DNA of 64,000 nt, taken from the NCBI GenBank assembly GCA_027310185.1, contig DAIDBH010000006.1:96001-160000 (forward strand), in the 5' to 3' direction. A model generated the notes under the pieces. That model was given only the letters and a program-made list of their open reading frames with translations, ran no database searches and was not told the DNA's origin. The position numbers were made by a program, and so were the translations under genes. Of the stretch, positions 1 through 64,000 are shown one piece after another; the first letter of the stretch is position 1; every line of letters starts with the position of its first letter. Source of the stretch: Thermoplasmatales archaeon (GTDB lineage Archaea > Thermoplasmatota > Thermoplasmata > Thermoplasmatales > Thermoplasmataceae).

Positions 1-918
1 AGCCATAAGTGCTATTCCATGTCCAGTCTTGAATTCAAGGAATATGAGTATCGAGCCCATAACCAGGAAAACCAGACCTACCACTGACGCATCGATCAAC
101 TGTGAGCCAAGGAATCCCAAAATTATCAAACCTAGACCGAGTAATGTCATAAAAATTGTTCGGTGGTATAAATCCAGTAATATGGCAAGGGAACCAAATG
201 ATATCAGAAGACCGTCAACTGTAGCATTGCTTATGAAACTGACAAACTGATCAAAATAGGATTCAGAAACCGTGTCCTGATGGTATCCAGCCATGTCTAT
301 TCTTGCCAGAAAGTTGCTGAAGCTTGTGGTGTTTCCATTAACGAGTCCATTATTTGAAGCGCCTGAATAGGAGTATGTTTCCCCACTGGTAACCATGAGA
401 GAGGCTGCAGTTACGTTATGATTATGCTCCTGTGCAAGGCTGATCATCAATGCCTGGAAATCAGATGCATCTTCCGAGGGGGTTGCAGGTCCTATTACCG
501 AACCTCTGGCCATCCATACCTGGGTGGATGCCATTGCTATGTATGCACCGGCATAAGCACCAAAACCATTTGTCGAAATATAAGTGAAAACAGGAATTCC
601 GATTGATTCGGTGTGATTTATGTCATCTATTATGGTTAGCATGCTATCTATGAGGCCACCCTGGGTATTCATTTCAATAACAACACCTGCAGTGTTTGTG
701 CTGTTCAACCCGCTTAATGCACTATTGAACATGTCAACTGCCCCAGGATCTACTGAATAATCAAAATTTATTATTACCAGATTTTTTCCAGAACTGTTTT
801 GCATATATGTAACATTTTTTTGAGTATTATGATTAACTGAATTTGCTGGTAACAATGAAGCAACCAGAATTAAAATAACTAAGATCGCCAGAACTAGTGG
901 GATCTTTGATTTATCCAT
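1..918 (-). CDS. NfeD-family membrane protein with ClpP-class domain, 3' part runs off the window
   Basis: Not in the ORF track. Manual translation from ATG at 918: MDKSKIPLVLAILVILILVA (signal/TM)...VDPGA...VVIEMNTQGGLIDSM...GIPVFTYI...GAYAGAYIAMA...IGPATP, followed by several TM helices. The frame is open to position 1. Confidence 0.85.
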   Translation of the reverse strand, partial: MDKSKIPLVLAILVILILVASLLPANSVNHNTQKNVTYMQNSSGKNLVIINFDYSVDPGAVDMFNSALSGLNSTNTAGVVIEMNTQGGLIDSMLTIIDDINHTESIGIPVFTYISTNGFGAYAGAYIAMASTQVWMARGSVIGPATPSEDASDFQALMISLAQEHNHNVTAASLMVTSGETYSYSGASNNGLVNGNTTSFSNFLARIDMAGYHQDTVSESYFDQFVSFISNATVDGLLISFGSLAILLDLYHRTIFMTLLGLGLIILGFLGSQLIDASVVGLVFLVMGSILIFLEFKTGHGIALMA

Positions 919-1319
919 ATACAACAATTTCATACCCATATTTAGTATTATTTACATTAACACTGGCACCAGTGGTCAGGGAAATATTCACCCAATGGTT
1001 TTCAAAAATTGTACTGACCCAGCAATGAATCAACTGAAAATGTACTGATGTGATCGACAAAAGAATGAAAAATTAGTGCTTCCTTAATGCAACTAAATTG
1101 CTCCTTCCTTGCCTTAGATATATAGATTTAAAAGCGATCAGGATGAAAGGTATATTGGAGCGTTAAAGTGTATAATCCGAAAAGAAAAACTCCCTTTGCT
1201 GCAAGAAATTCATTGATGGGATTAGTGATCTGCATATCATACGTCAATTTAGTCCTAGTTTCTAAATTGAAGGAGATAATATTAGAAAAAGTTTTTAGAA
1301 ACTTCAAAATGCGTGAGTA

Positions 1320-2603
1320 ATGAAAACTGTTTTCGTTAAGGATGTGGATAAACTAACTTCTGGTGAGGATATAACTCTGATGGGATGGGCTCAGGAAATA
1401 AGAGTGATGAAGAATATAGGTTTCATAGTACTGAGGGACAGTAGTGGAGTTATTCAGGCCACATTCAAGAAGGAAAATAAGCATTTTGCAGATCTGGAGA
1501 ATATAACAAGAGAAAGCGTTGTTTCAATCACAGGTAAAATCCCAGAAAAGATATTGAGCAAACTTGGAAGGGAGATTGTTGTTGACTCGCTTGAAATTCT
1601 CAATAAGGCTGAAGTTCCACTTCCAGTTGGAATTGTAGATGAAGTTGAGGTTGATTTTGATACAAGATTTAACAATAGATTCATGGACCTGAGGAAACCC
1701 GAACATCACAGGATATTCACCATAAAATCCTCACTGCTATGGGGAATAAGAAATTATCTGATGAATAAGGGATTTACTGAGGTACAGACTCCAAAGACAG
1801 TTTCCGCTGCTACTGAAGGAGGTGCAGAGCTATTTGGAGTGAAATACTTCGAGAAGGATATATTCCTTAACCAGAGTCCTCAATTGTACAAGGAGATGCT
1901 AATCGCATCTGGAATTGAAAAGGTGTTTGAGGTTGGCCCCGCATTCAGGGCTGAGGAACACAACACTCCGAGACACCTGAATGAATTTACATCCATTGAT
2001 ATAGAAATGGCATTCTCCGATCATGAGGATGCAATGAAGATGCTTGAAGAATCCATTTCAGCTGGTGTTGAGAATTTCCTGAATACCGTTCCAGAGGCAA
2101 GGGAAGTATCACTGGTAAAGGAAAAGCCTGTTACACCCTTCCCCAGGATTACATACAGTGAATGTGTCGATATCCTTAGAAAAGAGGGCTTTGATCAGAA
2201 GGATGGAGAAGATCTGAATAATGAAGGTCTGAAGATTATAGGTAAGAGGTTTGAAAATTTCTATTTCATAGTAAACTGGCCAACCACAGTTAGACCTTTT
2301 TACACAGCTACCCTTGACAGCAACAGGAACTTCACGAAATCATATGATCTCCAGTTCAAGGAAATAGAACTCACATCTGGAGCGCAAAGAGTCCATAATC
2401 CCGACGAATTAAAGAGCAGGATAGAAGAAAAAGGGCTGAATTCGGAGAATTTTGAATTCTATCTAAAAACATTCAGATATGGCATGCCTCCACACGCAGG
2501 ATGGGGTCTGGGACTGGAAAGACTGACCCAGGTTATCCTCGGGTTGAATAATATAAGGGAAGCTTCCCTATTTCCTAGAGATAGAACGAGAGTTTTTCCC
2601 TGA
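1320..2603 (+). CDS. aspS: Aspartate--tRNA ligase, archaeal type (probably discriminating)
   Basis: OB-fold (GWAQEIR..LRD), [49 protein letters not shown]. Gln/Lys at the anticodon-domain positions match the discriminating type. Confidence 0.95.
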
Positions 2604-2705
2604 TCCTTTCTTCTTTCTTTCTTCTCCAAAAACAAGTCTATCCATTTCTTCGGTGTCAGCCGCTTCCAATTCATCAAGGTCATGTAGAATTTTCTTTTTA
2701 TCCAT
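2568..2705 (-). CDS. Putative 45-aa small charged protein
   Basis: ATG 2705 to TAG 2568: [47 protein letters not shown]-rich TATA-like stretch about 20-30 nt upstream. Confidence 0.4.
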   Translation of the reverse strand: MDKKKILHDLDELEAADTEEMDRLVFGEERKKKGSGKNSRSISRK

Positions 2706-2815
2706 CGATAAGACCTAATATTATTAATAAAAACGGGAATAAAAATTTTATCATCAAGTTTTGAACGTTTATATACCCCTGAATAAGAATTTATAATTTT
2801 GAGCTATGAGCACAT

Positions 2816-3775
2816 ATGGAAATACGGGAAATAGGAGTCGTGGGTGCAGGAACAATGGGATCATCCATTGCATATCTGATGGCATTAAATGGGCATATGG
2901 TTCAACTTGTAGATATAAATGATGAGATGTTGAACAGAGGAAAGGCAAATATAGAAAAGATCATGCAATCACAGTTGAAATTCAGCAACAGCAGACCAGA
3001 AAAAGAGATTGAAAAAATAGAAAGACTTGGAGTCAAGCTAACTGATGAGCAGAGGGAAGCGATCAGGAAAACGCTTAAGCCATCTTACACAGATAAAGTT
3101 GTTACTGATATTACCAAAAGAATTCATTTTTCCTTAGACTACAATGAAATGTCACAATGCCAGCTTGTAGTAGAGGCAGCTTTCGAGAATATTGATGTCA
3201 AGAAGAGCTTGATACAGAGGCTGAGCACTATCCTGGATAAAGAGGCAATTCTTTCGTCAAATTCCTCGTCATTGAGTGTTACCCAGATGTCAAAGTTCTA
3301 CAAATACTCTGAAAGATTCATACTTACACATTTCTTCAATCCACCCTACACACTTCCACTTGTTGAAGTTGTTAGGTCAATGGAGACTTCAGGTGAAACC
3401 TTTGAGCAAACCATGAATTTTTTCAAAAGTCTATCAAATCACAGAGGTCAAATGAAACCAATATCTGTGAAGGAAGTACCTGGATTTTTGGTTAACAGGA
3501 TTCTCGTGCCTATGATTAATGAGGCATTCTTCATGCTGGACGAGGGTGTAGCATCTGCAGGCGACATAGATTCTGCTATGAAATATGGGGCAGGTATGCC
3601 CATGGGTCCACTGGAACTAGCAGATATGGTTGGGATAGATGTTACTTACGATGTAATGAAAATTCTTTATGATGAATATGCAGATCCGAAGTTCAGACCG
3701 TCCAATCTTTTGAAAATGTATAAAAATGCAGGAAAACTTGGTAGAAAGACTGGAAAAGGGGTTTATAGTTATTGA
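2816..3775 (+). CDS. 3-hydroxyacyl-CoA (3-hydroxybutyryl-CoA) dehydrogenase
   Basis: GAGTMG Rossmann motif, VEAAFEN, SNSSSL, HFFNP, PGFLVNRIL, PMGPLELADMVGID, GRKTGKG. Confidence 0.93.
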   Translation: MEIREIGVVGAGTMGSSIAYLMALNGHMVQLVDINDEMLNRGKANIEKIMQSQLKFSNSRPEKEIEKIERLGVKLTDEQREAIRKTLKPSYTDKVVTDITKRIHFSLDYNEMSQCQLVVEAAFENIDVKKSLIQRLSTILDKEAILSSNSSSLSVTQMSKFYKYSERFILTHFFNPPYTLPLVEVVRSMETSGETFEQTMNFFKSLSNHRGQMKPISVKEVPGFLVNRILVPMINEAFFMLDEGVASAGDIDSAMKYGAGMPMGPLELADMVGIDVTYDVMKILYDEYADPKFRPSNLLKMYKNAGKLGRKTGKGVYSY

Positions 3776-4050
3776 ACTGGAAATCTTCCTCTTTCTCTCG
3801 TTATGATGAAGGTTCCAGGTGTTATTTCATACTTTGATCTGGATGTTCTGAGTATTGTCACGAATGCAGTCTTTATATTTCTATCATGTAAAAACCTGTT
3901 AATTGATTTAATCATGGTCCTGTTTAATTCCAGCATTTCGAATCTTTCCATATTTCTGTCGAAAATGTGGACAGGCAAGAGTTTTCTATCTTCCTGGAAC
4001 AATGACATTTCAAATTCCACGGTAAAACATTCCCCTATCTCAATTCTCAT
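3769..4050 (-). CDS. Hypothetical protein (93 aa)
   Basis: Only sensible ORF in the gap; ATG start with TTTAAATAT TATA-like element upstream; no motif recognised. Confidence 0.55.
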   Translation of the reverse strand: MRIEIGECFTVEFEMSLFQEDRKLLPVHIFDRNMERFEMLELNRTMIKSINRFLHDRNIKTAFVTILRTSRSKYEITPGTFIITRERGRFPVQ

Positions 4051-4567
4051 TTTTTACACTTAAGACTTTAACTCTAAAGAGATATTTAAATTTAGCGATT
4101 TATTCTCAAACAATTATTAAGGTAGAAGGAGAATGTAAAACGTTAAATATTATGAGTTCCATTGTAATTCTAGATATATAGCTTTCTACAGATTTTAAAT
4201 TGTTATTGACATGATATATCATGATTTATTGTGTATGGAAAAGTTTAGAAAAGTCATTTTTTACAACAAATTTGTGAGGATTTTATCACTTCGTCTGAAG
4301 TATAATTCAATTGCAATTGTTTCAGTGTGAAAGAGCGTATAAAACGTTATGATGTTATTAAAGTGGTAATAAGTGAGATATTGGGAGAAAATAATAAGGT
4401 ATTCAGTCAAACTTGATCAAGTAAGGGTTGATTATGAATTTGTATGATCTTCTTAAAAACTCTATGAACTCTTGAAGATAAAATAGATTGCTTTGCGTAA
4501 TCTTTTCTGCATAACTGGAAGTTCATTTTTCAAAATTCATATATACATTGTGAATATCCTGAAGAGA

Positions 4568-4640
4568 GGGCTCGTAGTCTAGTGGTTATGATACCGCCCT
4601 TACAAGGCGGTGGTCACCGGTTCAAATCCGGTCGGGCCCA
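4568..4640 (+). tRNA. tRNA-Val(TAC)
   Basis: Acceptor GGGCTCG/CGGGCCC-A, anticodon arm CCGCC-CTTACAA-GGCGG, T arm ACCGG-TTCAAAT-CCGGT. Confidence 0.97.
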
Positions 4641-4779
4641 TAAATACAATATATTAAGTGTAAATATATCTCTCAAAACTTAAAACTTTGTTCTCAAATT
4701 GCATTTTTGATGGAAAATCTAATAACGGGAATCCAACATCCAAAACAATGTTTCTTAAAGACACAACAATGTATATAGT

Positions 4780-5031
4780 ATGGATCAGGAAGTCCAGATA
4801 GACATTAAGGATGTGAGACTCGTTGTTGAAGAACACCTTAAGGATTTGGGTATAGACGGACCAGCTAGGATTGCCTCTGCAAAATTCTATCAGGGCTATT
4901 GGAGTGTTATTGTTGTCTATTCAAGAGAAATAGAAGTTGGGGATAAAAAGCAAAAGGCAGGAATTATAGCCTCATTGGTAATAAATGATTCTACCAGAAA
5001 GGTTGAGTCATTCAAAGAGAACCTGACATAA
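4780..5031 (+). CDS. Hypothetical 83-aa protein, PepSY-like pattern
   Basis: Helix followed by beta strands (YWSVIV...SLVINDSTRKV), resembling the PepSY 'YxV...IDAxTGxV' pattern. The fold call is an inference. Confidence 0.65.
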   Translation: MDQEVQIDIKDVRLVVEEHLKDLGIDGPARIASAKFYQGYWSVIVVYSREIEVGDKKQKAGIIASLVINDSTRKVESFKENLT

Positions 5032-5045
5032 GGACACTCTTTCAC

Positions 5046-5405
5046 ATGGGATTGATCATCGAACAGATTGAAGTAAAGGGCACAAGCAAGAGTGCCAAAT
5101 TCTCCGCATTGATAGATTCCGAAAATGAAGGTAACTACATAAATGCTGTATTACCCAGTGGAATTAGACCGGAACAACTTGGGTTTATGTCTTACAGTGA
5201 AATTCCTGTTTCTATACCAGGGTCATCGTCCAAGGAATTACATGGTTCGTTGACATTCGAGTATCTAAAACTGAATGGGATTATAGTTTCTGAACCGGAA
5301 TTCATAATTCTCGAAAATATGGATTTTCCAGCCATAATTGGAGTGGAAATGCTTCAAATGATTGGACTGAAACTGGACTTCAGAACTGATACTATGAGGA
5401 TCTGA
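5046..5405 (+). CDS. Retropepsin-like (clan AA) aspartic protease family protein
   Basis: ALIDSE-EGNYI (ALIDTG-like) near the N-terminus and PAIIGVEML near the C-terminus; single-lobe size. Confidence 0.75.
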   Translation: MGLIIEQIEVKGTSKSAKFSALIDSENEGNYINAVLPSGIRPEQLGFMSYSEIPVSIPGSSSKELHGSLTFEYLKLNGIIVSEPEFIILENMDFPAIIGVEMLQMIGLKLDFRTDTMRI

Positions 5406-5716
5406 ATATCCCGTCATTCTTAAGAACAAGAAGAAAAGGATGTTCAGTTTCATTGTCACAAATCTTAGTAAAAGTAAGGTTTGCCATAAATAGAGATATA
5501 TAGGTAACCCAATATATCTAGAAAGGTGCCGGATAAATTATCTAACCACGCAGTTGAAAATCCTGAGGGACTCTGGACGGATTTTGGAACACTCATATCA
5601 AAATTAATGAAGATTTCAAGATTGAATTCTAAAATGGCACAACTTACATAATTGCTTGACGTAGGTTTGGATGCCGTGCATAACTATTAAAATAATGTTT
5701 ATGATTAGTAAATACG

Positions 5717-6964
5717 ATGCAAAAGCAAAGAAAAATAATCGACAAATTTACTGCCGTAAGAAATAAAACAGTTTCTCTTATAGATCCTTTAACCGTGGAA
5801 GATATGGTAATTCAGGTTGGGAACGATGTTAGTCCCGTAAGATGGCATCTGGCCCACACCACATGGTTTTTTGAAAAATTTATACTGGCATCGTTTGACA
5901 ATAATTATAAAAAATTTAATGAAAAATATGATTATCTTTTCAACTCATACTACGAAACGGTAGGTTCATTTTTCCCTAAAAATTTGAGAGGTACCCTGTC
6001 AAGACCAGGCGTTGATGAGATACTAAGATACAGGAAATATGTTAATGAGAACATAGTCCGGAATGAATCTATAATTGAAAATCCTGATGTATATTCATTA
6101 ATGGAACTGGGGATTAACCATGAACAGCAGCACCAGGAACTTATGTTGATGGATATAAAGTTTAACTTTTTCAATAATCCCATTTTACCAGCGTATAAAG
6201 AAATAAGGGAATTTCCGAAATACCATTCAAGGCCCATGAAATTTAAGAGTATAAAGGGTGGAGAATACGAAATTGGAAATTCAGGAAATGAATTTAAGTT
6301 CGATAATGAATATCCAGAGCACAGAATATATTTAGAAAATTTTGAGATAGGAGACCGTCCCGTAACTAACGGAGAATACCTGGAATTTATTAATGCTGGA
6401 GGATATGAAAATCCAAAATTATGGTTATCAGAAGGATGGTCGTGGATCCATAAAGAAAACATAAGGTCGCCACTTTACTGGATAAGAGATGGTGATTCAT
6501 ATAACCAGTTCAACCTTAATGGTACCTATGCTCTAGATCCGGAAGAGCCTGTATCACATTTGAGTTATTACGAGGCGGACGCATATGCCACATGGGCTGG
6601 CAGAAGATTACCCACGGAGGAGGAGTGGGAAGTTGCTTTCAAGAATGAGCCAATAACAGAAAGGGAGAACTTCATGGACAACGATTTCTTTAGACCACTT
6701 CCACCTTCTTCCAGAACAGCAACGCAGGCGATGGGAGACCTGTGGGAATGGACAAGAAGTGCTTATTTACCTTATCCCAGAAGTAAACCACTTGAAGGCT
6801 CCGTTGGAGAATACAATCATAAATTTATGTCCGGTCAGATGGTTCTGAGAGGTGGTTCATGCGTGACCCCGAGAGATCACATAAGGCACACATACAGGAA
6901 TTTCTTTGCTCCAGATAGAAGATGGATGTTCAGTGGACTAAGGCTGGCAGGCGATGTGAAATGA
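5717..6964 (+). CDS. egtB: Ergothioneine biosynthesis sulfoxide synthase EgtB (type II-like)
   Basis: DinB-like domain RWHLAHTTWFFE, FNSYY, HEQQHQEL iron-binding His set; FGE-like domain FDNEYP, VTNGEY, RLPTEEEWE, GDLWEWT, EYNHKFM..VLRGGS. Confidence 0.93.
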   Translation: MQKQRKIIDKFTAVRNKTVSLIDPLTVEDMVIQVGNDVSPVRWHLAHTTWFFEKFILASFDNNYKKFNEKYDYLFNSYYETVGSFFPKNLRGTLSRPGVDEILRYRKYVNENIVRNESIIENPDVYSLMELGINHEQQHQELMLMDIKFNFFNNPILPAYKEIREFPKYHSRPMKFKSIKGGEYEIGNSGNEFKFDNEYPEHRIYLENFEIGDRPVTNGEYLEFINAGGYENPKLWLSEGWSWIHKENIRSPLYWIRDGDSYNQFNLNGTYALDPEEPVSHLSYYEADAYATWAGRRLPTEEEWEVAFKNEPITERENFMDNDFFRPLPPSSRTATQAMGDLWEWTRSAYLPYPRSKPLEGSVGEYNHKFMSGQMVLRGGSCVTPRDHIRHTYRNFFAPDRRWMFSGLRLAGDVK

Positions 6965-7923
6965 GTGAAATAAAAATTATTGACATGAAACCAGAAACAG
7001 GAGAATTTAAAAAAGAGATAATAAGTGGCCTGAAAAAGACTCCAAAGGAAATAAACCCCAAATTCTTTTATGATGAAAAGGGTTCAATGCTTTTTGAACG
7101 AATAACAGAGACCGAAGAATATTATCCAACAAGAACAGAGAGAGAAATCCTTGAGAATAATATAGAAGAGATATGCACATACTTTAAAGATGGAAGCGCA
7201 CTCTTTGAGTACGGAAGTGGAGGATCAAAGAAGACACAGATTATATTGGATCACTGCAAGCAGATAAAGGCATATGTTCCAATGGATATTTCCATTTCGG
7301 CCCTCCAATACTCATCACAACACGTTGCAGCATTATATCCATCCCTGAATGTAATACCCATATGTGTGGATTACACAAGACCCTTCGAAATTCCTTTTCT
7401 CGATCTTGAGGGAAATATTATTGCTATTTTTCTTGGCTCAAGCATAGGGAATTTTGAACCTGAAACCACTTCAAGATTCCTAAGGACTTGTACTGAAATG
7501 CTGGGATCTGAAGATCGAATACTAATAGGTGTAGATCTTAAGAAGGATAAAACGGTTCTGGAGAGAGCATATAATGACAGTGAAGGGATAACTGCAGAAT
7601 TCAACTTAAATCTAATTGACCGAATCAATAGAGAATTTGAATTGAATCTAAATAAATCTGATTTCAAGCATATAGCCTTTTACAATGAGGATAATGGAAG
7701 GATTGAGATGCACATTGAAGTAAGAAGAGATATGAATATAAATCTCGATGGAAATAATATTTATTTCAGGGAGGGAGAACTTATTCATACTGAAAATTCA
7801 TACAAATATGATGTGAATGAATTTAACAATCTTGCAAAAAAGAATCATCTGGAAGTTGAGAAAATATGGATTGATCAGAGGAAATATTTTTCACTGTTTC
7901 TGATCGGAACGGAAATTAGATGA
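6961..7923 (+). CDS. egtD: L-histidine N-alpha-methyltransferase EgtD
   Basis: PKFFYDEKGS.LFE.IT..EYYPTRTE, EYGSG.S.KT, FLGSSIGNF, AYNDSEGITAEFNLN, GRIEMH, IHTENSYKY. ATG 6961 overlaps the egtB stop (ATGA), so it is preferred over 6922. Confidence 0.95.
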   Translation: MSEIKIIDMKPETGEFKKEIISGLKKTPKEINPKFFYDEKGSMLFERITETEEYYPTRTEREILENNIEEICTYFKDGSALFEYGSGGSKKTQIILDHCKQIKAYVPMDISISALQYSSQHVAALYPSLNVIPICVDYTRPFEIPFLDLEGNIIAIFLGSSIGNFEPETTSRFLRTCTEMLGSEDRILIGVDLKKDKTVLERAYNDSEGITAEFNLNLIDRINREFELNLNKSDFKHIAFYNEDNGRIEMHIEVRRDMNINLDGNNIYFREGELIHTENSYKYDVNEFNNLAKKNHLEVEKIWIDQRKYFSLFLIGTEIR

Positions 7924-7978
7924 TTTAAACACGTTTTATTCCTTACAAAGTCTATATAGAATGCAGAATTTTTGAATT

Positions 7979-10969
7979 ATGAATCAGGATCTAAAGAGAA
8001 AAATTTTGAGAAAGACCAATGATATCATCGCAATGAGTTTTCAACAAGTTGAAATAATTAAAACTGTCAATATCAATGAGAAAAACGAGCAAATTCCATA
8101 TTCAATGAAGACAGATCCTGGGGACGAAATAGATATAAAGTTTAAGTTTCCACCCTTAATTCAAGATCAGAAGTTTATCATAGCATTGGACATGACTGGG
8201 ATAGGAATTGCATATGCTGATGGTATGAACATTCAATCGATTGATCCAGGTCACAGATATGTTTTACTGGATAAGGCATTCAAAGAATTAGAAATTCGAG
8301 CCAGTTCAACTTCCCTATTCGGTAGCAACATGTGGAATTTTACGATCAACAAGATGATTCTTGCCAAAGTTAATTGGAAGAAGTTTTCTGATGCTTTAAA
8401 GGTTGAGTCCATAGTTAAAAGCGCCCTGTCAAGAGATGATGAATCACTCACATTAGGTTTTCTAGATTCTCTGTATAAGGTAAAAGCCACCCCAAATATT
8501 ATGCAGCTATCTATTTCGCATATAATAGATCATAGAAATGAGGGAAGTTACGAGGAACTTGTTGACTTTTATTCTGTCCCTGTGAATGATGGAGAATTAG
8601 ATGATCTTCCTTACGGAGATTTCAGCACTCAACCTCTGGAAGAAATACTTCATAACAGTGGCATCGAGATAAAACACAATATATATCCAATGGGACACTG
8701 CCACATTGATGCTGCCTGGCTCTGGCCATACAGCGAGACAAGAAAGAAAGTGGAACGATCTTTCTTGAATGTTACCAGATTATATGATGAAAAGTATAAA
8801 TTCGTCTTTGCGCAGAGTTCAGCACTTTTCTATAGATGGGCTAAGGAAAAAAATTCTGATCTTTTCAATAGGATAAAAGAACTTGTCAAGGAAGGAAAAT
8901 GGATGCTCGTTGGAGGAATGTGGGTTGAATCAGATACAAATCTTCTGACTGGAGAGTCCCTGGCAAGGCAGTTTCAATCAGGGCAGAGGTATTTTAAGGA
9001 GAATTTTGACATTGAAGCTAAAATAGGATGGCTTCCAGACACATTCGGGTTCAGTGGTCAGTTACCACAGATCATGAAACAATCTGGAATTGAAACTTTT
9101 ATAACACACAAACTGAGATGGAACGACACAAATGTTTTCCCATATACATTCTTTAACTGGAAAGGAATCGATGACACATCCATACCAACAATTCTCGTAA
9201 ATTCAACTTATAATGGGAATATGCAGCTAGATGAAATTAACAGGGTCCTGAGCAACGTGAATAATGTTGATGATCCATATGTGTACCAGTTCGGGTATGG
9301 AGATGGTGGAGGTGGACCGAATGCGGAAATGACAGAACTCCTGAATTTCCTGCCCGAGGTTGCAGGAAATGCCAAGCCTGAATTCAGGCAGGAGGAGTTC
9401 CTGATTGATGTGAAAGAGAAATCCCCTAAAGCTCCTGTAGTTAATGGTGAACTGTATGTTGAAACGCACAGAGGTGTTTATACAACAAATTATGGAATCA
9501 AGAGGAGAGTTGCAACGCTGGAGGACAGACTTGTTGCCTGTGATTTTATAAAATCTCTACTAACAGTTAATCACATAAGTCACCAGAATGACAGTTTATC
9601 GGAGGAATGGGAAACCCTACTCACTGCACAGTTTCATGATGTATTACCGGGTTCTGCAAACTATTATGCATATATGGAAGCTTTTGAGGATCTTGATAAA
9701 GCGATTAGAAATGCTGATTCCTTTATCAATCAATCCCTGAAATTATATAGCGAAAAAATGAATTTACCACCTGGTAGAATGATTATTAACACCAGTCAAT
9801 ATGCGTTGAACTCTTCCATAGATCTGACAAGAAATTCGATTTACTTATCTGACAAGGCTGAAAAGCAAGGAATGAATGAAATCATAAATTTATCTGTTCC
9901 ACAGTTTTCCGTTAATATTAACAAAAAAGTATCAAAAGAAGTGCGTGAGGTAGATAATAGTTTTGAAATTAGAAAGACAGAAAATTCGATCTCCATCAAG
10001 GGAAATTATTACAAATTCACAATAGACGTAAAATGTAGGATTACTTTGGAGAAGAATGGTATAATTGTTTCAGATGGACGCCTGGTTGTACTGGAGGATG
10101 TGCCTGGAAGATTCGATGCCTGGAATATAGACCTTGATACCATAAATCCGGGTCATCTACTGGAAGAAAAGAAGAAGGGTTTTGATTTCAAGCAGGATGG
10201 TCCTAATTCAATAGTGTCTGTGACTATTGATTATGAGGATGATTCAGTGATCGAACAGAAGTTCATAATGAACCCGAAAAACAGTTTTATTGAGGTAAAG
10301 AACAGGATAAATCTAAAGAACAGAGAGAAACTTGTAAAATTCCTCATAAATTCAAGCATAAGAAGCAGAAAACTGAAGTGTGAGATTCCTTTTGGAATGG
10401 TAGAGAGAGATTTTTCTGAAGAAAAGAGTGCAGCCAAATTTGAGTTTCCTGCCCTGAGATTTGTCAACTGGTCTGATGAATCAATTGGTTTTTCCATTGT
10501 GGCGAGGGAACTTCATGGCTACAGTTTCGTTAACGATACCCTTGGCATAAGCCTTTTGAAAGCACCCCTATATCCCAATCCGTTTTCAGACAATGGAGAG
10601 ACAGAAGTAACATTCTTCATTCTCCCAGATAAGGACTACAAAAATATATATAAAGAACTGAATTTTGTTTTCCATCCACCCATAGTACTTCATAATGCCA
10701 GTGAAGGTGGTAAAAATTATGAAGAACAGTTGCTCAAAGTGGAAGGAGAAGACATCATGATTGAGGCTGTGAAGGAGAAGGAAGACGGTACAGGTATTTT
10801 GATGAGAACCTATGCCCTTGAAAATGGAGGAAAGTTAGTGATTTCTGGCAAGAAAAAATTCCGTATTGGAGAATCCAATATACTGGAAGATGAAAGCATG
10901 GAAATTGATGATATAAAGGAATATAAAAAGTTTGAGATCAAAAATCTGACCCTGAATTTCGATGAATAA
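7979..10969 (+). CDS. Alpha-mannosidase, GH38
   Basis: GHCHIDAAWLWP, VGGMWVESD, WLPDTFG, GYGDGGGGP, ELYVETHRG, QFHDVLPGS. Confidence 0.95.
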   Translation: MNQDLKRKILRKTNDIIAMSFQQVEIIKTVNINEKNEQIPYSMKTDPGDEIDIKFKFPPLIQDQKFIIALDMTGIGIAYADGMNIQSIDPGHRYVLLDKAFKELEIRASSTSLFGSNMWNFTINKMILAKVNWKKFSDALKVESIVKSALSRDDESLTLGFLDSLYKVKATPNIMQLSISHIIDHRNEGSYEELVDFYSVPVNDGELDDLPYGDFSTQPLEEILHNSGIEIKHNIYPMGHCHIDAAWLWPYSETRKKVERSFLNVTRLYDEKYKFVFAQSSALFYRWAKEKNSDLFNRIKELVKEGKWMLVGGMWVESDTNLLTGESLARQFQSGQRYFKENFDIEAKIGWLPDTFGFSGQLPQIMKQSGIETFITHKLRWNDTNVFPYTFFNWKGIDDTSIPTILVNSTYNGNMQLDEINRVLSNVNNVDDPYVYQFGYGDGGGGPNAEMTELLNFLPEVAGNAKPEFRQEEFLIDVKEKSPKAPVVNGELYVETHRGVYTTNYGIKRRVATLEDRLVACDFIKSLLTVNHISHQNDSLSEEWETLLTAQFHDVLPGSANYYAYMEAFEDLDKAIRNADSFINQSLKLYSEKMNLPPGRMIINTSQYALNSSIDLTRNSIYLSDKAEKQGMNEIINLSVPQFSVNINKKVSKEVREVDNSFEIRKTENSISIKGNYYKFTIDVKCRITLEKNGIIVSDGRLVVLEDVPGRFDAWNIDLDTINPGHLLEEKKKGFDFKQDGPNSIVSVTIDYEDDSVIEQKFIMNPKNSFIEVKNRINLKNREKLVKFLINSSIRSRKLKCEIPFGMVERDFSEEKSAAKFEFPALRFVNWSDESIGFSIVARELHGYSFVNDTLGISLLKAPLYPNPFSDNGETEVTFFILPDKDYKNIYKELNFVFHPPIVLHNASEGGKNYEEQLLKVEGEDIMIEAVKEKEDGTGILMRTYALENGGKLVISGKKKFRIGESNILEDESMEIDDIKEYKKFEIKNLTLNFDE

Positions 10970-11146
10970 TTCCATTCAGAGAGATTTCCTGGAATGACAA
11001 AAATGGGTGATTTTCCTTTTTTATTTCATTTTACCTTAAAGATATTTTTACTTATGGACAGTTAAGTCCTCACAATTTGGAATAATAATTATATATTAAC
11101 ATATAAAAACAGGAAGTATGAATTGTTCAAAAGCGTATTTCTAATC

Positions 11147-11905
11147 TCATATACGGAGTATTGTTATGATCTCGAGGAAAGAAACGCCAATAAAAACTAT
11201 CCCCAGAAAATAGTATATGGTGCTATCCTTCATCTTGAGTGCCTGTCTGGCGAAATAGAATCCAGAAATAAGTGAGATAATGCCAATCAGGACTCCTCCC
11301 ACTATATCAATACTATTGAGAAGAAAATAACCTGTGGTTCCACTTATCGCAGATACAAACATGGCTAGTGTTGCTGTACCCACCATAGTTTTTGGATCCA
11401 TGGAATAAAGTAGCATCATGACGGCAATAAACATAATTCCACCACTTGTTCCCAGTGTGCCAGTGAGTATTCCTATGGGTAAACTGATAATTAACCCTGC
11501 AAGATATGGATGAGCAACCTGTCTCTTGTGCAGAGATAAACCTTTCTTCGCCCTCCTGAAAGATTGTATTGCCATCAATAGAGCCATTATGGTGAAGACT
11601 ATTTCTAGAGGTCTGTCACTAATGAAAATTGCCACATGTGCCCCTATCTGTGCGCCTATAAGTGCCCCACCACCAAGAATGAGCCCTATTCTCCAATCTA
11701 TTTTCTTACCCCTTGTATATACGTATACAACTGAAGAAGTTGTGATCACATCCACAAGAAGACTTGTACCTACTGCTATATGAAAACTGTAACCAAGGAA
11801 TGTCATTGCGGGAACAACTACTATAACACCACTTGAACCTGTGATCCCGGTAAGAATTCCGGTAATTATGCCTATTAGTGAGAATATGCCAATACTTTCA
11901 ATCAT
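11147..11905 (-). CDS. Sulfite exporter TauE/SafE family membrane protein
   Basis: Two repeats of GxxxGxxGxxGG..vP, AVGTSL and MVGTATL motifs; about 8 TM helices. Confidence 0.88.
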   Translation of the reverse strand: MIESIGIFSLIGIITGILTGITGSSGVIVVVPAMTFLGYSFHIAVGTSLLVDVITTSSVVYVYTRGKKIDWRIGLILGGGALIGAQIGAHVAIFISDRPLEIVFTIMALLMAIQSFRRAKKGLSLHKRQVAHPYLAGLIISLPIGILTGTLGTSGGIMFIAVMMLLYSMDPKTMVGTATLAMFVSAISGTTGYFLLNSIDIVGGVLIGIISLISGFYFARQALKMKDSTIYYFLGIVFIGVSFLEIITILRI

Positions 11906-12646
11906 CGTCTTCAGATCATCTGTTTCTTTACGGGAAACCCATTGGGTATGTTATAATATGATAAAAGTTGATCCTGTTTCCTATACTATTGATACTACGC
12001 CTCCGTTAAATATATCGTCAAAAGACCTATAGTAAGCTTTATAATTTTCAACATACAGTTTACTGTTAGGTTGTATTTATTATGGATTGACATGTTTCTA
12101 ATTTGTGCTTTATCTGTTTTAAAAAGTGTTATAACATCCCTGGAATACTGACTCATGTTAAATTCAAGTTGTTACTGTTGCAGAAACCGAATGAATAAAG
12201 CTGACAGTTTGAGTAACTAATTTGATCTTATGAGACCTAGAGCCTGAAGAGAATGAACATAATGTAGCCCCTATGGTTGAAAAATTGGAAAAAGAATTTA
12301 GATTGATCCATGGATCTGTATAATTTCCATTAAGATATGAGATGCTATAAAACTGGAATTAGATTTGAGCTTTTCCAGGTGTATAAACATACGATTAAAG
12401 ACGAACTTAAATTGGAAACACCATTAATCCCCTGGTCTTATCATGAATAAATAGGATTAAAATCAAATAAATATAAGGAAAGATTTGAGTTGCGGATTCA
12501 AGTAGAAATGAACTTTGAGAGGGAATAAATACATTGGATGGAAATACAGGGATTCTACTATAATGGGGCTTCTTAAAAACGATTAGTGACATGGTAATAA
12601 GTAAATCTCAATAGGAACCATAGAAAAAACTAATATTTTCAAAACA

Positions 12647-12719
12647 AGCCGCTGGAGGGATTTGAACCCCCGACCTGCTGATTACGAATCAGCTGCTCTA
12701 CCAACTAAGCCACAGCGGC
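12647..12719 (-). tRNA. tRNA-Thr(CGT)
   Basis: Reverse strand GCCGCTG-TGGCTTAGTTGGTAGAGCA-GCTGA-TTCGTAA-TCAGC-AGGTC-GGGGG-TTCAAAT-CCCTC-CAGCGGC-T. Confidence 0.97.
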
Positions 12720-13842
12720 ATTCCTGTGCGTCTAACCCGTAGAAAGCAATTCCTGATGGGATTTTAGGGTAAAAATATGTTGATTTTGCTGGCAACACGT
12801 ATCCTTTCTTCATTGTCTTGACAAAGGCCTCCTTATCCCAAGGTGGCATCATGAATGCCATTTTTATGGGATCATCTCTTATCTCTTTCTCTGCCTCTCC
12901 CTTAATGTAAGTATACTTTATGCCAGCCCTGCCAGAACCTTTTTTTATGGACCTATCTATAATGTCCAGATAGTCGCCGTATTTCATTTCTGTTTTTGGG
13001 TCCAGTAGATATTTTGTTTCGCCGTGAATAACGACAGGATATCTTAAATCCACGCTTTCATTAGTTTTTACCAGATTGAACTTTTCACGGATCATCTCCA
13101 TTGTAACTTCATCATAATCAACTATCCTGTGGACCTGAGCTATGAATATGCTTTCTGATCTCAGGGAAGTTACAAATACGAATAAATGGTTGAAAAACTG
13201 GATATCTCCGCCATACTTTTTTGATAGGGATAGCATTGCCTTGGTCCTGTGGTGGCCATCCGCGATTATGCCTATATCGCCCTTTAGAACCTCCTGAATT
13301 CTTCCAATTTTAACAGGATCGGAAAGGATGCATATACTGTTGTAAACACCCTCAGGTTCTTCGTAAATCCTTTCGCAATTTTTCTCTGACATTACAGACC
13401 TGAGAGTTTCATTCAGCTTTGCCTGTTCGCTTACAACGAACACTGGTTCTGTCTGATATTCCATTCTTTCTATGAGCTTCTCTCTTTGATTAACAAGTTT
13501 TGTTATTACGCTTTCGTGTGGTATCAGGCAGTTTTCTGGTTCTTTTAAATTTATTATGCCGATAACACCGTATCTTTCCCTTTGGATTCCACCTTCTACG
13601 AAAACCTGTTTCAGAACCACAAATCCCTGATTGTTGTTCTTACTTATTACACCTTTTTCCTGCCATGTATTGAATAGTTTTCTTGCCTCTTCAGGGTCCT
13701 TACAATCCTTTAGATTGACAATGTTATATGGATTCTTCTTCAACTCCTTCTCCATAGCCTTTGTGATCATGTCAAATGGAGGGGATGTGACCCGTCCTAA
13801 TCCATCCTTGTAAATTGTTGGTACAAATGTTTCAAGAATCAA
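12682..13842 (-). CDS. DUF1015 family protein (ParB/Srx-like domain)
   Basis: SPPFD, LIPHE, IADGHHRT, HR and LPAKSTYFYPKI.SG motifs. TTG start; the stop lies inside tRNA-Thr. Confidence 0.9.
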   Translation of the reverse strand: MILETFVPTIYKDGLGRVTSPPFDMITKAMEKELKKNPYNIVNLKDCKDPEEARKLFNTWQEKGVISKNNNQGFVVLKQVFVEGGIQRERYGVIGIINLKEPENCLIPHESVITKLVNQREKLIERMEYQTEPVFVVSEQAKLNETLRSVMSEKNCERIYEEPEGVYNSICILSDPVKIGRIQEVLKGDIGIIADGHHRTKAMLSLSKKYGGDIQFFNHLFVFVTSLRSESIFIAQVHRIVDYDEVTMEMIREKFNLVKTNESVDLRYPVVIHGETKYLLDPKTEMKYGDYLDIIDRSIKKGSGRAGIKYTYIKGEAEKEIRDDPIKMAFMMPPWDKEAFVKTMKKGYVLPAKSTYFYPKIPSGIAFYGLDAQECRCGLVGRAADS

Positions 13843-13851
13843 TGCTGACCC

Positions 13852-14703
13852 TTATTTCAACAATTGATTTAAAGCTTCGATATCACTCATATATCCGTCT
13901 TCTCCCAGTGGAGTTTCAAAGATCATTGGAACGTCTTTGAAATTTCTGTCTTTAATCAGGAACCTGAACCCATCCACACCAATGGTGCCTTTTCCTATCA
14001 TTTCGTGTCTATCTGTGTGCTCTCCAAGTCCTTTCTTGCTATCATTAAGGTGGAACCCATTTATTCTTTCAATACCCACCGTACTCTTTATTTCATCAAT
14101 CATCTGGCCATAACCAGTCTCTTCTGAAAAGTTATAACCTGATGCCCATGTATGACATGTATCCAGTGTAATGCCGACCTTATCCTTCAAATCTACCTTG
14201 TCTATTATTTTTGCAATATCCCCAAATGTTTTTCCGACACTATTTCCCTGGCCAGCGCTATTTTCAATCAGTACTTTTACCATCTGATCTGAAGTGATAA
14301 CATCATTGAGCATATTCGCAACGTTGTTTATTCCTATTTCAAGAGTTGCGTCCTTGAATGAACCTGGATGAAATGTTAGAAGTTCCATTCCCAGCTTATC
14401 AGCCCTTTCTATTTCCATCCTGAAACCTTCCCTTACTTTCTCCCTAAGAATGTTGTCACTGCTGGCCGTATTCAAAAGGTAGGATGCGTGGACCATGACT
14501 GTTGGATTTCCATTATCCTTCTTCTCCTTTTTGAACTTTTTAACAATTTCTTCGTCCAGAGGTTTGGCTTTCCACTGCATCTGACTCTTTGTGAAAACCT
14601 GGTAGCTCTTAAATCCAAATTCACGTGCTCTTCCCGGTGTGGCTTCCATTCCCTTTGATGTGGATAGATGACCACCTATGTTGTTTACATCTGTAATTTT
14701 CAT
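13852..14703 (-). CDS. nfo: Endonuclease IV
   Basis: GGHLS, HASYLLN, FHPGS, IENSAGQG, LDTCH, HLNDSK, DRHE..G.G, FETP. Confidence 0.96.
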   Translation of the reverse strand: MKITDVNNIGGHLSTSKGMEATPGRAREFGFKSYQVFTKSQMQWKAKPLDEEIVKKFKKEKKDNGNPTVMVHASYLLNTASSDNILREKVREGFRMEIERADKLGMELLTFHPGSFKDATLEIGINNVANMLNDVITSDQMVKVLIENSAGQGNSVGKTFGDIAKIIDKVDLKDKVGITLDTCHTWASGYNFSEETGYGQMIDEIKSTVGIERINGFHLNDSKKGLGEHTDRHEMIGKGTIGVDGFRFLIKDRNFKDVPMIFETPLGEDGYMSDIEALNQLLK

Positions 14704-14706
14704 TTT

Positions 14707-15432
14707 TCACTCTTCCTTTGTGTTAAAATCGCTGCTGTCGATTATCATTTGCACGAACTGGAACACGTGTAGTGCCAGTGCAGGGTTATCTGTGTAGCCA
14801 CACGCATTCAGATCAGGACCTGCTAAAAGTGCTCTTGATCTATCTGCAACGACATCTGTAGCTATAAGCCCCTCCTTTCTGAATATCTGTGCGTTCTGCG
14901 GAACTCTCTTGTTCGGTGGAGTCACGAAGATGACCTTCACGTTTCTCCTCATTGCGTTTTCTATGTTTTTCTTCATCTCCATCCTTATTTCCTTCACCAT
15001 TGGTGTACAGATGTAAAGTTCCTTGTCTGCGAGATTTATCAGTTCAGCTATTTTACTCATCACCTTTGATCTTCCGTATATAGTGTAAACCAGTTGAGGA
15101 TCACCCTTGGATGGCACATTGTCCTCAATCTGCCTCATTTCGGAAAAAAGGTCCTGTACCCTTGTTTCTATCTTCTTCCGTATATCCTCAAGGGTTTCAG
15201 GTTTGAACATCTTGGGCCTTCCTTCAGTTTCCCTGGCGTATCCTTTCTCCACCAGGGATTCCATGACCTTGTACGCTGATGTTCTTGGGATCTTCGCAGT
15301 ATCTGCAATCACATCAGCATTTGCAACTCCATGATATATCAGTGCAGAAAAGGCCTGTGCTTCGTAGGACGAGAGGCCAAACATCTTCAGCATTTCAGCA
15401 ACCTTTTCGAGTCGTGAGGGAATAGCATCCAT
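14707..15432 (-). CDS. TrmB-family transcriptional regulator
   Basis: GLSSYEA..., IA..AKIPRT.AY.V..SL..KG...GRP wHTH domain plus PLD-like C-terminal domain. Confidence 0.9.
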   Translation of the reverse strand: MDAIPSRLEKVAEMLKMFGLSSYEAQAFSALIYHGVANADVIADTAKIPRTSAYKVMESLVEKGYARETEGRPKMFKPETLEDIRKKIETRVQDLFSEMRQIEDNVPSKGDPQLVYTIYGRSKVMSKIAELINLADKELYICTPMVKEIRMEMKKNIENAMRRNVKVIFVTPPNKRVPQNAQIFRKEGLIATDVVADRSRALLAGPDLNACGYTDNPALALHVFQFVQMIIDSSDFNTKEE

Positions 15433-15877
15433 ACCTAAATATGCCTTATATCTTATTATTGTTTTCCAATTATTATCATCTTAGACTAGGTTAACAACCA
15501 TCTTATCATTGCTGATTTGGGTTCTTGCTTGTCCCGTCGTAATCTTAGGTGTTACATTGTGACCTGCATTTGATTCTGTCTTTTCCGCAGCTGTTATTCT
15601 GCGATATTTCGTATTAATTTACTTCCGTTCTTTGTTATATTCTATTTTTTTATTTTCCCATGGGAAGTGAATTTGCCACCTGAAATATCCCTCTTCCAAC
15701 CTTTGTCATGTGCTAATTCCTTGAACAACGTGCCAGATTCCGGGATTAGTTTTCCACAGGAAGGTTTCATTTGAATAGCCTCAATTCTTGTTAAAAACTG
15801 TATATATGAATGCCCGAAACTTTGTTGATGGCGTTTCTATATTTCTCCATGATGATACATCTGAGTTTTACAGCTAA

Positions 15878-15960
15878 GATCAAATTAATTTGGATCAAAT
15901 ACCTTACCACTCCTTTAGATTATCTCAATTAATATTCAATATTATTCAACTATAATTCAA
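15878..15960. promoter_or_regulatory. Putative operator region of sqr (palindrome plus helically phased repeats)
   Basis: Perfect palindrome CAAATTAATTTG at 15881-15892 flanked by GATC; TCAA units at 15925, 15936, 15946 and 15957. Confidence 0.35.
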
Positions 15961-15994
15961 TAACTATTAGTGTTATGAAATAGTACATATTGAC

Positions 15995-17239
15995 ATGGAT
16001 CAAAATCTGCAGAAAAGTGGTGAGAAAAAGAGGATAGTGATAATTGGCGCGGGATTTGGTGGGTTAAGATTCCTGTATGATCTGAAGAGGACCATTGGAA
16101 AACAGTTTGCAGTTACATTGATCGACCTGAGAACCACGAGCTTGGAAAAACCGTCTCTTGTTGAGGTTGCTCTTGCAGGTAAACCTGTAAATCACACACA
16201 GATTCCAATTGATAAGATTGCCAGGAAACAGAACGTTGAATTCATTAATTCACGAGTTGATAAGATTTTTGCTGAAAAGAACACCGTGCAACTTGAAAAT
16301 GGAAAATTTGTGGAATATGATTATCTGGTTATTGCAACGGGAGCTGTTAAGGATTATGGGGCCATTCCAGGGTTTGAAGAGTTTGCATATTCTGTATGCG
16401 ATGATGAACATGCGCCTAAAATGTGGGATGCGATCAATAATTTCAAGGGCGGGAATGTAGTCATTGGTGCATCAAAGACTATATGGGACGAAAAATCGAC
16501 TGAAATAATGCTGGATGCACCGTGCGAAGGACCAATTGGAGAGATAATGTTCATGCTTGATTTCTTTCTCAGTGAGAGGGACCTGAGGGAGATAACCAGC
16601 ATAACAGTATTCACGCCTGGAAAAGTATTTTTCGATGATGTAGGTCCGAAGATTCACGAAAAAGTAGGTTCTATAATTTCCAAGAAAGGGATAAAGGTGA
16701 TCACTGAGAAGGTGCTTGAGAAGATTGGTGAAAAGTCAGTGTTTTTCCAGGACGGAACAGAGCTTCCCAGTGATCTTACTCTAGTGATACCGCCATACGC
16801 TGGCCCGAAGGTTATAAAGGATTCAACCCTTGGAGATGATTATGGTTTCATCAAGACAGATAGGGAAATGAGACATACCCAGTATCATAACGTTTTCGTG
16901 GTTGGGGACTGCAATTCCCTGTCAATGCCAAAACTTGGCCACATAGCAGTACTTCAGGCCGATGTGGCAGTTTCATCCCTTATGAAGGAGGTCAGTGGAG
17001 TGGGAGATGTAATAGAGTTCAAACCTGAAGTGTTCTGTATAATGAACAGGGGTGGAATTGATGCGACACTTATTCTTTCCGATACCCTCTTCGGCGGCCA
17101 TGTGGATAGAACAGTTAATGGACCACTGGCCCATCTGATGAAATGGGGATTTGATTCGTATTCTTATTATACACATGGAAAGCTCCCGCCAGAACTTATC
17201 CAGTCAACGATGGAGAAGATGCTGAAAGTTCTCTCATGA
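15995..17239 (+). CDS. sqr: Sulfide:quinone oxidoreductase (archaeal, Acidianus/type V-like)
   Basis: GAGFGG FAD motif; three SQR cysteines in YSVC, PCEGP and FCI; VGDCNSLSMPKLGH; amphipathic C-terminus. Confidence 0.88.
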   Translation: MDQNLQKSGEKKRIVIIGAGFGGLRFLYDLKRTIGKQFAVTLIDLRTTSLEKPSLVEVALAGKPVNHTQIPIDKIARKQNVEFINSRVDKIFAEKNTVQLENGKFVEYDYLVIATGAVKDYGAIPGFEEFAYSVCDDEHAPKMWDAINNFKGGNVVIGASKTIWDEKSTEIMLDAPCEGPIGEIMFMLDFFLSERDLREITSITVFTPGKVFFDDVGPKIHEKVGSIISKKGIKVITEKVLEKIGEKSVFFQDGTELPSDLTLVIPPYAGPKVIKDSTLGDDYGFIKTDREMRHTQYHNVFVVGDCNSLSMPKLGHIAVLQADVAVSSLMKEVSGVGDVIEFKPEVFCIMNRGGIDATLILSDTLFGGHVDRTVNGPLAHLMKWGFDSYSYYTHGKLPPELIQSTMEKMLKVLS

Positions 17240-17255
17240 AATACGGTAAATTAGA

Positions 17256-18230
17256 TTACTTTCCAGCATTTTCTAGTTTATTCTTTTCTTCCTGCTTTCC
17301 CTTTTCGAAATATATGTCATAAAAGAAGTATGTAAGTATCAATAGTATGATACCTCCTATTATCGTTGCATAAAACATTTCTGTCTGCATAGCTGCGTCA
17401 TTTAGTATTGAATTTATGTTGAGGGTTCTACCCAATAAGTAAGGATACTGAGACAAGGCCACTACGAAGATAGATATGGCAAAGATTCCCTGGAAGATCA
17501 ACTTGTTCGTTATGTACTTCCTTGTGGAAGGTAGTATCCAGAGGATTGGTATAAGAAGGAACAGGATAAGCGGTATCACAGAGAGAGTACTATTGCTGTA
17601 ATCACCCAGATCATGCAGTGAAACCCCTGCAATAATGAGACCTATCACGATAACAAGCAGTGGTAGAAGACGATTTACATTGAGATCGTAGAATATGGAT
17701 GCCATTCCAAAAAGTAGAATTGCAATTCCAACTATGAATCCATCATCTGGCAGGAATGTAATGAATTTTAAGAGGTCGAAGGTTCTTGCACTGTAATCTA
17801 TACCATGTCCACCAATGAAACTGGCATAAATCAGTAGTACCATCGTTCCAAGGACAAAGGTAACCACTGCATAGACTGAATATAGTAGCTTTTTGTTTAT
17901 GGTCTTGTTTTTCCATATCATTTCAGCGAATACAATCATGGAATTACGAAGCACATAAAGAATGAGAAAAATCAGTATATACGCAATGAATGAAAAAGCA
18001 AGTAGAGGAAGAACATCTGGGACAAGACCTTCAAGGTTCACCACGTAGAAAACAAAGAGTGTTCCTGTAATCTCCCATATTGGCAACAGGAAACCAAACA
18101 CCTTCGTCTGACTTTCCTTGTATCTAAAAAGAATGGCTGAAGCGGCCATCAGTTCAGTGGACGCACTTGTGAAAAAAATCGAAAAAATCAGTATATTAAG
18201 TATTACCTCAGCATTAACTGTTCCTGTCAT
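17256..18230 (-). CDS. cydB: Cytochrome bd oxidase subunit II (divergent)
   Basis: Polytopic membrane protein with PIWE motif in TM2 and YPY near the C-terminus; ATGA-coupled to cydA. Confidence 0.75.
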   Translation of the reverse strand: MTGTVNAEVILNILIFSIFFTSASTELMAASAILFRYKESQTKVFGFLLPIWEITGTLFVFYVVNLEGLVPDVLPLLAFSFIAYILIFLILYVLRNSMIVFAEMIWKNKTINKKLLYSVYAVVTFVLGTMVLLIYASFIGGHGIDYSARTFDLLKFITFLPDDGFIVGIAILLFGMASIFYDLNVNRLLPLLVIVIGLIIAGVSLHDLGDYSNSTLSVIPLILFLLIPILWILPSTRKYITNKLIFQGIFAISIFVVALSQYPYLLGRTLNINSILNDAAMQTEMFYATIIGGIILLILTYFFYDIYFEKGKQEEKNKLENAGK

Positions 18231-19576
18231 TTCAACCCTCTCGCTTTATCAATTTCTGACTGAACGGATTCATGTCTCAGCACCCTGCTTACAAAGTAAA
18301 AGCTGAATGGTACAACCAGGAAATAGAATATCATTATGGCTATTCCAAGTGGGATTATAGCAGATGAAGTATTTGCAGCAGACTGCACAGTCATGACATT
18401 GTAGATGATCCATGGCTGTCGACCAACCTCGTCTGTCACCCATCCACTGTCATATACGAGTATTAGAAGTAAGCCTGATACTATCATGCCATACAGACCA
18501 ATTTTGGTTGTTATTGATTTTTGTCTCAACAATCTCCATATGAGATACAATGCGAATAACCCTACCAGGAATCCGCCACCTACCATGGTGTCAAATGTCA
18601 GGTGAATGAAAAGTGGAGGCCACAAGCTCTGTGGGTACTGGTCTAACCCCGGTAACGTACCTTTTCCAAGTGTCTGCGGATAAGCAAGCAAACTTTGCAA
18701 TTTTGGTATGGTGATTGCATAAAGTATCTTGCCCGATACCAGGATCCCACCAAGTGTTTCTGCACCGCTTGTTTTACTGTGAAGATCCAGCTCAATTGCC
18801 GCGTATTTTAACGGTTGCAGAACTATGAGCTGTGAAGCAGCCAGGCTTCCAGTTATACCTGCTAATGCTATTGAAATAAGACCCACTGCTGCGACCAGTT
18901 TCAGTCCCTTTCTGTTAAAGATTCTTTCATCCTCGCTCTTTGCCCTCAGGAAACTGTATGCAAGATAGGCACCTATTAGGAAGACACCAGCGGTCACTGT
19001 CGCAGTAACGACGTGAAGGTCTTCATATAACACAGATGGTGCAGCTATAGCCGCCAGAGGATTAATATCTGTTAATATGCCAGTCTTGAGGTAGTAAGGA
19101 ATGTTGAAGCCCGCAGGTGTGTTCATCCATGCGTTTATCATGGTTATGAAAACAGCAGACATCACAGTACCAACCGCAACCATCAATGATAGGACCCAGT
19201 GTTTATATCTGTTTTTGTAGAAATCCCAGTAGTAAAAATAGAGAACGAGACAGATAGATTCCAGAAGAAATGCAAATACCTCATAATAGAAGGGTAGGAT
19301 ATCGACCTTTCCGACAACAACCATAAAGCTAGGCCATAGAGCAAACAGTTCAACTGCAAGAACCGTTCCACTTGCAGTTCCTATTGCAAAAAATATGACA
19401 AGTGCGATCGTCAACCTCCTGGCTAATGCTTCATAGTATGGGTCTTTCCTCCTTATCCCGATATACTCAGCCAGTGATACAATAATACTGAGCCCTATAC
19501 TCATCGTTACGATCAGTATATGAGACGCAAGGGTAAATCCCATAAGGAAACGGTCGAAGTTGACTATGAAGGTCAT
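18227..19576 (-). CDS. cydA: Cytochrome bd oxidase subunit I (short Q-loop)
   Basis: ASHI, NAWMNTP.G, QPLKYAAIE, FDTMV, GWVTDEVGRQPW. Confidence 0.96.
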   Translation of the reverse strand: MTFIVNFDRFLMGFTLASHILIVTMSIGLSIIVSLAEYIGIRRKDPYYEALARRLTIALVIFFAIGTASGTVLAVELFALWPSFMVVVGKVDILPFYYEVFAFLLESICLVLYFYYWDFYKNRYKHWVLSLMVAVGTVMSAVFITMINAWMNTPAGFNIPYYLKTGILTDINPLAAIAAPSVLYEDLHVVTATVTAGVFLIGAYLAYSFLRAKSEDERIFNRKGLKLVAAVGLISIALAGITGSLAASQLIVLQPLKYAAIELDLHSKTSGAETLGGILVSGKILYAITIPKLQSLLAYPQTLGKGTLPGLDQYPQSLWPPLFIHLTFDTMVGGGFLVGLFALYLIWRLLRQKSITTKIGLYGMIVSGLLLILVYDSGWVTDEVGRQPWIIYNVMTVQSAANTSSAIIPLGIAIMIFYFLVVPFSFYFVSRVLRHESVQSEIDKARGLK

Positions 19577-19951
19577 AAAAAATTATAGCACTAAACCATA
19601 CTTAAATCCTTTGTTGATAAATTATATTTTATAAAAGATAAAAAATTTTTGACTTATACTAATTTTAATGTAAAACTTATTAACCATGGGATTTTTTGGC
19701 TTGGAAAATTTAAAAGGAAATGATGAACATTGATACGGACTATGGTTGTCACAATCTTTGATCGTTTCTGTATTTTTTCTTAAAATTAATTCTCACGATA
19801 TTATATGCTGGTTACTATTATTATTTATCTAACCTATATAGAAAATATTTGTTATGTAAATAAACATTGCCTGCATCCTTTTTCCAGAAAATGTTAAATG
19901 TTCTAAAATTTTGCTGCGATAGTATAAATATACTCAAGTATTTGACTGAAT

Positions 19952-20350
19952 ATGTCTCCTGACTCAAGACTCCGAACACTCATAGAATCAGATAATTTCA
20001 TGAAAAATTTCAAAATTGAAATCCTATCAGAGAGAAATGGTGAAGTTACCCTGAAAATCCTCCTAGAAGATAGATTCATGAGGATGGGAGAAGTTGTTAA
20101 CGGAGGCATAATTGCCGGCCTGTTTGATATTTCCGGCGCCCTTTCTGTATTCACCATTCCGGACGTATTCAATGCATTCACACTTTCACTTAATGTCACG
20201 TTTCTCACGCCACTCAGCGGAGATTACTGTACGGTAACGTCCAGAGTCAAGAGAGAAGGTGGAAGACACGCGTTTATTGAGATGGCTATCGATGACCAGA
20301 ATGAAAATACGGTCGCAACTGCACACGGAATATGGGCTATATCAAGGTGA
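19952..20350 (+). CDS. PaaI-family (hotdog) thioesterase
   Basis: GEVVNGGIIAGLFD, TLSLNVTFLTP, GGRH..., VATAHG. Confidence 0.88.
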   Translation: MSPDSRLRTLIESDNFMKNFKIEILSERNGEVTLKILLEDRFMRMGEVVNGGIIAGLFDISGALSVFTIPDVFNAFTLSLNVTFLTPLSGDYCTVTSRVKREGGRHAFIEMAIDDQNENTVATAHGIWAISR

Positions 20351-20356
20351 TACTTA

Positions 20357-21523
20357 ATGGAAAGCAATGATCTTCTCAGTGGAAAAAATATAGTGATGAT
20401 TGTTAGTGGCAGTATATCTGCTTATAGAACACCTGACATTATCAGGGACCTGAAAAGAAGTGGTGCCAGGGTAAAGGTTATACTATCCAGTAGCGCAGAA
20501 CAGATCATTGGGAGAGAAGCGATGGAATGGGCATCAGAAGAACCTGTCATAACTTCCCTGACAGGCAATATGGAACATATCAGTCTATTCGACGGTGACA
20601 GGGAGAACACTGTTCTTCTTGTATGCCCTGCAACATACAATATGATCGGCAAATTTGCAGGTGGAATAGCTGATGACACTGCAAGTACAGTATTCGCAAA
20701 CGCTCTGGGTACCATGATAAGAACTGTAATTGTACCCGCAATGCACATGGAAATGTATGAGAGTCCTGTTCTAAGAGAAAATATGCTTAAACTCAAAGGT
20801 TACGGTGTTGATTTTGTTTCTCCAAGAGTTGAGGACGGAAAAGCCAAGCTAATGTGGTCGGAAGAAATAATAGACACAATCCTTAGACGTGGTAATAATA
20901 ATAGGACAATATTGATTGTTTCAGGGAAAAGCGAAGTTGCCATTGATCCGGTTAGATCATTGACAAACAGTAGTTCTGGATATACAGGCATATGCATGGC
21001 AAGAGAGGCATACAGGGATGGATACGACAGGATAATTTATGTGGGCAATTCTGAATACAGGATTCCATATTACTGCGAATTTGTGAAATGTAACCAGACA
21101 GATGAATATTACAAGATAGCAGAGGAACTGGTAAGGAACCAGAAAATTGACCTCATAGTAATTCCTGCAGCACTTTCAGATTTTACAGTCGAAAAAAGAG
21201 ATGAAAAGATCAGTAGTAATGAATCTGTTTCTCTGGTTATGAAACCGAGGGAGAAGCTTGTGGATAGTATAGAAGGAATCATGAAGAGTTTCAAGCTTCA
21301 CGTTCCAATAATCAGGTTCAAGCTTACAGATAGGAAATATGTGCCTGAAACACCAGATCAGGTTACAGTTGTGAATATGGTTCAGGAAAAACCATTTGGA
21401 GTCAAAATGAACAGATACGTCATTTATGATGGAGAAAAAAAATTAATGGAAAAAGATATGGGAAAGGAAGAGTTGGCATCAATTCTGATAAAAATAGGTG
21501 ATGGTATCATTGAAAAACATTGA
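20357..21523 (+). CDS. coaBC: Phosphopantothenoylcysteine decarboxylase/ligase CoaBC
   Basis: SGSISAY, EHI, PATYN..GKFA.GIAD, PAMH..MY, IDPVR.LTNSSSG.TG, AALSDF. Confidence 0.93.
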   Translation: MESNDLLSGKNIVMIVSGSISAYRTPDIIRDLKRSGARVKVILSSSAEQIIGREAMEWASEEPVITSLTGNMEHISLFDGDRENTVLLVCPATYNMIGKFAGGIADDTASTVFANALGTMIRTVIVPAMHMEMYESPVLRENMLKLKGYGVDFVSPRVEDGKAKLMWSEEIIDTILRRGNNNRTILIVSGKSEVAIDPVRSLTNSSSGYTGICMAREAYRDGYDRIIYVGNSEYRIPYYCEFVKCNQTDEYYKIAEELVRNQKIDLIVIPAALSDFTVEKRDEKISSNESVSLVMKPREKLVDSIEGIMKSFKLHVPIIRFKLTDRKYVPETPDQVTVVNMVQEKPFGVKMNRYVIYDGEKKLMEKDMGKEELASILIKIGDGIIEKH

Positions 21524-22268
21524 GATTACAGGATACCAGCTGGAATTGATGAAAAAGGAAGAATTCCTTGAAAGATCAGGTGATATATCGGGTGAATTCA
21601 TAAGAAACTCTTTTGTGGTGTTTCCTGAGAGATTTATAATTGATCCAGTAGATGAACAGAGCGATTCTGAACTTTTTTACAGACTGGAGGAAATGTCAAG
21701 GAGAGTAACTCTCATAGCAGGCTCACTCATTGTGAGGGAGAGGGGAAATTTATACAATAGGTCATACGTTTATCACAGAGGAAAAATGATTGGATACCAG
21801 GACAAGATAGTGCCATTCAACAGGGAAAAATCAAGGATCACGCCAGGAAGAGTGATCAAGGTTTTCTCATGTGAGGATATAACATTCTCTGTGCCAGTTT
21901 GCTATGATCTGGACTTTCCGTTCTTCTCAAAGATCAGCTCAATGAACGGTGCCAGAATAATATTCAACCCATCCCTGATTCGAAGGGACTTCCATGATGA
22001 ATGGCACCAGTACATGGTTACAAGGGCACTGGAAAACAGGATTGCAGTTTTATCTGTGAATTCACTTACTGAACAGTTCAACGGGGACTCCATATTTGTC
22101 CAGACCTATGTGGAAGATGATGGTGTTAGAATTACTAGGACAGATTTAGGAAAGGAAAGAAGAAAGAGTCTTACGTTCATCCCGGGAAATATAAATGCCA
22201 AATTCATTCAGAGGCACGAGGAAGACCCAGGTATTTATTCATTCCCCGTCAAGAAAATTAACTACTGA
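21498..22268 (+). CDS. Carbon-nitrogen hydrolase (nitrilase superfamily)
   Basis: E-K-C triad: VFPE, QDK, VCYDLDFP; RALEN. The start may be TTG 21510, which follows GGTGA. Confidence 0.9.
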   Translation: MMVSLKNIEITGYQLELMKKEEFLERSGDISGEFIRNSFVVFPERFIIDPVDEQSDSELFYRLEEMSRRVTLIAGSLIVRERGNLYNRSYVYHRGKMIGYQDKIVPFNREKSRITPGRVIKVFSCEDITFSVPVCYDLDFPFFSKISSMNGARIIFNPSLIRRDFHDEWHQYMVTRALENRIAVLSVNSLTEQFNGDSIFVQTYVEDDGVRITRTDLGKERRKSLTFIPGNINAKFIQRHEEDPGIYSFPVKKINY

Positions 22269-22946
22269 CTGGCAAACCTTTTCACTTGATGATACGTGAG
22301 GAGTATGCGTGCCATCCTTTATTATATTCAAGGTTGAACTTTTAATGTTTTGACTCATTCTGATCCCATATTCTAAGGGAATCATGTGATCTTCCTCTCC
22401 CCATATAATAAGTGTCCTTTTTCTTATGGTTGCTAACATTTTTTCGTCTATCTTGTCCCTTCCTCCCGTATTGTTTTCGACTATTTCCCTCATGATTTCC
22501 ATGTCATTCCCGGGACTTACCTTTTCCAGCCTGAGCATGAATTTTTCTACACTCTCCTGACCCTGATCACCAACCGTTGGGTTGGTCCCGGCGTTATCAA
22601 TAAGTATCAATCCCTGAGAATCACCATATTTAATTTCGTAGTAAAGAGCGACCCAGCCCCCATATGAATTACCACCAATGAAGAACTCCTTCACGCCGAG
22701 ACCTTCTATTAGATCGTGGATCATTTCGGCCTGGTCAGAAACCTTAATGTCGTGGTTCTTTACTGAATGCCCGTGACCAAGTAGGTCGGGTAAAATAACA
22801 CCGTATTTTTCTGGTATACATGATGATATTTTCATGAAATTGTTGCCCAGACCTCCAAGGCCGTGCAAAAGTATGATGTATTTTTCGCCCTCCCTGAAGA
22901 GAAAGGAGACTTTTCCATGAGAAGTTTGCAGGGTATGTCTGTACAT
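22239..22946 (-). CDS. Alpha/beta fold hydrolase
   Basis: LLHGLGG, PDLLGHG, GNSYGG nucleophile, WGEED, HTPH. Confidence 0.92.
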   Translation of the reverse strand: MYRHTLQTSHGKVSFLFREGEKYIILLHGLGGLGNNFMKISSCIPEKYGVILPDLLGHGHSVKNHDIKVSDQAEMIHDLIEGLGVKEFFIGGNSYGGWVALYYEIKYGDSQGLILIDNAGTNPTVGDQGQESVEKFMLRLEKVSPGNDMEIMREIVENNTGGRDKIDEKMLATIRKRTLIIWGEEDHMIPLEYGIRMSQNIKSSTLNIIKDGTHTPHVSSSEKVCQSVVNFLDGE

Positions 22947-23086
22947 ATTAAAACCTTATGTAATCATGGGCTTAAATTCAATACTTATTCCTAACATATA
23001 TATTTTATAAGTAATAAATATTATTTTTCAACCAATCCGGGTTATTGCCTACTGAACCTTTATAAGTCAGGAACGATGATTGCATT

Positions 23087-25762
23087 ATGAAAGAACAGGG
23101 AAACAAGTATATCTATACTTTTGAGGAAGGAGGAAAGGATATGGCTGGCCTTCTGGGTGGGAAGGGTGCAGGACTTGCAGAAATGAAGAAGCTGGGTTTG
23201 AATGTTCCAGATGGTTTCACAATAACAACGAAGGCATGCATCGCATTTCAGAAAAGCAATAAGATGCCGGATGGACTTAACGATTCTGTAAGGGAAAACA
23301 TGAAAATCCTTGAAACAAAGACAGGAAAGGGTTTTGGAAGTGAGAAAAATCCATTGCTGGTCTCAGTCAGATCGGGAGCACCCATAAGCATGCCTGGAAT
23401 GATGGACACAATCCTGAATGTGGGACTGAACGACAGGTCTTTAAAAGGGCTTTCCGACTCCACCAAAAACAGGAGATTTGCGATGGATTCATACAGGAGG
23501 CTCAAGCAGATGTTTGGAACAGTCGTCTATAACCTGCCACATGATGAATTTGAGGAAATTATACAGGAAAAGAAGGAGAAGTATGGAAGGAAAAATGATA
23601 CAGAATTGAAGGCGGATGAACTGGAGGAGATAGGAAAGGAATTCGATGAAGTCTACAGGAAACACGGGAAGACGTTTCCACAGGACCCTGAAAAACAGCT
23701 CTTTCTATCAATAGAAGCCGTTTTCAATTCTTGGAATTCCCCCCGGGCAATAGCTTACAGGGAAATCAATAAGATAAGCAATGATCTTGGAACTGCAGTT
23801 AATATTGTAAGCATGGTCTTTGGAAACACTGGTAACAACTCCGCAACGGGAGTGGCATTCACCAGAAACCCCAATACGGGAGAAAAGGAACTTTTCGGCG
23901 AATACCTGCTGAATGCTCAGGGTGAAGATGTTGTTGCCGGTATCAGAACACCGAAAAAAATTACTGAACTGCAGAAACAGCTGCCTGATGCCTACAGTGA
24001 TTTTATCAGGTCTGCTGAAATCCTTGAGAAAAATTACAGGGACATGCAGGACATGGAATTTACAATTGAGAATGGAAAATTCTTTATGCTACAGACAAGG
24101 AATGGGAAGAGAAGTGCAAGGGCAACCGTGAGGATAGCAGTTGAGATGGCGAAGGAGGGACTGATAACAATGGAAGAAGCAGTTCTGAGAGTCTCGCCTG
24201 AAACACTTGACATACTGTTCCATCCACAGGTAAAGAAGAGTGGGAAGGAAAAGGTTCTGGGACATGGACTTGCAGCTTCACCTGGAGCGGCCATTGGACA
24301 GATAGTTTTCTCTTCGGACAGGGCAGTGGAACTCTCAAAGAACAGGGTTAAGGTAATTCTGGTAAGGCCCGAAACCACAGCGGATGATGTGAGAGGGATG
24401 TCGGTATCTGAAGGTTTCCTGACACAGAAAGGAGGCATGACTTCACACGCAGCGGTCGTTTCAAGAGCCATGGGTAAACCTGCCGTTGTTGGTGTGGAAT
24501 CCATGAAGGTTAATGTCAGGGAAAAGTCCCTTACCATAGATGGGACCATTCTCAGGGAAGGAGATATCATAACAGTGGACGGGACAAATGGGGAATTCCT
24601 TCTCGGTGTTACAGATCTTGAAGAGTCACAGGTGGGTGAACATATAGAAGTTCTTTTGAAGTGGTCGGATTCATACAGAAGACTTGGAATAAGATCTAAT
24701 GCCAATACCCCTGAAGAGGCAATAATTGCACGCAGGAATGGTGGCGAGGGTATTGGCCTTGCCAGGACTGAGAGAATGTTCCTGGGCGGTGACAGGATAG
24801 AGATAATGAGATCAATGATAATGAGCAAAAACGCTGAAGACCGGCAGTTCAACCTCACCAAGCTCCTTCCAATGCAGATTTCAGATTTTACAGAATTCTT
24901 CAGGACGATGGAGGGTTTTCCGGTGATTATAAGACTGCTTGATCCACCTCTACACGAGTTCCTTCCAGATAAGGAAGAGGTGCTTAACAGGATATATTCA
25001 CTGAAGATAAAAATGATAAAGGCGAGTGAATTGAAGGAAATTGATGAGATAATGGCCAGCATAAACCGGGAGAATGAAATGCTGGGTGTTATAAGATCTC
25101 TGGAGGAATTCAATCCAATGCTAGGGTTCAGGGGATGCAGACTGGGAATAAGCTTCCCTGAGATTTACGAGATGCAAGTGAGGGCAATTATAAGAGCTGC
25201 AATAAACGTGATGAGTGAGGGAAAGAAGATCATACCTGAGATAATGATACCCCTTGTTGGAACTGAGAAAGAATTATCAATTCTCAGGGAAAGATTGGAG
25301 AAAGTGGCCCTAGACGAAAAAGGCCATTACAATATCAACTATAAATTTGGAACAATGATAGAAATCCCAAGGGCGTGCATAGTTGCAGATAAGATAGCCT
25401 CATACGCAGATTTCTTCTCATTTGGCACAAATGATCTCACGCAGATGACCTTTGGATATAGCAGGGATGATGCCGAGGGAAAGTTCATGGCAAAATATCT
25501 CGAAGAAAAAATAGTGCCCAATGATCCATTCCGGACTGTGGATGTCGAAGGTGTTGGCGAACTCATGAAGATGGCAGTGGAGAGAGGGAGGAAGGGAAAC
25601 AAAAGCCTGGAAATTGGCATATGTGGAGAGCAGGGCGGAGACCCTGAAACAATAGAGTTCTGTCATAAAATTGGTCTTGATTATGTTTCCGCCTCCCCAT
25701 ACAGGATTCCGATTGCAAGATTGTCAGCTGCGCGGGCAGCTTTGAAGGATAAGAAGAAATAA
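23087..25762 (+). CDS. ppdK: Pyruvate, phosphate dikinase
   Basis: LLGGKGA, VSVRSGA..SMPGMMDT, QGEDVVAG, GGMTSHAAVV (phospho-His), IRLLDPPLHEF, FSFGTNDL, ICGE. Confidence 0.98.
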   Translation: MKEQGNKYIYTFEEGGKDMAGLLGGKGAGLAEMKKLGLNVPDGFTITTKACIAFQKSNKMPDGLNDSVRENMKILETKTGKGFGSEKNPLLVSVRSGAPISMPGMMDTILNVGLNDRSLKGLSDSTKNRRFAMDSYRRLKQMFGTVVYNLPHDEFEEIIQEKKEKYGRKNDTELKADELEEIGKEFDEVYRKHGKTFPQDPEKQLFLSIEAVFNSWNSPRAIAYREINKISNDLGTAVNIVSMVFGNTGNNSATGVAFTRNPNTGEKELFGEYLLNAQGEDVVAGIRTPKKITELQKQLPDAYSDFIRSAEILEKNYRDMQDMEFTIENGKFFMLQTRNGKRSARATVRIAVEMAKEGLITMEEAVLRVSPETLDILFHPQVKKSGKEKVLGHGLAASPGAAIGQIVFSSDRAVELSKNRVKVILVRPETTADDVRGMSVSEGFLTQKGGMTSHAAVVSRAMGKPAVVGVESMKVNVREKSLTIDGTILREGDIITVDGTNGEFLLGVTDLEESQVGEHIEVLLKWSDSYRRLGIRSNANTPEEAIIARRNGGEGIGLARTERMFLGGDRIEIMRSMIMSKNAEDRQFNLTKLLPMQISDFTEFFRTMEGFPVIIRLLDPPLHEFLPDKEEVLNRIYSLKIKMIKASELKEIDEIMASINRENEMLGVIRSLEEFNPMLGFRGCRLGISFPEIYEMQVRAIIRAAINVMSEGKKIIPEIMIPLVGTEKELSILRERLEKVALDEKGHYNINYKFGTMIEIPRACIVADKIASYADFFSFGTNDLTQMTFGYSRDDAEGKFMAKYLEEKIVPNDPFRTVDVEGVGELMKMAVERGRKGNKSLEIGICGEQGGDPETIEFCHKIGLDYVSASPYRIPIARLSAARAALKDKKK

Positions 25763-25772
25763 TTAAAATAAT

Positions 25773-26498
25773 TTAATTTTCTTCAATTTCCCTTAGTATA
25801 TCGCATCCACGATCGGAAAGGAATGTATCGATCTCCATTGTCCTCAGCACATTCAGCTCATTTTTATCGTTTATTGTCCAGGGAATAATTTTTTTCCCCA
25901 GTTTGTTAAGTCCACTATATTCTGGATAATTTAGCAGGGAGAACTGCGGCAGGATGCAGTCTATAAATCCCGGTACCTTGGATTTCAACATACTATCCAG
26001 CATTATTCTGGTTTCCTCAGCCACATCCAGTCCCGTTCTATAATTAAGGTTCATCTCCTTCATTTCCCTAATGGCCACAACATCAAAGGAGATCAGGATC
26101 AGGTTCTCCTTGCTGAAATTTTGTAGAGTGTTGTGAAGAACCGCCTCCAGACCTTCATTTATCCTGTTCCCAAATTCGTCCCTTGTCTTTAGTTCTATGA
26201 ATATCTTCATGTCCTGAAATTTCTTCAGTACATCGCTGAGCAAGGGAATCTTCTGATCGCTCCCCATGAGATCGAGTCGAGAAAGTTCGGAGAACGAATA
26301 ATCACTGACAGACCCTTCAGCGCCTGTCACTCTTTTTAGTGTGGAATCATGAAAGACAACAATTCTGCTATCTCGTGTAATCTGAACATCCAGTTCTATG
26401 CCAAACAAACCACAGTTTTTTGCCTGCTGAAACGACTCCATGCTGTTTTCAGGATGAGAAACAGGCACTCCCCTATGACCAACGATGTTGAAGTCCAT
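25773..26498 (-). CDS. glpQ: Glycerophosphodiester phosphodiesterase
   Basis: GHRG..PENS, IELDV, VFHD.TL.R, IELK, ISFD, WTIND. Confidence 0.93.
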   Translation of the reverse strand: MDFNIVGHRGVPVSHPENSMESFQQAKNCGLFGIELDVQITRDSRIVVFHDSTLKRVTGAEGSVSDYSFSELSRLDLMGSDQKIPLLSDVLKKFQDMKIFIELKTRDEFGNRINEGLEAVLHNTLQNFSKENLILISFDVVAIREMKEMNLNYRTGLDVAEETRIMLDSMLKSKVPGFIDCILPQFSLLNYPEYSGLNKLGKKIIPWTINDKNELNVLRTMEIDTFLSDRGCDILREIEEN

Positions 26499-26556
26499 CT
26501 CAACCTAAATTCGAATACACTTAAAACATTTTATCCTGACTGGCTATTTCCCAAGC

Positions 26557-27921
26557 ATGCAAGATGTCATTATTCCTCATTTCAACAGGCAGTCAAGAGA
26601 GGATTGGATAAGGACTCAGGATGGGAATATTTTTGATGTTGCCATAATAGGTGGGGGGATCACCGGGGCGGGTGTTGCCAATATTCTTTCCCAAAATGGC
26701 ATAAAGGTCATCTTACTTGAACGAAATGATTTTGGTTCTGGAACAAGTTCTGGATCTTCGAAACTCATACATGGTGGATTGAGATATCTTGCAGAATTAA
26801 GGTTCCGTGAAGTGAAAATATTACTAAAAGAAAGAGATTATCTAGCAAAAAATACTGATATCGTAAAATATATGAATTTCAGGATCCTTATTGATCCGTA
26901 CTCGTGGAAGAAGTGGACCATGAGAACTGGACTTTTTATCTACAATATTCTTAGCAGACGGATAAAAGTACCGAAGATGAGGAAAAATAATGGAGAATAC
27001 GGAAAAGAAGTCAGGGGGTATTTCACCTACATGGATGCTTTCTCTGATGACTGCAGACTGACCATATATAACATTGCATCCTCTGTCAGGCACGGAGCAA
27101 AATGCCTCAATTACTGTGAAGTTCAGACAGTCAGCCTCGCGGGAAATGGTGTTGAACTTGGTGTTCTGGATAAAGCAGGAAACAGAAAATTCAAGGTTAG
27201 GGCAGGAATATGCATAAACGCTGCCGGCCCATGGTCCGGTAATGTTTATAAGAATCTGGAAAATGGTGATAACGTTAGACTTAAATTAAGCAAGGGCGTT
27301 CACATTGTTGTACCCCGGGAAAAAGCCCCTACTGAGGATGCAATAGTTTTCAGGAGTCACCTGGACAGAAGACAGATGTTCATAATACCGAGAGGAGAAG
27401 TAACAATTATAGGTACAACGGATAATTTTGTTGATGATCCCGATGATTTCAATGTCTCAGATAAAGACGTAGATTATATAATTAAAAGTGCCCAACGTAT
27501 TTTTAGGGATCTGGAAAGAAATGACATCACCTATTCCTATGCAGGAATCAGGCCTTTATATGGGAATGGCGATGATCCTGGGTCCATATCAAGAGGGTTG
27601 ACTATCATGCATGACGAACATTTCATTAACATATTTGGTGGAAAGCTAACAGATTACAGGTCAGCAGCAAGAAAGGTCGCAAGGGTATATGAAAAATTAA
27701 GTGGCAGGAAGATTAGTTTAAAAAACATGCCAGTGATTGATTACAGCAGGCCTGAACTTACTGGTGAAGAGCTTTACAGGTATGAAATGGAATACGAATG
27801 TGCAATGTTTCCAGAAGACATTACTAGGAGGAGAGAAGCTTTCGATGTTTATAGGAAGGATAGGGGAGTCTCTGAGCACGAAATTATTAATAGAATAATG
27901 GGAGTGAAAAAAACGCAATAA
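26557..27921 (+). CDS. FAD-dependent glycerol-3-phosphate dehydrogenase (GlpA/GlpD family)
   Basis: IGGGITG, GTSSGSSKLIHGGLRYL, NAAGPW, SKGVH, IGTTD, GIRPL, GGKLT.YR; divergent from glpQ. Confidence 0.92.
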   Translation: MQDVIIPHFNRQSREDWIRTQDGNIFDVAIIGGGITGAGVANILSQNGIKVILLERNDFGSGTSSGSSKLIHGGLRYLAELRFREVKILLKERDYLAKNTDIVKYMNFRILIDPYSWKKWTMRTGLFIYNILSRRIKVPKMRKNNGEYGKEVRGYFTYMDAFSDDCRLTIYNIASSVRHGAKCLNYCEVQTVSLAGNGVELGVLDKAGNRKFKVRAGICINAAGPWSGNVYKNLENGDNVRLKLSKGVHIVVPREKAPTEDAIVFRSHLDRRQMFIIPRGEVTIIGTTDNFVDDPDDFNVSDKDVDYIIKSAQRIFRDLERNDITYSYAGIRPLYGNGDDPGSISRGLTIMHDEHFINIFGGKLTDYRSAARKVARVYEKLSGRKISLKNMPVIDYSRPELTGEELYRYEMEYECAMFPEDITRRREAFDVYRKDRGVSEHEIINRIMGVKKTQ

Positions 27922-27959
27922 AATTGACATTTTCTTACCTGTTTAAAAATCAAAAATAT

Positions 27960-29414
27960 TTAATTTTGGAAAAGCTGGTAGTTTGGCGGCTCAGAAACAA
28001 CTCTTATATCGTGTGGATGACTTTCCGTCAGTCCGTTGTTGGTAATTCGTACAAAAGATGTTTTCTGCTTCAGCTCCTGTATATTCTTACATCCAGCATA
28101 ACCCATTCCAGCCCTTATTCCACCTGAAAGCTGGTATATTACCTCTTCTACTTTGCCTCTATATGGGACAGCTCCCTCAACACCCTCAGCCACAAACTTG
28201 CTTCCTGAAAATTTACCGTATCGATCAGAGCCCTTGCTTAGTGCTCCCATGGAGCCCATGCCTCTGTATGTTTTATATTTTCTACCATTAATTATCATTT
28301 CGTTTCCCGGACTTTCGTCTGTACCGGCCAGTAATGATCCCAGCATAACGCAGTCTGCACCAGCTGCTATTGCCTTGACTATATCTCCGGAAAACCTGAT
28401 TCCACCATCTGCAATGATGGGAACTCCATATTCAGAAGCAACATCGGCTGCATCCCCTATGGCAGTTATTTGTGGAACACCGATACCGGCCACTACCCTA
28501 GTTGTACAGATTGAGCCTGGGCCGATACCTACTTTCAAGCCGTCCACATCGCATGAAATAAGATCTTTTGCTGCATCAGCAGTTGCAATATTTCCAACAA
28601 CAATGTCCACTGATAATTCCTTCTTCAGCTTTTTTATGGCCGTGAGTACATTTTCGTTGTGTGCATGAGCAGTATCTATAACAATAACATCTGCACCTTC
28701 CTTCTCCATGAGCAGTGCGCGATCAACATCAAAGGGTCCAACTGCTGCGCCGACCATGAGCTGCCCTTTTTCATCCCTTGAAGCCAGTGGAAATTTGTGC
28801 CTTGTTGTGATATCCTTCGATGTTATCAATCCAACGACCTTGTGATTTTTATCGACCAGTGGAAGTTTCTCTATCCTGTGATCATAAAGGATTTTCCTTG
28901 CATCTTCTGGATCTATATTATCATCAGCAAATACCACATCCTTTGTCATGATTTCCTTTACTTTCCCATCTTTCTTCTCTGAGAATTCCATATCCCTTTT
29001 AGTGACTATGCCAACGAGTCGTTCACCGACAACAACTGGAAATCCTGCGATTCCCTTTGTTTCCATTATGTTTCTTGCAACACTTATTGGTGTTTCCTGA
29101 TCAATCGTGTGGACATTCCTTATTATCAGTGATTCTGCCCTCTTTACCCTTCTTACCATTGTTGCCTCTTCATTTCTAGACATGTTTCTATGTATGATCC
29201 CAATGCCGCCTATTCTTGACATTGCAACGGCCATTTCCCATTCAGTTACGGTATCCATTGGTGAGGAGATTATTGGCGTGTTGAGTTTAATATGCTTTGA
29301 AAATACACTTTTTATTTCTGTTTCCCTAGGTTCAATAGGCGATCTTCTTGGCATTACCAGTACATCATCAAAAGTTAATCCTTCCTTTGCTTTAGAAAGT
29401 TTTTCTGTATACAT
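27960..29414 (-). CDS. guaB: IMP dehydrogenase
   Basis: [19 protein letters not shown] pair, [29 protein letters not shown]. Confidence 0.98.
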
Positions 29415-29501
29415 GTTGAGGTTAGAAAATATGAATATTTAAAACTTTATAAACTTATACGCTGTTTGCTTTTTCTCTTCCTGAATTTCCATTACAGATG
29501 G

Positions 29502-30281
29502 CTATTTTCTGATAGAGTTCTCATCAATCTTTTCGAGAAATATTTCTTCCCCAATTTCATCATAATAATCCATGAAAGTCCTGATTTCCTTTCTCATCAA
29601 ACTATTAAGGTCATATGTGAGTGATTGATAATATTCATTCAGGATCCCTTTTTCCATGTTGTGTTCTTTCGATATCCTATCTAAATCCTTAGTTATTGTC
29701 CATCTTGGTATGTTCTTTAACGCCACGAGATTCTCATCAGTACCTCTGTCAGTCAGGCTAACTGTTACTGCGTAAATTGAATGCATATTAAATATCTTGG
29801 AGATCATATGAGTGATATCGAATATAATCTTGGTATCTGTTCTATATATGTCAAGAGCCCTGTTTCCGATTACCAGTGCAAAATCTTCCTCTTTCAGTAA
29901 GTTTTCGACAGAATTACTCCTGCTCCTTATGAGTACAGAACCAGGAAACAATCTTTCAAGGATAAGCTTCAAAAAGAATGCAGTAGTTTCTGTTTCAGAT
30001 GTTACTGCAACCCTCATCCCGGGGAATGGATCACTTCCATTTGATACTAGCAGATTTGAATCGGATTTTCCCCTTCCGGAAATTGTGGGCCCATCGGCCA
30101 ATGATAATGATTCTCTGTTCTTGAAATAATCAACAAGCGAGATCATAGAATAATCTACTTTCCCGTCGAGCAAATCTCTCAGATTGCTTCTTGTATCACT
30201 GCGGGATACCTCAAAATTCTCTTCTGCAACATGGTCAAGAGGATCGCTGTGTATTAGATTGATCAACCTTAAACTGCTCAA
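29502..30281 (-). CDS. mqnA: Chorismate dehydratase MqnA-like (MqnA/MqnD family)
   Basis: L..GKVD...IS, VAVTSETET, ALVIGNRAL; ATGA-coupled downstream of mqnE. Confidence 0.75.
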   Translation of the reverse strand: MSSLRLINLIHSDPLDHVAEENFEVSRSDTRSNLRDLLDGKVDYSMISLVDYFKNRESLSLADGPTISGRGKSDSNLLVSNGSDPFPGMRVAVTSETETTAFFLKLILERLFPGSVLIRSRSNSVENLLKEEDFALVIGNRALDIYRTDTKIIFDITHMISKIFNMHSIYAVTVSLTDRGTDENLVALKNIPRWTITKDLDRISKEHNMEKGILNEYYQSLTYDLNSLMRKEIRTFMDYYDEIGEEIFLEKIDENSIRK

Positions 30282-31396
30282 AAGTATCCCTTCAGGTTAT
30301 AAAATGTGTCTCTCTTTGCTGGTATTTTACCAATTTCAGATACAAGTCTTCCAAGTTCCTCAACAGTAGTCATTTCATGCCTGTTTGTAGCACCAAATAT
30401 CTTTTCGCTTATGGCTGTTCCAACTAGATCGTTTCCTCCTCCAGTAAGCGCCATCTGACCTATTCCCTTACCCATTGATACCCAGTATACACTGATGTTC
30501 CTCATCCACTTTCCCATTATCATTCTGGCAAGAGCTATTACCTTGAGATCCTTCTCACCGGAGGCAGGTTCCCTTACCTTTCCCATCTTCATTAGAGGGG
30601 TATTCTCCGGGCTGAACTTCAGTGGAATGAAAGATAGAAAGCCGCCTGTGGTTGCCTGCAGATCTCTTAGTCTGACCATGTGATCGATGATATGGCCCCA
30701 ATTTTCAACGCTTCCATATGTCATTGTGGAGTTTCCCTTGATTCCCATTTCGTGTATTATCTTGGCGTCCTCCAGCCATTTTTCTCCACTGATCTTCTCT
30801 TTTGTAGTCATTATTTTCCTGACCTCTGAATCAAATATTTCAGCTCCGCCTCCAGTATGTGCTTCCATTCCAGCATTATGAAACCTTGTTACTGTTTCCC
30901 TGATTGAGTTGCCTGTAGTCCTTGCAATGAAATCTATCTCGGGTATGGTTAGTGCTTTAAGAGTTGCCTCTGGCATGTATTTTTTAACTGTTCTGAATAT
31001 ATCTTCGTAATATTCCAGCGGAAGATAAGGGTTGAAACCTCCAACAATATGGATTTCTGTGGGATTGTACTGCCTAGCCTTTTCAAGTTCCCGTTTAACA
31101 TCTTCTATGGATAGTTCATAACCCTTGTCTGTTTTTCCCTTAATTTTTGCCGGTACATAAAAGGCACATATGGGACAGCTGGCTGCGCAATAATTACTGT
31201 AATTTATGTTATATGAAACTGCAAAAGTAACTGTATTCCCAACCTGATAGTCTGTTAGGTTGTCTGCCATGGACATCATTTCCTGCATATTGAATTGCTC
31301 CAGTAATTCGGCTCCTTCCTGACGACTCAGTTTATGACCAGCTTTCAGGAGGTCAAGCCAATAGTCCTGAGCATAAGAATTTATCATGATAATCAT
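30278..31396 (-). CDS. mqnE: CofH/MqnE-family radical SAM enzyme, probably aminofutalosine synthase
   Basis: INYSNYCAASCPICAF, EIHIVGG, GGGAEIF, GGFLSFIPLKF, YWV, DL.GT...EKI; these are MqnE-type motifs. Confidence 0.85.
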   Translation of the reverse strand: MIIMINSYAQDYWLDLLKAGHKLSRQEGAELLEQFNMQEMMSMADNLTDYQVGNTVTFAVSYNINYSNYCAASCPICAFYVPAKIKGKTDKGYELSIEDVKRELEKARQYNPTEIHIVGGFNPYLPLEYYEDIFRTVKKYMPEATLKALTIPEIDFIARTTGNSIRETVTRFHNAGMEAHTGGGAEIFDSEVRKIMTTKEKISGEKWLEDAKIIHEMGIKGNSTMTYGSVENWGHIIDHMVRLRDLQATTGGFLSFIPLKFSPENTPLMKMGKVREPASGEKDLKVIALARMIMGKWMRNISVYWVSMGKGIGQMALTGGGNDLVGTAISEKIFGATNRHEMTTVEELGRLVSEIGKIPAKRDTFYNLKGYF

Positions 31397-31619
31397 GGAT
31401 TACTTGGTATCAAATAAAATTTTTTTAAAATAAGTTATATCTATTCGAATTTTGTAATTATGGTAGAAGTTATTAGAATGTCATCTTAATAATATACACG
31501 GTTAAGCTTCAGGTCTGTACAATAATGCACCAGTGTTAATTTTACCACGTTTCAGTTACACTAAAAATCTCTATAACAATAATTTTTACTTCGCATAGAT
31601 AATCATAATAATATTTACA

Positions 31620-32762
31620 ATGGTTTATAACCTCTCGTTCAATCTAATATTTATGATATCAATTGAAAGGTCTCAGATGGATTCAATTTCAGAAAGGGCT
31701 ATGAGAGGAGAAATCCTTGAAAGGGATGAGATTGCATATCTTTACGATGAAGTTGACATAAAAACGCTCGGTATTCTGGGTAGAAAAATTACAGATTCAA
31801 TTACAGGAAGACAGGTCTCCTTTGTATCCAACATGATCCTTAATTATACTAACATCTGCAATGTGAGATGTAACTTCTGCGCTTTTTACAGGACAGGTAT
31901 GGAAGAGGATGCGTATACCATGAGTGCAATTGATGTTGCCAAGAGAGTCAAGACATTCAATGACAGTTATGGAATCAAGCAGCTTCTCATACAGGGTGGT
32001 GTAAACCCAGAACTTAGCCTGGAGTATTATACAAATCTATTCAGGACGATAAAGGAAATGGTACCTGATATTGGGATAAACGGTTTATCAACCTCCGAGA
32101 TATCATATATTTCGAAGAAAGAGAAGATGAGCGTGGAAGATGTTCTTGTTGCTCTTCGAGAAAGTGGTTTGGAAACTATCCCAGGAGCTGGAGCAGAAAT
32201 TTTCGCAGATGATGTAAGAAAGATATTGAGAAGGCCCCCACACAGTGGACAGCAGTGGCTCGATGTTATGGAGACTGCTCACAGGTTAGGGATAAAGACA
32301 AGCTCAACCATGATGTTTGGTCATGTTGAAAATAGCTATCATAAAGCAGACCATCTTCTTTCATTGCTGAAGTTACAGTTGAAATACAACGGGTTTCTCT
32401 CCTTCACACCGTGGAATTTTGAACCGGGAAACACTGAGCTTGAAAGGGAAGGACTGGTTACCAGCAGAGTCGGGGGAGAAGAAGTTCTTAGAAATATTGC
32501 CATATCAAGAATAGTATTGAACAGGCATATACCAATTATCCAGTCTTCCTGGCTTACTAACGGGGTTGAAATGGGACAGATTGCCCTCATGTTCGGGGCA
32601 AATGACTGGGGAGGAACCATCTATGATGAAAGGGTTATTCCGGCAACTGGAAAACAGGTCGGTAATCTCAGAAAAGAAACGATTATCCATTCCATAAAGA
32701 ATATTGGCATGATACCTGTTGAAAGGGACAACAACTATAAGATAATAAAAAGCTACGTCTGA
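31620..32762 (+). CDS. mqnC: Cyclic dehypoxanthinyl futalosine synthase (radical SAM)
   Basis: NYTNICNVRCNFCAFYR, LIQGGVNP, PGAGAEI, TMMFGHVE, F.PWNF, IQSSW.T.G, GANDWGG. The true start may be a later ATG. Confidence 0.9.
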   Translation: MVYNLSFNLIFMISIERSQMDSISERAMRGEILERDEIAYLYDEVDIKTLGILGRKITDSITGRQVSFVSNMILNYTNICNVRCNFCAFYRTGMEEDAYTMSAIDVAKRVKTFNDSYGIKQLLIQGGVNPELSLEYYTNLFRTIKEMVPDIGINGLSTSEISYISKKEKMSVEDVLVALRESGLETIPGAGAEIFADDVRKILRRPPHSGQQWLDVMETAHRLGIKTSSTMMFGHVENSYHKADHLLSLLKLQLKYNGFLSFTPWNFEPGNTELEREGLVTSRVGGEEVLRNIAISRIVLNRHIPIIQSSWLTNGVEMGQIALMFGANDWGGTIYDERVIPATGKQVGNLRKETIIHSIKNIGMIPVERDNNYKIIKSYV

Positions 32763-32768
32763 GTAAAC

Positions 32769-33950
32769 ATGGGTTATACAATTAAGGTAAATCCCGAGGA
32801 CTTCAGGGTTGAGGAGATACCTGCTGACTTTAGCAGGGTTGAAAAGGGAAAATATACCATATTGAAGATAGTTCTGACAAACTGGGAGACTAATCATTTC
32901 GTTACCCATCTCGCAAGATATCTCGGAATGAGCAGGAAGCGCATAACATATGCTGGAACAAAGGACAAAAGAGCCATAACTACTCAGTATTTCTGCATTA
33001 ATGGCTCTGTTACAGCGGATCAAATAAGAATAAAGGATTGTGAGATAAAAGAATCATTCTATGTGGATAAACCACTGAATCTTGGTGATCTGAAGGGCAA
33101 CAAGTTCAGGATTCAGGTATCCGAACCTGAAAAGAGAGTTAGAAATGCAGTGGAAAAGATCAGAGAAATTTCAAGGGATAAGGGTTTCTGGAATTTTTTT
33201 GGTGTTCAAAGATTTGGGACCATAAGATATAATACACACAAAGTAGGAAAGGAAATAGTGAAAAATGGTATTGAAAATGCGGTCAAGGAATATCTTTTTG
33301 ATCCAGATATAGATCATGAAGAATTCCGCTTAGAGCTTGGTAAAAAATGGGATTATGCAATGGGATTGAAGACTTATCCAGAGCATCTGCAGTTTGAAAG
33401 GGCACTCATGTCAGAACTTGTTGCCGGGAAGACCTACGAGCAGAGTTTTGATTCCCTTCCCAAGAGCTTGAGAATAATGTTTATACATGCTTATCAATCC
33501 GATCTGTTCAACAGGATACTCAAGTATAGAAGAGAATTAACCAATAATCCATTCGAGATATTTCAGGGAGATTTTATCAGTCCTGTTGATGAGCTTTTCA
33601 ACATAGACGATGACAAGATCTTATCGGTAAACGAATTTAACCTTGAACGAATGCAGGAGTTATCCAGAAATGGTAAGATTGTTCCACTTGCCCCACTCAT
33701 AGGTATGGAAACAAGGGAACAGGATGGAATTCCTGGAACAATTCTGAAAAGAGTCATGAACGAGGAAAATCTGGAATTCTCTGATTTTAGAATAGAAGAA
33801 AAAAATGAACTCTCTTCGAGGGGTAACTATCGAGGTATTGGCTTTAGACCTATCGATTTCAGCAGTGATGGAACAAACATCCTGGAATTTTCACTGGGAA
33901 GAGGGATTTATGCTACTTCCCTCCTTGACCAGGTCTTTGAATCAGATTAG
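32769..33950 (+). CDS. truD: tRNA pseudouridine(13) synthase TruD
   Basis: PEDFRVEE, YAGTKDKRAITTQ, GDLKGNKF, NFFGVQRFG, HAYQS.LFN, FSL.RG.YAT. Confidence 0.96.
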   Translation: MGYTIKVNPEDFRVEEIPADFSRVEKGKYTILKIVLTNWETNHFVTHLARYLGMSRKRITYAGTKDKRAITTQYFCINGSVTADQIRIKDCEIKESFYVDKPLNLGDLKGNKFRIQVSEPEKRVRNAVEKIREISRDKGFWNFFGVQRFGTIRYNTHKVGKEIVKNGIENAVKEYLFDPDIDHEEFRLELGKKWDYAMGLKTYPEHLQFERALMSELVAGKTYEQSFDSLPKSLRIMFIHAYQSDLFNRILKYRRELTNNPFEIFQGDFISPVDELFNIDDDKILSVNEFNLERMQELSRNGKIVPLAPLIGMETREQDGIPGTILKRVMNEENLEFSDFRIEEKNELSSRGNYRGIGFRPIDFSSDGTNILEFSLGRGIYATSLLDQVFESD

Positions 33951-34496
33951 ACCTACTTTCTGCAATTCCTTCTTGACTTTTATTACTGCCTGTTCAATCT
34001 CACTTTCTTCCTTTGCTCCAGTGCATACTACCTTTCCGGAACCAAACAGAAGCAAGACGACCTTGGGTTCTTCAACTCTGTACACCAGGCCTGGAAATTG
34101 CTCTGGCTCATATTCTACATTTTCAAGACCAAGTGACATAGCTATCTGCGTAAGGTTAAGGTCTGCTTCAAGATCATATACTGCAACAATATTCTGGACG
34201 ACTATCTCTGGAGAATCATAAACTTCTATCCCGGCTTTTTTAAGAGTGGAAATAATTGTTTGAATTGTCAATCTTACATTAGTAAGGTTTTTTGCTCCTG
34301 TACAATTTACCTTTCCACTCCTGAAAATCAAGACAGCAGTCTTGGGTTCTTTCAGCCTGTATATCAATCCTGGAAATTGCTCTGGCTCATATTCAGAACC
34401 TTCCAGCGCCAACGCAATTTTGCTCAGATCAAGATGCTCAGCCAGTGATGTTGATGCTACAATGTTCTCGATGTTGATTTTTTCTCTTTCACTCAT
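33942..34496 (-). CDS. tbp: TATA-box-binding protein
   Basis: Two repeats NIVA...YEPEQFPGL.YR..EPK...L.F.SGKV.CTGAK. Start placed at MSEREK (34496); the longer track ORF runs through promoter DNA. Confidence 0.98.
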   Translation of the reverse strand: MSEREKINIENIVASTSLAEHLDLSKIALALEGSEYEPEQFPGLIYRLKEPKTAVLIFRSGKVNCTGAKNLTNVRLTIQTIISTLKKAGIEVYDSPEIVVQNIVAVYDLEADLNLTQIAMSLGLENVEYEPEQFPGLVYRVEEPKVVLLLFGSGKVVCTGAKEESEIEQAVIKVKKELQKVGLI

Positions 34497-34661
34497 AAAA
34501 ACCAAATCTCTTATATTTAAACTATATATAAAGATAACATTTTTTATACTATGACGTTTGATGATGGTGTATCGGTCATGATTCATTATAGAGTGCGGCA
34601 AAAGTTCAATTAATTTTTAACGGTAATTCTATATTTGCGTATGTTATGGTATTTATTATAT

Positions 34662-34937
34662 ATGAGCGAAAGGAATCAAACTGAAAAAACAGTACGTATC
34701 GATCTAGCTATTTTAAATGACACCAAGGGAGTGCTTAAGTTAACTGATGTAGACCTCCTGTACACTCCAAGGAAGGGAGACCAGATTAGGGTACCCATAG
34801 GAAATATAGATCATCTATCTTACAAAAAAACTGCCATGACAACATCAACCCTGTATGTAAATGACTTGATAATTACTGTATGCAGAGCTCACCTATGGGC
34901 AGCCGACATAAGAAAACTTAAGGGCGAACCTGGATGA
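34662..34937 (+). CDS. Hypothetical protein, PH-domain-like pattern
   Basis: G.L.LT...LLY.P....IRVPI.NI..L...C-terminal W...I helix. ATG 34662 follows a TATA-like stretch. Confidence 0.65.
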   Translation: MSERNQTEKTVRIDLAILNDTKGVLKLTDVDLLYTPRKGDQIRVPIGNIDHLSYKKTAMTTSTLYVNDLIITVCRAHLWAADIRKLKGEPG

Positions 34938-34948
34938 TTTTTTAAACC

Positions 34949-35245
34949 CTACATATTGAGGGCATCTCTCGCAACCTCAGACATCATTGATGGGTTCCAT
35001 GGTGGTTCCCATACAAGTTCTACATCCGCCATTTCCACTCCTGCCATATTTTCAACAATTTTTTGAACTTCTGATAGTATCCATGGGGTCACAGGGCAGG
35101 TTGGTGCAGTCATGGTCATTTTTATGTAAACATTATCATTGTTTATCTGGACATCGTATACAAGACCCAGATTCACCACATCCATTCCTATTTCAGGATC
35201 CTCTACAGCCTGAAGAGCTTCCAATATTTCTTCTTTAGTAACCAT
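34949..35245 (-). CDS. Metal-sulfur cluster assembly factor (SufT/MIP18/DUF59)
   Basis: V.DPE..MDVVNLGLVY, TMTAPTCP, VWEPPW...MS. Confidence 0.95.
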   Translation of the reverse strand: MVTKEEILEALQAVEDPEIGMDVVNLGLVYDVQINNDNVYIKMTMTAPTCPVTPWILSEVQKIVENMAGVEMADVELVWEPPWNPSMMSEVARDALNM

Positions 35246-35291
35246 GTTATCATTTAAACATTAAATTCACATTAATATGTCTATTGTTTTT

Positions 35292-36239
35292 TTATATTGA
35301 TTGTATCCGGTCAAAAACACCATATTCCCATGGTCTTGTCTTACCTTCCAGGCTGCTTCTAATTGATTCCGTGATCATTTTTCTGAAATATCCTGGACTT
35401 TCTAAACTGAATATACTTATCTTTTCACTACCCCTTACAAATGCTGAATAGAATGACTCTGGCATTTCAAGTGAACTACTCATTCCTTCACCAACAGTGC
35501 CATATCTGTCAAGGATAAAACTTCGTACACAAACCATATTTCTAGTATCACGCCTGTAAGGAAGTACAGCCTCAGCAATTACAATCAGGTAATCATAATC
35601 CCCAATACTTCCAATATTAGTTTTTTTAAAATCTAAAAAGTCAGGAAAAATTTCTGTATTCCTAACCTCTACGTTACTTGCGATTGGTGAACTTTTAAAG
35701 ATTCTCTTTAAAACTGAATCATTAATCGCCTTCTGGAGTTTCTGTGTTATTATTATTGATACTCTCAGAGGTTTCAGTCTCCTGCCATCCTCGTCTATTT
35801 CTCCCCCATCAATTCTTGACGAACTTAAAACGAAAAAGTCATCAGCTATTTTTGTCTTCACAGTGTGGATTTGCATTGGTCTTAAACCATTATTCAACCT
35901 TTTACTGTTCAGAATCCTCGCGCTTCCTTCTGTTTCTTTCGAAACTACAATGTCAGTGTATTCCGTATTCTTATCTGCATCGCCAGAATTGTTTTCAATT
36001 GGCTTAATGATAAAACCGGCATTCTTTTCTCTAAGGAACTTAGCCACTGATTCACTTCTGGATTCAAATCCCTTAACCTGGTAATTCTTGGTTTTTTTCA
36101 CATAGTTATCTGATGTAATTCCTACAATGATAAAATTTCTTGTAGAAATAGCTCTCATTAATAGTGACCTGTGTCCTTTATGCAGGTGGCCGAAAGTGCC
36201 AGCTACGATGGTGATTCCCTTTTTCTCAGGCTGATTCAT
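35292..36239 (-). CDS. coaD: Phosphopantetheine adenylyltransferase with C-terminal YjjX-like (degenerate) domain
   Basis: AGTFGHLHKGH, GITSD, IVVSKET, LSSSRI..GEID.DG; about 160 extra C-terminal residues, as in the Thermoplasmatales fusion. Confidence 0.88.
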   Translation of the reverse strand: MNQPEKKGITIVAGTFGHLHKGHRSLLMRAISTRNFIIVGITSDNYVKKTKNYQVKGFESRSESVAKFLREKNAGFIIKPIENNSGDADKNTEYTDIVVSKETEGSARILNSKRLNNGLRPMQIHTVKTKIADDFFVLSSSRIDGGEIDEDGRRLKPLRVSIIITQKLQKAINDSVLKRIFKSSPIASNVEVRNTEIFPDFLDFKKTNIGSIGDYDYLIVIAEAVLPYRRDTRNMVCVRSFILDRYGTVGEGMSSSLEMPESFYSAFVRGSEKISIFSLESPGYFRKMITESIRSSLEGKTRPWEYGVFDRIQSI

Positions 36240-37422
36240 TTATGGTCTTCCTTATCCTCTTTATACCTTCTACCAGCTGATCTTCTGAGCCAAATGTAAA
36301 GTTCAGTCTCATTGAGGATTTCTGAGTTCCGTTTGTGGTAAATGCCTGTCCACTGACATATGCCACGCCATTCTTTATGGCTAGAGGGATCATCTGTTTC
36401 GTGTCTATATTCTTGTTTACTGTTACCCATACAAACATACCGCCATTTGGCTCTGAGAATGTTGAGATATCAGACATATATGTCTTAAGAGCATTTACAA
36501 TTGCGTCTCTTTTGCGTCTGTATATCTGCCGGTTCAGTTCTACCTGCTTGTAGATTATTCCCCTCTTTATGTATTCATAAGCAACATATTGAGAGAACGA
36601 ATTTGTTGCAAGATCGAGTGCCTGCTTGATCAGGTTAAACTTTTCCATTACTGCTTCTTGCGCGATTGTGTAGCCCAGTCTCAGTCCTGGTGTCATTACC
36701 TTTGAAAATGTCCCAAGATATATTACATCTTCACCTCCTGCCATTGACCTGATGCATGGCACTGGTTCCCCATAATACCTCAGCTGTCCATAGGGATTAT
36801 CCTCAACGAGCGGTATCTCATATTTTTTTGATATTTCAATTAGGATTTTCCTCCTCTCTATGGGCATGGTGTATCCAGTTGGATTCTGAAATGTAGGTAT
36901 GACGTAGATGAACCTCGGTTTTCTATTTTCTGCGATCAGTTTCTTTATCCTCTCTTCCAGCAGTTCGACCTTCATTCCATTTTGATCGACAGGTATGCCT
37001 TCCATTTTTAGCCCATTCGCTGAAAAAGCGGATACGGCACCCACATAAGTCGGTTCCTCTGTTATTACAGTATCCCCTGGATTTGCCAGAACTGTTCCAA
37101 GTTCATATAAACCCTGTTGTGAACCGGAGTTAACAATTATATTCTCCATATTACATTTTATATTTTCCGTCTTTTCCAGCATCTTGGAAATTTGTTCCCT
37201 AACTGGATTTATCCCCAGCGTATTTCCATATTGCAGAGCCAGATCAGAATTATTTTTCATTATTGACTCCATTATTTCTGTCAACTCTTTGATAGGAAAT
37301 GTTTCTGGGCTTGGCATTCCTCCTCCAAGGGATATTATCCCTGGTGATGAGGCCATTTTGTTTAACTCCCTGATTTCAGAGGGCTTCATTTTGTTTACAA
37401 CATCTGAAAAGTTATATTTCAT
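36226..37422 (-). CDS. PLP-dependent aminotransferase class I (LysN/Aro8-like)
   Basis: SLGGGMP, ALQYG, GSQQGL, PTFQNPTG, EDNPY, TFSK..PGLRLG, GGMF.W, RLNF. Confidence 0.94.
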   Translation of the reverse strand: MKYNFSDVVNKMKPSEIRELNKMASSPGIISLGGGMPSPETFPIKELTEIMESIMKNNSDLALQYGNTLGINPVREQISKMLEKTENIKCNMENIIVNSGSQQGLYELGTVLANPGDTVITEEPTYVGAVSAFSANGLKMEGIPVDQNGMKVELLEERIKKLIAENRKPRFIYVIPTFQNPTGYTMPIERRKILIEISKKYEIPLVEDNPYGQLRYYGEPVPCIRSMAGGEDVIYLGTFSKVMTPGLRLGYTIAQEAVMEKFNLIKQALDLATNSFSQYVAYEYIKRGIIYKQVELNRQIYRRKRDAIVNALKTYMSDISTFSEPNGGMFVWVTVNKNIDTKQMIPLAIKNGVAYVSGQAFTTNGTQKSSMRLNFTFGSEDQLVEGIKRIRKTINESA

Positions 37423-37675
37423 AAACAGATATTATAAATTAGTTTATAGATTTGTCTTACGTAGATATAACTCGTGCTGAGATATTTGCCTTTTATTGTG
37501 ATAAGAATAGAATGAATTAATATTTGCAGTTTCACGTGGACAGTGCTCTAAATCGGCTAAAATAATATTGGAAGACAAAATTCGAGAATTCTAGAAGAGC
37601 GATAAAATCCTGTAAAAGTTAAGAAAAACTGTGCTATTACAAAAAATATTATAACAAAGGAGAAAATGTTGACCG

Positions 37676-38185
37676 ATGATTTCAGGTAGGCTGATGTGGA
37701 AAGTCAGCTTGGTGGGAGATACAGAATCCGGTAAAAGCTCCTTAATATCAAGAATAGTATTTGATAGCGAAGCAGGTAGTTTTATTAATAAGGGACTCCT
37801 GAGAAAGAAAGTTTCATTTGACGATGATGGAAAAACTTACCACGCAGAGCTTATATTCCAAGAGATAGATGGTTTTCCAGAAAATGAGAAACTGCTTGCA
37901 GGATCTTCCGCTATTGTTATTGTTGTTGATGTAACAAAGAAGTTAAATGAGGGGGAAATTACGAAATTCATAAAAAATACACAGAAAAAAGGCCTTCTTA
38001 TTCTGGCGGCAAACAAGGTTGACAGAAAATATGAAGCGGTGACATGGAAAGAAGACCTTGAACCAATGGCTAAGAAATTTGGACTGAATCTGTACATGGT
38101 TTCTGCCAGGCAGCCTGAATCCGTTAATAATATGGTAAATGGGATATCACGTCTCCTGATTGGAAGAATAAATGGAAAACAATAG
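37676..38185 (+). CDS. Small Ras/Rab-like GTPase
   Basis: G1 GDTESGKS, G3-like EIDG, G4 NKVD, G5 SAR; 169-aa single domain. Confidence 0.85.
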   Translation: MISGRLMWKVSLVGDTESGKSSLISRIVFDSEAGSFINKGLLRKKVSFDDDGKTYHAELIFQEIDGFPENEKLLAGSSAIVIVVDVTKKLNEGEITKFIKNTQKKGLLILAANKVDRKYEAVTWKEDLEPMAKKFGLNLYMVSARQPESVNNMVNGISRLLIGRINGKQ

Positions 38186-39107
38186 AGAAGAGAGTTACGC
38201 TATATGCAATTCGATCTTATTTACAATAGAGAATGGGAAAAGTGCCCAGTATATTCATAGCAAATACAATATGGGGGTACTATCAGGTAGAAACATCATA
38301 TTAAAACCCTTTGAACTGCTGTTCCTATATTATAGAAATAGACTGAAGCCAGTTAATCCCTTTTATAATGATTCAATGACGCTTGTGAACACTCTGTTTG
38401 AAGAGAATGACCTGTACATGTGGAGGGTGTATCTTGACCTGAAGAATGAGGGCTCCAAGATAGCCATAGAGAATGAATACCTTACCATATCGAAGAAGAA
38501 TGAAAAACTGAGTGTGAAAAGGATTATTTACCCAATAAGGGAAAAAAGCAGGGTAGATGAGAGTTGGTTAATTTCCATATCAGGTCAGAATATTGCATCA
38601 GTTGATGATGATGGAGATATCACTTATTACACAATTGATATGGTAAATCTGGAAGGTAATAACAGGCCTGAACTTCCGTCAGTCACTCCAACGAAGATCG
38701 GTAATAGGGGTATTTATACCAAAGACATGAAGCCTGATTGGATGGGGGACCATCTCGAGGATATTGTAATATTGTCAGAGGGCGAGATGAACTACATCAA
38801 CGGACTGGAAAACAGCGATCCTGTATCAAGAGTATACAGGGAGCTTATATCGAGTGGACTGATTGTAAAAACGGGATTCAAGTATGGCTGCAACTTCAGG
38901 GCATACAGGGGTTCCATGGATGATCATTCTGATTTTCTGATTCACGTACTTGAAGGAGAAGTTGAATGGTATGAAATAAGCAGAGCCGTCAGATTAGCTG
39001 CTTCGGTAAGGAAAGAAATGATTTTTGCTACAATTCTGGATGAAAAGTCTTATTTTATAAGGATAAAAAGAATAAAAAATATACAGGAAATGAATTTAAG
39101 AAATTAA
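38172..39107 (+). CDS. endA: tRNA-intron endonuclease (euryarchaeal two-domain alpha2 type)
   Basis: Structural N-repeat (VDDDGDITYY) and catalytic C-repeat KTGFKYG..FRAY...H...RLAASVRK. Confidence 0.92.
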   Translation: MENNREESYAICNSILFTIENGKSAQYIHSKYNMGVLSGRNIILKPFELLFLYYRNRLKPVNPFYNDSMTLVNTLFEENDLYMWRVYLDLKNEGSKIAIENEYLTISKKNEKLSVKRIIYPIREKSRVDESWLISISGQNIASVDDDGDITYYTIDMVNLEGNNRPELPSVTPTKIGNRGIYTKDMKPDWMGDHLEDIVILSEGEMNYINGLENSDPVSRVYRELISSGLIVKTGFKYGCNFRAYRGSMDDHSDFLIHVLEGEVEWYEISRAVRLAASVRKEMIFATILDEKSYFIRIKRIKNIQEMNLRN

Positions 39108-39727
39108 ATCTGTGACTCGAAGTCATCTATAGTGTATTTGAATTCGTCGTATGATTTTATATCTCCTCTGTTTTTGAGAATCTCCCTGGAAAGTAGCCAG
39201 TACACAAGAGCAAGTGACCTCCTACCCTTGTTGTTACTTGGAATGACCAGATCTACAAAATCTGTTTTATTATTTGCATCACATAGGGATATTATGGGGA
39301 CTCCCACATCCTTTGCCTCCTTCATGACCTGGGTATCTGCTAGTGGGTCTGTGACTATGATTGCCTTGGTCTCCGTGTATGTAGGAAGCTGGTAATTTGT
39401 TAGTGTGCCTGGAATAAACCGTCCGACTATAGCCTTTGATCCTATAACCTCGGAAAATTTGGTAACTGGCCTGAATGCATACTGTCTCTGAGCCACAACA
39501 AGAATCTGTGTGGGATCAATTCTGGCAAGCATTTTTCCGGCTATTTTAAGCATTTTATCTGTAATTTTTAGATCAAGGAGGTATAATCCATCATTCCTAA
39601 TTTTGAATATGTATTTCACCATATCCTGTGTTTTAACCTGGGTACCAATATGTACGCCTGATTTCTGATATTCCTCCTCTGATATTAGCAACTCTTCTTC
39701 CATTCCAATCATCTCTTTAGGTGTCAA
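39104..39727 (-). CDS. rps2: 30S ribosomal protein uS2
   Basis: GVHIGTQ, R.DGLY, GRFIPGTLTN, DP..D.Q, DLVIPSNNKG. The start may be ATG 39712 or 39703. Confidence 0.97.
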   Translation of the reverse strand: MTPKEMIGMEEELLISEEEYQKSGVHIGTQVKTQDMVKYIFKIRNDGLYLLDLKITDKMLKIAGKMLARIDPTQILVVAQRQYAFRPVTKFSEVIGSKAIVGRFIPGTLTNYQLPTYTETKAIIVTDPLADTQVMKEAKDVGVPIISLCDANNKTDFVDLVIPSNNKGRRSLALVYWLLSREILKNRGDIKSYDEFKYTIDDFESQI

Positions 39728-39883
39728 GATTTGGGTTTATCTCTTTAACCTATATATGGGTTTACGTATAATTGCAGAAGATTATTAGATTTCTGACATG
39801 ATCCATTTAGTTAATTGTGTGAAAGTAAAATATCTACAATTACAGGTCAAAATGATATAACCATGTGGCTCCTTGCAGATATC

Positions 39884-40813
39884 TTATTCCCACTCTATGG
39901 TAGCGGGAGGTTTATCAGTTATATCAAGAACAATTCTATTTACTGATGGTACTTCGTTAGTAATTTTTGTGGATAGTTCCTCGAGAAATTCCCAGTCGAA
40001 TTTATGAAATGTCCCAGTCATTGCGTCGGTTGAATCAATAGCCCTGATCGCTATAGTATTACCATAAGATCTTTTGTCTCCGTGTACACCTGTAGTCCTG
40101 ATTGGCAATATAACAGCAAAATACTGCCATGGTCTTTTTTCAGGTTTCAGTGAACTTTCAATTTCTTCTTCAACGATCCTGGTTACCTTTTTCAATATGT
40201 CTACCTTTTCCTTCGTTATTTCCCCGATTACCCTGACTGCCAGGCCCGGTCCCGGAAATGGCTGTAGACTGGTGTTTAAACCAAGCTCCTTACTTAATTC
40301 CCTAACATCATCCTTGTAGAGATCCCTCATGGGCTCTATAAGCTTCAGATTCATTTTTTCTGGAAGTCCGCCTACGTTATGATGGCTTTTAATGGTATCC
40401 CTATTTTTGCCCCCGCTTTCTATCCAGTCTGGAGCAATCGTTCCCTGCAACAGATATTCAGCTTTAGAAAGTTGAGCCTCCCGCTCAAATACTTCTATGA
40501 AGGTCTGACCTATTACTTTCCTTTTAGTTTCCGGGTCAGATATACCCTTTAATTTGTTAAGGAAGAGTTCAGACTCATCCAGAATCTTGAAATTTATCCC
40601 AAATTCCTTAAAGAATGCTTTTACTCTTTCCCTTTCTCCCTCTCGGATAAGACCTGTATCAACAAAAATTGATAAAATTTTATCACCGGCAGCCATTTTT
40701 GAGGCCACAGCCAGAACCGAACTGTCGGTTCCTCCAGAACACGCAAGAATGCCAGTGCCTTTCAGGTCTTTTCTAATCTTTTCAACAATCTCATTTAATA
40801 ATTTAGAGGTCAT
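39884..40813 (-). CDS. guaAB: GMP synthase subunit B (ATP pyrophosphatase)
   Basis: [54 protein letters not shown]. Confidence 0.96.
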
Positions 40814-40817
40814 GAAA

Positions 40818-41147
40818 TCAGGTTTTCATGATAGCGGCGAGGAATATAAGTAATCCTATAACTACACCGATTATTGCTGCAACAAGATAAAATACTGCAC
40901 CCAGGATTATATCATCAACTAGGCTTACATGGAACGTGAAGTCAGACAGGTAATAAGTTAAAAAGCCTATTACAACAGCTCCAACAATCATTCCACTTCC
41001 TGCTGCCCTTGCCTTTCCCTTTCCAAAATAGGCGGTAAGAATTCCAAATATTAAGAGTGCTAATGCTATTATCCCTATTATTGTAAGGAAAAAAATGTCA
41101 AGATTCCAACTGGGATACCACGGTAAAGTTTTTGCCACTGCAGACAT
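40818..41147 (-). CDS. Small membrane protein (3 TM)
   Basis: Three hydrophobic segments with a TAYFG.GK loop; operonic between the Lrp-domain gene and guaAB. Confidence 0.8.
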
Positions 41148-41152
41148 CTAAA

Positions 41153-41386
41153 TCACAACTTAAGTCCTGTAAGGGTTTTTGTATCTATAACCCCTTCGAT
41201 CTTTCTTATCTGCTCCACGACAATCTTCCCTAATTCACTGTAATCAAGCGCGTCAATTTTGACGATCAGATCATATTCCCCGAAAAGCGGATGTACTTCT
41301 ACAACATAATTAATCTTAGATATTTTGTTGTAAACCTCATGCTCTTTTCCGGGTACCGTACTCACAAGTACAAATGCTACCGACAT
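41153..41386 (-). CDS. Stand-alone Lrp/AsnC ligand-binding (RAM) domain protein
   Basis: AFVLV...PG.E..V, V.EVH.LFGEYDLIVK, IRKIEGV.DTKT. Confidence 0.92.
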   Translation of the reverse strand: MSVAFVLVSTVPGKEHEVYNKISKINYVVEVHPLFGEYDLIVKIDALDYSELGKIVVEQIRKIEGVIDTKTLTGLKL

Positions 41387-41563
41387 AGATTCACTATTAC
41401 CATAATTTTTCTTAACTTATAAAATTTTTTAGTTTTAAAAGCTCTTTATATTAAGGTTTGTCAAATGCTAGTTATAAATTTTTCAATTCTTTAGGGAGAT
41501 GAATAGTTTTTTACTCTCTTTTCTCGAGATAAATAATTTATCTTACCTGGATATCACTTAGAT

Positions 41564-41998
41564 GTGTCGTATAAGGATGAGTATATTTCTGGGATTGTGA
41601 GGAATGTCAAGGAAAGAAATTTTCCAGAAGACTACCTACAGGATTTGAATGATTTTATTGAAGTTAAAATAATACCAGGCACAGAGCTTTTCATGTACAG
41701 GAAAGATGAATTAACTAACCTGGTCATTGATGGACAGAGTTTACCATTCGATGATCCTTACATAGCGAAATATTACTATTTCTGCTCATTGCAAAGAAAG
41801 GAAAATGCTAAAGTTCCTGATAAACAGGCAGTGAGGAGGATGATAAAGAAATTTGAAAGGGATCTTGATGAAGATAGGAATTTAGCTTATTCAATTCTGA
41901 ATGGTCTCACTGATGACGAGAAAAAAAGCATAATGATCGAACTGGGTAATTTATCTCCATATTTCTTTCTCCTTTTCTATGATACAATTATGAATTGA
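41564..41998 (+). CDS. Hypothetical protein
   Basis: 144-aa ORF filling the gap with genome-like codon usage; GTG start; no motif recognised. Confidence 0.75.
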   Translation: MSYKDEYISGIVRNVKERNFPEDYLQDLNDFIEVKIIPGTELFMYRKDELTNLVIDGQSLPFDDPYIAKYYYFCSLQRKENAKVPDKQAVRRMIKKFERDLDEDRNLAYSILNGLTDDEKKSIMIELGNLSPYFFLLFYDTIMN

Positions 41999-42006
41999 AA
42001 TGCAGA

Positions 42007-43284
42007 TTACAGTTCATTGAGTTCATTATTACTTATTTTCCTTTGTTCTCCACTAATGAGGTTTTTGACCGTTAATGATCCTTCCATTAATTCTTTCTCC
42101 CCTATCATTATTGCATGAGTGAAGTTCATAGCTGAGGCATGCTTGAGTGAGTTGGAGATATTCCTGTCTGAATTCTCCATCACTGCAGTCTTCCCGTTCC
42201 TTCTCAAACTGTAAAGTACATTTGCTGCCTGCTCTTTTCCTCCCCTTCCAATACCGATTACAAAATATGAAGAATCAATGTTATGGACTTTCCACAAATT
42301 CTTCTCTTTTAGCAGATTTTCAAGAACGGCATCACCCATTCCAAATCCTACCGCTGGAATTTCCTGCCCATCAAATAACTGCGAGAGATTATCATATCGT
42401 CCACCTCCAAAAATCGATCTGAATTTTCCATCAAAGTCAAATCCTTCAAACACAATTCCCGTATAATATGATAAACCCCTCACTGTAGATGGATCGTATA
42501 CTATATTTTCATAACCATTCCTGGATAAGAACTCCACTGTCGAAATCATCCTCAGGAAATCAATATCTTCAGATAATTCAAGGCCAAGCTCCCTCATTGA
42601 GTCACGAATATTCTTCATGGGATATGATTTTGAAAGGAATATGAGTAATCTGTTGAGATTATCCCCTGTTATCCCATCGTTATGAAGTTTATTTCCTATT
42701 ACTTCTATTGACTCTTTCCTGAAATGATCGATTGTGGATATTGAAGATTGAATATTTTCACTACCCAGTCCTGATAGTATTTTTTCCATCAGTTTTCTGT
42801 GGTTGACTCTCACAACATACATACCTTTCAGTCCTAGCCTGTTCAGAATCTCACAAGCAAGGGCAATCAATTCTGCATCTATTTCCATTCCAGTTTCGCC
42901 GAAGTAATCTGCATTAAACTGGTAGTGCTCCCTGTTTCTTCCAGACTGCGGCTCTTCGTATCTCCATAATTTTGGTATATTGTACCATTTCACGGGCTTC
43001 ACAAGACCCTTTCTTGACACAAGCATTCTCATTGTGGACGGTGTTGCCTCCGGTATCAGAGTGATTTCCCTGTTGGACTTGTCCCTGAAGTTATAAGTCT
43101 GGCCCACCAGTTCGTCCCCAGATTTTATCCTGTAAATTTCCAGCATCTCCAGGGAAGGATAATCAATAGGCAGGAATCCAAAATTTTGAGCAGTCTTCCG
43201 CATAATTGAGAATATCTCCTCCCTTTTTTGCATATCTTCTGGATAATAATCCTTGAATCCCCTCAGTCTTTCGATCTTTGACAT
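42007..43284 (-). CDS. hisS: Histidine--tRNA ligase
   Basis: RGFKDYYP, LIPEATP, WRYEEPQSGR.REHYQ, VRGLSYYTG.VFE, GGGRYD.L, AVGFG.G. Confidence 0.97.
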   Translation of the reverse strand: MSKIERLRGFKDYYPEDMQKREEIFSIMRKTAQNFGFLPIDYPSLEMLEIYRIKSGDELVGQTYNFRDKSNREITLIPEATPSTMRMLVSRKGLVKPVKWYNIPKLWRYEEPQSGRNREHYQFNADYFGETGMEIDAELIALACEILNRLGLKGMYVVRVNHRKLMEKILSGLGSENIQSSISTIDHFRKESIEVIGNKLHNDGITGDNLNRLLIFLSKSYPMKNIRDSMRELGLELSEDIDFLRMISTVEFLSRNGYENIVYDPSTVRGLSYYTGIVFEGFDFDGKFRSIFGGGRYDNLSQLFDGQEIPAVGFGMGDAVLENLLKEKNLWKVHNIDSSYFVIGIGRGGKEQAANVLYSLRRNGKTAVMENSDRNISNSLKHASAMNFTHAIMIGEKELMEGSLTVKNLISGEQRKISNNELNEL

Positions 43285-43359
43285 TCGTATCAGATAACAA
43301 AAGATGGTTTATAATAATTAGACATAAATACTGCTTTTAAATGTTTAGTTCGATGCGAT

Positions 43360-43794
43360 TTGATCAGTTTAGAGGATGAAATAAAAAAGAATGGACTGAA
43401 GGTTACACCACAAAGATCAAAAATATTACAGTATATTAGGGAAAATCCAGGTAAACATTTCAGTGCCGAAGACATTCATAAATATGTTACGATTGAAAAT
43501 CCAAACATACCGCCTGCAACTGTATATAATATATTAAAGATGTTTGTGGAAAAGGGCTTGATTAACAGTTTTGAGACGAATGGCAAGGCTATTTATGAGG
43601 GAAAAGTTGAACCACACATCAATTTTATCTGTGAAAGATGCAAAAACATTTATGATTATGAAGTTGAAAGTGATTTTAGTGAAATTGAAAAGAATGTTGA
43701 TGGAAAGATAATTTCAACAAGTGTGACGGTCAGAGGTATCTGCAGAAACTGCCTTAAAGAAATAGAAGCTTCTGAAAATACCTTAGTGCATTAA
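43360..43794 (+). CDS. Fur/PerR-family transcriptional regulator
   Basis: GLKVTPQR..I, H.SAEDI, ATVYN.L, H.NF.C..C, G.C..C. Confidence 0.93.
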   Translation: MISLEDEIKKNGLKVTPQRSKILQYIRENPGKHFSAEDIHKYVTIENPNIPPATVYNILKMFVEKGLINSFETNGKAIYEGKVEPHINFICERCKNIYDYEVESDFSEIEKNVDGKIISTSVTVRGICRNCLKEIEASENTLVH

Positions 43795-44788
43795 GATTTT
43801 CCAGAGGGTCATGAACTCTCAGAATTTCTATGCCCTTCCCCGCAAGGAAAATAGATACTGCTATTGTTTCTGGTAATCTTTCTTCTGAACTGCTTTTTGA
43901 ATAGAGACTAAGGAATGCTTTTCTTGAATGACCGAAAAGACGCCTGAAACCGAAGTTGAAAGAATCCGGATTCCTTATGATTTCAAGATTCTGTTCACGG
44001 ATCTTGGAAAAGCCGATCCCTGGATCTATGATTATCTTTCCGGGTTCTATTCCCAATTGGCAAAGTACTCTTAATTTCTCGAAGTAAAATTTTGTCATCT
44101 CCCCCCTGAGATCATTATAAGTGGCCATCCTGTTCATGTTTGATGGATCTCCCTTGATGTGCATTAAAACGTAAAATTTGTCTTCAGATTTAGCAAGCTC
44201 TGGGAGCCTTTCATCTTTCATTCCGGAAATGTCATTTATTACATCTATTCTATCTATGAAAGCATGGATAGTTTCATAATGTCGTGAATCCAATGAAATT
44301 CTTTGATTACCTGTATCGTTAACCATTTCAAAGGCACTCTTCAGTCTATCAATCTCTTCATGTGCGGAAACCTCTATAGATCCTGGCCTGGTGCTTTCAG
44401 CTCCTATATCAAGGAATTGACAACCTGAACTTCTGGCACGATCTATCTGGCGGATATCCTTTACTCTTGAGCCAGCAAAGAACGAATCTGGAGTAAAGTT
44501 AAGAATGGCCATAATATCAGGGATCGAGTTCACATGACTCCTGAACATACCTTCAGTCATAAAATGGCTCATTTTTGCCAGGCCAGCTTGATTGAGAATT
44601 TCATCTGCTTTTGATCTGCTCATAAACTGTTCAAACTTGAAAAATATATTTTCTCCCATCTTTATTTTAGTGAAAGCTCTTCCTTCAGGAACTTTGTGGG
44701 AATAACATGTAAAGCTGATTTCAGTTTCACTGACAGTGGTTTTCCCGTTCTTATAGAAGAAATCGATCTCTGGATTATCCATCATCAT
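43754..44788 (-). CDS. folP: Dihydropteroate synthase with N-terminal extension
   Basis: MAILNFTPDSF, DIGAESTRPG, INDISG, LMH, DPGIGF.K, GHSRK, ILRVHD. Confidence 0.94.
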   Translation of the reverse strand: MMMDNPEIDFFYKNGKTTVSETEISFTCYSHKVPEGRAFTKIKMGENIFFKFEQFMSRSKADEILNQAGLAKMSHFMTEGMFRSHVNSIPDIMAILNFTPDSFFAGSRVKDIRQIDRARSSGCQFLDIGAESTRPGSIEVSAHEEIDRLKSAFEMVNDTGNQRISLDSRHYETIHAFIDRIDVINDISGMKDERLPELAKSEDKFYVLMHIKGDPSNMNRMATYNDLRGEMTKFYFEKLRVLCQLGIEPGKIIIDPGIGFSKIREQNLEIIRNPDSFNFGFRRLFGHSRKAFLSLYSKSSSEERLPETIAVSIFLAGKGIEILRVHDPLENLNALRYFQKLLFL

Positions 44789-45110
44789 AAGTATACAATT
44801 CTCTACCTTAAATCTTCAGATAAGTCAGGTGGCCTTGATAAGTGACATGGCATCTGCGGAGTGGAGTCAATTCAGGCCATGATGATTCTATCAGAAACCT
44901 TAATGATATGGGCTCCCTGAAAAATCTGGAAGAGAAGAGTCGTTTCCATTGTACTACCACCATAAATAGTACCATGATGATGAATATTGATAGGGAAAGT
45001 CGTGTGATTAATGCTGAACTTCTATTTGGAAGAAAATAACGGGTATCTGTAACCATAAGGTTATTAGTAGATTTAGTATATCTTATATCTACATTCAATG
45101 GAGCGATTAC

Positions 45111-45536
45111 ATGGTTGATAATATTATTAATAATAAGGAAAAGAAGAAGCGAAATTTCACCAATATTAGTGAACTTTCAAATGCCATTAGCAAGGGATTA
45201 AGCCTTCAGAACAGGAGGATGAGTTTTGAAGAATCTTTTTCAGCTGCAGAACATTTGATTAATTTTTTTGGTTATAGCGATAGGGTTATTGATAACATGC
45301 TTGAACCAGAAGACAGGGATGCGTTTTACACGATGGAAGATATAGGAGTCCTTCAAACGGAAAGGGAAGAAACTACGCTGTTTGATGGTAGGGAATGGAG
45401 AATTCACTACTGGATCCTTAATGTGGGTAAAATAATAGAGCTCGCAAACATGAAAATAGATTTGAATAATATGGATAATGGTGAACAATTTTCTGTTTAC
45501 GAGGAAATACCTGACGAATACTGGACTGTAAATTAA
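45111..45536 (+). CDS. Conserved Thermoplasmata protein (DUF6015-like)
   Basis: NFFGY...IDN.LEPEDRD.FY..ED.G.L.TEREETTL.DGREWRIHYW; family assignment is from recall. Confidence 0.75.
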   Translation: MVDNIINNKEKKKRNFTNISELSNAISKGLSLQNRRMSFEESFSAAEHLINFFGYSDRVIDNMLEPEDRDAFYTMEDIGVLQTEREETTLFDGREWRIHYWILNVGKIIELANMKIDLNNMDNGEQFSVYEEIPDEYWTVN

Positions 45537-45548
45537 TAGTGGTTTTTA

Positions 45549-47318
45549 ATGCATATAGCAGTTTTAGACGAGTCTAAATGCCATTCTAAAAAATGCAATC
45601 ATGAGTGCCAGTCATATTGTCCTCCTGTCAGGTCTGGAATAGGTACAATTACATTTCCTGAGGAAACTGTTTATCCGCTCATAACTGAAGATCTGTGTAT
45701 CGGCTGCGGCATCTGTGTTAATAGATGTCCATTTGGAGCAATAAAGATAATTACAGTCCCGGATGAACTGAACAAGGATATAGTGCATCAGTATGGAGAG
45801 AATTCATTCAGAATTTATTCAATTCCAGTTCCCTCAAAAGGGATCACTGCAATTCTTGGACCAAATGGAATGGGAAAGACCACCACCATGAATATACTTA
45901 GTGGGGTGATTATACCAAATTTTGGTGATTATAATAATGGCGGAACACAGGAAAAAGTACTCAAGAAGTACTCAAACAGTATTCTTGGTGATTATTTCCA
46001 GAACGTATATGATAAAACAAAGAAAGTGGTCCTGAAAAGTCAGTTTGTCGATCAGATTCCAAAGGTGGTAAAGGGAACCATAGGAAGCATTCTGAAAAAA
46101 GCTGATGAATTTGGAATGGCTGATGATATCATAGCCGAGCTTTCTCTTGAAAATTCTGTAAATAAAGATGTGGCGAGTGCCTCTGGAGGGGAATTGCAGA
46201 AGCTTGCAGTTGGAATGGCACTGATAAAAGATGGAGATATACTTCTCGTTGACGAGGTTTCATCGTATCTTGATATTTCTGAAAGAATACGGGTGGCCTC
46301 AATACTGACAAGACTTGCTGAAAAGGGGAAAACAATTTTTGTTGTTGAACACGATCTTGCTATTCTTGACTGGATAAGTGATCAGATACATCTCGTTTAT
46401 GGTTCACCGGGTGCGTATGGGGTCATAGTACAGCAGAAATCACCGAACAAGGCAATTAACCAGTTTCTCGATGGTTACATGAAGGAGGAAAACGTCAGGA
46501 TAAGAAAGGAAAAAATCGTTTTTGAGACAAGGGCATCAAACAGAAAGATCGTTTCACCAGAACTTGTGCACTGGAGTGAGATAGACGCTGACCTTGGTAA
46601 TTTCAAGCTGAAAGTTATGCCGGGAAAAATGGAAATTGGAACTGTAACTGGGATTCTTGGGAGAAATGCTCTCGGGAAATCAACATTTGTCAAGATACTC
46701 GCAGGGGTAATGACTCCCAATTCGGGCTCTTACGAACCGAAACTGAGAGTTGCATACAAGCCACAGTATATTTCAACTGATTTTGAGGGGACATGTGAGG
46801 ACCTGCTCTTCAGGACCCTGAAGGAAAGGATGAGCGATAATTTCGTCAAGAATGAACTCTTCAGGCCCCTTGGTATAGACCCTCTCATGGAAAGTGAAGT
46901 CAGCAGCCTGTCTGGAGGGGAGCTGCAGAAATTATCTATTGCAATGACACTTGCACAGGATGCCGATCTGTATCTACTGGACGAACCATCTGCAAATCTT
47001 GATAGCTCAACCAGGATGGAGGTTGCCAAGATTATTAAGAAAACAATGGAAAACAGGAAGAAGACGGGAATGGTCGTTGACCATGACATTTATTTCATTG
47101 ACATAATTTCTGACGAGTTGATGATCTTCCTTGGAGAGTCAGGGATACAGGGAATTGCAAGGGGACCAATGCCAATGAGGGAAGGCATGAATACATTCCT
47201 GAAGGAAGTGGATATAACATTTAGGAGAGACCACAATTCTGGCAGACCAAGAATAAATAAGCCTGGAAGTAGCATGCACAGGGAGCAGGTTTCTTCAGGA
47301 GAGTATTATTACTCCTGA
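45549..47318 (+). CDS. rli: Ribosome recycling factor ABCE1 (RLI)
   Basis: N-terminal Fe-S domain (C...C..EC...CP; C..C..C...CP), two ABC domains with SGGELQ, RPRINK. Confidence 0.97.
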   Translation: MHIAVLDESKCHSKKCNHECQSYCPPVRSGIGTITFPEETVYPLITEDLCIGCGICVNRCPFGAIKIITVPDELNKDIVHQYGENSFRIYSIPVPSKGITAILGPNGMGKTTTMNILSGVIIPNFGDYNNGGTQEKVLKKYSNSILGDYFQNVYDKTKKVVLKSQFVDQIPKVVKGTIGSILKKADEFGMADDIIAELSLENSVNKDVASASGGELQKLAVGMALIKDGDILLVDEVSSYLDISERIRVASILTRLAEKGKTIFVVEHDLAILDWISDQIHLVYGSPGAYGVIVQQKSPNKAINQFLDGYMKEENVRIRKEKIVFETRASNRKIVSPELVHWSEIDADLGNFKLKVMPGKMEIGTVTGILGRNALGKSTFVKILAGVMTPNSGSYEPKLRVAYKPQYISTDFEGTCEDLLFRTLKERMSDNFVKNELFRPLGIDPLMESEVSSLSGGELQKLSIAMTLAQDADLYLLDEPSANLDSSTRMEVAKIIKKTMENRKKTGMVVDHDIYFIDIISDELMIFLGESGIQGIARGPMPMREGMNTFLKEVDITFRRDHNSGRPRINKPGSSMHREQVSSGEYYYS

Positions 47319-47332
47319 TGGATGGCAGTTAA

Positions 47333-49201
47333 ATGTCAGGACAGAGCTTAACAATGCAGATCCTCCACAGGGAAGGCCTGGCGAGGATAGGTAGATTCAG
47401 CACAGACCATGGATATGTTGATACTCCAAACATAATGCCTGTGATCAATCCCAATCTGCGTACCTTACCAATGGAAACCATGAAGAGATTTGGAACACAG
47501 GCCATAATAACAAACAGTTACATTATCAGGAGAAACCCTGATTTAAAGGCTGAGGCTTTGAGGAAGGGCCTTCATAGTCTTATTGGTTTTGATGGTACCA
47601 TAATGACTGACTCAGGTACATTCCAAAGTTATGTTTATGGTGGAGTTGAATATGAAAACAGGGATACTGTAGAATTTCAGATCGATATAAAGAGTGATAT
47701 CTCCACAATCCTGGATATTTTTTCTACTCCAGCTGATTCGCACGAAAAGGCCAAAATGGCAGTTAATGAAACTCATAAAAGGTTCATGGAGATCACGGAT
47801 ATTGCAAAAAGCCATAACATTTCTGGACCTATCCAGGGGTCCATTTACAGAGACTTAAGGCGTAGGAGTGCAAGACTCATGTCTGCAACTGATGCCAGTT
47901 ATCTTCCCATAGGTGGCGTTGTGCCGTTGCTTGAACAGTACAAATACAGTGAACTTGTAGATATTATACTTGAATCGAAACTGGCAGGTGATTTTTCCAA
48001 GCCTGTTCACCTATTTGGTGGTGGCCATCCCATGTTCATGGGAATGGCGGTTCTCCTGGGAGTAGATATGTTTGATTCGGCATCCTACGTGAAATATGCA
48101 AGGGATGACAGGTTGCTTTACACGGAGGGCACAAGGTATCTGGCAGATGTTACAGAACTTCCATACTGGAGTCCACTAAATGACAGATATACGATCAAGG
48201 AGATCAAAACTCTTGATGAAAAAGAGCGGTTTCCGGCCCTTGCTGAGCATAATTTATTTGCAATTTTCCAGGAACTGGCTGAGATAAGGGAAAGAATCAG
48301 GGAAAACACCCTCTGGCAGTACGTTGAATCAAAATCCAGATCACACCCCTCGCTTTACTCTGCCTTTCAGAGGATATTAAGACATTCAAAAAGAATAGAA
48401 CCTTATTTTGAACTGTACCGGAAGAGTCCACTGTTCCATTTTGGAGCAGAAACAAACAGGTCGCCCTATGGGATTAGATTGAGGAAGCTGGAGCCGAATG
48501 GTACGTATAATACATTATCATCAAGAGAATGGAAGCCGGCAAGATTGAGTCAGGATTTTGTGAAAAATGTTTACGAAAAATCCAGGGAGAATTTCTGCAT
48601 AAACTGGTTTGGTCTTAAAATCCCCGTTGAGATGGAAGAGATATATCCTGTTGAGCAGGTGATTTCAGGCAATGAAAAAGAAACACGCGGAACATCCTAC
48701 AGAAGGGATAATGGGTTTGAAAAGATAAGGGATTTCAATCTTGAAAAGCTTAGGAGAATTGCTGATTTCCAGTTTGGAAATGGTATTGGTGAAAAGATAT
48801 TCCCGGATGACTGCGAAATTACTGTTTCAAGAACAACGGGAAGGATCAGAACCATTTCGAGGAATGGCAATATGCTTGCAACAATGAGAGCCCATGATGG
48901 ATTTGTGGGACTCACGTTTGAAGGTGGTCTCAGGTTACATGAAATCTCTACAGGGATGAAAAATAAGGTAATGGTCACAGGAGAAAGCGCCATATATAAT
49001 TCTCAGGGAAAGAGTGTTTTCTTTAAATTCATAGAACAGAATGACAGTGAAATAATTCCTCTTAATGATGTTCTTGTCGTGGACCCTGATGATAGGCTCG
49101 TTGCAGTAGGGAGGGCACTGGTATCGGGAAGAGAGATGGGTATGTACAGGGAAGGAGTTGCAGTTTCCATCAATCATCACAAAAAGGAAGCAAAGTCTTG
49201 A
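47333..49201 (+). CDS. tgtA: Archaeal tRNA-guanine(15) transglycosylase
   Basis: ARIG, TP.IMPVINP, ITNSYI, MTDSG.FQ, IGGVVPL, HLFG.GHP, D.FDSASY; C-terminal PUA domain. Confidence 0.95.
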   Translation: MSGQSLTMQILHREGLARIGRFSTDHGYVDTPNIMPVINPNLRTLPMETMKRFGTQAIITNSYIIRRNPDLKAEALRKGLHSLIGFDGTIMTDSGTFQSYVYGGVEYENRDTVEFQIDIKSDISTILDIFSTPADSHEKAKMAVNETHKRFMEITDIAKSHNISGPIQGSIYRDLRRRSARLMSATDASYLPIGGVVPLLEQYKYSELVDIILESKLAGDFSKPVHLFGGGHPMFMGMAVLLGVDMFDSASYVKYARDDRLLYTEGTRYLADVTELPYWSPLNDRYTIKEIKTLDEKERFPALAEHNLFAIFQELAEIRERIRENTLWQYVESKSRSHPSLYSAFQRILRHSKRIEPYFELYRKSPLFHFGAETNRSPYGIRLRKLEPNGTYNTLSSREWKPARLSQDFVKNVYEKSRENFCINWFGLKIPVEMEEIYPVEQVISGNEKETRGTSYRRDNGFEKIRDFNLEKLRRIADFQFGNGIGEKIFPDDCEITVSRTTGRIRTISRNGNMLATMRAHDGFVGLTFEGGLRLHEISTGMKNKVMVTGESAIYNSQGKSVFFKFIEQNDSEIIPLNDVLVVDPDDRLVAVGRALVSGREMGMYREGVAVSINHHKKEAKS

Positions 49202-49221
49202 AAAGGTTATGCAGGCAGTAA

Positions 49222-49584
49222 TTAATAAGTCAAACTGTTATCTCTGTATTTTTCAATGAACTCCTTGAGTACGACAGCACTGTTATGCTTTTCATTACTG
49301 GTACTGTACAGGAAAATAACATCCCCTTTCTTGCAAATTACTGAAAGTTTCTGAACATCGCTGTTATGCCTCAGCTCTTCCATATATTTCTCCCTGAACT
49401 CGTCGTATTTTTGATCCTCGTGGTTGAACCATTTTCTCAATTCCGTTGAAGGCGCAATATCTTTCGCCCACCAGTATAATTTCAGGGATTCCTTCGTCAC
49501 ACCTCTTGGCCACAGTCTTTCAACCAGAATTCTGGTTCCACTGTCTCCATCCTCAATATTATAGACCCTTTTTAGCGTTATCAG
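49222..49584 (-). CDS. DUF488/YeaO family protein (probable CTG start)
   Basis: The frame extends upstream of the track's GTG to (M)ITLKRVYNIEDGDSGTRILVERLWPRGV, the canonical YeaO N-terminus; also APSTELRKWF.H and HNSAVVLK. Confidence 0.88.
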   Translation of the reverse strand: MITLKRVYNIEDGDSGTRILVERLWPRGVTKESLKLYWWAKDIAPSTELRKWFNHEDQKYDEFREKYMEELRHNSDVQKLSVICKKGDVIFLYSTSNEKHNSAVVLKEFIEKYRDNSLTY

Positions 49585-49641
49585 GATACATTCACCCGGT
49601 ACCTTAGTGTGAATGAAATTTATAAATTTTCCTTCCCCCTA

Positions 49642-50835
49642 TTATCCTGCAGTGCTTGATATTACTGTCTCTTCCATTTCCTTCATCCTGCGAGAAAACA
49701 TACCACTTATGAACATATACATAACGGCGACCACCACTGTGCCTATGGCAATATATAACCAGTATGTGCTTGAAACGCTCTGTAAAACAAAGAGGAGGTA
49801 CAGACCTATAACTGCACCCGCAAATCCCCCAAAACTTGAATATAAATTATAAACACCAACGTAAGATCCTCTCATGTTATCCGGTGCAAGAGTGGTAATA
49901 ATACTCTGGGTCGTTGGTGAGAGGAGATCTTCACCAAATGTTGATATGGTCATGAAGAGCGCCAGTATGAGGAATGCCGTTGAATCTGTAAGAACAAGAA
50001 ATGAGATAGCATAAAAGAGGGTTCCAACACCCCTCCACATCATTGGATTCCCGAATTTTGTCATAAGCCTCAATAATGGGAACTGGAGTGCTACTACCAG
50101 TATTCCGTTGAGTGCCCATATATACCCGAGATACATGTATGGAAGATTCTGCAAAACAATGGTATATACTGTAAATGTGGAACCTCTCTGCCTCATGAAG
50201 ATCTGCAATAGCACCCCTATGATTATGAAAAAAATGAAAAACCTGTCTTTCATGTAAGTCCTGCTCAGCTCTCCCTTCATTACCTGAACATGATCAGATG
50301 GAACGTAAGTCTCCCTCATCAGGAAATACAGCATGAAAATTTCCACCACTGTAACAGCGCTGGATACAAGAAATATGTATTGAAGCCCGAAATATGCCAG
50401 GTATGCGCCGAGCAATGGTCCTATGGCAATTCCCAGGTTGGCCATTATCCTCATGATTGTGTAACCTGAAAGCCTGTCCCTTACAGAGGTAATATCTGCA
50501 ACGGAGGCCTGTACCGCAGGATACTGTATTGAGTTTATAACTATTGTTCCGTACCATGAACCGAGCAGAAGGACAAAATAATATGGATTTGCAACGGTAT
50601 AATAGATGAGTAGATAGAATACGACTGCAGGTATCTGGGAATACACAAGAATTGTTCTTCTGCCGATCTTGTCCGTCAATATTCCTGAGTAATACTGCAC
50701 AAATGCCATGAGCAGTGTTGCTGAACCGAGAAATAATCCAGTAATTATAAAGCTTATATGATAAACTATGATGAAAATTAAAGGTAGGAAGATGAATGTT
50801 GATCCACGTCCAAAGGCCCGGATGAACCTGGTCAT
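49642..50835 (-). CDS. MFS transporter (N-terminus probably extends to 50882 via a 1-nt frameshift)
   Basis: Motif A G.LTDKIGRR, NLG.AIGP.LG, AP...RG.Y.G; about 12 TM helices. Confidence 0.9.
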   Translation of the reverse strand: MTRFIRAFGRGSTFIFLPLIFIIVYHISFIITGLFLGSATLLMAFVQYYSGILTDKIGRRTILVYSQIPAVVFYLLIYYTVANPYYFVLLLGSWYGTIVINSIQYPAVQASVADITSVRDRLSGYTIMRIMANLGIAIGPLLGAYLAYFGLQYIFLVSSAVTVVEIFMLYFLMRETYVPSDHVQVMKGELSRTYMKDRFFIFFIIIGVLLQIFMRQRGSTFTVYTIVLQNLPYMYLGYIWALNGILVVALQFPLLRLMTKFGNPMMWRGVGTLFYAISFLVLTDSTAFLILALFMTISTFGEDLLSPTTQSIITTLAPDNMRGSYVGVYNLYSSFGGFAGAVIGLYLLFVLQSVSSTYWLYIAIGTVVVAVMYMFISGMFSRRMKEMEETVISSTAG

Positions 50836-50995
50836 ACTGAGGATCCATATCCTTCTATCAAGATTCTTAATATTAAAAGCATAAGGTGAAGTTGCCGTTA
50901 TTCTGTATTAATAATGATTATTTAATTGATTCCAAGTTTCTCCGATACTTATTAAGTTTTCACCAATATAATATATACATATCAGTATTGGAATT

Positions 50996-51838
50996 TTAAA
51001 CAAGTACTATAGTCATTAGCATTGCTACTACCATTAAAGCTCCCCCACCAATGGTGTAATAGGACAGTGGTATACCGGTGAGTATGACGGAGAAAATTGC
51101 AGCAAAAACTGGTTCTGAAACCATTATTATACTCGCCTTTTCAGGTTTCACGTAAACCAGAGCCTTGTTTGTTATGAAGTATGCTAAAACTCCTGCAAAT
51201 AATGCTGTGAATGCAATTGTGAAGAGGAGTATGGGAGATGAGAAGTTGAAATATATCTTAAATGTGGGAATTGCTATGGTTGAATACAGTGAAACTGCAG
51301 CCATCTGGAAAAAAGTGAATTTTACCATATCCAGTTTATTATTCCGTGAAACATATATTATCTGCATTGCGTATCCAACGGCACAGATGAAGGTTAGAAG
51401 ATCTCCAAGCTGGAGCGAAAAATTGCTTACTTCTCCTACTGTGATGATCAGCAGTCCCACGACAGCCAAAGTTACAGCCGACAGATCACTTTTAGAAATC
51501 CTCTGCCTGTATATCAGGTAGCCAATTACTGGAACAAGTACTATATAGAGGCCTGTTACAAAACCCGAAATGGCCGGAGTCGTGAAATACAATCCTATGG
51601 TCTGGAAGTAATATCCCAGAAAAAGATAGAACCCGGCAATGAAACCTTGCTTCAACCCTGTAAGGTCCCTCCTGTTCTTTATGAATGGGATCATCACCAG
51701 TGTCGAAATCAGGAACCTAATTGCCAGGAATATTACAGGTGACATGTATTCAAGTGATATCTTGATCAGTGGGAATGTGACACCCCATGAAAGTGTTGCA
51801 ATTATGATCAGGAATGAGTATTTAGTTTCGTTCTGCAT
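50996..51838 (-). CDS. DMT/EamA family transporter
   Basis: WG.TF...K, P..F.A.RF, QT.GL..TT, GDLL, EPVFA; 10 TM helices. Confidence 0.92.
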   Translation of the reverse strand: MQNETKYSFLIIIATLSWGVTFPLIKISLEYMSPVIFLAIRFLISTLVMIPFIKNRRDLTGLKQGFIAGFYLFLGYYFQTIGLYFTTPAISGFVTGLYIVLVPVIGYLIYRQRISKSDLSAVTLAVVGLLIITVGEVSNFSLQLGDLLTFICAVGYAMQIIYVSRNNKLDMVKFTFFQMAAVSLYSTIAIPTFKIYFNFSSPILLFTIAFTALFAGVLAYFITNKALVYVKPEKASIIMVSEPVFAAIFSVILTGIPLSYYTIGGGALMVVAMLMTIVLV

Positions 51839-52982
51839 TCTTTTCTTTCCTTGGAAATAAGACGTTTCTAACTATGGACGGATTTTTGATCAGCATTCTA
51901 AGAACAACTCTTGAGGGGTAATCAATATCGCCCAGCGTATTGATAAGATGAGTCATTCTTTCAGTGGTTATTTTCCTGCCTATTATGTTAAAGGAAGTAT
52001 CAGTGATTCTTGAATATAATTTCTGGATCCTGTAATCCCTCTTCAGTTCTGCACCTAATTCCTTTTTCCACAGCCTGTTGTATGTGGAAAGTGATCTTTC
52101 TGAAAAATCCTCGCTTTCATATGCCTTCTCCATTGTAATTGCTGCCTTTTCACCTGATACCATGCCGGTATAGATTCCCCCACCGCTGAGTGGCTTTACT
52201 ATACCTGCTGCGTCCCCTATTAACAGTGCACCATTACCATATGGCTTCTTGAGAAAGCTTATGGGTATGGGACCACCTGTTATGGATATCTTATTTGGGT
52301 TGAGGTACCTCCTGTACAGATAATTGAATTTTTCCCTTGTCAGGCCAAAACCAGCCGTTCCAATGCGAGAAAAATCTCCTGCGGGAGTTCCCCAGGCAAA
52401 GTAACCGGTGCTGTATTGTGCCCCAATAAACACGTTCACATTGTCCTGATCTTCCATCCTGCCAGCTCCATCGATCTGGTATGCAGAGACTACCCTCCTG
52501 AATCTCTGATCTGGAAAAAGTACCTTTCTTGTTATACTGTTTGCCCCATCTGCTCCTACAACTGCGAGAGATTCTAGTTCCTCGATGTTTCCATCCCTCC
52601 TCAGTGTGATCCTCATCTTTCCATTTTCCCTCTTTATGTCTTTAACTCTTGAATTAAGCATCAGCTCGGCACCATTCCCTATGGACATGGCTGCAGCATC
52701 CTGATCAAAACGATCCCTCTCCAGTACTATTGTTTCCTCATCCTTTCCGATTCTAATGTGGTTACCATCTGGAAAATATATGTTTGCTCCATGAACCCTG
52801 TTCACTACCGAGTCCGTTTTTACCATTGACGTTACCCTTTTTGATACGAGGCCGGTGCATTCAACTGGTTTCCCTATGGACTGGTGCTCTTCGAGCTGTG
52901 CGACCCTGAAACCTTTTTTTGCCAGATGTTGCGTACAGTAGGACCCACTGGGGCCTCCACCAACTACAACAAAGTCAAACAA
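51822..52982 (-). CDS. Geranylgeranyl reductase family flavoprotein (GGR/DGGGPL reductase-like)
   Basis: DFVVVGGGPSG, P.EC.G, R..FD, GADG..S, GY.W, GDAAG.VKPLSGGGI. Start placed at TTG 52982, after the GGAGG at the end of polB. Confidence 0.9.
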   Translation of the reverse strand: MFDFVVVGGGPSGSYCTQHLAKKGFRVAQLEEHQSIGKPVECTGLVSKRVTSMVKTDSVVNRVHGANIYFPDGNHIRIGKDEETIVLERDRFDQDAAAMSIGNGAELMLNSRVKDIKRENGKMRITLRRDGNIEELESLAVVGADGANSITRKVLFPDQRFRRVVSAYQIDGAGRMEDQDNVNVFIGAQYSTGYFAWGTPAGDFSRIGTAGFGLTREKFNYLYRRYLNPNKISITGGPIPISFLKKPYGNGALLIGDAAGIVKPLSGGGIYTGMVSGEKAAITMEKAYESEDFSERSLSTYNRLWKKELGAELKRDYRIQKLYSRITDTSFNIIGRKITTERMTHLINTLGDIDYPSRVVLRMLIKNPSIVRNVLFPRKEKNAERN

Positions 52983-52983
52983 T

Positions 52984-55362
52984 CTATCCCTCCATGAAAC
53001 TATCAAGTGTAGTGTTCTTGCTGTTGCGGACTGCCTGTGGTTTTTTTCCTGACCTAGATGCCTGTTCAACGAGATGTATTGGCTCGTCGAGACTCTCAAA
53101 CACCCGGTTTACGGTTTCTTCAACTCTTTTTGCGTAATAAAGCCAGTCCGGTTCATCCTCAAATTTCTCTCCATCAATATATGGCTCTACTTCCTGCGGT
53201 GTCACCCTGCTATTCGTGACTATCCATGAGACCTTCATTCCTGGAATGAATCTCTCACCTCTTTCCTGTAACTTTCTTGCAGCCCTTACGTTTGCCATGG
53301 AATCAGCGTTTGCATAGGAGGCAGAATCTTTTACCGATCTAGAAATAACAAGTTTAGAAATATCGATGGTACTGTCTCCACGGATGAGCCTTTCTATAAT
53401 GTCAACTGCATTTTCTCTTGCTCCTGATACGTCTTTGTTCATCAGCGAATCGAATACAGATTGTAGCAGTTCACTCTGCATATCAAAGGAATCAGTTCTC
53501 CTTACCTCGTATCCCCTCACAAGCATTTCTCCAGCACTATCCATTGGATAGACTATCTTTCCCACATATCTTTTCTTTGCTCCATGGGAGAAGAATGGGT
53601 CCATGATCTTCTCAAACTCTATAAGAATGTGAAGATCATCAGAAATTTCCCTGCTCAGATCATTTCCCATCTTAATTGCTTCACTGAGTTCTTTTTTTCC
53701 TGATTCAATGAATACGCTATCAGTATCACCGTATATCACTTTCAGGTCCTTCTTCTTCAGCTTATCTATGAGACCCATGATCGTGTTTCTTGCGAAGGAC
53801 GTGACGGAACTTCCAAGTTCAGGATTTGTGAATCTGTAGAATGATGAAGCGAGTACACCATAAAAGGTATTCATAAGTATTTTTATTGCGTTCTGTACAC
53901 CATCCAGGTAATCCCTTTCATCGCCCTTAGCCTGCTTCATCAGCTTTTTGACCTGATCTCTCCTGTCCATCAACGTCTGCAGCAATTCTGGAATCAACCC
54001 TTTCCTTACAGACGGATCCAGAAACCTTGCGCCTGTAGGCGAAATTATGGTTCCATTTTCACTGAGTGTTGTGAAACATATATTGTATTTCATAATTATG
54101 GACGGATACATGCTCTTGAAGTCAAGCACTATTACCATGTCATATAATCCTGCACCAATGGATTCCACATGCCCGCCTTCTATGGCCCTGTCCTTCAGCG
54201 CCTGACTTGCAGTCATTGGAACTGCTATATTTCTCTGTGTTGCCAGCCTTATGAGCAGTGAATCTACATAATTACTTGTCCCCCCATTTGTTGTATCCTC
54301 CAGTGGAAGTTTCGTTACAGTGGACATGAACATATTTCTATCCACGACCCGCATTTTTTCCATGATTCTCAGTGTCAGATCAGCATCCTTAATGCAGTAA
54401 TCAATCACCTCCTTCGGCCTGTTTTTATATTCTTCCATGATGTTGAGCCTGTCAACGTCATCCTTTCCTTCATTCAGGAGTTCCATTGCGACGTAATTAA
54501 GTGTTTCATGTTTTGGTTTCAGGATCTTCTTCACATTCCACCAAACATCGCTGATTATCCTTCCCTTAACCCTCCAGAACTGGCCATTGATCCTCCTTGC
54601 CTTTGTTCCATCCCTTCCTATATCAAGTGTGAGGCCGTATCTTTCCATCCTGTATTCAATTACAGGTAGATCGTAACCATCAATGTTGTATCCTATGATG
54701 ATATCCGGATCTTTTTCCAGTACAAGCTTATTAAAATTTGATAGAATCTCCTTCTCTTCCCCAGTAATGGCACCTTTCTCTGGTTCTACCCCTTTCCTGC
54801 TTCTTATGGAATATCCTATTACTATGATCTTACCGAATGTATCTCCTTCATCGGGAGGGAATGCATTTTCTATATCAAAACTGAGCACCCTTACATCAGG
54901 TGTGAAATCGTCCGTTGTCTTTATGCTCTTGATATCGGATCTTAATACCATGTCTGTATGATATCTATTCCTGTCAATGACCTCCTCACCTTCAACCTCA
55001 ACACATGCACCAAGATCAAGATCATAGATGAATCTGTGATGGAATGGTATATCTGCAGCCATTACCGTTGAAACAAACAGGGAACGTAATTCCGGCACTT
55101 TATATGGATGATTGACATAAATTCTTATTGCTTTCCTTGTCTCCCCCTTGACCCATAATTCAAGTTCCTCCATTCTCTTAAATTCAGGATTTTTCTTGAT
55201 TCCTTCTATTTCCTGCTCTTTTGGTTCTATAACGTCAAAATATGGATCAAAACCGCCACACAGGACCGTTACTGATGAGCCGTCAGCTGTCCTCCCAAAA
55301 ATCTCCACAACCGTATCTGAAGTCCTGTATGAGGATGAAATTATTCTAAGGCTTATTTTCAT
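52984..55362 (-). CDS. polB: Family B DNA polymerase
   Basis: Exonuclease motifs SFDIE, GYN...YD, YC..D; polymerase motifs DFKSMYPS, K.LMN.FYG, YGDTDS, KKRY. Confidence 0.98.
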   Translation of the reverse strand: MKISLRIISSSYRTSDTVVEIFGRTADGSSVTVLCGGFDPYFDVIEPKEQEIEGIKKNPEFKRMEELELWVKGETRKAIRIYVNHPYKVPELRSLFVSTVMAADIPFHHRFIYDLDLGACVEVEGEEVIDRNRYHTDMVLRSDIKSIKTTDDFTPDVRVLSFDIENAFPPDEGDTFGKIIVIGYSIRSRKGVEPEKGAITGEEKEILSNFNKLVLEKDPDIIIGYNIDGYDLPVIEYRMERYGLTLDIGRDGTKARRINGQFWRVKGRIISDVWWNVKKILKPKHETLNYVAMELLNEGKDDVDRLNIMEEYKNRPKEVIDYCIKDADLTLRIMEKMRVVDRNMFMSTVTKLPLEDTTNGGTSNYVDSLLIRLATQRNIAVPMTASQALKDRAIEGGHVESIGAGLYDMVIVLDFKSMYPSIIMKYNICFTTLSENGTIISPTGARFLDPSVRKGLIPELLQTLMDRRDQVKKLMKQAKGDERDYLDGVQNAIKILMNTFYGVLASSFYRFTNPELGSSVTSFARNTIMGLIDKLKKKDLKVIYGDTDSVFIESGKKELSEAIKMGNDLSREISDDLHILIEFEKIMDPFFSHGAKKRYVGKIVYPMDSAGEMLVRGYEVRRTDSFDMQSELLQSVFDSLMNKDVSGARENAVDIIERLIRGDSTIDISKLVISRSVKDSASYANADSMANVRAARKLQERGERFIPGMKVSWIVTNSRVTPQEVEPYIDGEKFEDEPDWLYYAKRVEETVNRVFESLDEPIHLVEQASRSGKKPQAVRNSKNTTLDSFMEG

Positions 55363-55534
55363 CTGTTAAATATGCATATCCGGCTTAAAACAATATCCAT
55401 TATTTCGAATTGTGAACTTTATGGGATGAAAGAAATCTTATCCTTCCTTATTCCATGAACAAATTCCAGGATTGGCATGTACTGAGATTCAATTATAAAA
55501 ACAAAACGCTTTAATAATTTGAGAAAATTTACTC

Positions 55535-55616
55535 ATGTTCAGGGGAGCCATTGGCTGAGAGGATCAGAAGATCGACCCTTTGAACCTGACCCGGGTAATT
55601 CCGGCGGAGGGAGAAG
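55535..55616 (+). ncRNA. TPP riboswitch aptamer (THI element)
   Basis: AGGGGAGCCATTGGCTGAGA...GACCCTTTGAACCTGACCCGGGTAATTCCGGCGGAGGGA: CUGAGA, ACCUGA and P5 CCGG-GTAATT-CCGG signatures, upstream of a transporter. Confidence 0.95.
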
Positions 55617-55694
55617 ATGGATATAATATACGGCATCGTAAAAAGGAGTTTGTTTGTTACAGGTCTAAAATGCGGAGGTTTTCTGTATGAATAA
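55617..55694 (+). CDS. Putative 25-aa leader ORF between the TPP aptamer and the transporter
   Basis: GGAGG at 55606-55610, ATG 55617, MDIIYGIVKRSLFVTGLKCGGFLYE, TAA 55692-55694 overlapping the transporter ATG at 55687. Confidence 0.4.
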   Translation: MDIIYGIVKRSLFVTGLKCGGFLYE

Positions 55695-56916
55695 ATACAG
55701 ATCATCCCTCCTTGCCTCAACGTCCTTTGCATTTATTTTCTGGGGGATAGTTGGTACAATAGGACCGCTTGCTGCATCTGGATCAATAATCGGAAATCTA
55801 AATCACACGGGAAAGCTCATATTTCTCTTGATAGGGCCACTGGTTGTACCAGCAGGCAATCTTTCCATGGGATTTCTTGCTGATGCCATAGGTAGAAAAA
55901 AGGTTTTTCTAATTACAATGTCATTTTATACCATTGGAATTATTGTTATAAGTCTGAGCTACACCTTCATTCCCTTGCTGCTCGGCCTAATACTTGCGGA
56001 ATTTGGAGTTGGTGGTGAAGAACCATCCTCGCTTTCACTGGTGGCTGAAAATACAGATGCAGATAAGAGGCCATTCTGGCTGACGATCCTTACCAATATG
56101 GACAATATCGGCAGCGCCCTAATGGCTGGACTATTTTTCATAGTGGTTAATGATCTGCAGGACAGGGCTGTTCTCCTGATTGGTTCCCTGTTACTGATTT
56201 TGTTTATAGTTGCACTCAGGAGAGTGATCCCGGAATCCCAGATGTGGCTGAAAGAATCGGGTAATACTGATGAATACAGAAAGGAGAGGGAGAAAATAGA
56301 ATTGAGGGATGATGGTGAAAGGATTTCCCAGCCAAGCCTCCTTCCATCCTTCATTTTTCTTGGCGTAATAGCTGTATCTCAGTATCTCACATTCGGCCTA
56401 ATGGCTTACGTTCTTGCCCCCATAGAATTTCCAAATAGCTCTGAAGATGATCTGATCATTTTTGTAGCACTTCTGGGTTCTTCTGTGGCAGGTTTCATTG
56501 CGGCTCCACTTATTTCAAGGGGAAGAAAGAACTATACACTACTTTCTTTCCTGTTTGGCACAGTTACAATGGTTGCAATATTCATAATGGTCCCATACTT
56601 GCAGAACATGGTTATATTTCTTCCACTACTTTTTGCAAACATGTTCATGAGTGAATTTGCCTATGCTTCAAGATCCGTTCTTGAACCTGAACTTTATGGC
56701 ACAAGAAACAGATCAGCACTTATAGGATTAACCAGGTTATGGCCCATGATAGCTTACCCAATATTCACCTTTTACACAAGCAGCCTGAATCTTTATAACT
56801 TTTTGCTCATCAATGTGATACTCTGGGCACTGGGATTGTCTGCGTCTGTTTACTGGTTCTATTTTGGAATTGAGACAAAAAATGCAAACATAGATTATAT
56901 GCCCAGAACCACCTGA
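55687..56916 (+). CDS. MFS transporter, probable thiamine or thiamine-precursor uptake
   Basis: G.LADAIGRK, GVGGE, PES..W, PELY.T..R; located behind a TPP riboswitch. Confidence 0.88.
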   Translation: MNKYRSSLLASTSFAFIFWGIVGTIGPLAASGSIIGNLNHTGKLIFLLIGPLVVPAGNLSMGFLADAIGRKKVFLITMSFYTIGIIVISLSYTFIPLLLGLILAEFGVGGEEPSSLSLVAENTDADKRPFWLTILTNMDNIGSALMAGLFFIVVNDLQDRAVLLIGSLLLILFIVALRRVIPESQMWLKESGNTDEYRKEREKIELRDDGERISQPSLLPSFIFLGVIAVSQYLTFGLMAYVLAPIEFPNSSEDDLIIFVALLGSSVAGFIAAPLISRGRKNYTLLSFLFGTVTMVAIFIMVPYLQNMVIFLPLLFANMFMSEFAYASRSVLEPELYGTRNRSALIGLTRLWPMIAYPIFTFYTSSLNLYNFLLINVILWALGLSASVYWFYFGIETKNANIDYMPRTT

Positions 56917-57043
56917 TCTTATCCTTCCTTTGAAATCAAATATCATGAAGGAAATTTCTACTTTTTAAATATTTCATATTTAATAAGTGAAAACAATCCA
57001 AATTTTATAATAACCGCTTGCTAATTACCATAGGGGAGAATTA

Positions 57044-58213
57044 ATGGCATCGATCGTAGAAATGGTAGACAATTATGGGAGGTACAGGAGGGATGTCCTG
57101 AATCTTCAGGCATCAGAGAATTTTCTCTGCTCTCACGTGAAGATGGCATTGGGAACTGATCTCGGTGGAAGATATTCCCACGTTATGCCGGATGGCAGAA
57201 ATGCCTATGGCGGAACAGAGATGATAGAGAACATTTTCAATGAAACAGAGAAAAACATCAAAACACTATATGGTTCCAAGTTTGCCGAAATAAGGCCGTT
57301 GGGTGGTCATATTGCAGCAGAGATCAGTTTACTGAGCACAATTCAAAAGAACGACACAATAATGGCAATAAGTGAGGAGTTTGGTGGATACACAGGATAC
57401 ATGGAAAACTATCTTCCAGCCATGCTTGGCTTCAAAACAGAATTCATTCCTTACATTGAGGAAAAACAGGAAATTGATTACGATTCGTTTGAAAAGAAGG
57501 CCATGGAGATTAAACCGAAGGCAGTTGTTCTTGGCCAGTCTTTCTTTGTAAAGCATTATGATCTTGCGAGAATAAGGGAAATATGCGATAAAGCGGGATC
57601 AAAACTTCTTTATGATGGTTCCCACATCATGGGACTGATTGCTGGAAAGAAATTCCAGCCAGACGCACTGAAATATTCAGACATTTTATTCGGTTCAACA
57701 CACAAGACATTCTTCGGTCCTCAAGGTGGGATAGTACTTACCAACAATGAGGAACTGGCAGGAAAGATCGGTGAAAATGTTGTGTGGAAAACAATGGATA
57801 ACTATCACCCGAACAGGATTGCAGGCCTTGGTATTGCTGCACAGGACCTTATAACATTCGGAGAGAGTTATGCAGGATGGATTGTTTCAAACACCTATAC
57901 TCTTGCCAGAACACTCAACGATTCAGGCATAGCCATAAAATATGCTCCGTGGTATTCTGAAAGTCACCAGATAATTCTCTCTAAGGATAATTTCCAGAAA
58001 TATGGTGATTTCAGAACAATAAGCAAAAACCTTGAGAATAACAGAATAATAGCAGATACGGAAGGAAGGCTAGGAATGGCTGAAATAACAAGAATGGGAC
58101 TTACAGATATGGTTACACTTGGAGAGATAGTCGCCGATGCCATAAAGGGAAAGGACACGAGAAGCAGGATCACTGAGGTCCTGAGAAATTCCAGCATAAA
58201 ATTTTGCAGGTGA
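57044..58213 (+). CDS. glyA: Serine hydroxymethyltransferase
   Basis: LNLQASEN, YGG, YDGSH..GLIAG, STHKTFFGPQGG, ESHQ, RLG..EITR.G. Confidence 0.93.
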   Translation: MASIVEMVDNYGRYRRDVLNLQASENFLCSHVKMALGTDLGGRYSHVMPDGRNAYGGTEMIENIFNETEKNIKTLYGSKFAEIRPLGGHIAAEISLLSTIQKNDTIMAISEEFGGYTGYMENYLPAMLGFKTEFIPYIEEKQEIDYDSFEKKAMEIKPKAVVLGQSFFVKHYDLARIREICDKAGSKLLYDGSHIMGLIAGKKFQPDALKYSDILFGSTHKTFFGPQGGIVLTNNEELAGKIGENVVWKTMDNYHPNRIAGLGIAAQDLITFGESYAGWIVSNTYTLARTLNDSGIAIKYAPWYSESHQIILSKDNFQKYGDFRTISKNLENNRIIADTEGRLGMAEITRMGLTDMVTLGEIVADAIKGKDTRSRITEVLRNSSIKFCR

Positions 58214-58217
58214 AATT

Positions 58218-59318
58218 ATGAAAACAGTTGAAGATATAATGACAAAGAACCCATTGACAATTGATGAGGAAACAACAGTATCTCTTGCACTGAACAGGAT
58301 GAGAGATAACAAGATTGCCCAGCTTCCAGTGGAGTCTGGAAAAAAATACCTGGGAATGATCAGCTACAGGGATATACTTAGAAGAAGGAGCATTCATCTT
58401 AATTCAAAGATAAAGAATTTCGTTGTGAAATCACCCGAACTTACAAGAAGAGATACTCTTGAAAAAGTGGTAAACCTACTCAGAGACAGTGCAATGGGAG
58501 CACTTCCCGTGGTGGAAAATGGAAAGATTGCAGGAGTAGTTTCCAGAACTGACATAATAAAGAACATTGAAGAATTTGATGAGCTGAAGGGTGTCCAGAC
58601 ATTTGATCTGATGCAGGATGCCTATTTCGCAAAGCCCGATGAGGATCTGGAATCAATTATGGAAAAGGTCAGGGCGCATGATGTGGACACAATCAATGTG
58701 GCAGATGAGAAAACAAACCTTCTTGGCCTCATCAGAATTGAAAATGTACTGGATTATGAGATGAAAACGAAAGAAAGGGTCAGGAAGGGAGACTTCACGG
58801 GAGAGAGGAATCACCCGGATATAGATATTAAGTCCCTTATGGAGCAACCAGTATTCTGTTATGAGGATGATGATCTTTTCACCGCATCTGAGGAACTCGT
58901 AAAAAACCATCTTCACACTATAGCAATCTGCGACAAGGGAAAGAGGATAGTGGGCATACTGAGTGTTGACGACATAATTAGTTCACTCTGGTCAAAGGAG
59001 AGCACAGAAGGCATGCTGGTAAATATTTCAGGACTCGGAGTGGGAGATACAGACCTGTATTCTACAATATATTCCATGGTTGAAAAATTCACGGACAGAT
59101 ATTCAAAGCTGGAAAATCTAAAGAATGGGACCATGAATATCCACGTTGTGAAGCACCACAGTGAAGAAGGAAGGATAAAATATTCCATAAGGACAAGACT
59201 GATTGGCAGGAAAATAAACATGACAGAAAGCTCCTCAGGCTGGAACTTTGGAAAGGTCCTATCTGATATATTTGACGATTATGAATCTAGGACAAAGAGG
59301 GAGAAGGAGAAGAGCTGA
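58218..59318 (+). CDS. Four-CBS-domain protein with C-terminal HPF/RaiA-like domain (putative ribosome hibernation factor)
   Basis: Two CBS pairs, then a ~100-aa domain VNISGL...helix...IHV.KH....KYSIR.RL......S.GWNF...helix with HPF-like topology. Confidence 0.8.
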   Translation: MKTVEDIMTKNPLTIDEETTVSLALNRMRDNKIAQLPVESGKKYLGMISYRDILRRRSIHLNSKIKNFVVKSPELTRRDTLEKVVNLLRDSAMGALPVVENGKIAGVVSRTDIIKNIEEFDELKGVQTFDLMQDAYFAKPDEDLESIMEKVRAHDVDTINVADEKTNLLGLIRIENVLDYEMKTKERVRKGDFTGERNHPDIDIKSLMEQPVFCYEDDDLFTASEELVKNHLHTIAICDKGKRIVGILSVDDIISSLWSKESTEGMLVNISGLGVGDTDLYSTIYSMVEKFTDRYSKLENLKNGTMNIHVVKHHSEEGRIKYSIRTRLIGRKINMTESSSGWNFGKVLSDIFDDYESRTKREKEKS

Positions 59319-59320
59319 AC

Positions 59321-60703
59321 ATGATTGAACTGATGGACAGAATTCTGGATAAACTGGAAAAAGGGGCGATGTACGGTGAAGTAAGATATATGTCGGGAGA
59401 GAGTACAGAGGCTTCCATGAGAAATTCAGAATTCCAGGGAGAAGGAACTTCATCAGGGGAAGGAATTGCAATAAGGGCAATGAACGAATCCATTGCCATG
59501 GGATTTATTTCATCCTTCGATTTTGACCGGATACAGGAAATTATAGACAGAGTTTTAAGGAATAGCCACAGAGGAGGCAGAAACAAGCTTGACATGTCTG
59601 GAGGAATCAGGGACAAATGGGAAGCTCTTGGAAAACACAAGGTAGAAGACATCCAGAGTTCGGACAGGATGGAAATCATGAAAAACGCTGATGAAATGAT
59701 GAAGGGCTATGATCTCTCAGTGAGAATGAATGCAATCTACCACAGGAAGATCAGGCAAATATACCAGAATACCTCAGGGAGCATAATAGAATCCAGCCTT
59801 TCGAGGATCGGTTATTTCATGGTTGGTGGTTATAAGGATGGCAACTCCTTTGAAGAAATTTACAGGCAGTTCGGTACCACTGGAGGCATGGAAAACTTCA
59901 GGGAACTTGATGTACAGAAGAAAATTGAGGATGCAGTAAAAAACCTGAAGGAGATTTCAAAGTCTCCATCGGCAAAACCAGGAAGGTATGATGTGGTAAT
60001 CAGTCCGGAAATAGCAGGGATAGTTGCACATGAATCATGTGGACATCCAACTGAATGGGACAGGATATCTGGAAGAGAGGGGTCACTTGCTGGAGAATCT
60101 TTCCTTACTGGAAAGAAATATCCATTTAAAATAGGTTCTCCAGTTGTAAACGTGATCGATGATCCCACAGTAAAGGGAAGCTACGGTTACTATAAATATG
60201 ATGATGAGGGAATCAGGGCCAGGAAGAGATACCTGTACAGGGATGGGATGACAAATGAGTTTATACATAGCAGGGAAAGTGCGGCAAACTATGGTGTTGA
60301 ACCCAATGGAGGCGGTAGAGTTTCTGACTGGGACATGGAACCCCTGGCCAGAATGAGTACCACATATATAGAACCGGGTCAACATACCTTTGATGAGCTG
60401 GTTGAGGATATCAAGCACGGAATTTACATAAAAAGTTACACAGAGTGGAATATTGATGATATAAGGTTCAATGAGAAGTATGTAGGGAGCGAGGCATTCA
60501 TAATTGAAAATGGAAGGCTGAAAGGTAGGGTAAGGAAACCCGCTATAGAAACAAATACAGTTAATTTCTACTCCTCCATAGATGCTGTCTCGAAGGAACT
60601 TGAATTTGAAGCTGGAACATGCGGGAAAGGGGATCCGGAACAGGGTGTCGATACATGGATGGGGGGACCCAGTGTTAGATTGAGGAATATATACATATCC
60701 TGA
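59321..60703 (+). CDS. tldD: TldD metalloprotease subunit
   Basis: HESCGH..E.D, DDP...G.YG.Y.YDDEG, RM.TTY, C-terminal CGK...Q....GGP. Confidence 0.93.
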   Translation: MIELMDRILDKLEKGAMYGEVRYMSGESTEASMRNSEFQGEGTSSGEGIAIRAMNESIAMGFISSFDFDRIQEIIDRVLRNSHRGGRNKLDMSGGIRDKWEALGKHKVEDIQSSDRMEIMKNADEMMKGYDLSVRMNAIYHRKIRQIYQNTSGSIIESSLSRIGYFMVGGYKDGNSFEEIYRQFGTTGGMENFRELDVQKKIEDAVKNLKEISKSPSAKPGRYDVVISPEIAGIVAHESCGHPTEWDRISGREGSLAGESFLTGKKYPFKIGSPVVNVIDDPTVKGSYGYYKYDDEGIRARKRYLYRDGMTNEFIHSRESAANYGVEPNGGGRVSDWDMEPLARMSTTYIEPGQHTFDELVEDIKHGIYIKSYTEWNIDDIRFNEKYVGSEAFIIENGRLKGRVRKPAIETNTVNFYSSIDAVSKELEFEAGTCGKGDPEQGVDTWMGGPSVRLRNIYIS

Positions 60704-60712
60704 GGTAAAATT

Positions 60713-62017
60713 ATGGCTGACTTAGATTTAATTAGAAGAGATGTAAAGAAACTGGACCTTGATTCCTACGCAATCAGGGTGATCAGGACAAACATAGAAC
60801 AGATCAGGTTTTCTAACAATCTCGTGGATCTTAGAAATTACTGGACACGGGAAGGTATTTCCATATTCCTCAATTCAGGAAAGAAGATAACTGAGATAAG
60901 CCTGGATAATGATTCAAATATAGAAGAAAAAATAGAAAAGTCCTACAGAGCTATGTTAAATGGCGAAGAATCCAGCACATTTAACGGTATAAACCCTGAA
61001 AAATACGGTTCAATAGAGAGGATAGAAGATCAGGAAAAAACTGTAGAGCTAGATGATATAGTTAATGCATGTATAGAGGGTGCAAGGGATGGAGGTTCTG
61101 AAAGAAGCACAGGTCTTGCATACAGGACATATACCGATGATCATATCATAACACCCTTCAATGAGCATCACGTCACTTACGATGATTTCAACTTTGATAT
61201 AAGGGCATTCAGGGGTCTTAGCACTGGACAGGAAGGCGTTCATTTCTCATCTACTGTAAAAGATCCCGTTGAAATCGCAAGAAATGCAGGACTGGAGGCG
61301 GGAAAAACAGCATCTCTCACGGTTCCGTCAAGGGAATTTGAGGCTGGAAACTTTGAAACACTTCTCTCTCCCTACGTTATAGGTAATATTTTTACATACT
61401 GTTCCTCACTATTTTCAGCTTATTCGGTACAGATGGGCATGAGCTACCTGGATGAGAGTCTGGGAAAGAAGGTTGCTTCTGAATCTCTGACACTTGTTGA
61501 TTCTCCACTAAACAGGGAAGGCTCAAACTTCACTCTGTTTGATGATGAGGGGACACCATGCTTTAATAAAAATCTTATAAATCAGGGTGTCCTTGAAAAT
61601 TTTGTACACTCATATTCAACAGCAGTAACGTCAGGAACAAAAACTACTGGTAATGCAGGAATTATTAGTCCTGAACCTCTTCAGCTTTCAATGGAAAGTG
61701 GTAATAAGTCAGTTGAAGACCTTCTTCAATCAATAGACAGGGGGTTATACATAAAAAACGCATGGTATACCCGTTTCCAGGATAACAGGAACGCAGTATT
61801 CTCAACTGTCCCGAGAGATGGGATTTTCATGGTTGAGAATGGGGAAATAACAGGAAAAATCGGTGGAGTTAGAATCAGCGATTCCTTTGGGAAAATAATC
61901 AAAAATATATCAGGTGTTTCTAGGGAACTTAAAAATGTGAAGTTCTGGGAAGAGGTTTCCCCCTCCATAATGGCATCAGTGATAGTGCAGGACCTTCATG
62001 TGACAAAGGCCTTTTAG
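60713..62017 (+). CDS. pmbA: TldE/PmbA subunit
   Basis: RFSNN, FDDEGTP, TTGNAG, ENGEI; lacks HExxxH; adjacent to tldD. Confidence 0.9.
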   Translation: MADLDLIRRDVKKLDLDSYAIRVIRTNIEQIRFSNNLVDLRNYWTREGISIFLNSGKKITEISLDNDSNIEEKIEKSYRAMLNGEESSTFNGINPEKYGSIERIEDQEKTVELDDIVNACIEGARDGGSERSTGLAYRTYTDDHIITPFNEHHVTYDDFNFDIRAFRGLSTGQEGVHFSSTVKDPVEIARNAGLEAGKTASLTVPSREFEAGNFETLLSPYVIGNIFTYCSSLFSAYSVQMGMSYLDESLGKKVASESLTLVDSPLNREGSNFTLFDDEGTPCFNKNLINQGVLENFVHSYSTAVTSGTKTTGNAGIISPEPLQLSMESGNKSVEDLLQSIDRGLYIKNAWYTRFQDNRNAVFSTVPRDGIFMVENGEITGKIGGVRISDSFGKIIKNISGVSRELKNVKFWEEVSPSIMASVIVQDLHVTKAF

Positions 62018-62023
62018 ATCCCT

Positions 62024-64000
62024 TCACTCACCATTTACTTTTTTATAGATATTCAGGTATTCCAGTCCTTTCCTCACGCCCTTTTCCCATGATGGCTCAT
62101 TTTTTCCAGAAATGTACTCCTTCACAGCTTTTTCATCCTGCAGTCCTAGGTATGGTATCATTGATTCAAGGAATCTTGAAGTGTATCCTGTTCCTTCGAA
62201 GAACCTGTCCAGTGTAGAAACGATTTCTTCCATGTTATCAATGATAAACTGCCTGTTCTGTGACTCTCCGGACGCAGCCATTATGGCCCTGAAAGAATCC
62301 TGCTTCTTAATTTTTCCATCCCTGATCAGACCCCATACAGCTGAAAGATTTTCATCTCCCCTGAGGTGGCCCATTGCACTTATTATCTTGATTTTATCTT
62401 CATCTACCTTGAGTGTGTCAAGCTTTTTCAGGAGACCACTGAGATCATTTCTAGCCATTGCATAGGCATATGCCACAGACTGCCTTTCATCCGGTGATAC
62501 TTTCTCAAAATCACTGAACCTGTTTGCAGTCTTCTTTGCATAGTCCAGATCAATCAGTGATAGAACTGATTGCATCCTTCCCCTGATTACTGTTATATTT
62601 ATCGGTTCGCCACTCCTGAATGCCCCAAGATTGTCCAGCTTACCGTTAAGATATGATATGCCAAATGAGTCTATCTTCCTTGAATTGTGCAGAATATTAT
62701 GAAGACTCAATATTATACCTGATATTTCATCCATAACCATGTATTCCATGTCAGATTGGAACATATTCATAATGCCTATGAGCTCATCAATGGAAATTTT
62801 TCCAGAGAAGTAAAGGGATGAATAATCAGAAATAAGTCCCCATCTTGAAAATTTATCCATGGTGCCTGATGCAGCCTTCTTTATGCCTTCAGTCAGATCA
62901 CTATCATATTTTACCCTGTAAAATCCAGTTCTATTACTGTTTATATACTGGAAATTCTGTAAGGGTATTTCCATTTCCTCCTGCTCCATCAGGAATGATC
63001 TAACTCCATCGGAATATACCACAGTCAAGGGTATTGGCCAGAGTGTGTTGTCAGGGCTGCCATCAAGGAAGAATCTTGTTTGATGAAGCTTTATCTTGTT
63101 GCCGCTCAGGGATGCTTCAATCTGTGGATATCCAGCCTTTGTAATCCAGGCATCCATTATCTTTGAAACAGGTTTCTTTGAAACTTTCTCTATTGATTCC
63201 CAGAGATTCTGTCCTACCGCATTGCCAAAACTGTGCTCCTTAAGGTATGCCCTTACCCCATTTCTGAAATTATCCGGGTCCACAAAAGCTTCGATCATCC
63301 TTAGAATGCTGCCGCCTTTACCATAGCTTATCTCATCGAAGATCTGTGATATTTCATCAGGATTTTTAACATCTACGTGAATTGGGTGGGTATTCCTCAG
63401 GCTGTCTCCCGTCATTGCTCCACCTGTCTCTCCTGTTACCATCTCGCCCATAATTTCCCACTCAGGATGTTTATGTTCAAGTGCCTTATAGCTCATGAAA
63501 GTTGCAAAACTTTCATTGAGCCACAAATCATCCCACCATTTCATCGTGACCAGATCACCGAACCACTGGTGAGCAAGTTCATGTGAGATTACTTCATCAA
63601 CCCTCTTGAGAATGGCTGAACTTGTACTCTCATTTACCATCAACTCTATTTCCCTGAAAGTGATCGCACCCCAGTTCTCCATTGCTCCAAAAGCAAATTC
63701 AGGAACAGCTATGAGGTGTAGCTTGGGCAGCTGGTATTTTATGTCGAAGTAGTCCTCGAAGAATGTCAGTGTGTCAGAAGCCATGCCTATGGGTATCTTG
63801 CTTGCCTGTATCTTTCCCTTTGCAGATGCCAGATAGATCGGTTTTTCCTCGTGTTTTCCTTCCACTATGTCATACCTTGAAGCCCCCATGTAAAGAAGGT
63901 ATGTTGACATTCTTGGTGTTGTCTGGAATGTGATTATCTTTCTGCCTTCGTGATCCTCAATCTTTTCAGGAGGCATGTTTGAAATACCATCATAATCGGA
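62024..64000 (-). CDS. M1 aminopeptidase, tricorn-interacting factor F2/F3-like; 5' part is outside the window
   Basis: [48 protein letters not shown]. The frame stays open to the window end. Confidence 0.95.

Follow-up and report, generated by a model that had tools for sequence, protein, structure and literature searches.

To our knowledge, almost nothing has been established experimentally about how archaeal riboswitches act; in the usual account, the Shine-Dalgarno (SD) sequence is hidden in the aptamer. Directly acting TPP riboswitches were reportedly first described in Thermoplasma-type archaea by Rodionov et al. in 2002. This 2002 description is cited by 10.1101/538918 and PMC5473149. 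In bacteria, the B12 riboswitch of Mycobacterium tuberculosis ppe2 targets the short upstream open reading frame (ORF) uPPE2, which overlaps ppe2 in an AUGA motif and is required for ppe2 translation, and the relay from uPPE2 to ppe2 was shown experimentally to occur mainly by termination-reinitiation (PMC11260477). A synthetic device, the ribo-attenuator, combines a riboswitch, a short ORF, a second ribosome-binding site (RBS) silenced by a hairpin, and a TAATG junction (PMC5496857). Furthermore, termination-reinitiation at short overlaps and strict coupling were demonstrated in Haloferax (PMC6728339, PMC10666635).

The locus analyzed here lies within a stretch of 64,000 nucleotides from a Thermoplasmatales archaeon (the window) and contains the following features:

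55492-99 and 55510-17, plus strand: two A/T-rich candidate TATA boxes 5' of the aptamer, both kept in 4 of 5 close orthologues
55531-55629, plus strand: TPP riboswitch aptamer (Rfam RF00059, model positions 1-105)
55534-55540, plus strand: 5' strand of P1, pairing with 55613-55619 (Rfam alignment plus an extension of 2 bp)
55606-55610, plus strand: GGAGG, the SD of the leader ORF; 55607-10 are the 3' strand of P4
55613-55619, plus strand: 3' strand of P1, containing the leader AUG (55617-19)
55617-55694, plus strand: leader ORF of 25 codons with stop TAA at 55692-94, in a frame different from that of the transporter
55674-55678, plus strand: GGAGG, the SD of the transporter, 8 nt 5' of ATG 55687
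55674-55711, plus strand: predicted RBS-locking hairpin, in which 55674-78 pair with 55707-11 and 55682-88 with 55695-01, the loop containing the leader stop
55687-56916, plus strand: MFS transporter of 409 aa (Pfam MFS_1, E = 2.6e-20), presumed to import thiamine or a precursor

The A/T-rich boxes may be promoter elements. The initial annotation had placed a GGAGG at 55606-10, an ATG at 55617 that opens a 25-codon ORF, an overlap of its stop with the transporter start, and a further GGAGG at 55674-78, and all these coordinates were correct. The spacer between the leader GGAGG and ATG 55617 is 6 nt. ATG 55687 and the leader stop TAA are both within ATGAATAA; the leader ends 5 nt past the transporter start, and the overlap amounts to 8 nt. 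The transporter frame contains no start codon between the stop at 55666-68 and ATG 55687, and an SD-based start call (GGAGGT, 7-nt spacer) independently chose the same ATG. Because the 16S rRNA 3' end of the source genome reads ...GGATCACCTCCT, both GGAGG words are true SD matches. The absence of an obvious terminator hairpin, noted initially, was borne out by a scan of 55300-57100 for bacterial-type terminators, which found 0 sites, whereas shuffled sequence had 1.4 on average.

The full-length match to RF00059 scored 70.8 bits, above the gathering score of 54.3 (E = 6.3e-12), and is located in the same-strand 5' leader of a presumably thiamine-related gene. It was the sole TPP match by Rfam in the source genome, which has 1.88 Mb and is 99.5% complete. 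The element is clearly a TPP aptamer beyond chance, and homologous aptamers in the order precede the same MFS family or ThiB-like binding proteins. In the Rfam model alignment with P1 extended, the leader SD lies in the 3' strand of P4 and the leader AUG in the 3' strand of P1. The computed energy of the P1 duplex (55534-40/55613-19) was -6.8 kcal/mol with all three bases of the leader AUG paired, and 90% of the P1 cells were paired across 5 orthologues. According to this model, the region where the upstream ORF is initiated is predicted to be sequestered in the ligand-bound fold, in the manner of uPPE2. Unconstrained duplex folding of 128 loci resulted in 3, 2, 1, and 0 paired start bases in 39, 44, 22, and 23 loci, respectively; such order-wide folding of P1 is noisy, and the placement of the AUG in P1 is used for the window only.

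No specific equivalog of the transporter was found in NCBIfam. The source genome contained no ThiC and no ThiE matches, its Thi4 matches were short and N-terminal only, and ThiD remained below the cut-off. This gene content makes thiamine auxotrophy probable, with reliance on a single riboswitch-controlled transporter. A contig of 1237 nt from an RNA library was 100% identical to 55549-56785 and reaches from the aptamer across the leader into the transporter, most of which it covers; the RNA contigs carry no information on transcript start, level, or strand, and the segments without cover (55392-55519 and 56800-56991) are uninformative. RNA runs X3-X5 contained next to no matching words. In related acid-mine 'plasma' archaea, 10.1101/538918 describes a TPP riboswitch that is expressed and read pairs that reach the downstream putative transporter.

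To assess the leader ORF in the window on its own, we shuffled its interior, and in 12% of 2000 trials the frame was open and the stop was beside the main start. Taken by itself, the leader ORF of this locus could thus be due to chance (p about 0.12), and its significance comes solely from the comparison with other genomes. This comparison was based on 149 TPP matches, found in 112 of 151 sampled genomes of the order, which were classified by what comes after the conserved CG-N-AGGRA junction. In the direct class (75 matches, including L031, which is really of the leader type but truncated at a contig end), a frame of 150 aa or more begins with a start codon at most 12 nt past the aptamer. In the leader class (58 matches), this codon instead begins a short ORF with a long one behind it, and the remaining 16 matches had no such start. 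The aptamers bearing GGAGG (n = 129) were distributed over the direct (74), leader (54), and neither (1) classes. Relative to AGGRA, the start codons of direct loci were 1-7 nt downstream and those of leader loci at -1 to +10 nt. Since the position of the start codon is alike in both, the two classes represent one aptamer-embedded initiation design and differ only in the ORF that is opened. The class counts (58/149) indicate that about a third of the TPP riboswitches in the order would work via a leader and not on the gene directly. The window has the aptamer, the GGAGG within the aptamer with a nearby start codon, and the transporter family in common with the direct Thermoplasma-type riboswitches, which make up 75/149 matches. 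However, the start opens the transporter in the direct type, whereas in the window a 25-codon ORF in another frame begins there and the transporter follows 70 nt farther on.

The position of the leader stop was determined in 53 analyzable leader loci, in which the main start was called blind to the leader, as the start of the long frame with the best SD match. The stop was found -3 to +16 nt from the main start in 43/53 loci, as compared with 3/55 for non-main frames and 4/106 for all frames read from the same point. With one representative per leader-peptide group, the figures were 27/34 versus 2/36 control frames. Comparison of the 34 group representatives with shuffles resulted in a Poisson-binomial P of 2.7e-25; as the loci share ancestry, the P-values reflect the retention of frame and junction during divergence and not independent origins. 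A conserved overlap or abutment of the stop with the main start, as in ppe2/uPPE2, is hence seen in 43 loci and 27 groups. Overlaps of 8-17 nt were recorded among the loci, and the junction is TAATG in L010, L040, L057, L087, and L088.

The SD-based call missed 10 of the 53 loci. Two of these (L128 and L132) belong to a different, ThiB-type platform. The other eight each have an alternative start close by when a nearest-start rule is applied, which is less independent of the leader than the SD-based call. In L018, L025, and L056, this rule gave GTGA, ATGA, and TGATG junctions, and L089 has a GTG 10 nt 5' of the leader stop. The remaining four (L079, L130, L135, and L146) carry ACG where sister loci carry ATG. 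This ACG at the place of the main ATG is found in L079, L130, L135, L142, L143, and L146, all of genus label g3; as compared with the sisters L039, L098, L126, and L134, the SD is kept and the same conserved residues are encoded until an in-frame ATG 24 nt 3'. These g3 loci may employ non-AUG reinitiation, or their start may be shifted to the downstream ATG.

The leader peptides, with lengths of 8-42 codons, formed 34 groups without detectable similarity among the 53 loci. This divergence is illustrated by the five closest orthologues, in which the aptamer is almost invariant and the interior of the leader has diverged with insertions and deletions. Four of their leaders comprise 25 codons and one comprises 23, and four orthologues have the junction ATGAATAA and one has ATGA; the indels compensate each other, and frame and junction are retained. 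Within the genus, the peptide is unrecognizable except at residues that the aptamer and the second SD dictate. The initial annotation had made its reading dependent on the conservation of the leader, and leader start, frame, and junction indeed persist not only in the orthologues but also in much more remote homologues, with drift of peptide sequence and length. It had also considered that the leader might be a frameshifted transporter N-terminus; this is not the case, as the N-termini of the orthologues align from the proposed ATG. Equally, comparison of leader peptides with the N-terminal 60 aa of direct homologues gave no significant similarity, and the only match at E<1e-6 in the direct set was L031, the leader-type locus misfiled there.

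The minimum free energy (MFE) fold of 55620-55730 pairs GGAGG 55674-78 with CCUCC 55707-11 and 55682-88 with 55695-01, enclosing the transporter AUG. This hairpin (55674-55711) has 12 bp, is interrupted, and is predicted to lock the transporter RBS. Because raw MFE values are confounded by GC content, we used z scores relative to dinucleotide shuffles of a 67-nt window per gene start. The hairpin in the window had -16.2 kcal/mol and a z of -4.04 (n = 1), whereas the mean z of 284 SD-bearing gene starts, drawn from the source genome only, was 0.02, with 0/284 as low as -4.04. Leader-type loci (n = 43) had a mean z of -1.33, with 9/43 at -3 or below, and 27 genus/length types of leader loci had a mean of -1.51. 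Against this single-genome background, the Mann-Whitney p was 7e-9 with all leader loci and 5e-8 with the means of the 27 types. A second RBS silenced by a hairpin, as in the ribo-attenuator, is predicted for the window, and leader-type loci are more structured as a class, although several of them have little structure (z near 0). In 5 orthologues, 88.9% of the hairpin cells were paired, a value that was reached by 66/500 shuffles, with a structure derived from one row of the alignment; there was one double change, from G-C to A-U, and the register differs in G144. The initial annotation had granted the transporter a GGAGG of its own. The motif is present, but it is predicted to be locked in the hairpin rather than free, which is why a relay would be needed despite this SD.

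On these grounds, we consider it quite probable that TPP blocks the initiation of the leader ORF and that leader translation is needed to open the transporter start or to reinitiate there. The relay through the leader ORF that the initial annotation had proposed is thereby supported by comparative and thermodynamic evidence. The element would be a translational OFF riboswitch with the short leader ORF, and not the transporter, as its direct target. The TPP-bound aptamer would hold the leader SD and AUG, and ribosomes could not start on the leader. The transporter SD and AUG, locked in the predicted hairpin 55674-55711, would be poorly used alone, with some independent initiation likely, given the good SD. 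At low TPP, ribosomes would translate the 25-codon leader and, as the conserved geometry suggests, melt the 5' arm of the hairpin. Termination would take place in the hairpin loop, 5 nt beyond the transporter AUG; the SD would then be 8 nt upstream of this AUG, well placed for reinitiation or for a newly loading subunit. The terminating ribosome would then reinitiate, or a fresh subunit would load on the opened site, and the importer would be made. The leader peptide would be without a function of its own. When the leader is no longer translated, this may also reduce mRNA stability or permit premature transcription termination (polarity), which would act in the same direction. The OFF direction is expected because of the directly regulated homologues and the apparent auxotrophy; as the downstream MFS family (98 proteins) is split into 49 direct and 49 leader-type members, the same regulatory sign can be argued for both designs.

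The locus might alternatively be governed by polarity as the main relay, a possibility already named in the initial annotation, with ribosome-free leader RNA leading to early termination or mRNA decay and the junction geometry being secondary. Archaea couple transcription and translation, and a factor-dependent termination route can yield polarity; since polarity works in the same direction as coupling, the comparative data fit both. However, polarity alone needs neither a leader stop within a few nt of the main start, which is nevertheless conserved, nor a structured second RBS, and a leader of 25 codons offers little room for a factor. We therefore regard polarity as the main relay as unlikely. 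The leader ORF could also be incidental, in which case TPP would act on the transcript level, by premature termination or decay, or on long-range RNA structure and the transporter would start independently from its own GGAGG. The retention of frame and junction over 34 dissimilar groups (27/34 versus 2/36) speaks against this, as do the indels that cancel out in orthologues, the predicted locking of the second RBS, and the lack of a terminator-like hairpin in the scan of 55300-57100. The transporter SD is canonical and well spaced and the open frame in the window alone has a p of about 0.12, both in keeping with an incidental leader; T-rich runs in the leader could in principle serve as archaeal termination signals, but they are not conserved in G144 and G098. 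Overall, an incidental leader appears quite improbable.

A leader ORF with a negative role, the ribosomes of which occlude the transporter start so that TPP turns expression ON, would resemble the mycobacterial metE uORF, which suppresses MetE. The overlap does put terminating ribosomes on the main start, but homologous MFS transporters, sometimes in the same genome, use the aptamer SD and AUG as their own start, which corresponds to OFF regulation. In addition, a TPP-induced importer makes little sense in an apparent thiamine auxotroph, and a hairpin-locked site suits activation by unwinding; a negative leader is hence very unlikely in our view. Finally, the short ORF might code for a functional micro-protein, such as a subunit of the transporter, and share the regulation of the transporter; the overlap would then be ordinary operon coupling. 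The existence of 34 dissimilar peptide groups among 53 loci, with 8-42 codons and a sequence that is unrecognizable even within the genus save for aptamer- or SD-imposed residues, renders this highly implausible, even though overlapping gene pairs often encode complex subunits, as stated in PMC10666635.

The proposed relay, in which TPP would gate a leader ORF that serves the transporter start, resembles ppe2/uPPE2 in that a translational OFF riboswitch acts where translation of a short upstream ORF begins, and this ORF overlaps the main start. The ppe2 system differs in being bacterial, in its B12 ligand, and in having a separate platform with anti- and anti-anti-sequestering strands, and ppe2 is without an obvious SD (PMC11260477). 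In the window, by contrast, the leader SD and AUG are inside aptamer helices, a strong second SD is predicted to be locked, and the overlap has 8 nt. With the ribo-attenuator the locus shares the order of elements, the predicted opening of the hairpin by ribosomes from the riboswitch-controlled site and, in several loci, the same TAATG. The synthetic device (PMC5496857) is engineered, works in E. coli, and contains about 150 nt of the native ORF as leader, whereas the present arrangement is natural, archaeal, 8-42 codons in length, and conserved across genera. The Haloferax pairs (PMC6728339, PMC10666635) are similar in their stop/start overlap or very short distance and in the SD inside the upstream ORF; they consist of real protein genes, and the leader here is non-conserved and linked to a riboswitch. 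The overlaps of up to 17 nt (8-17 nt) exceed the 1- and 4-nt overlaps at which termination-reinitiation was demonstrated. A short leader upstream of a regulated gene is also typical of trp-type attenuation, but the signal there is ribosome stalling and here a metabolite-binding RNA, and we found no regulatory codons, no terminator/antiterminator pair, and no conserved peptide in the present locus. A leader-peptide transcription attenuator was rejected on account of the 0 terminator-like sites and the unconserved peptides.

The downstream proteins belong to two families. Besides the MFS family, the ThiB-like binding-protein family (28 proteins) comprises 25 direct and 3 leader-type members. In a FastTree phylogeny of 96 MFS proteins, which carries long-branch warnings, the leader type spans several deep clades, with 7 state changes between leader and direct, at least 3 of which are forced by well-supported (starred) branches. 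Leader-type loci were detected in 12 genus labels (at least 11 genera) of one family, 3 loci of a single genus label being of the ThiB kind, and both designs co-occur in some genomes, for example, in G150. In a phylum-wide sample, 11/151 genomes had a TPP match, and most of the six TPP matches outside the order were direct. One of them, L161 (298-1493), comes from a high-GC genome of the same class and involves a different gene family; its aptamer is without GGAGG and is followed by a 14-codon ORF that ends with the TGA of an ATGA overlap with a 384-aa ORF, the N-terminus of which is signal-anchor-like. By its sequence, L161 has the same relay layout with another gene.

Taken together, it seems somewhat probable that Thermoplasmatales possess a natural, modular ribo-attenuator, in which the aptamer gates a disposable leader whose ribosomes open, or reinitiate at, a hairpin-locked RBS, and that this arrangement was kept for long in at least 11 genera beside the direct design and recurs in L161. 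No archaeal riboswitch and no TPP riboswitch acting via an upstream ORF was found in the article texts consulted; Table S3 of 10.1101/538918 may list such loci. PMC2211319 and PMC5397151 contained nothing on riboswitches acting through an upstream ORF. The initial remark that the platform was not recognized as described in archaea thus holds insofar as none was found in print, although the principle itself has bacterial (PMC11260477) and synthetic (PMC5496857) precedents. What is different here is the domain, the ligand, the initiation site within aptamer helices, the strong second SD that is predicted to be locked, the longer overlaps, and the breadth of conservation. If true, this would be the first relay from a riboswitch to an upstream ORF in archaea and the first for TPP, joining riboswitch control to termination-reinitiation, which has already been shown in archaea, and providing a natural counterpart of a synthetic-biology device. 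The relay may free the N-terminus of the membrane protein from aptamer constraints, or set gain or threshold. The model is concrete and testable, and cultured relatives (Cuniculiplasma) exist. Gene callers will miss such leaders or mis-start the transporters.

Several further observations were made in the course of the survey. A third TPP platform has a GGAGG-less junction (GAAGG, CAGG, or TAGG) and was observed in L048, L063, L067, L078, L083, L093, L097, L100, L101, L103, L105, L107, L114, L115, L123, L127, L128, L132, L133, L136, L139, and L140. About 30 nt downstream, these loci carry a conserved pyrimidine run, GGCAGGAG, and then the start of a ThiB-like thiamine-binding gene (TIGR01254), which looks like a bacterial-style sequester/anti-sequester arrangement in archaea. 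In another class of the phylum, L160, L163, L164, and L165 have a GGAGG aptamer directly 5' of a non-MFS membrane protein of ~480-490 aa, and the first in-frame start in L160 is ~30 nt farther downstream than in its relatives. L152 and L158 are short scaffolds with riboswitch, leader, and transporter in a Candidatus Parvarchaeum (ARMAN-4) bin; their transporters have 92-95% protein identity to that of the window, and they are most simply explained as mis-binned fragments of a Cuniculiplasma-like organism. Similarly, the transporters of L010 (G150, genus g1) and L088 (G138, genus g14) are identical and their leaders nearly so, which points to bin contamination or recent transfer.

The RNA contigs also bear on the genes flanking the transporter. 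They end in adapter sequence at 57040 (run X1) and 57066 (X2), and position 57040 is 4 nt 5' of the ATG of an SHMT-like gene (57044-58213), which suggests that the mRNA of this gene is near-leaderless. The DNA-polymerase-like gene at 52984-55362 is divergent (minus strand); contigs covering it run into adapter sequence at 55351 and 55341, which is within its annotated 5' end, and its real start may therefore be downstream of 55362.
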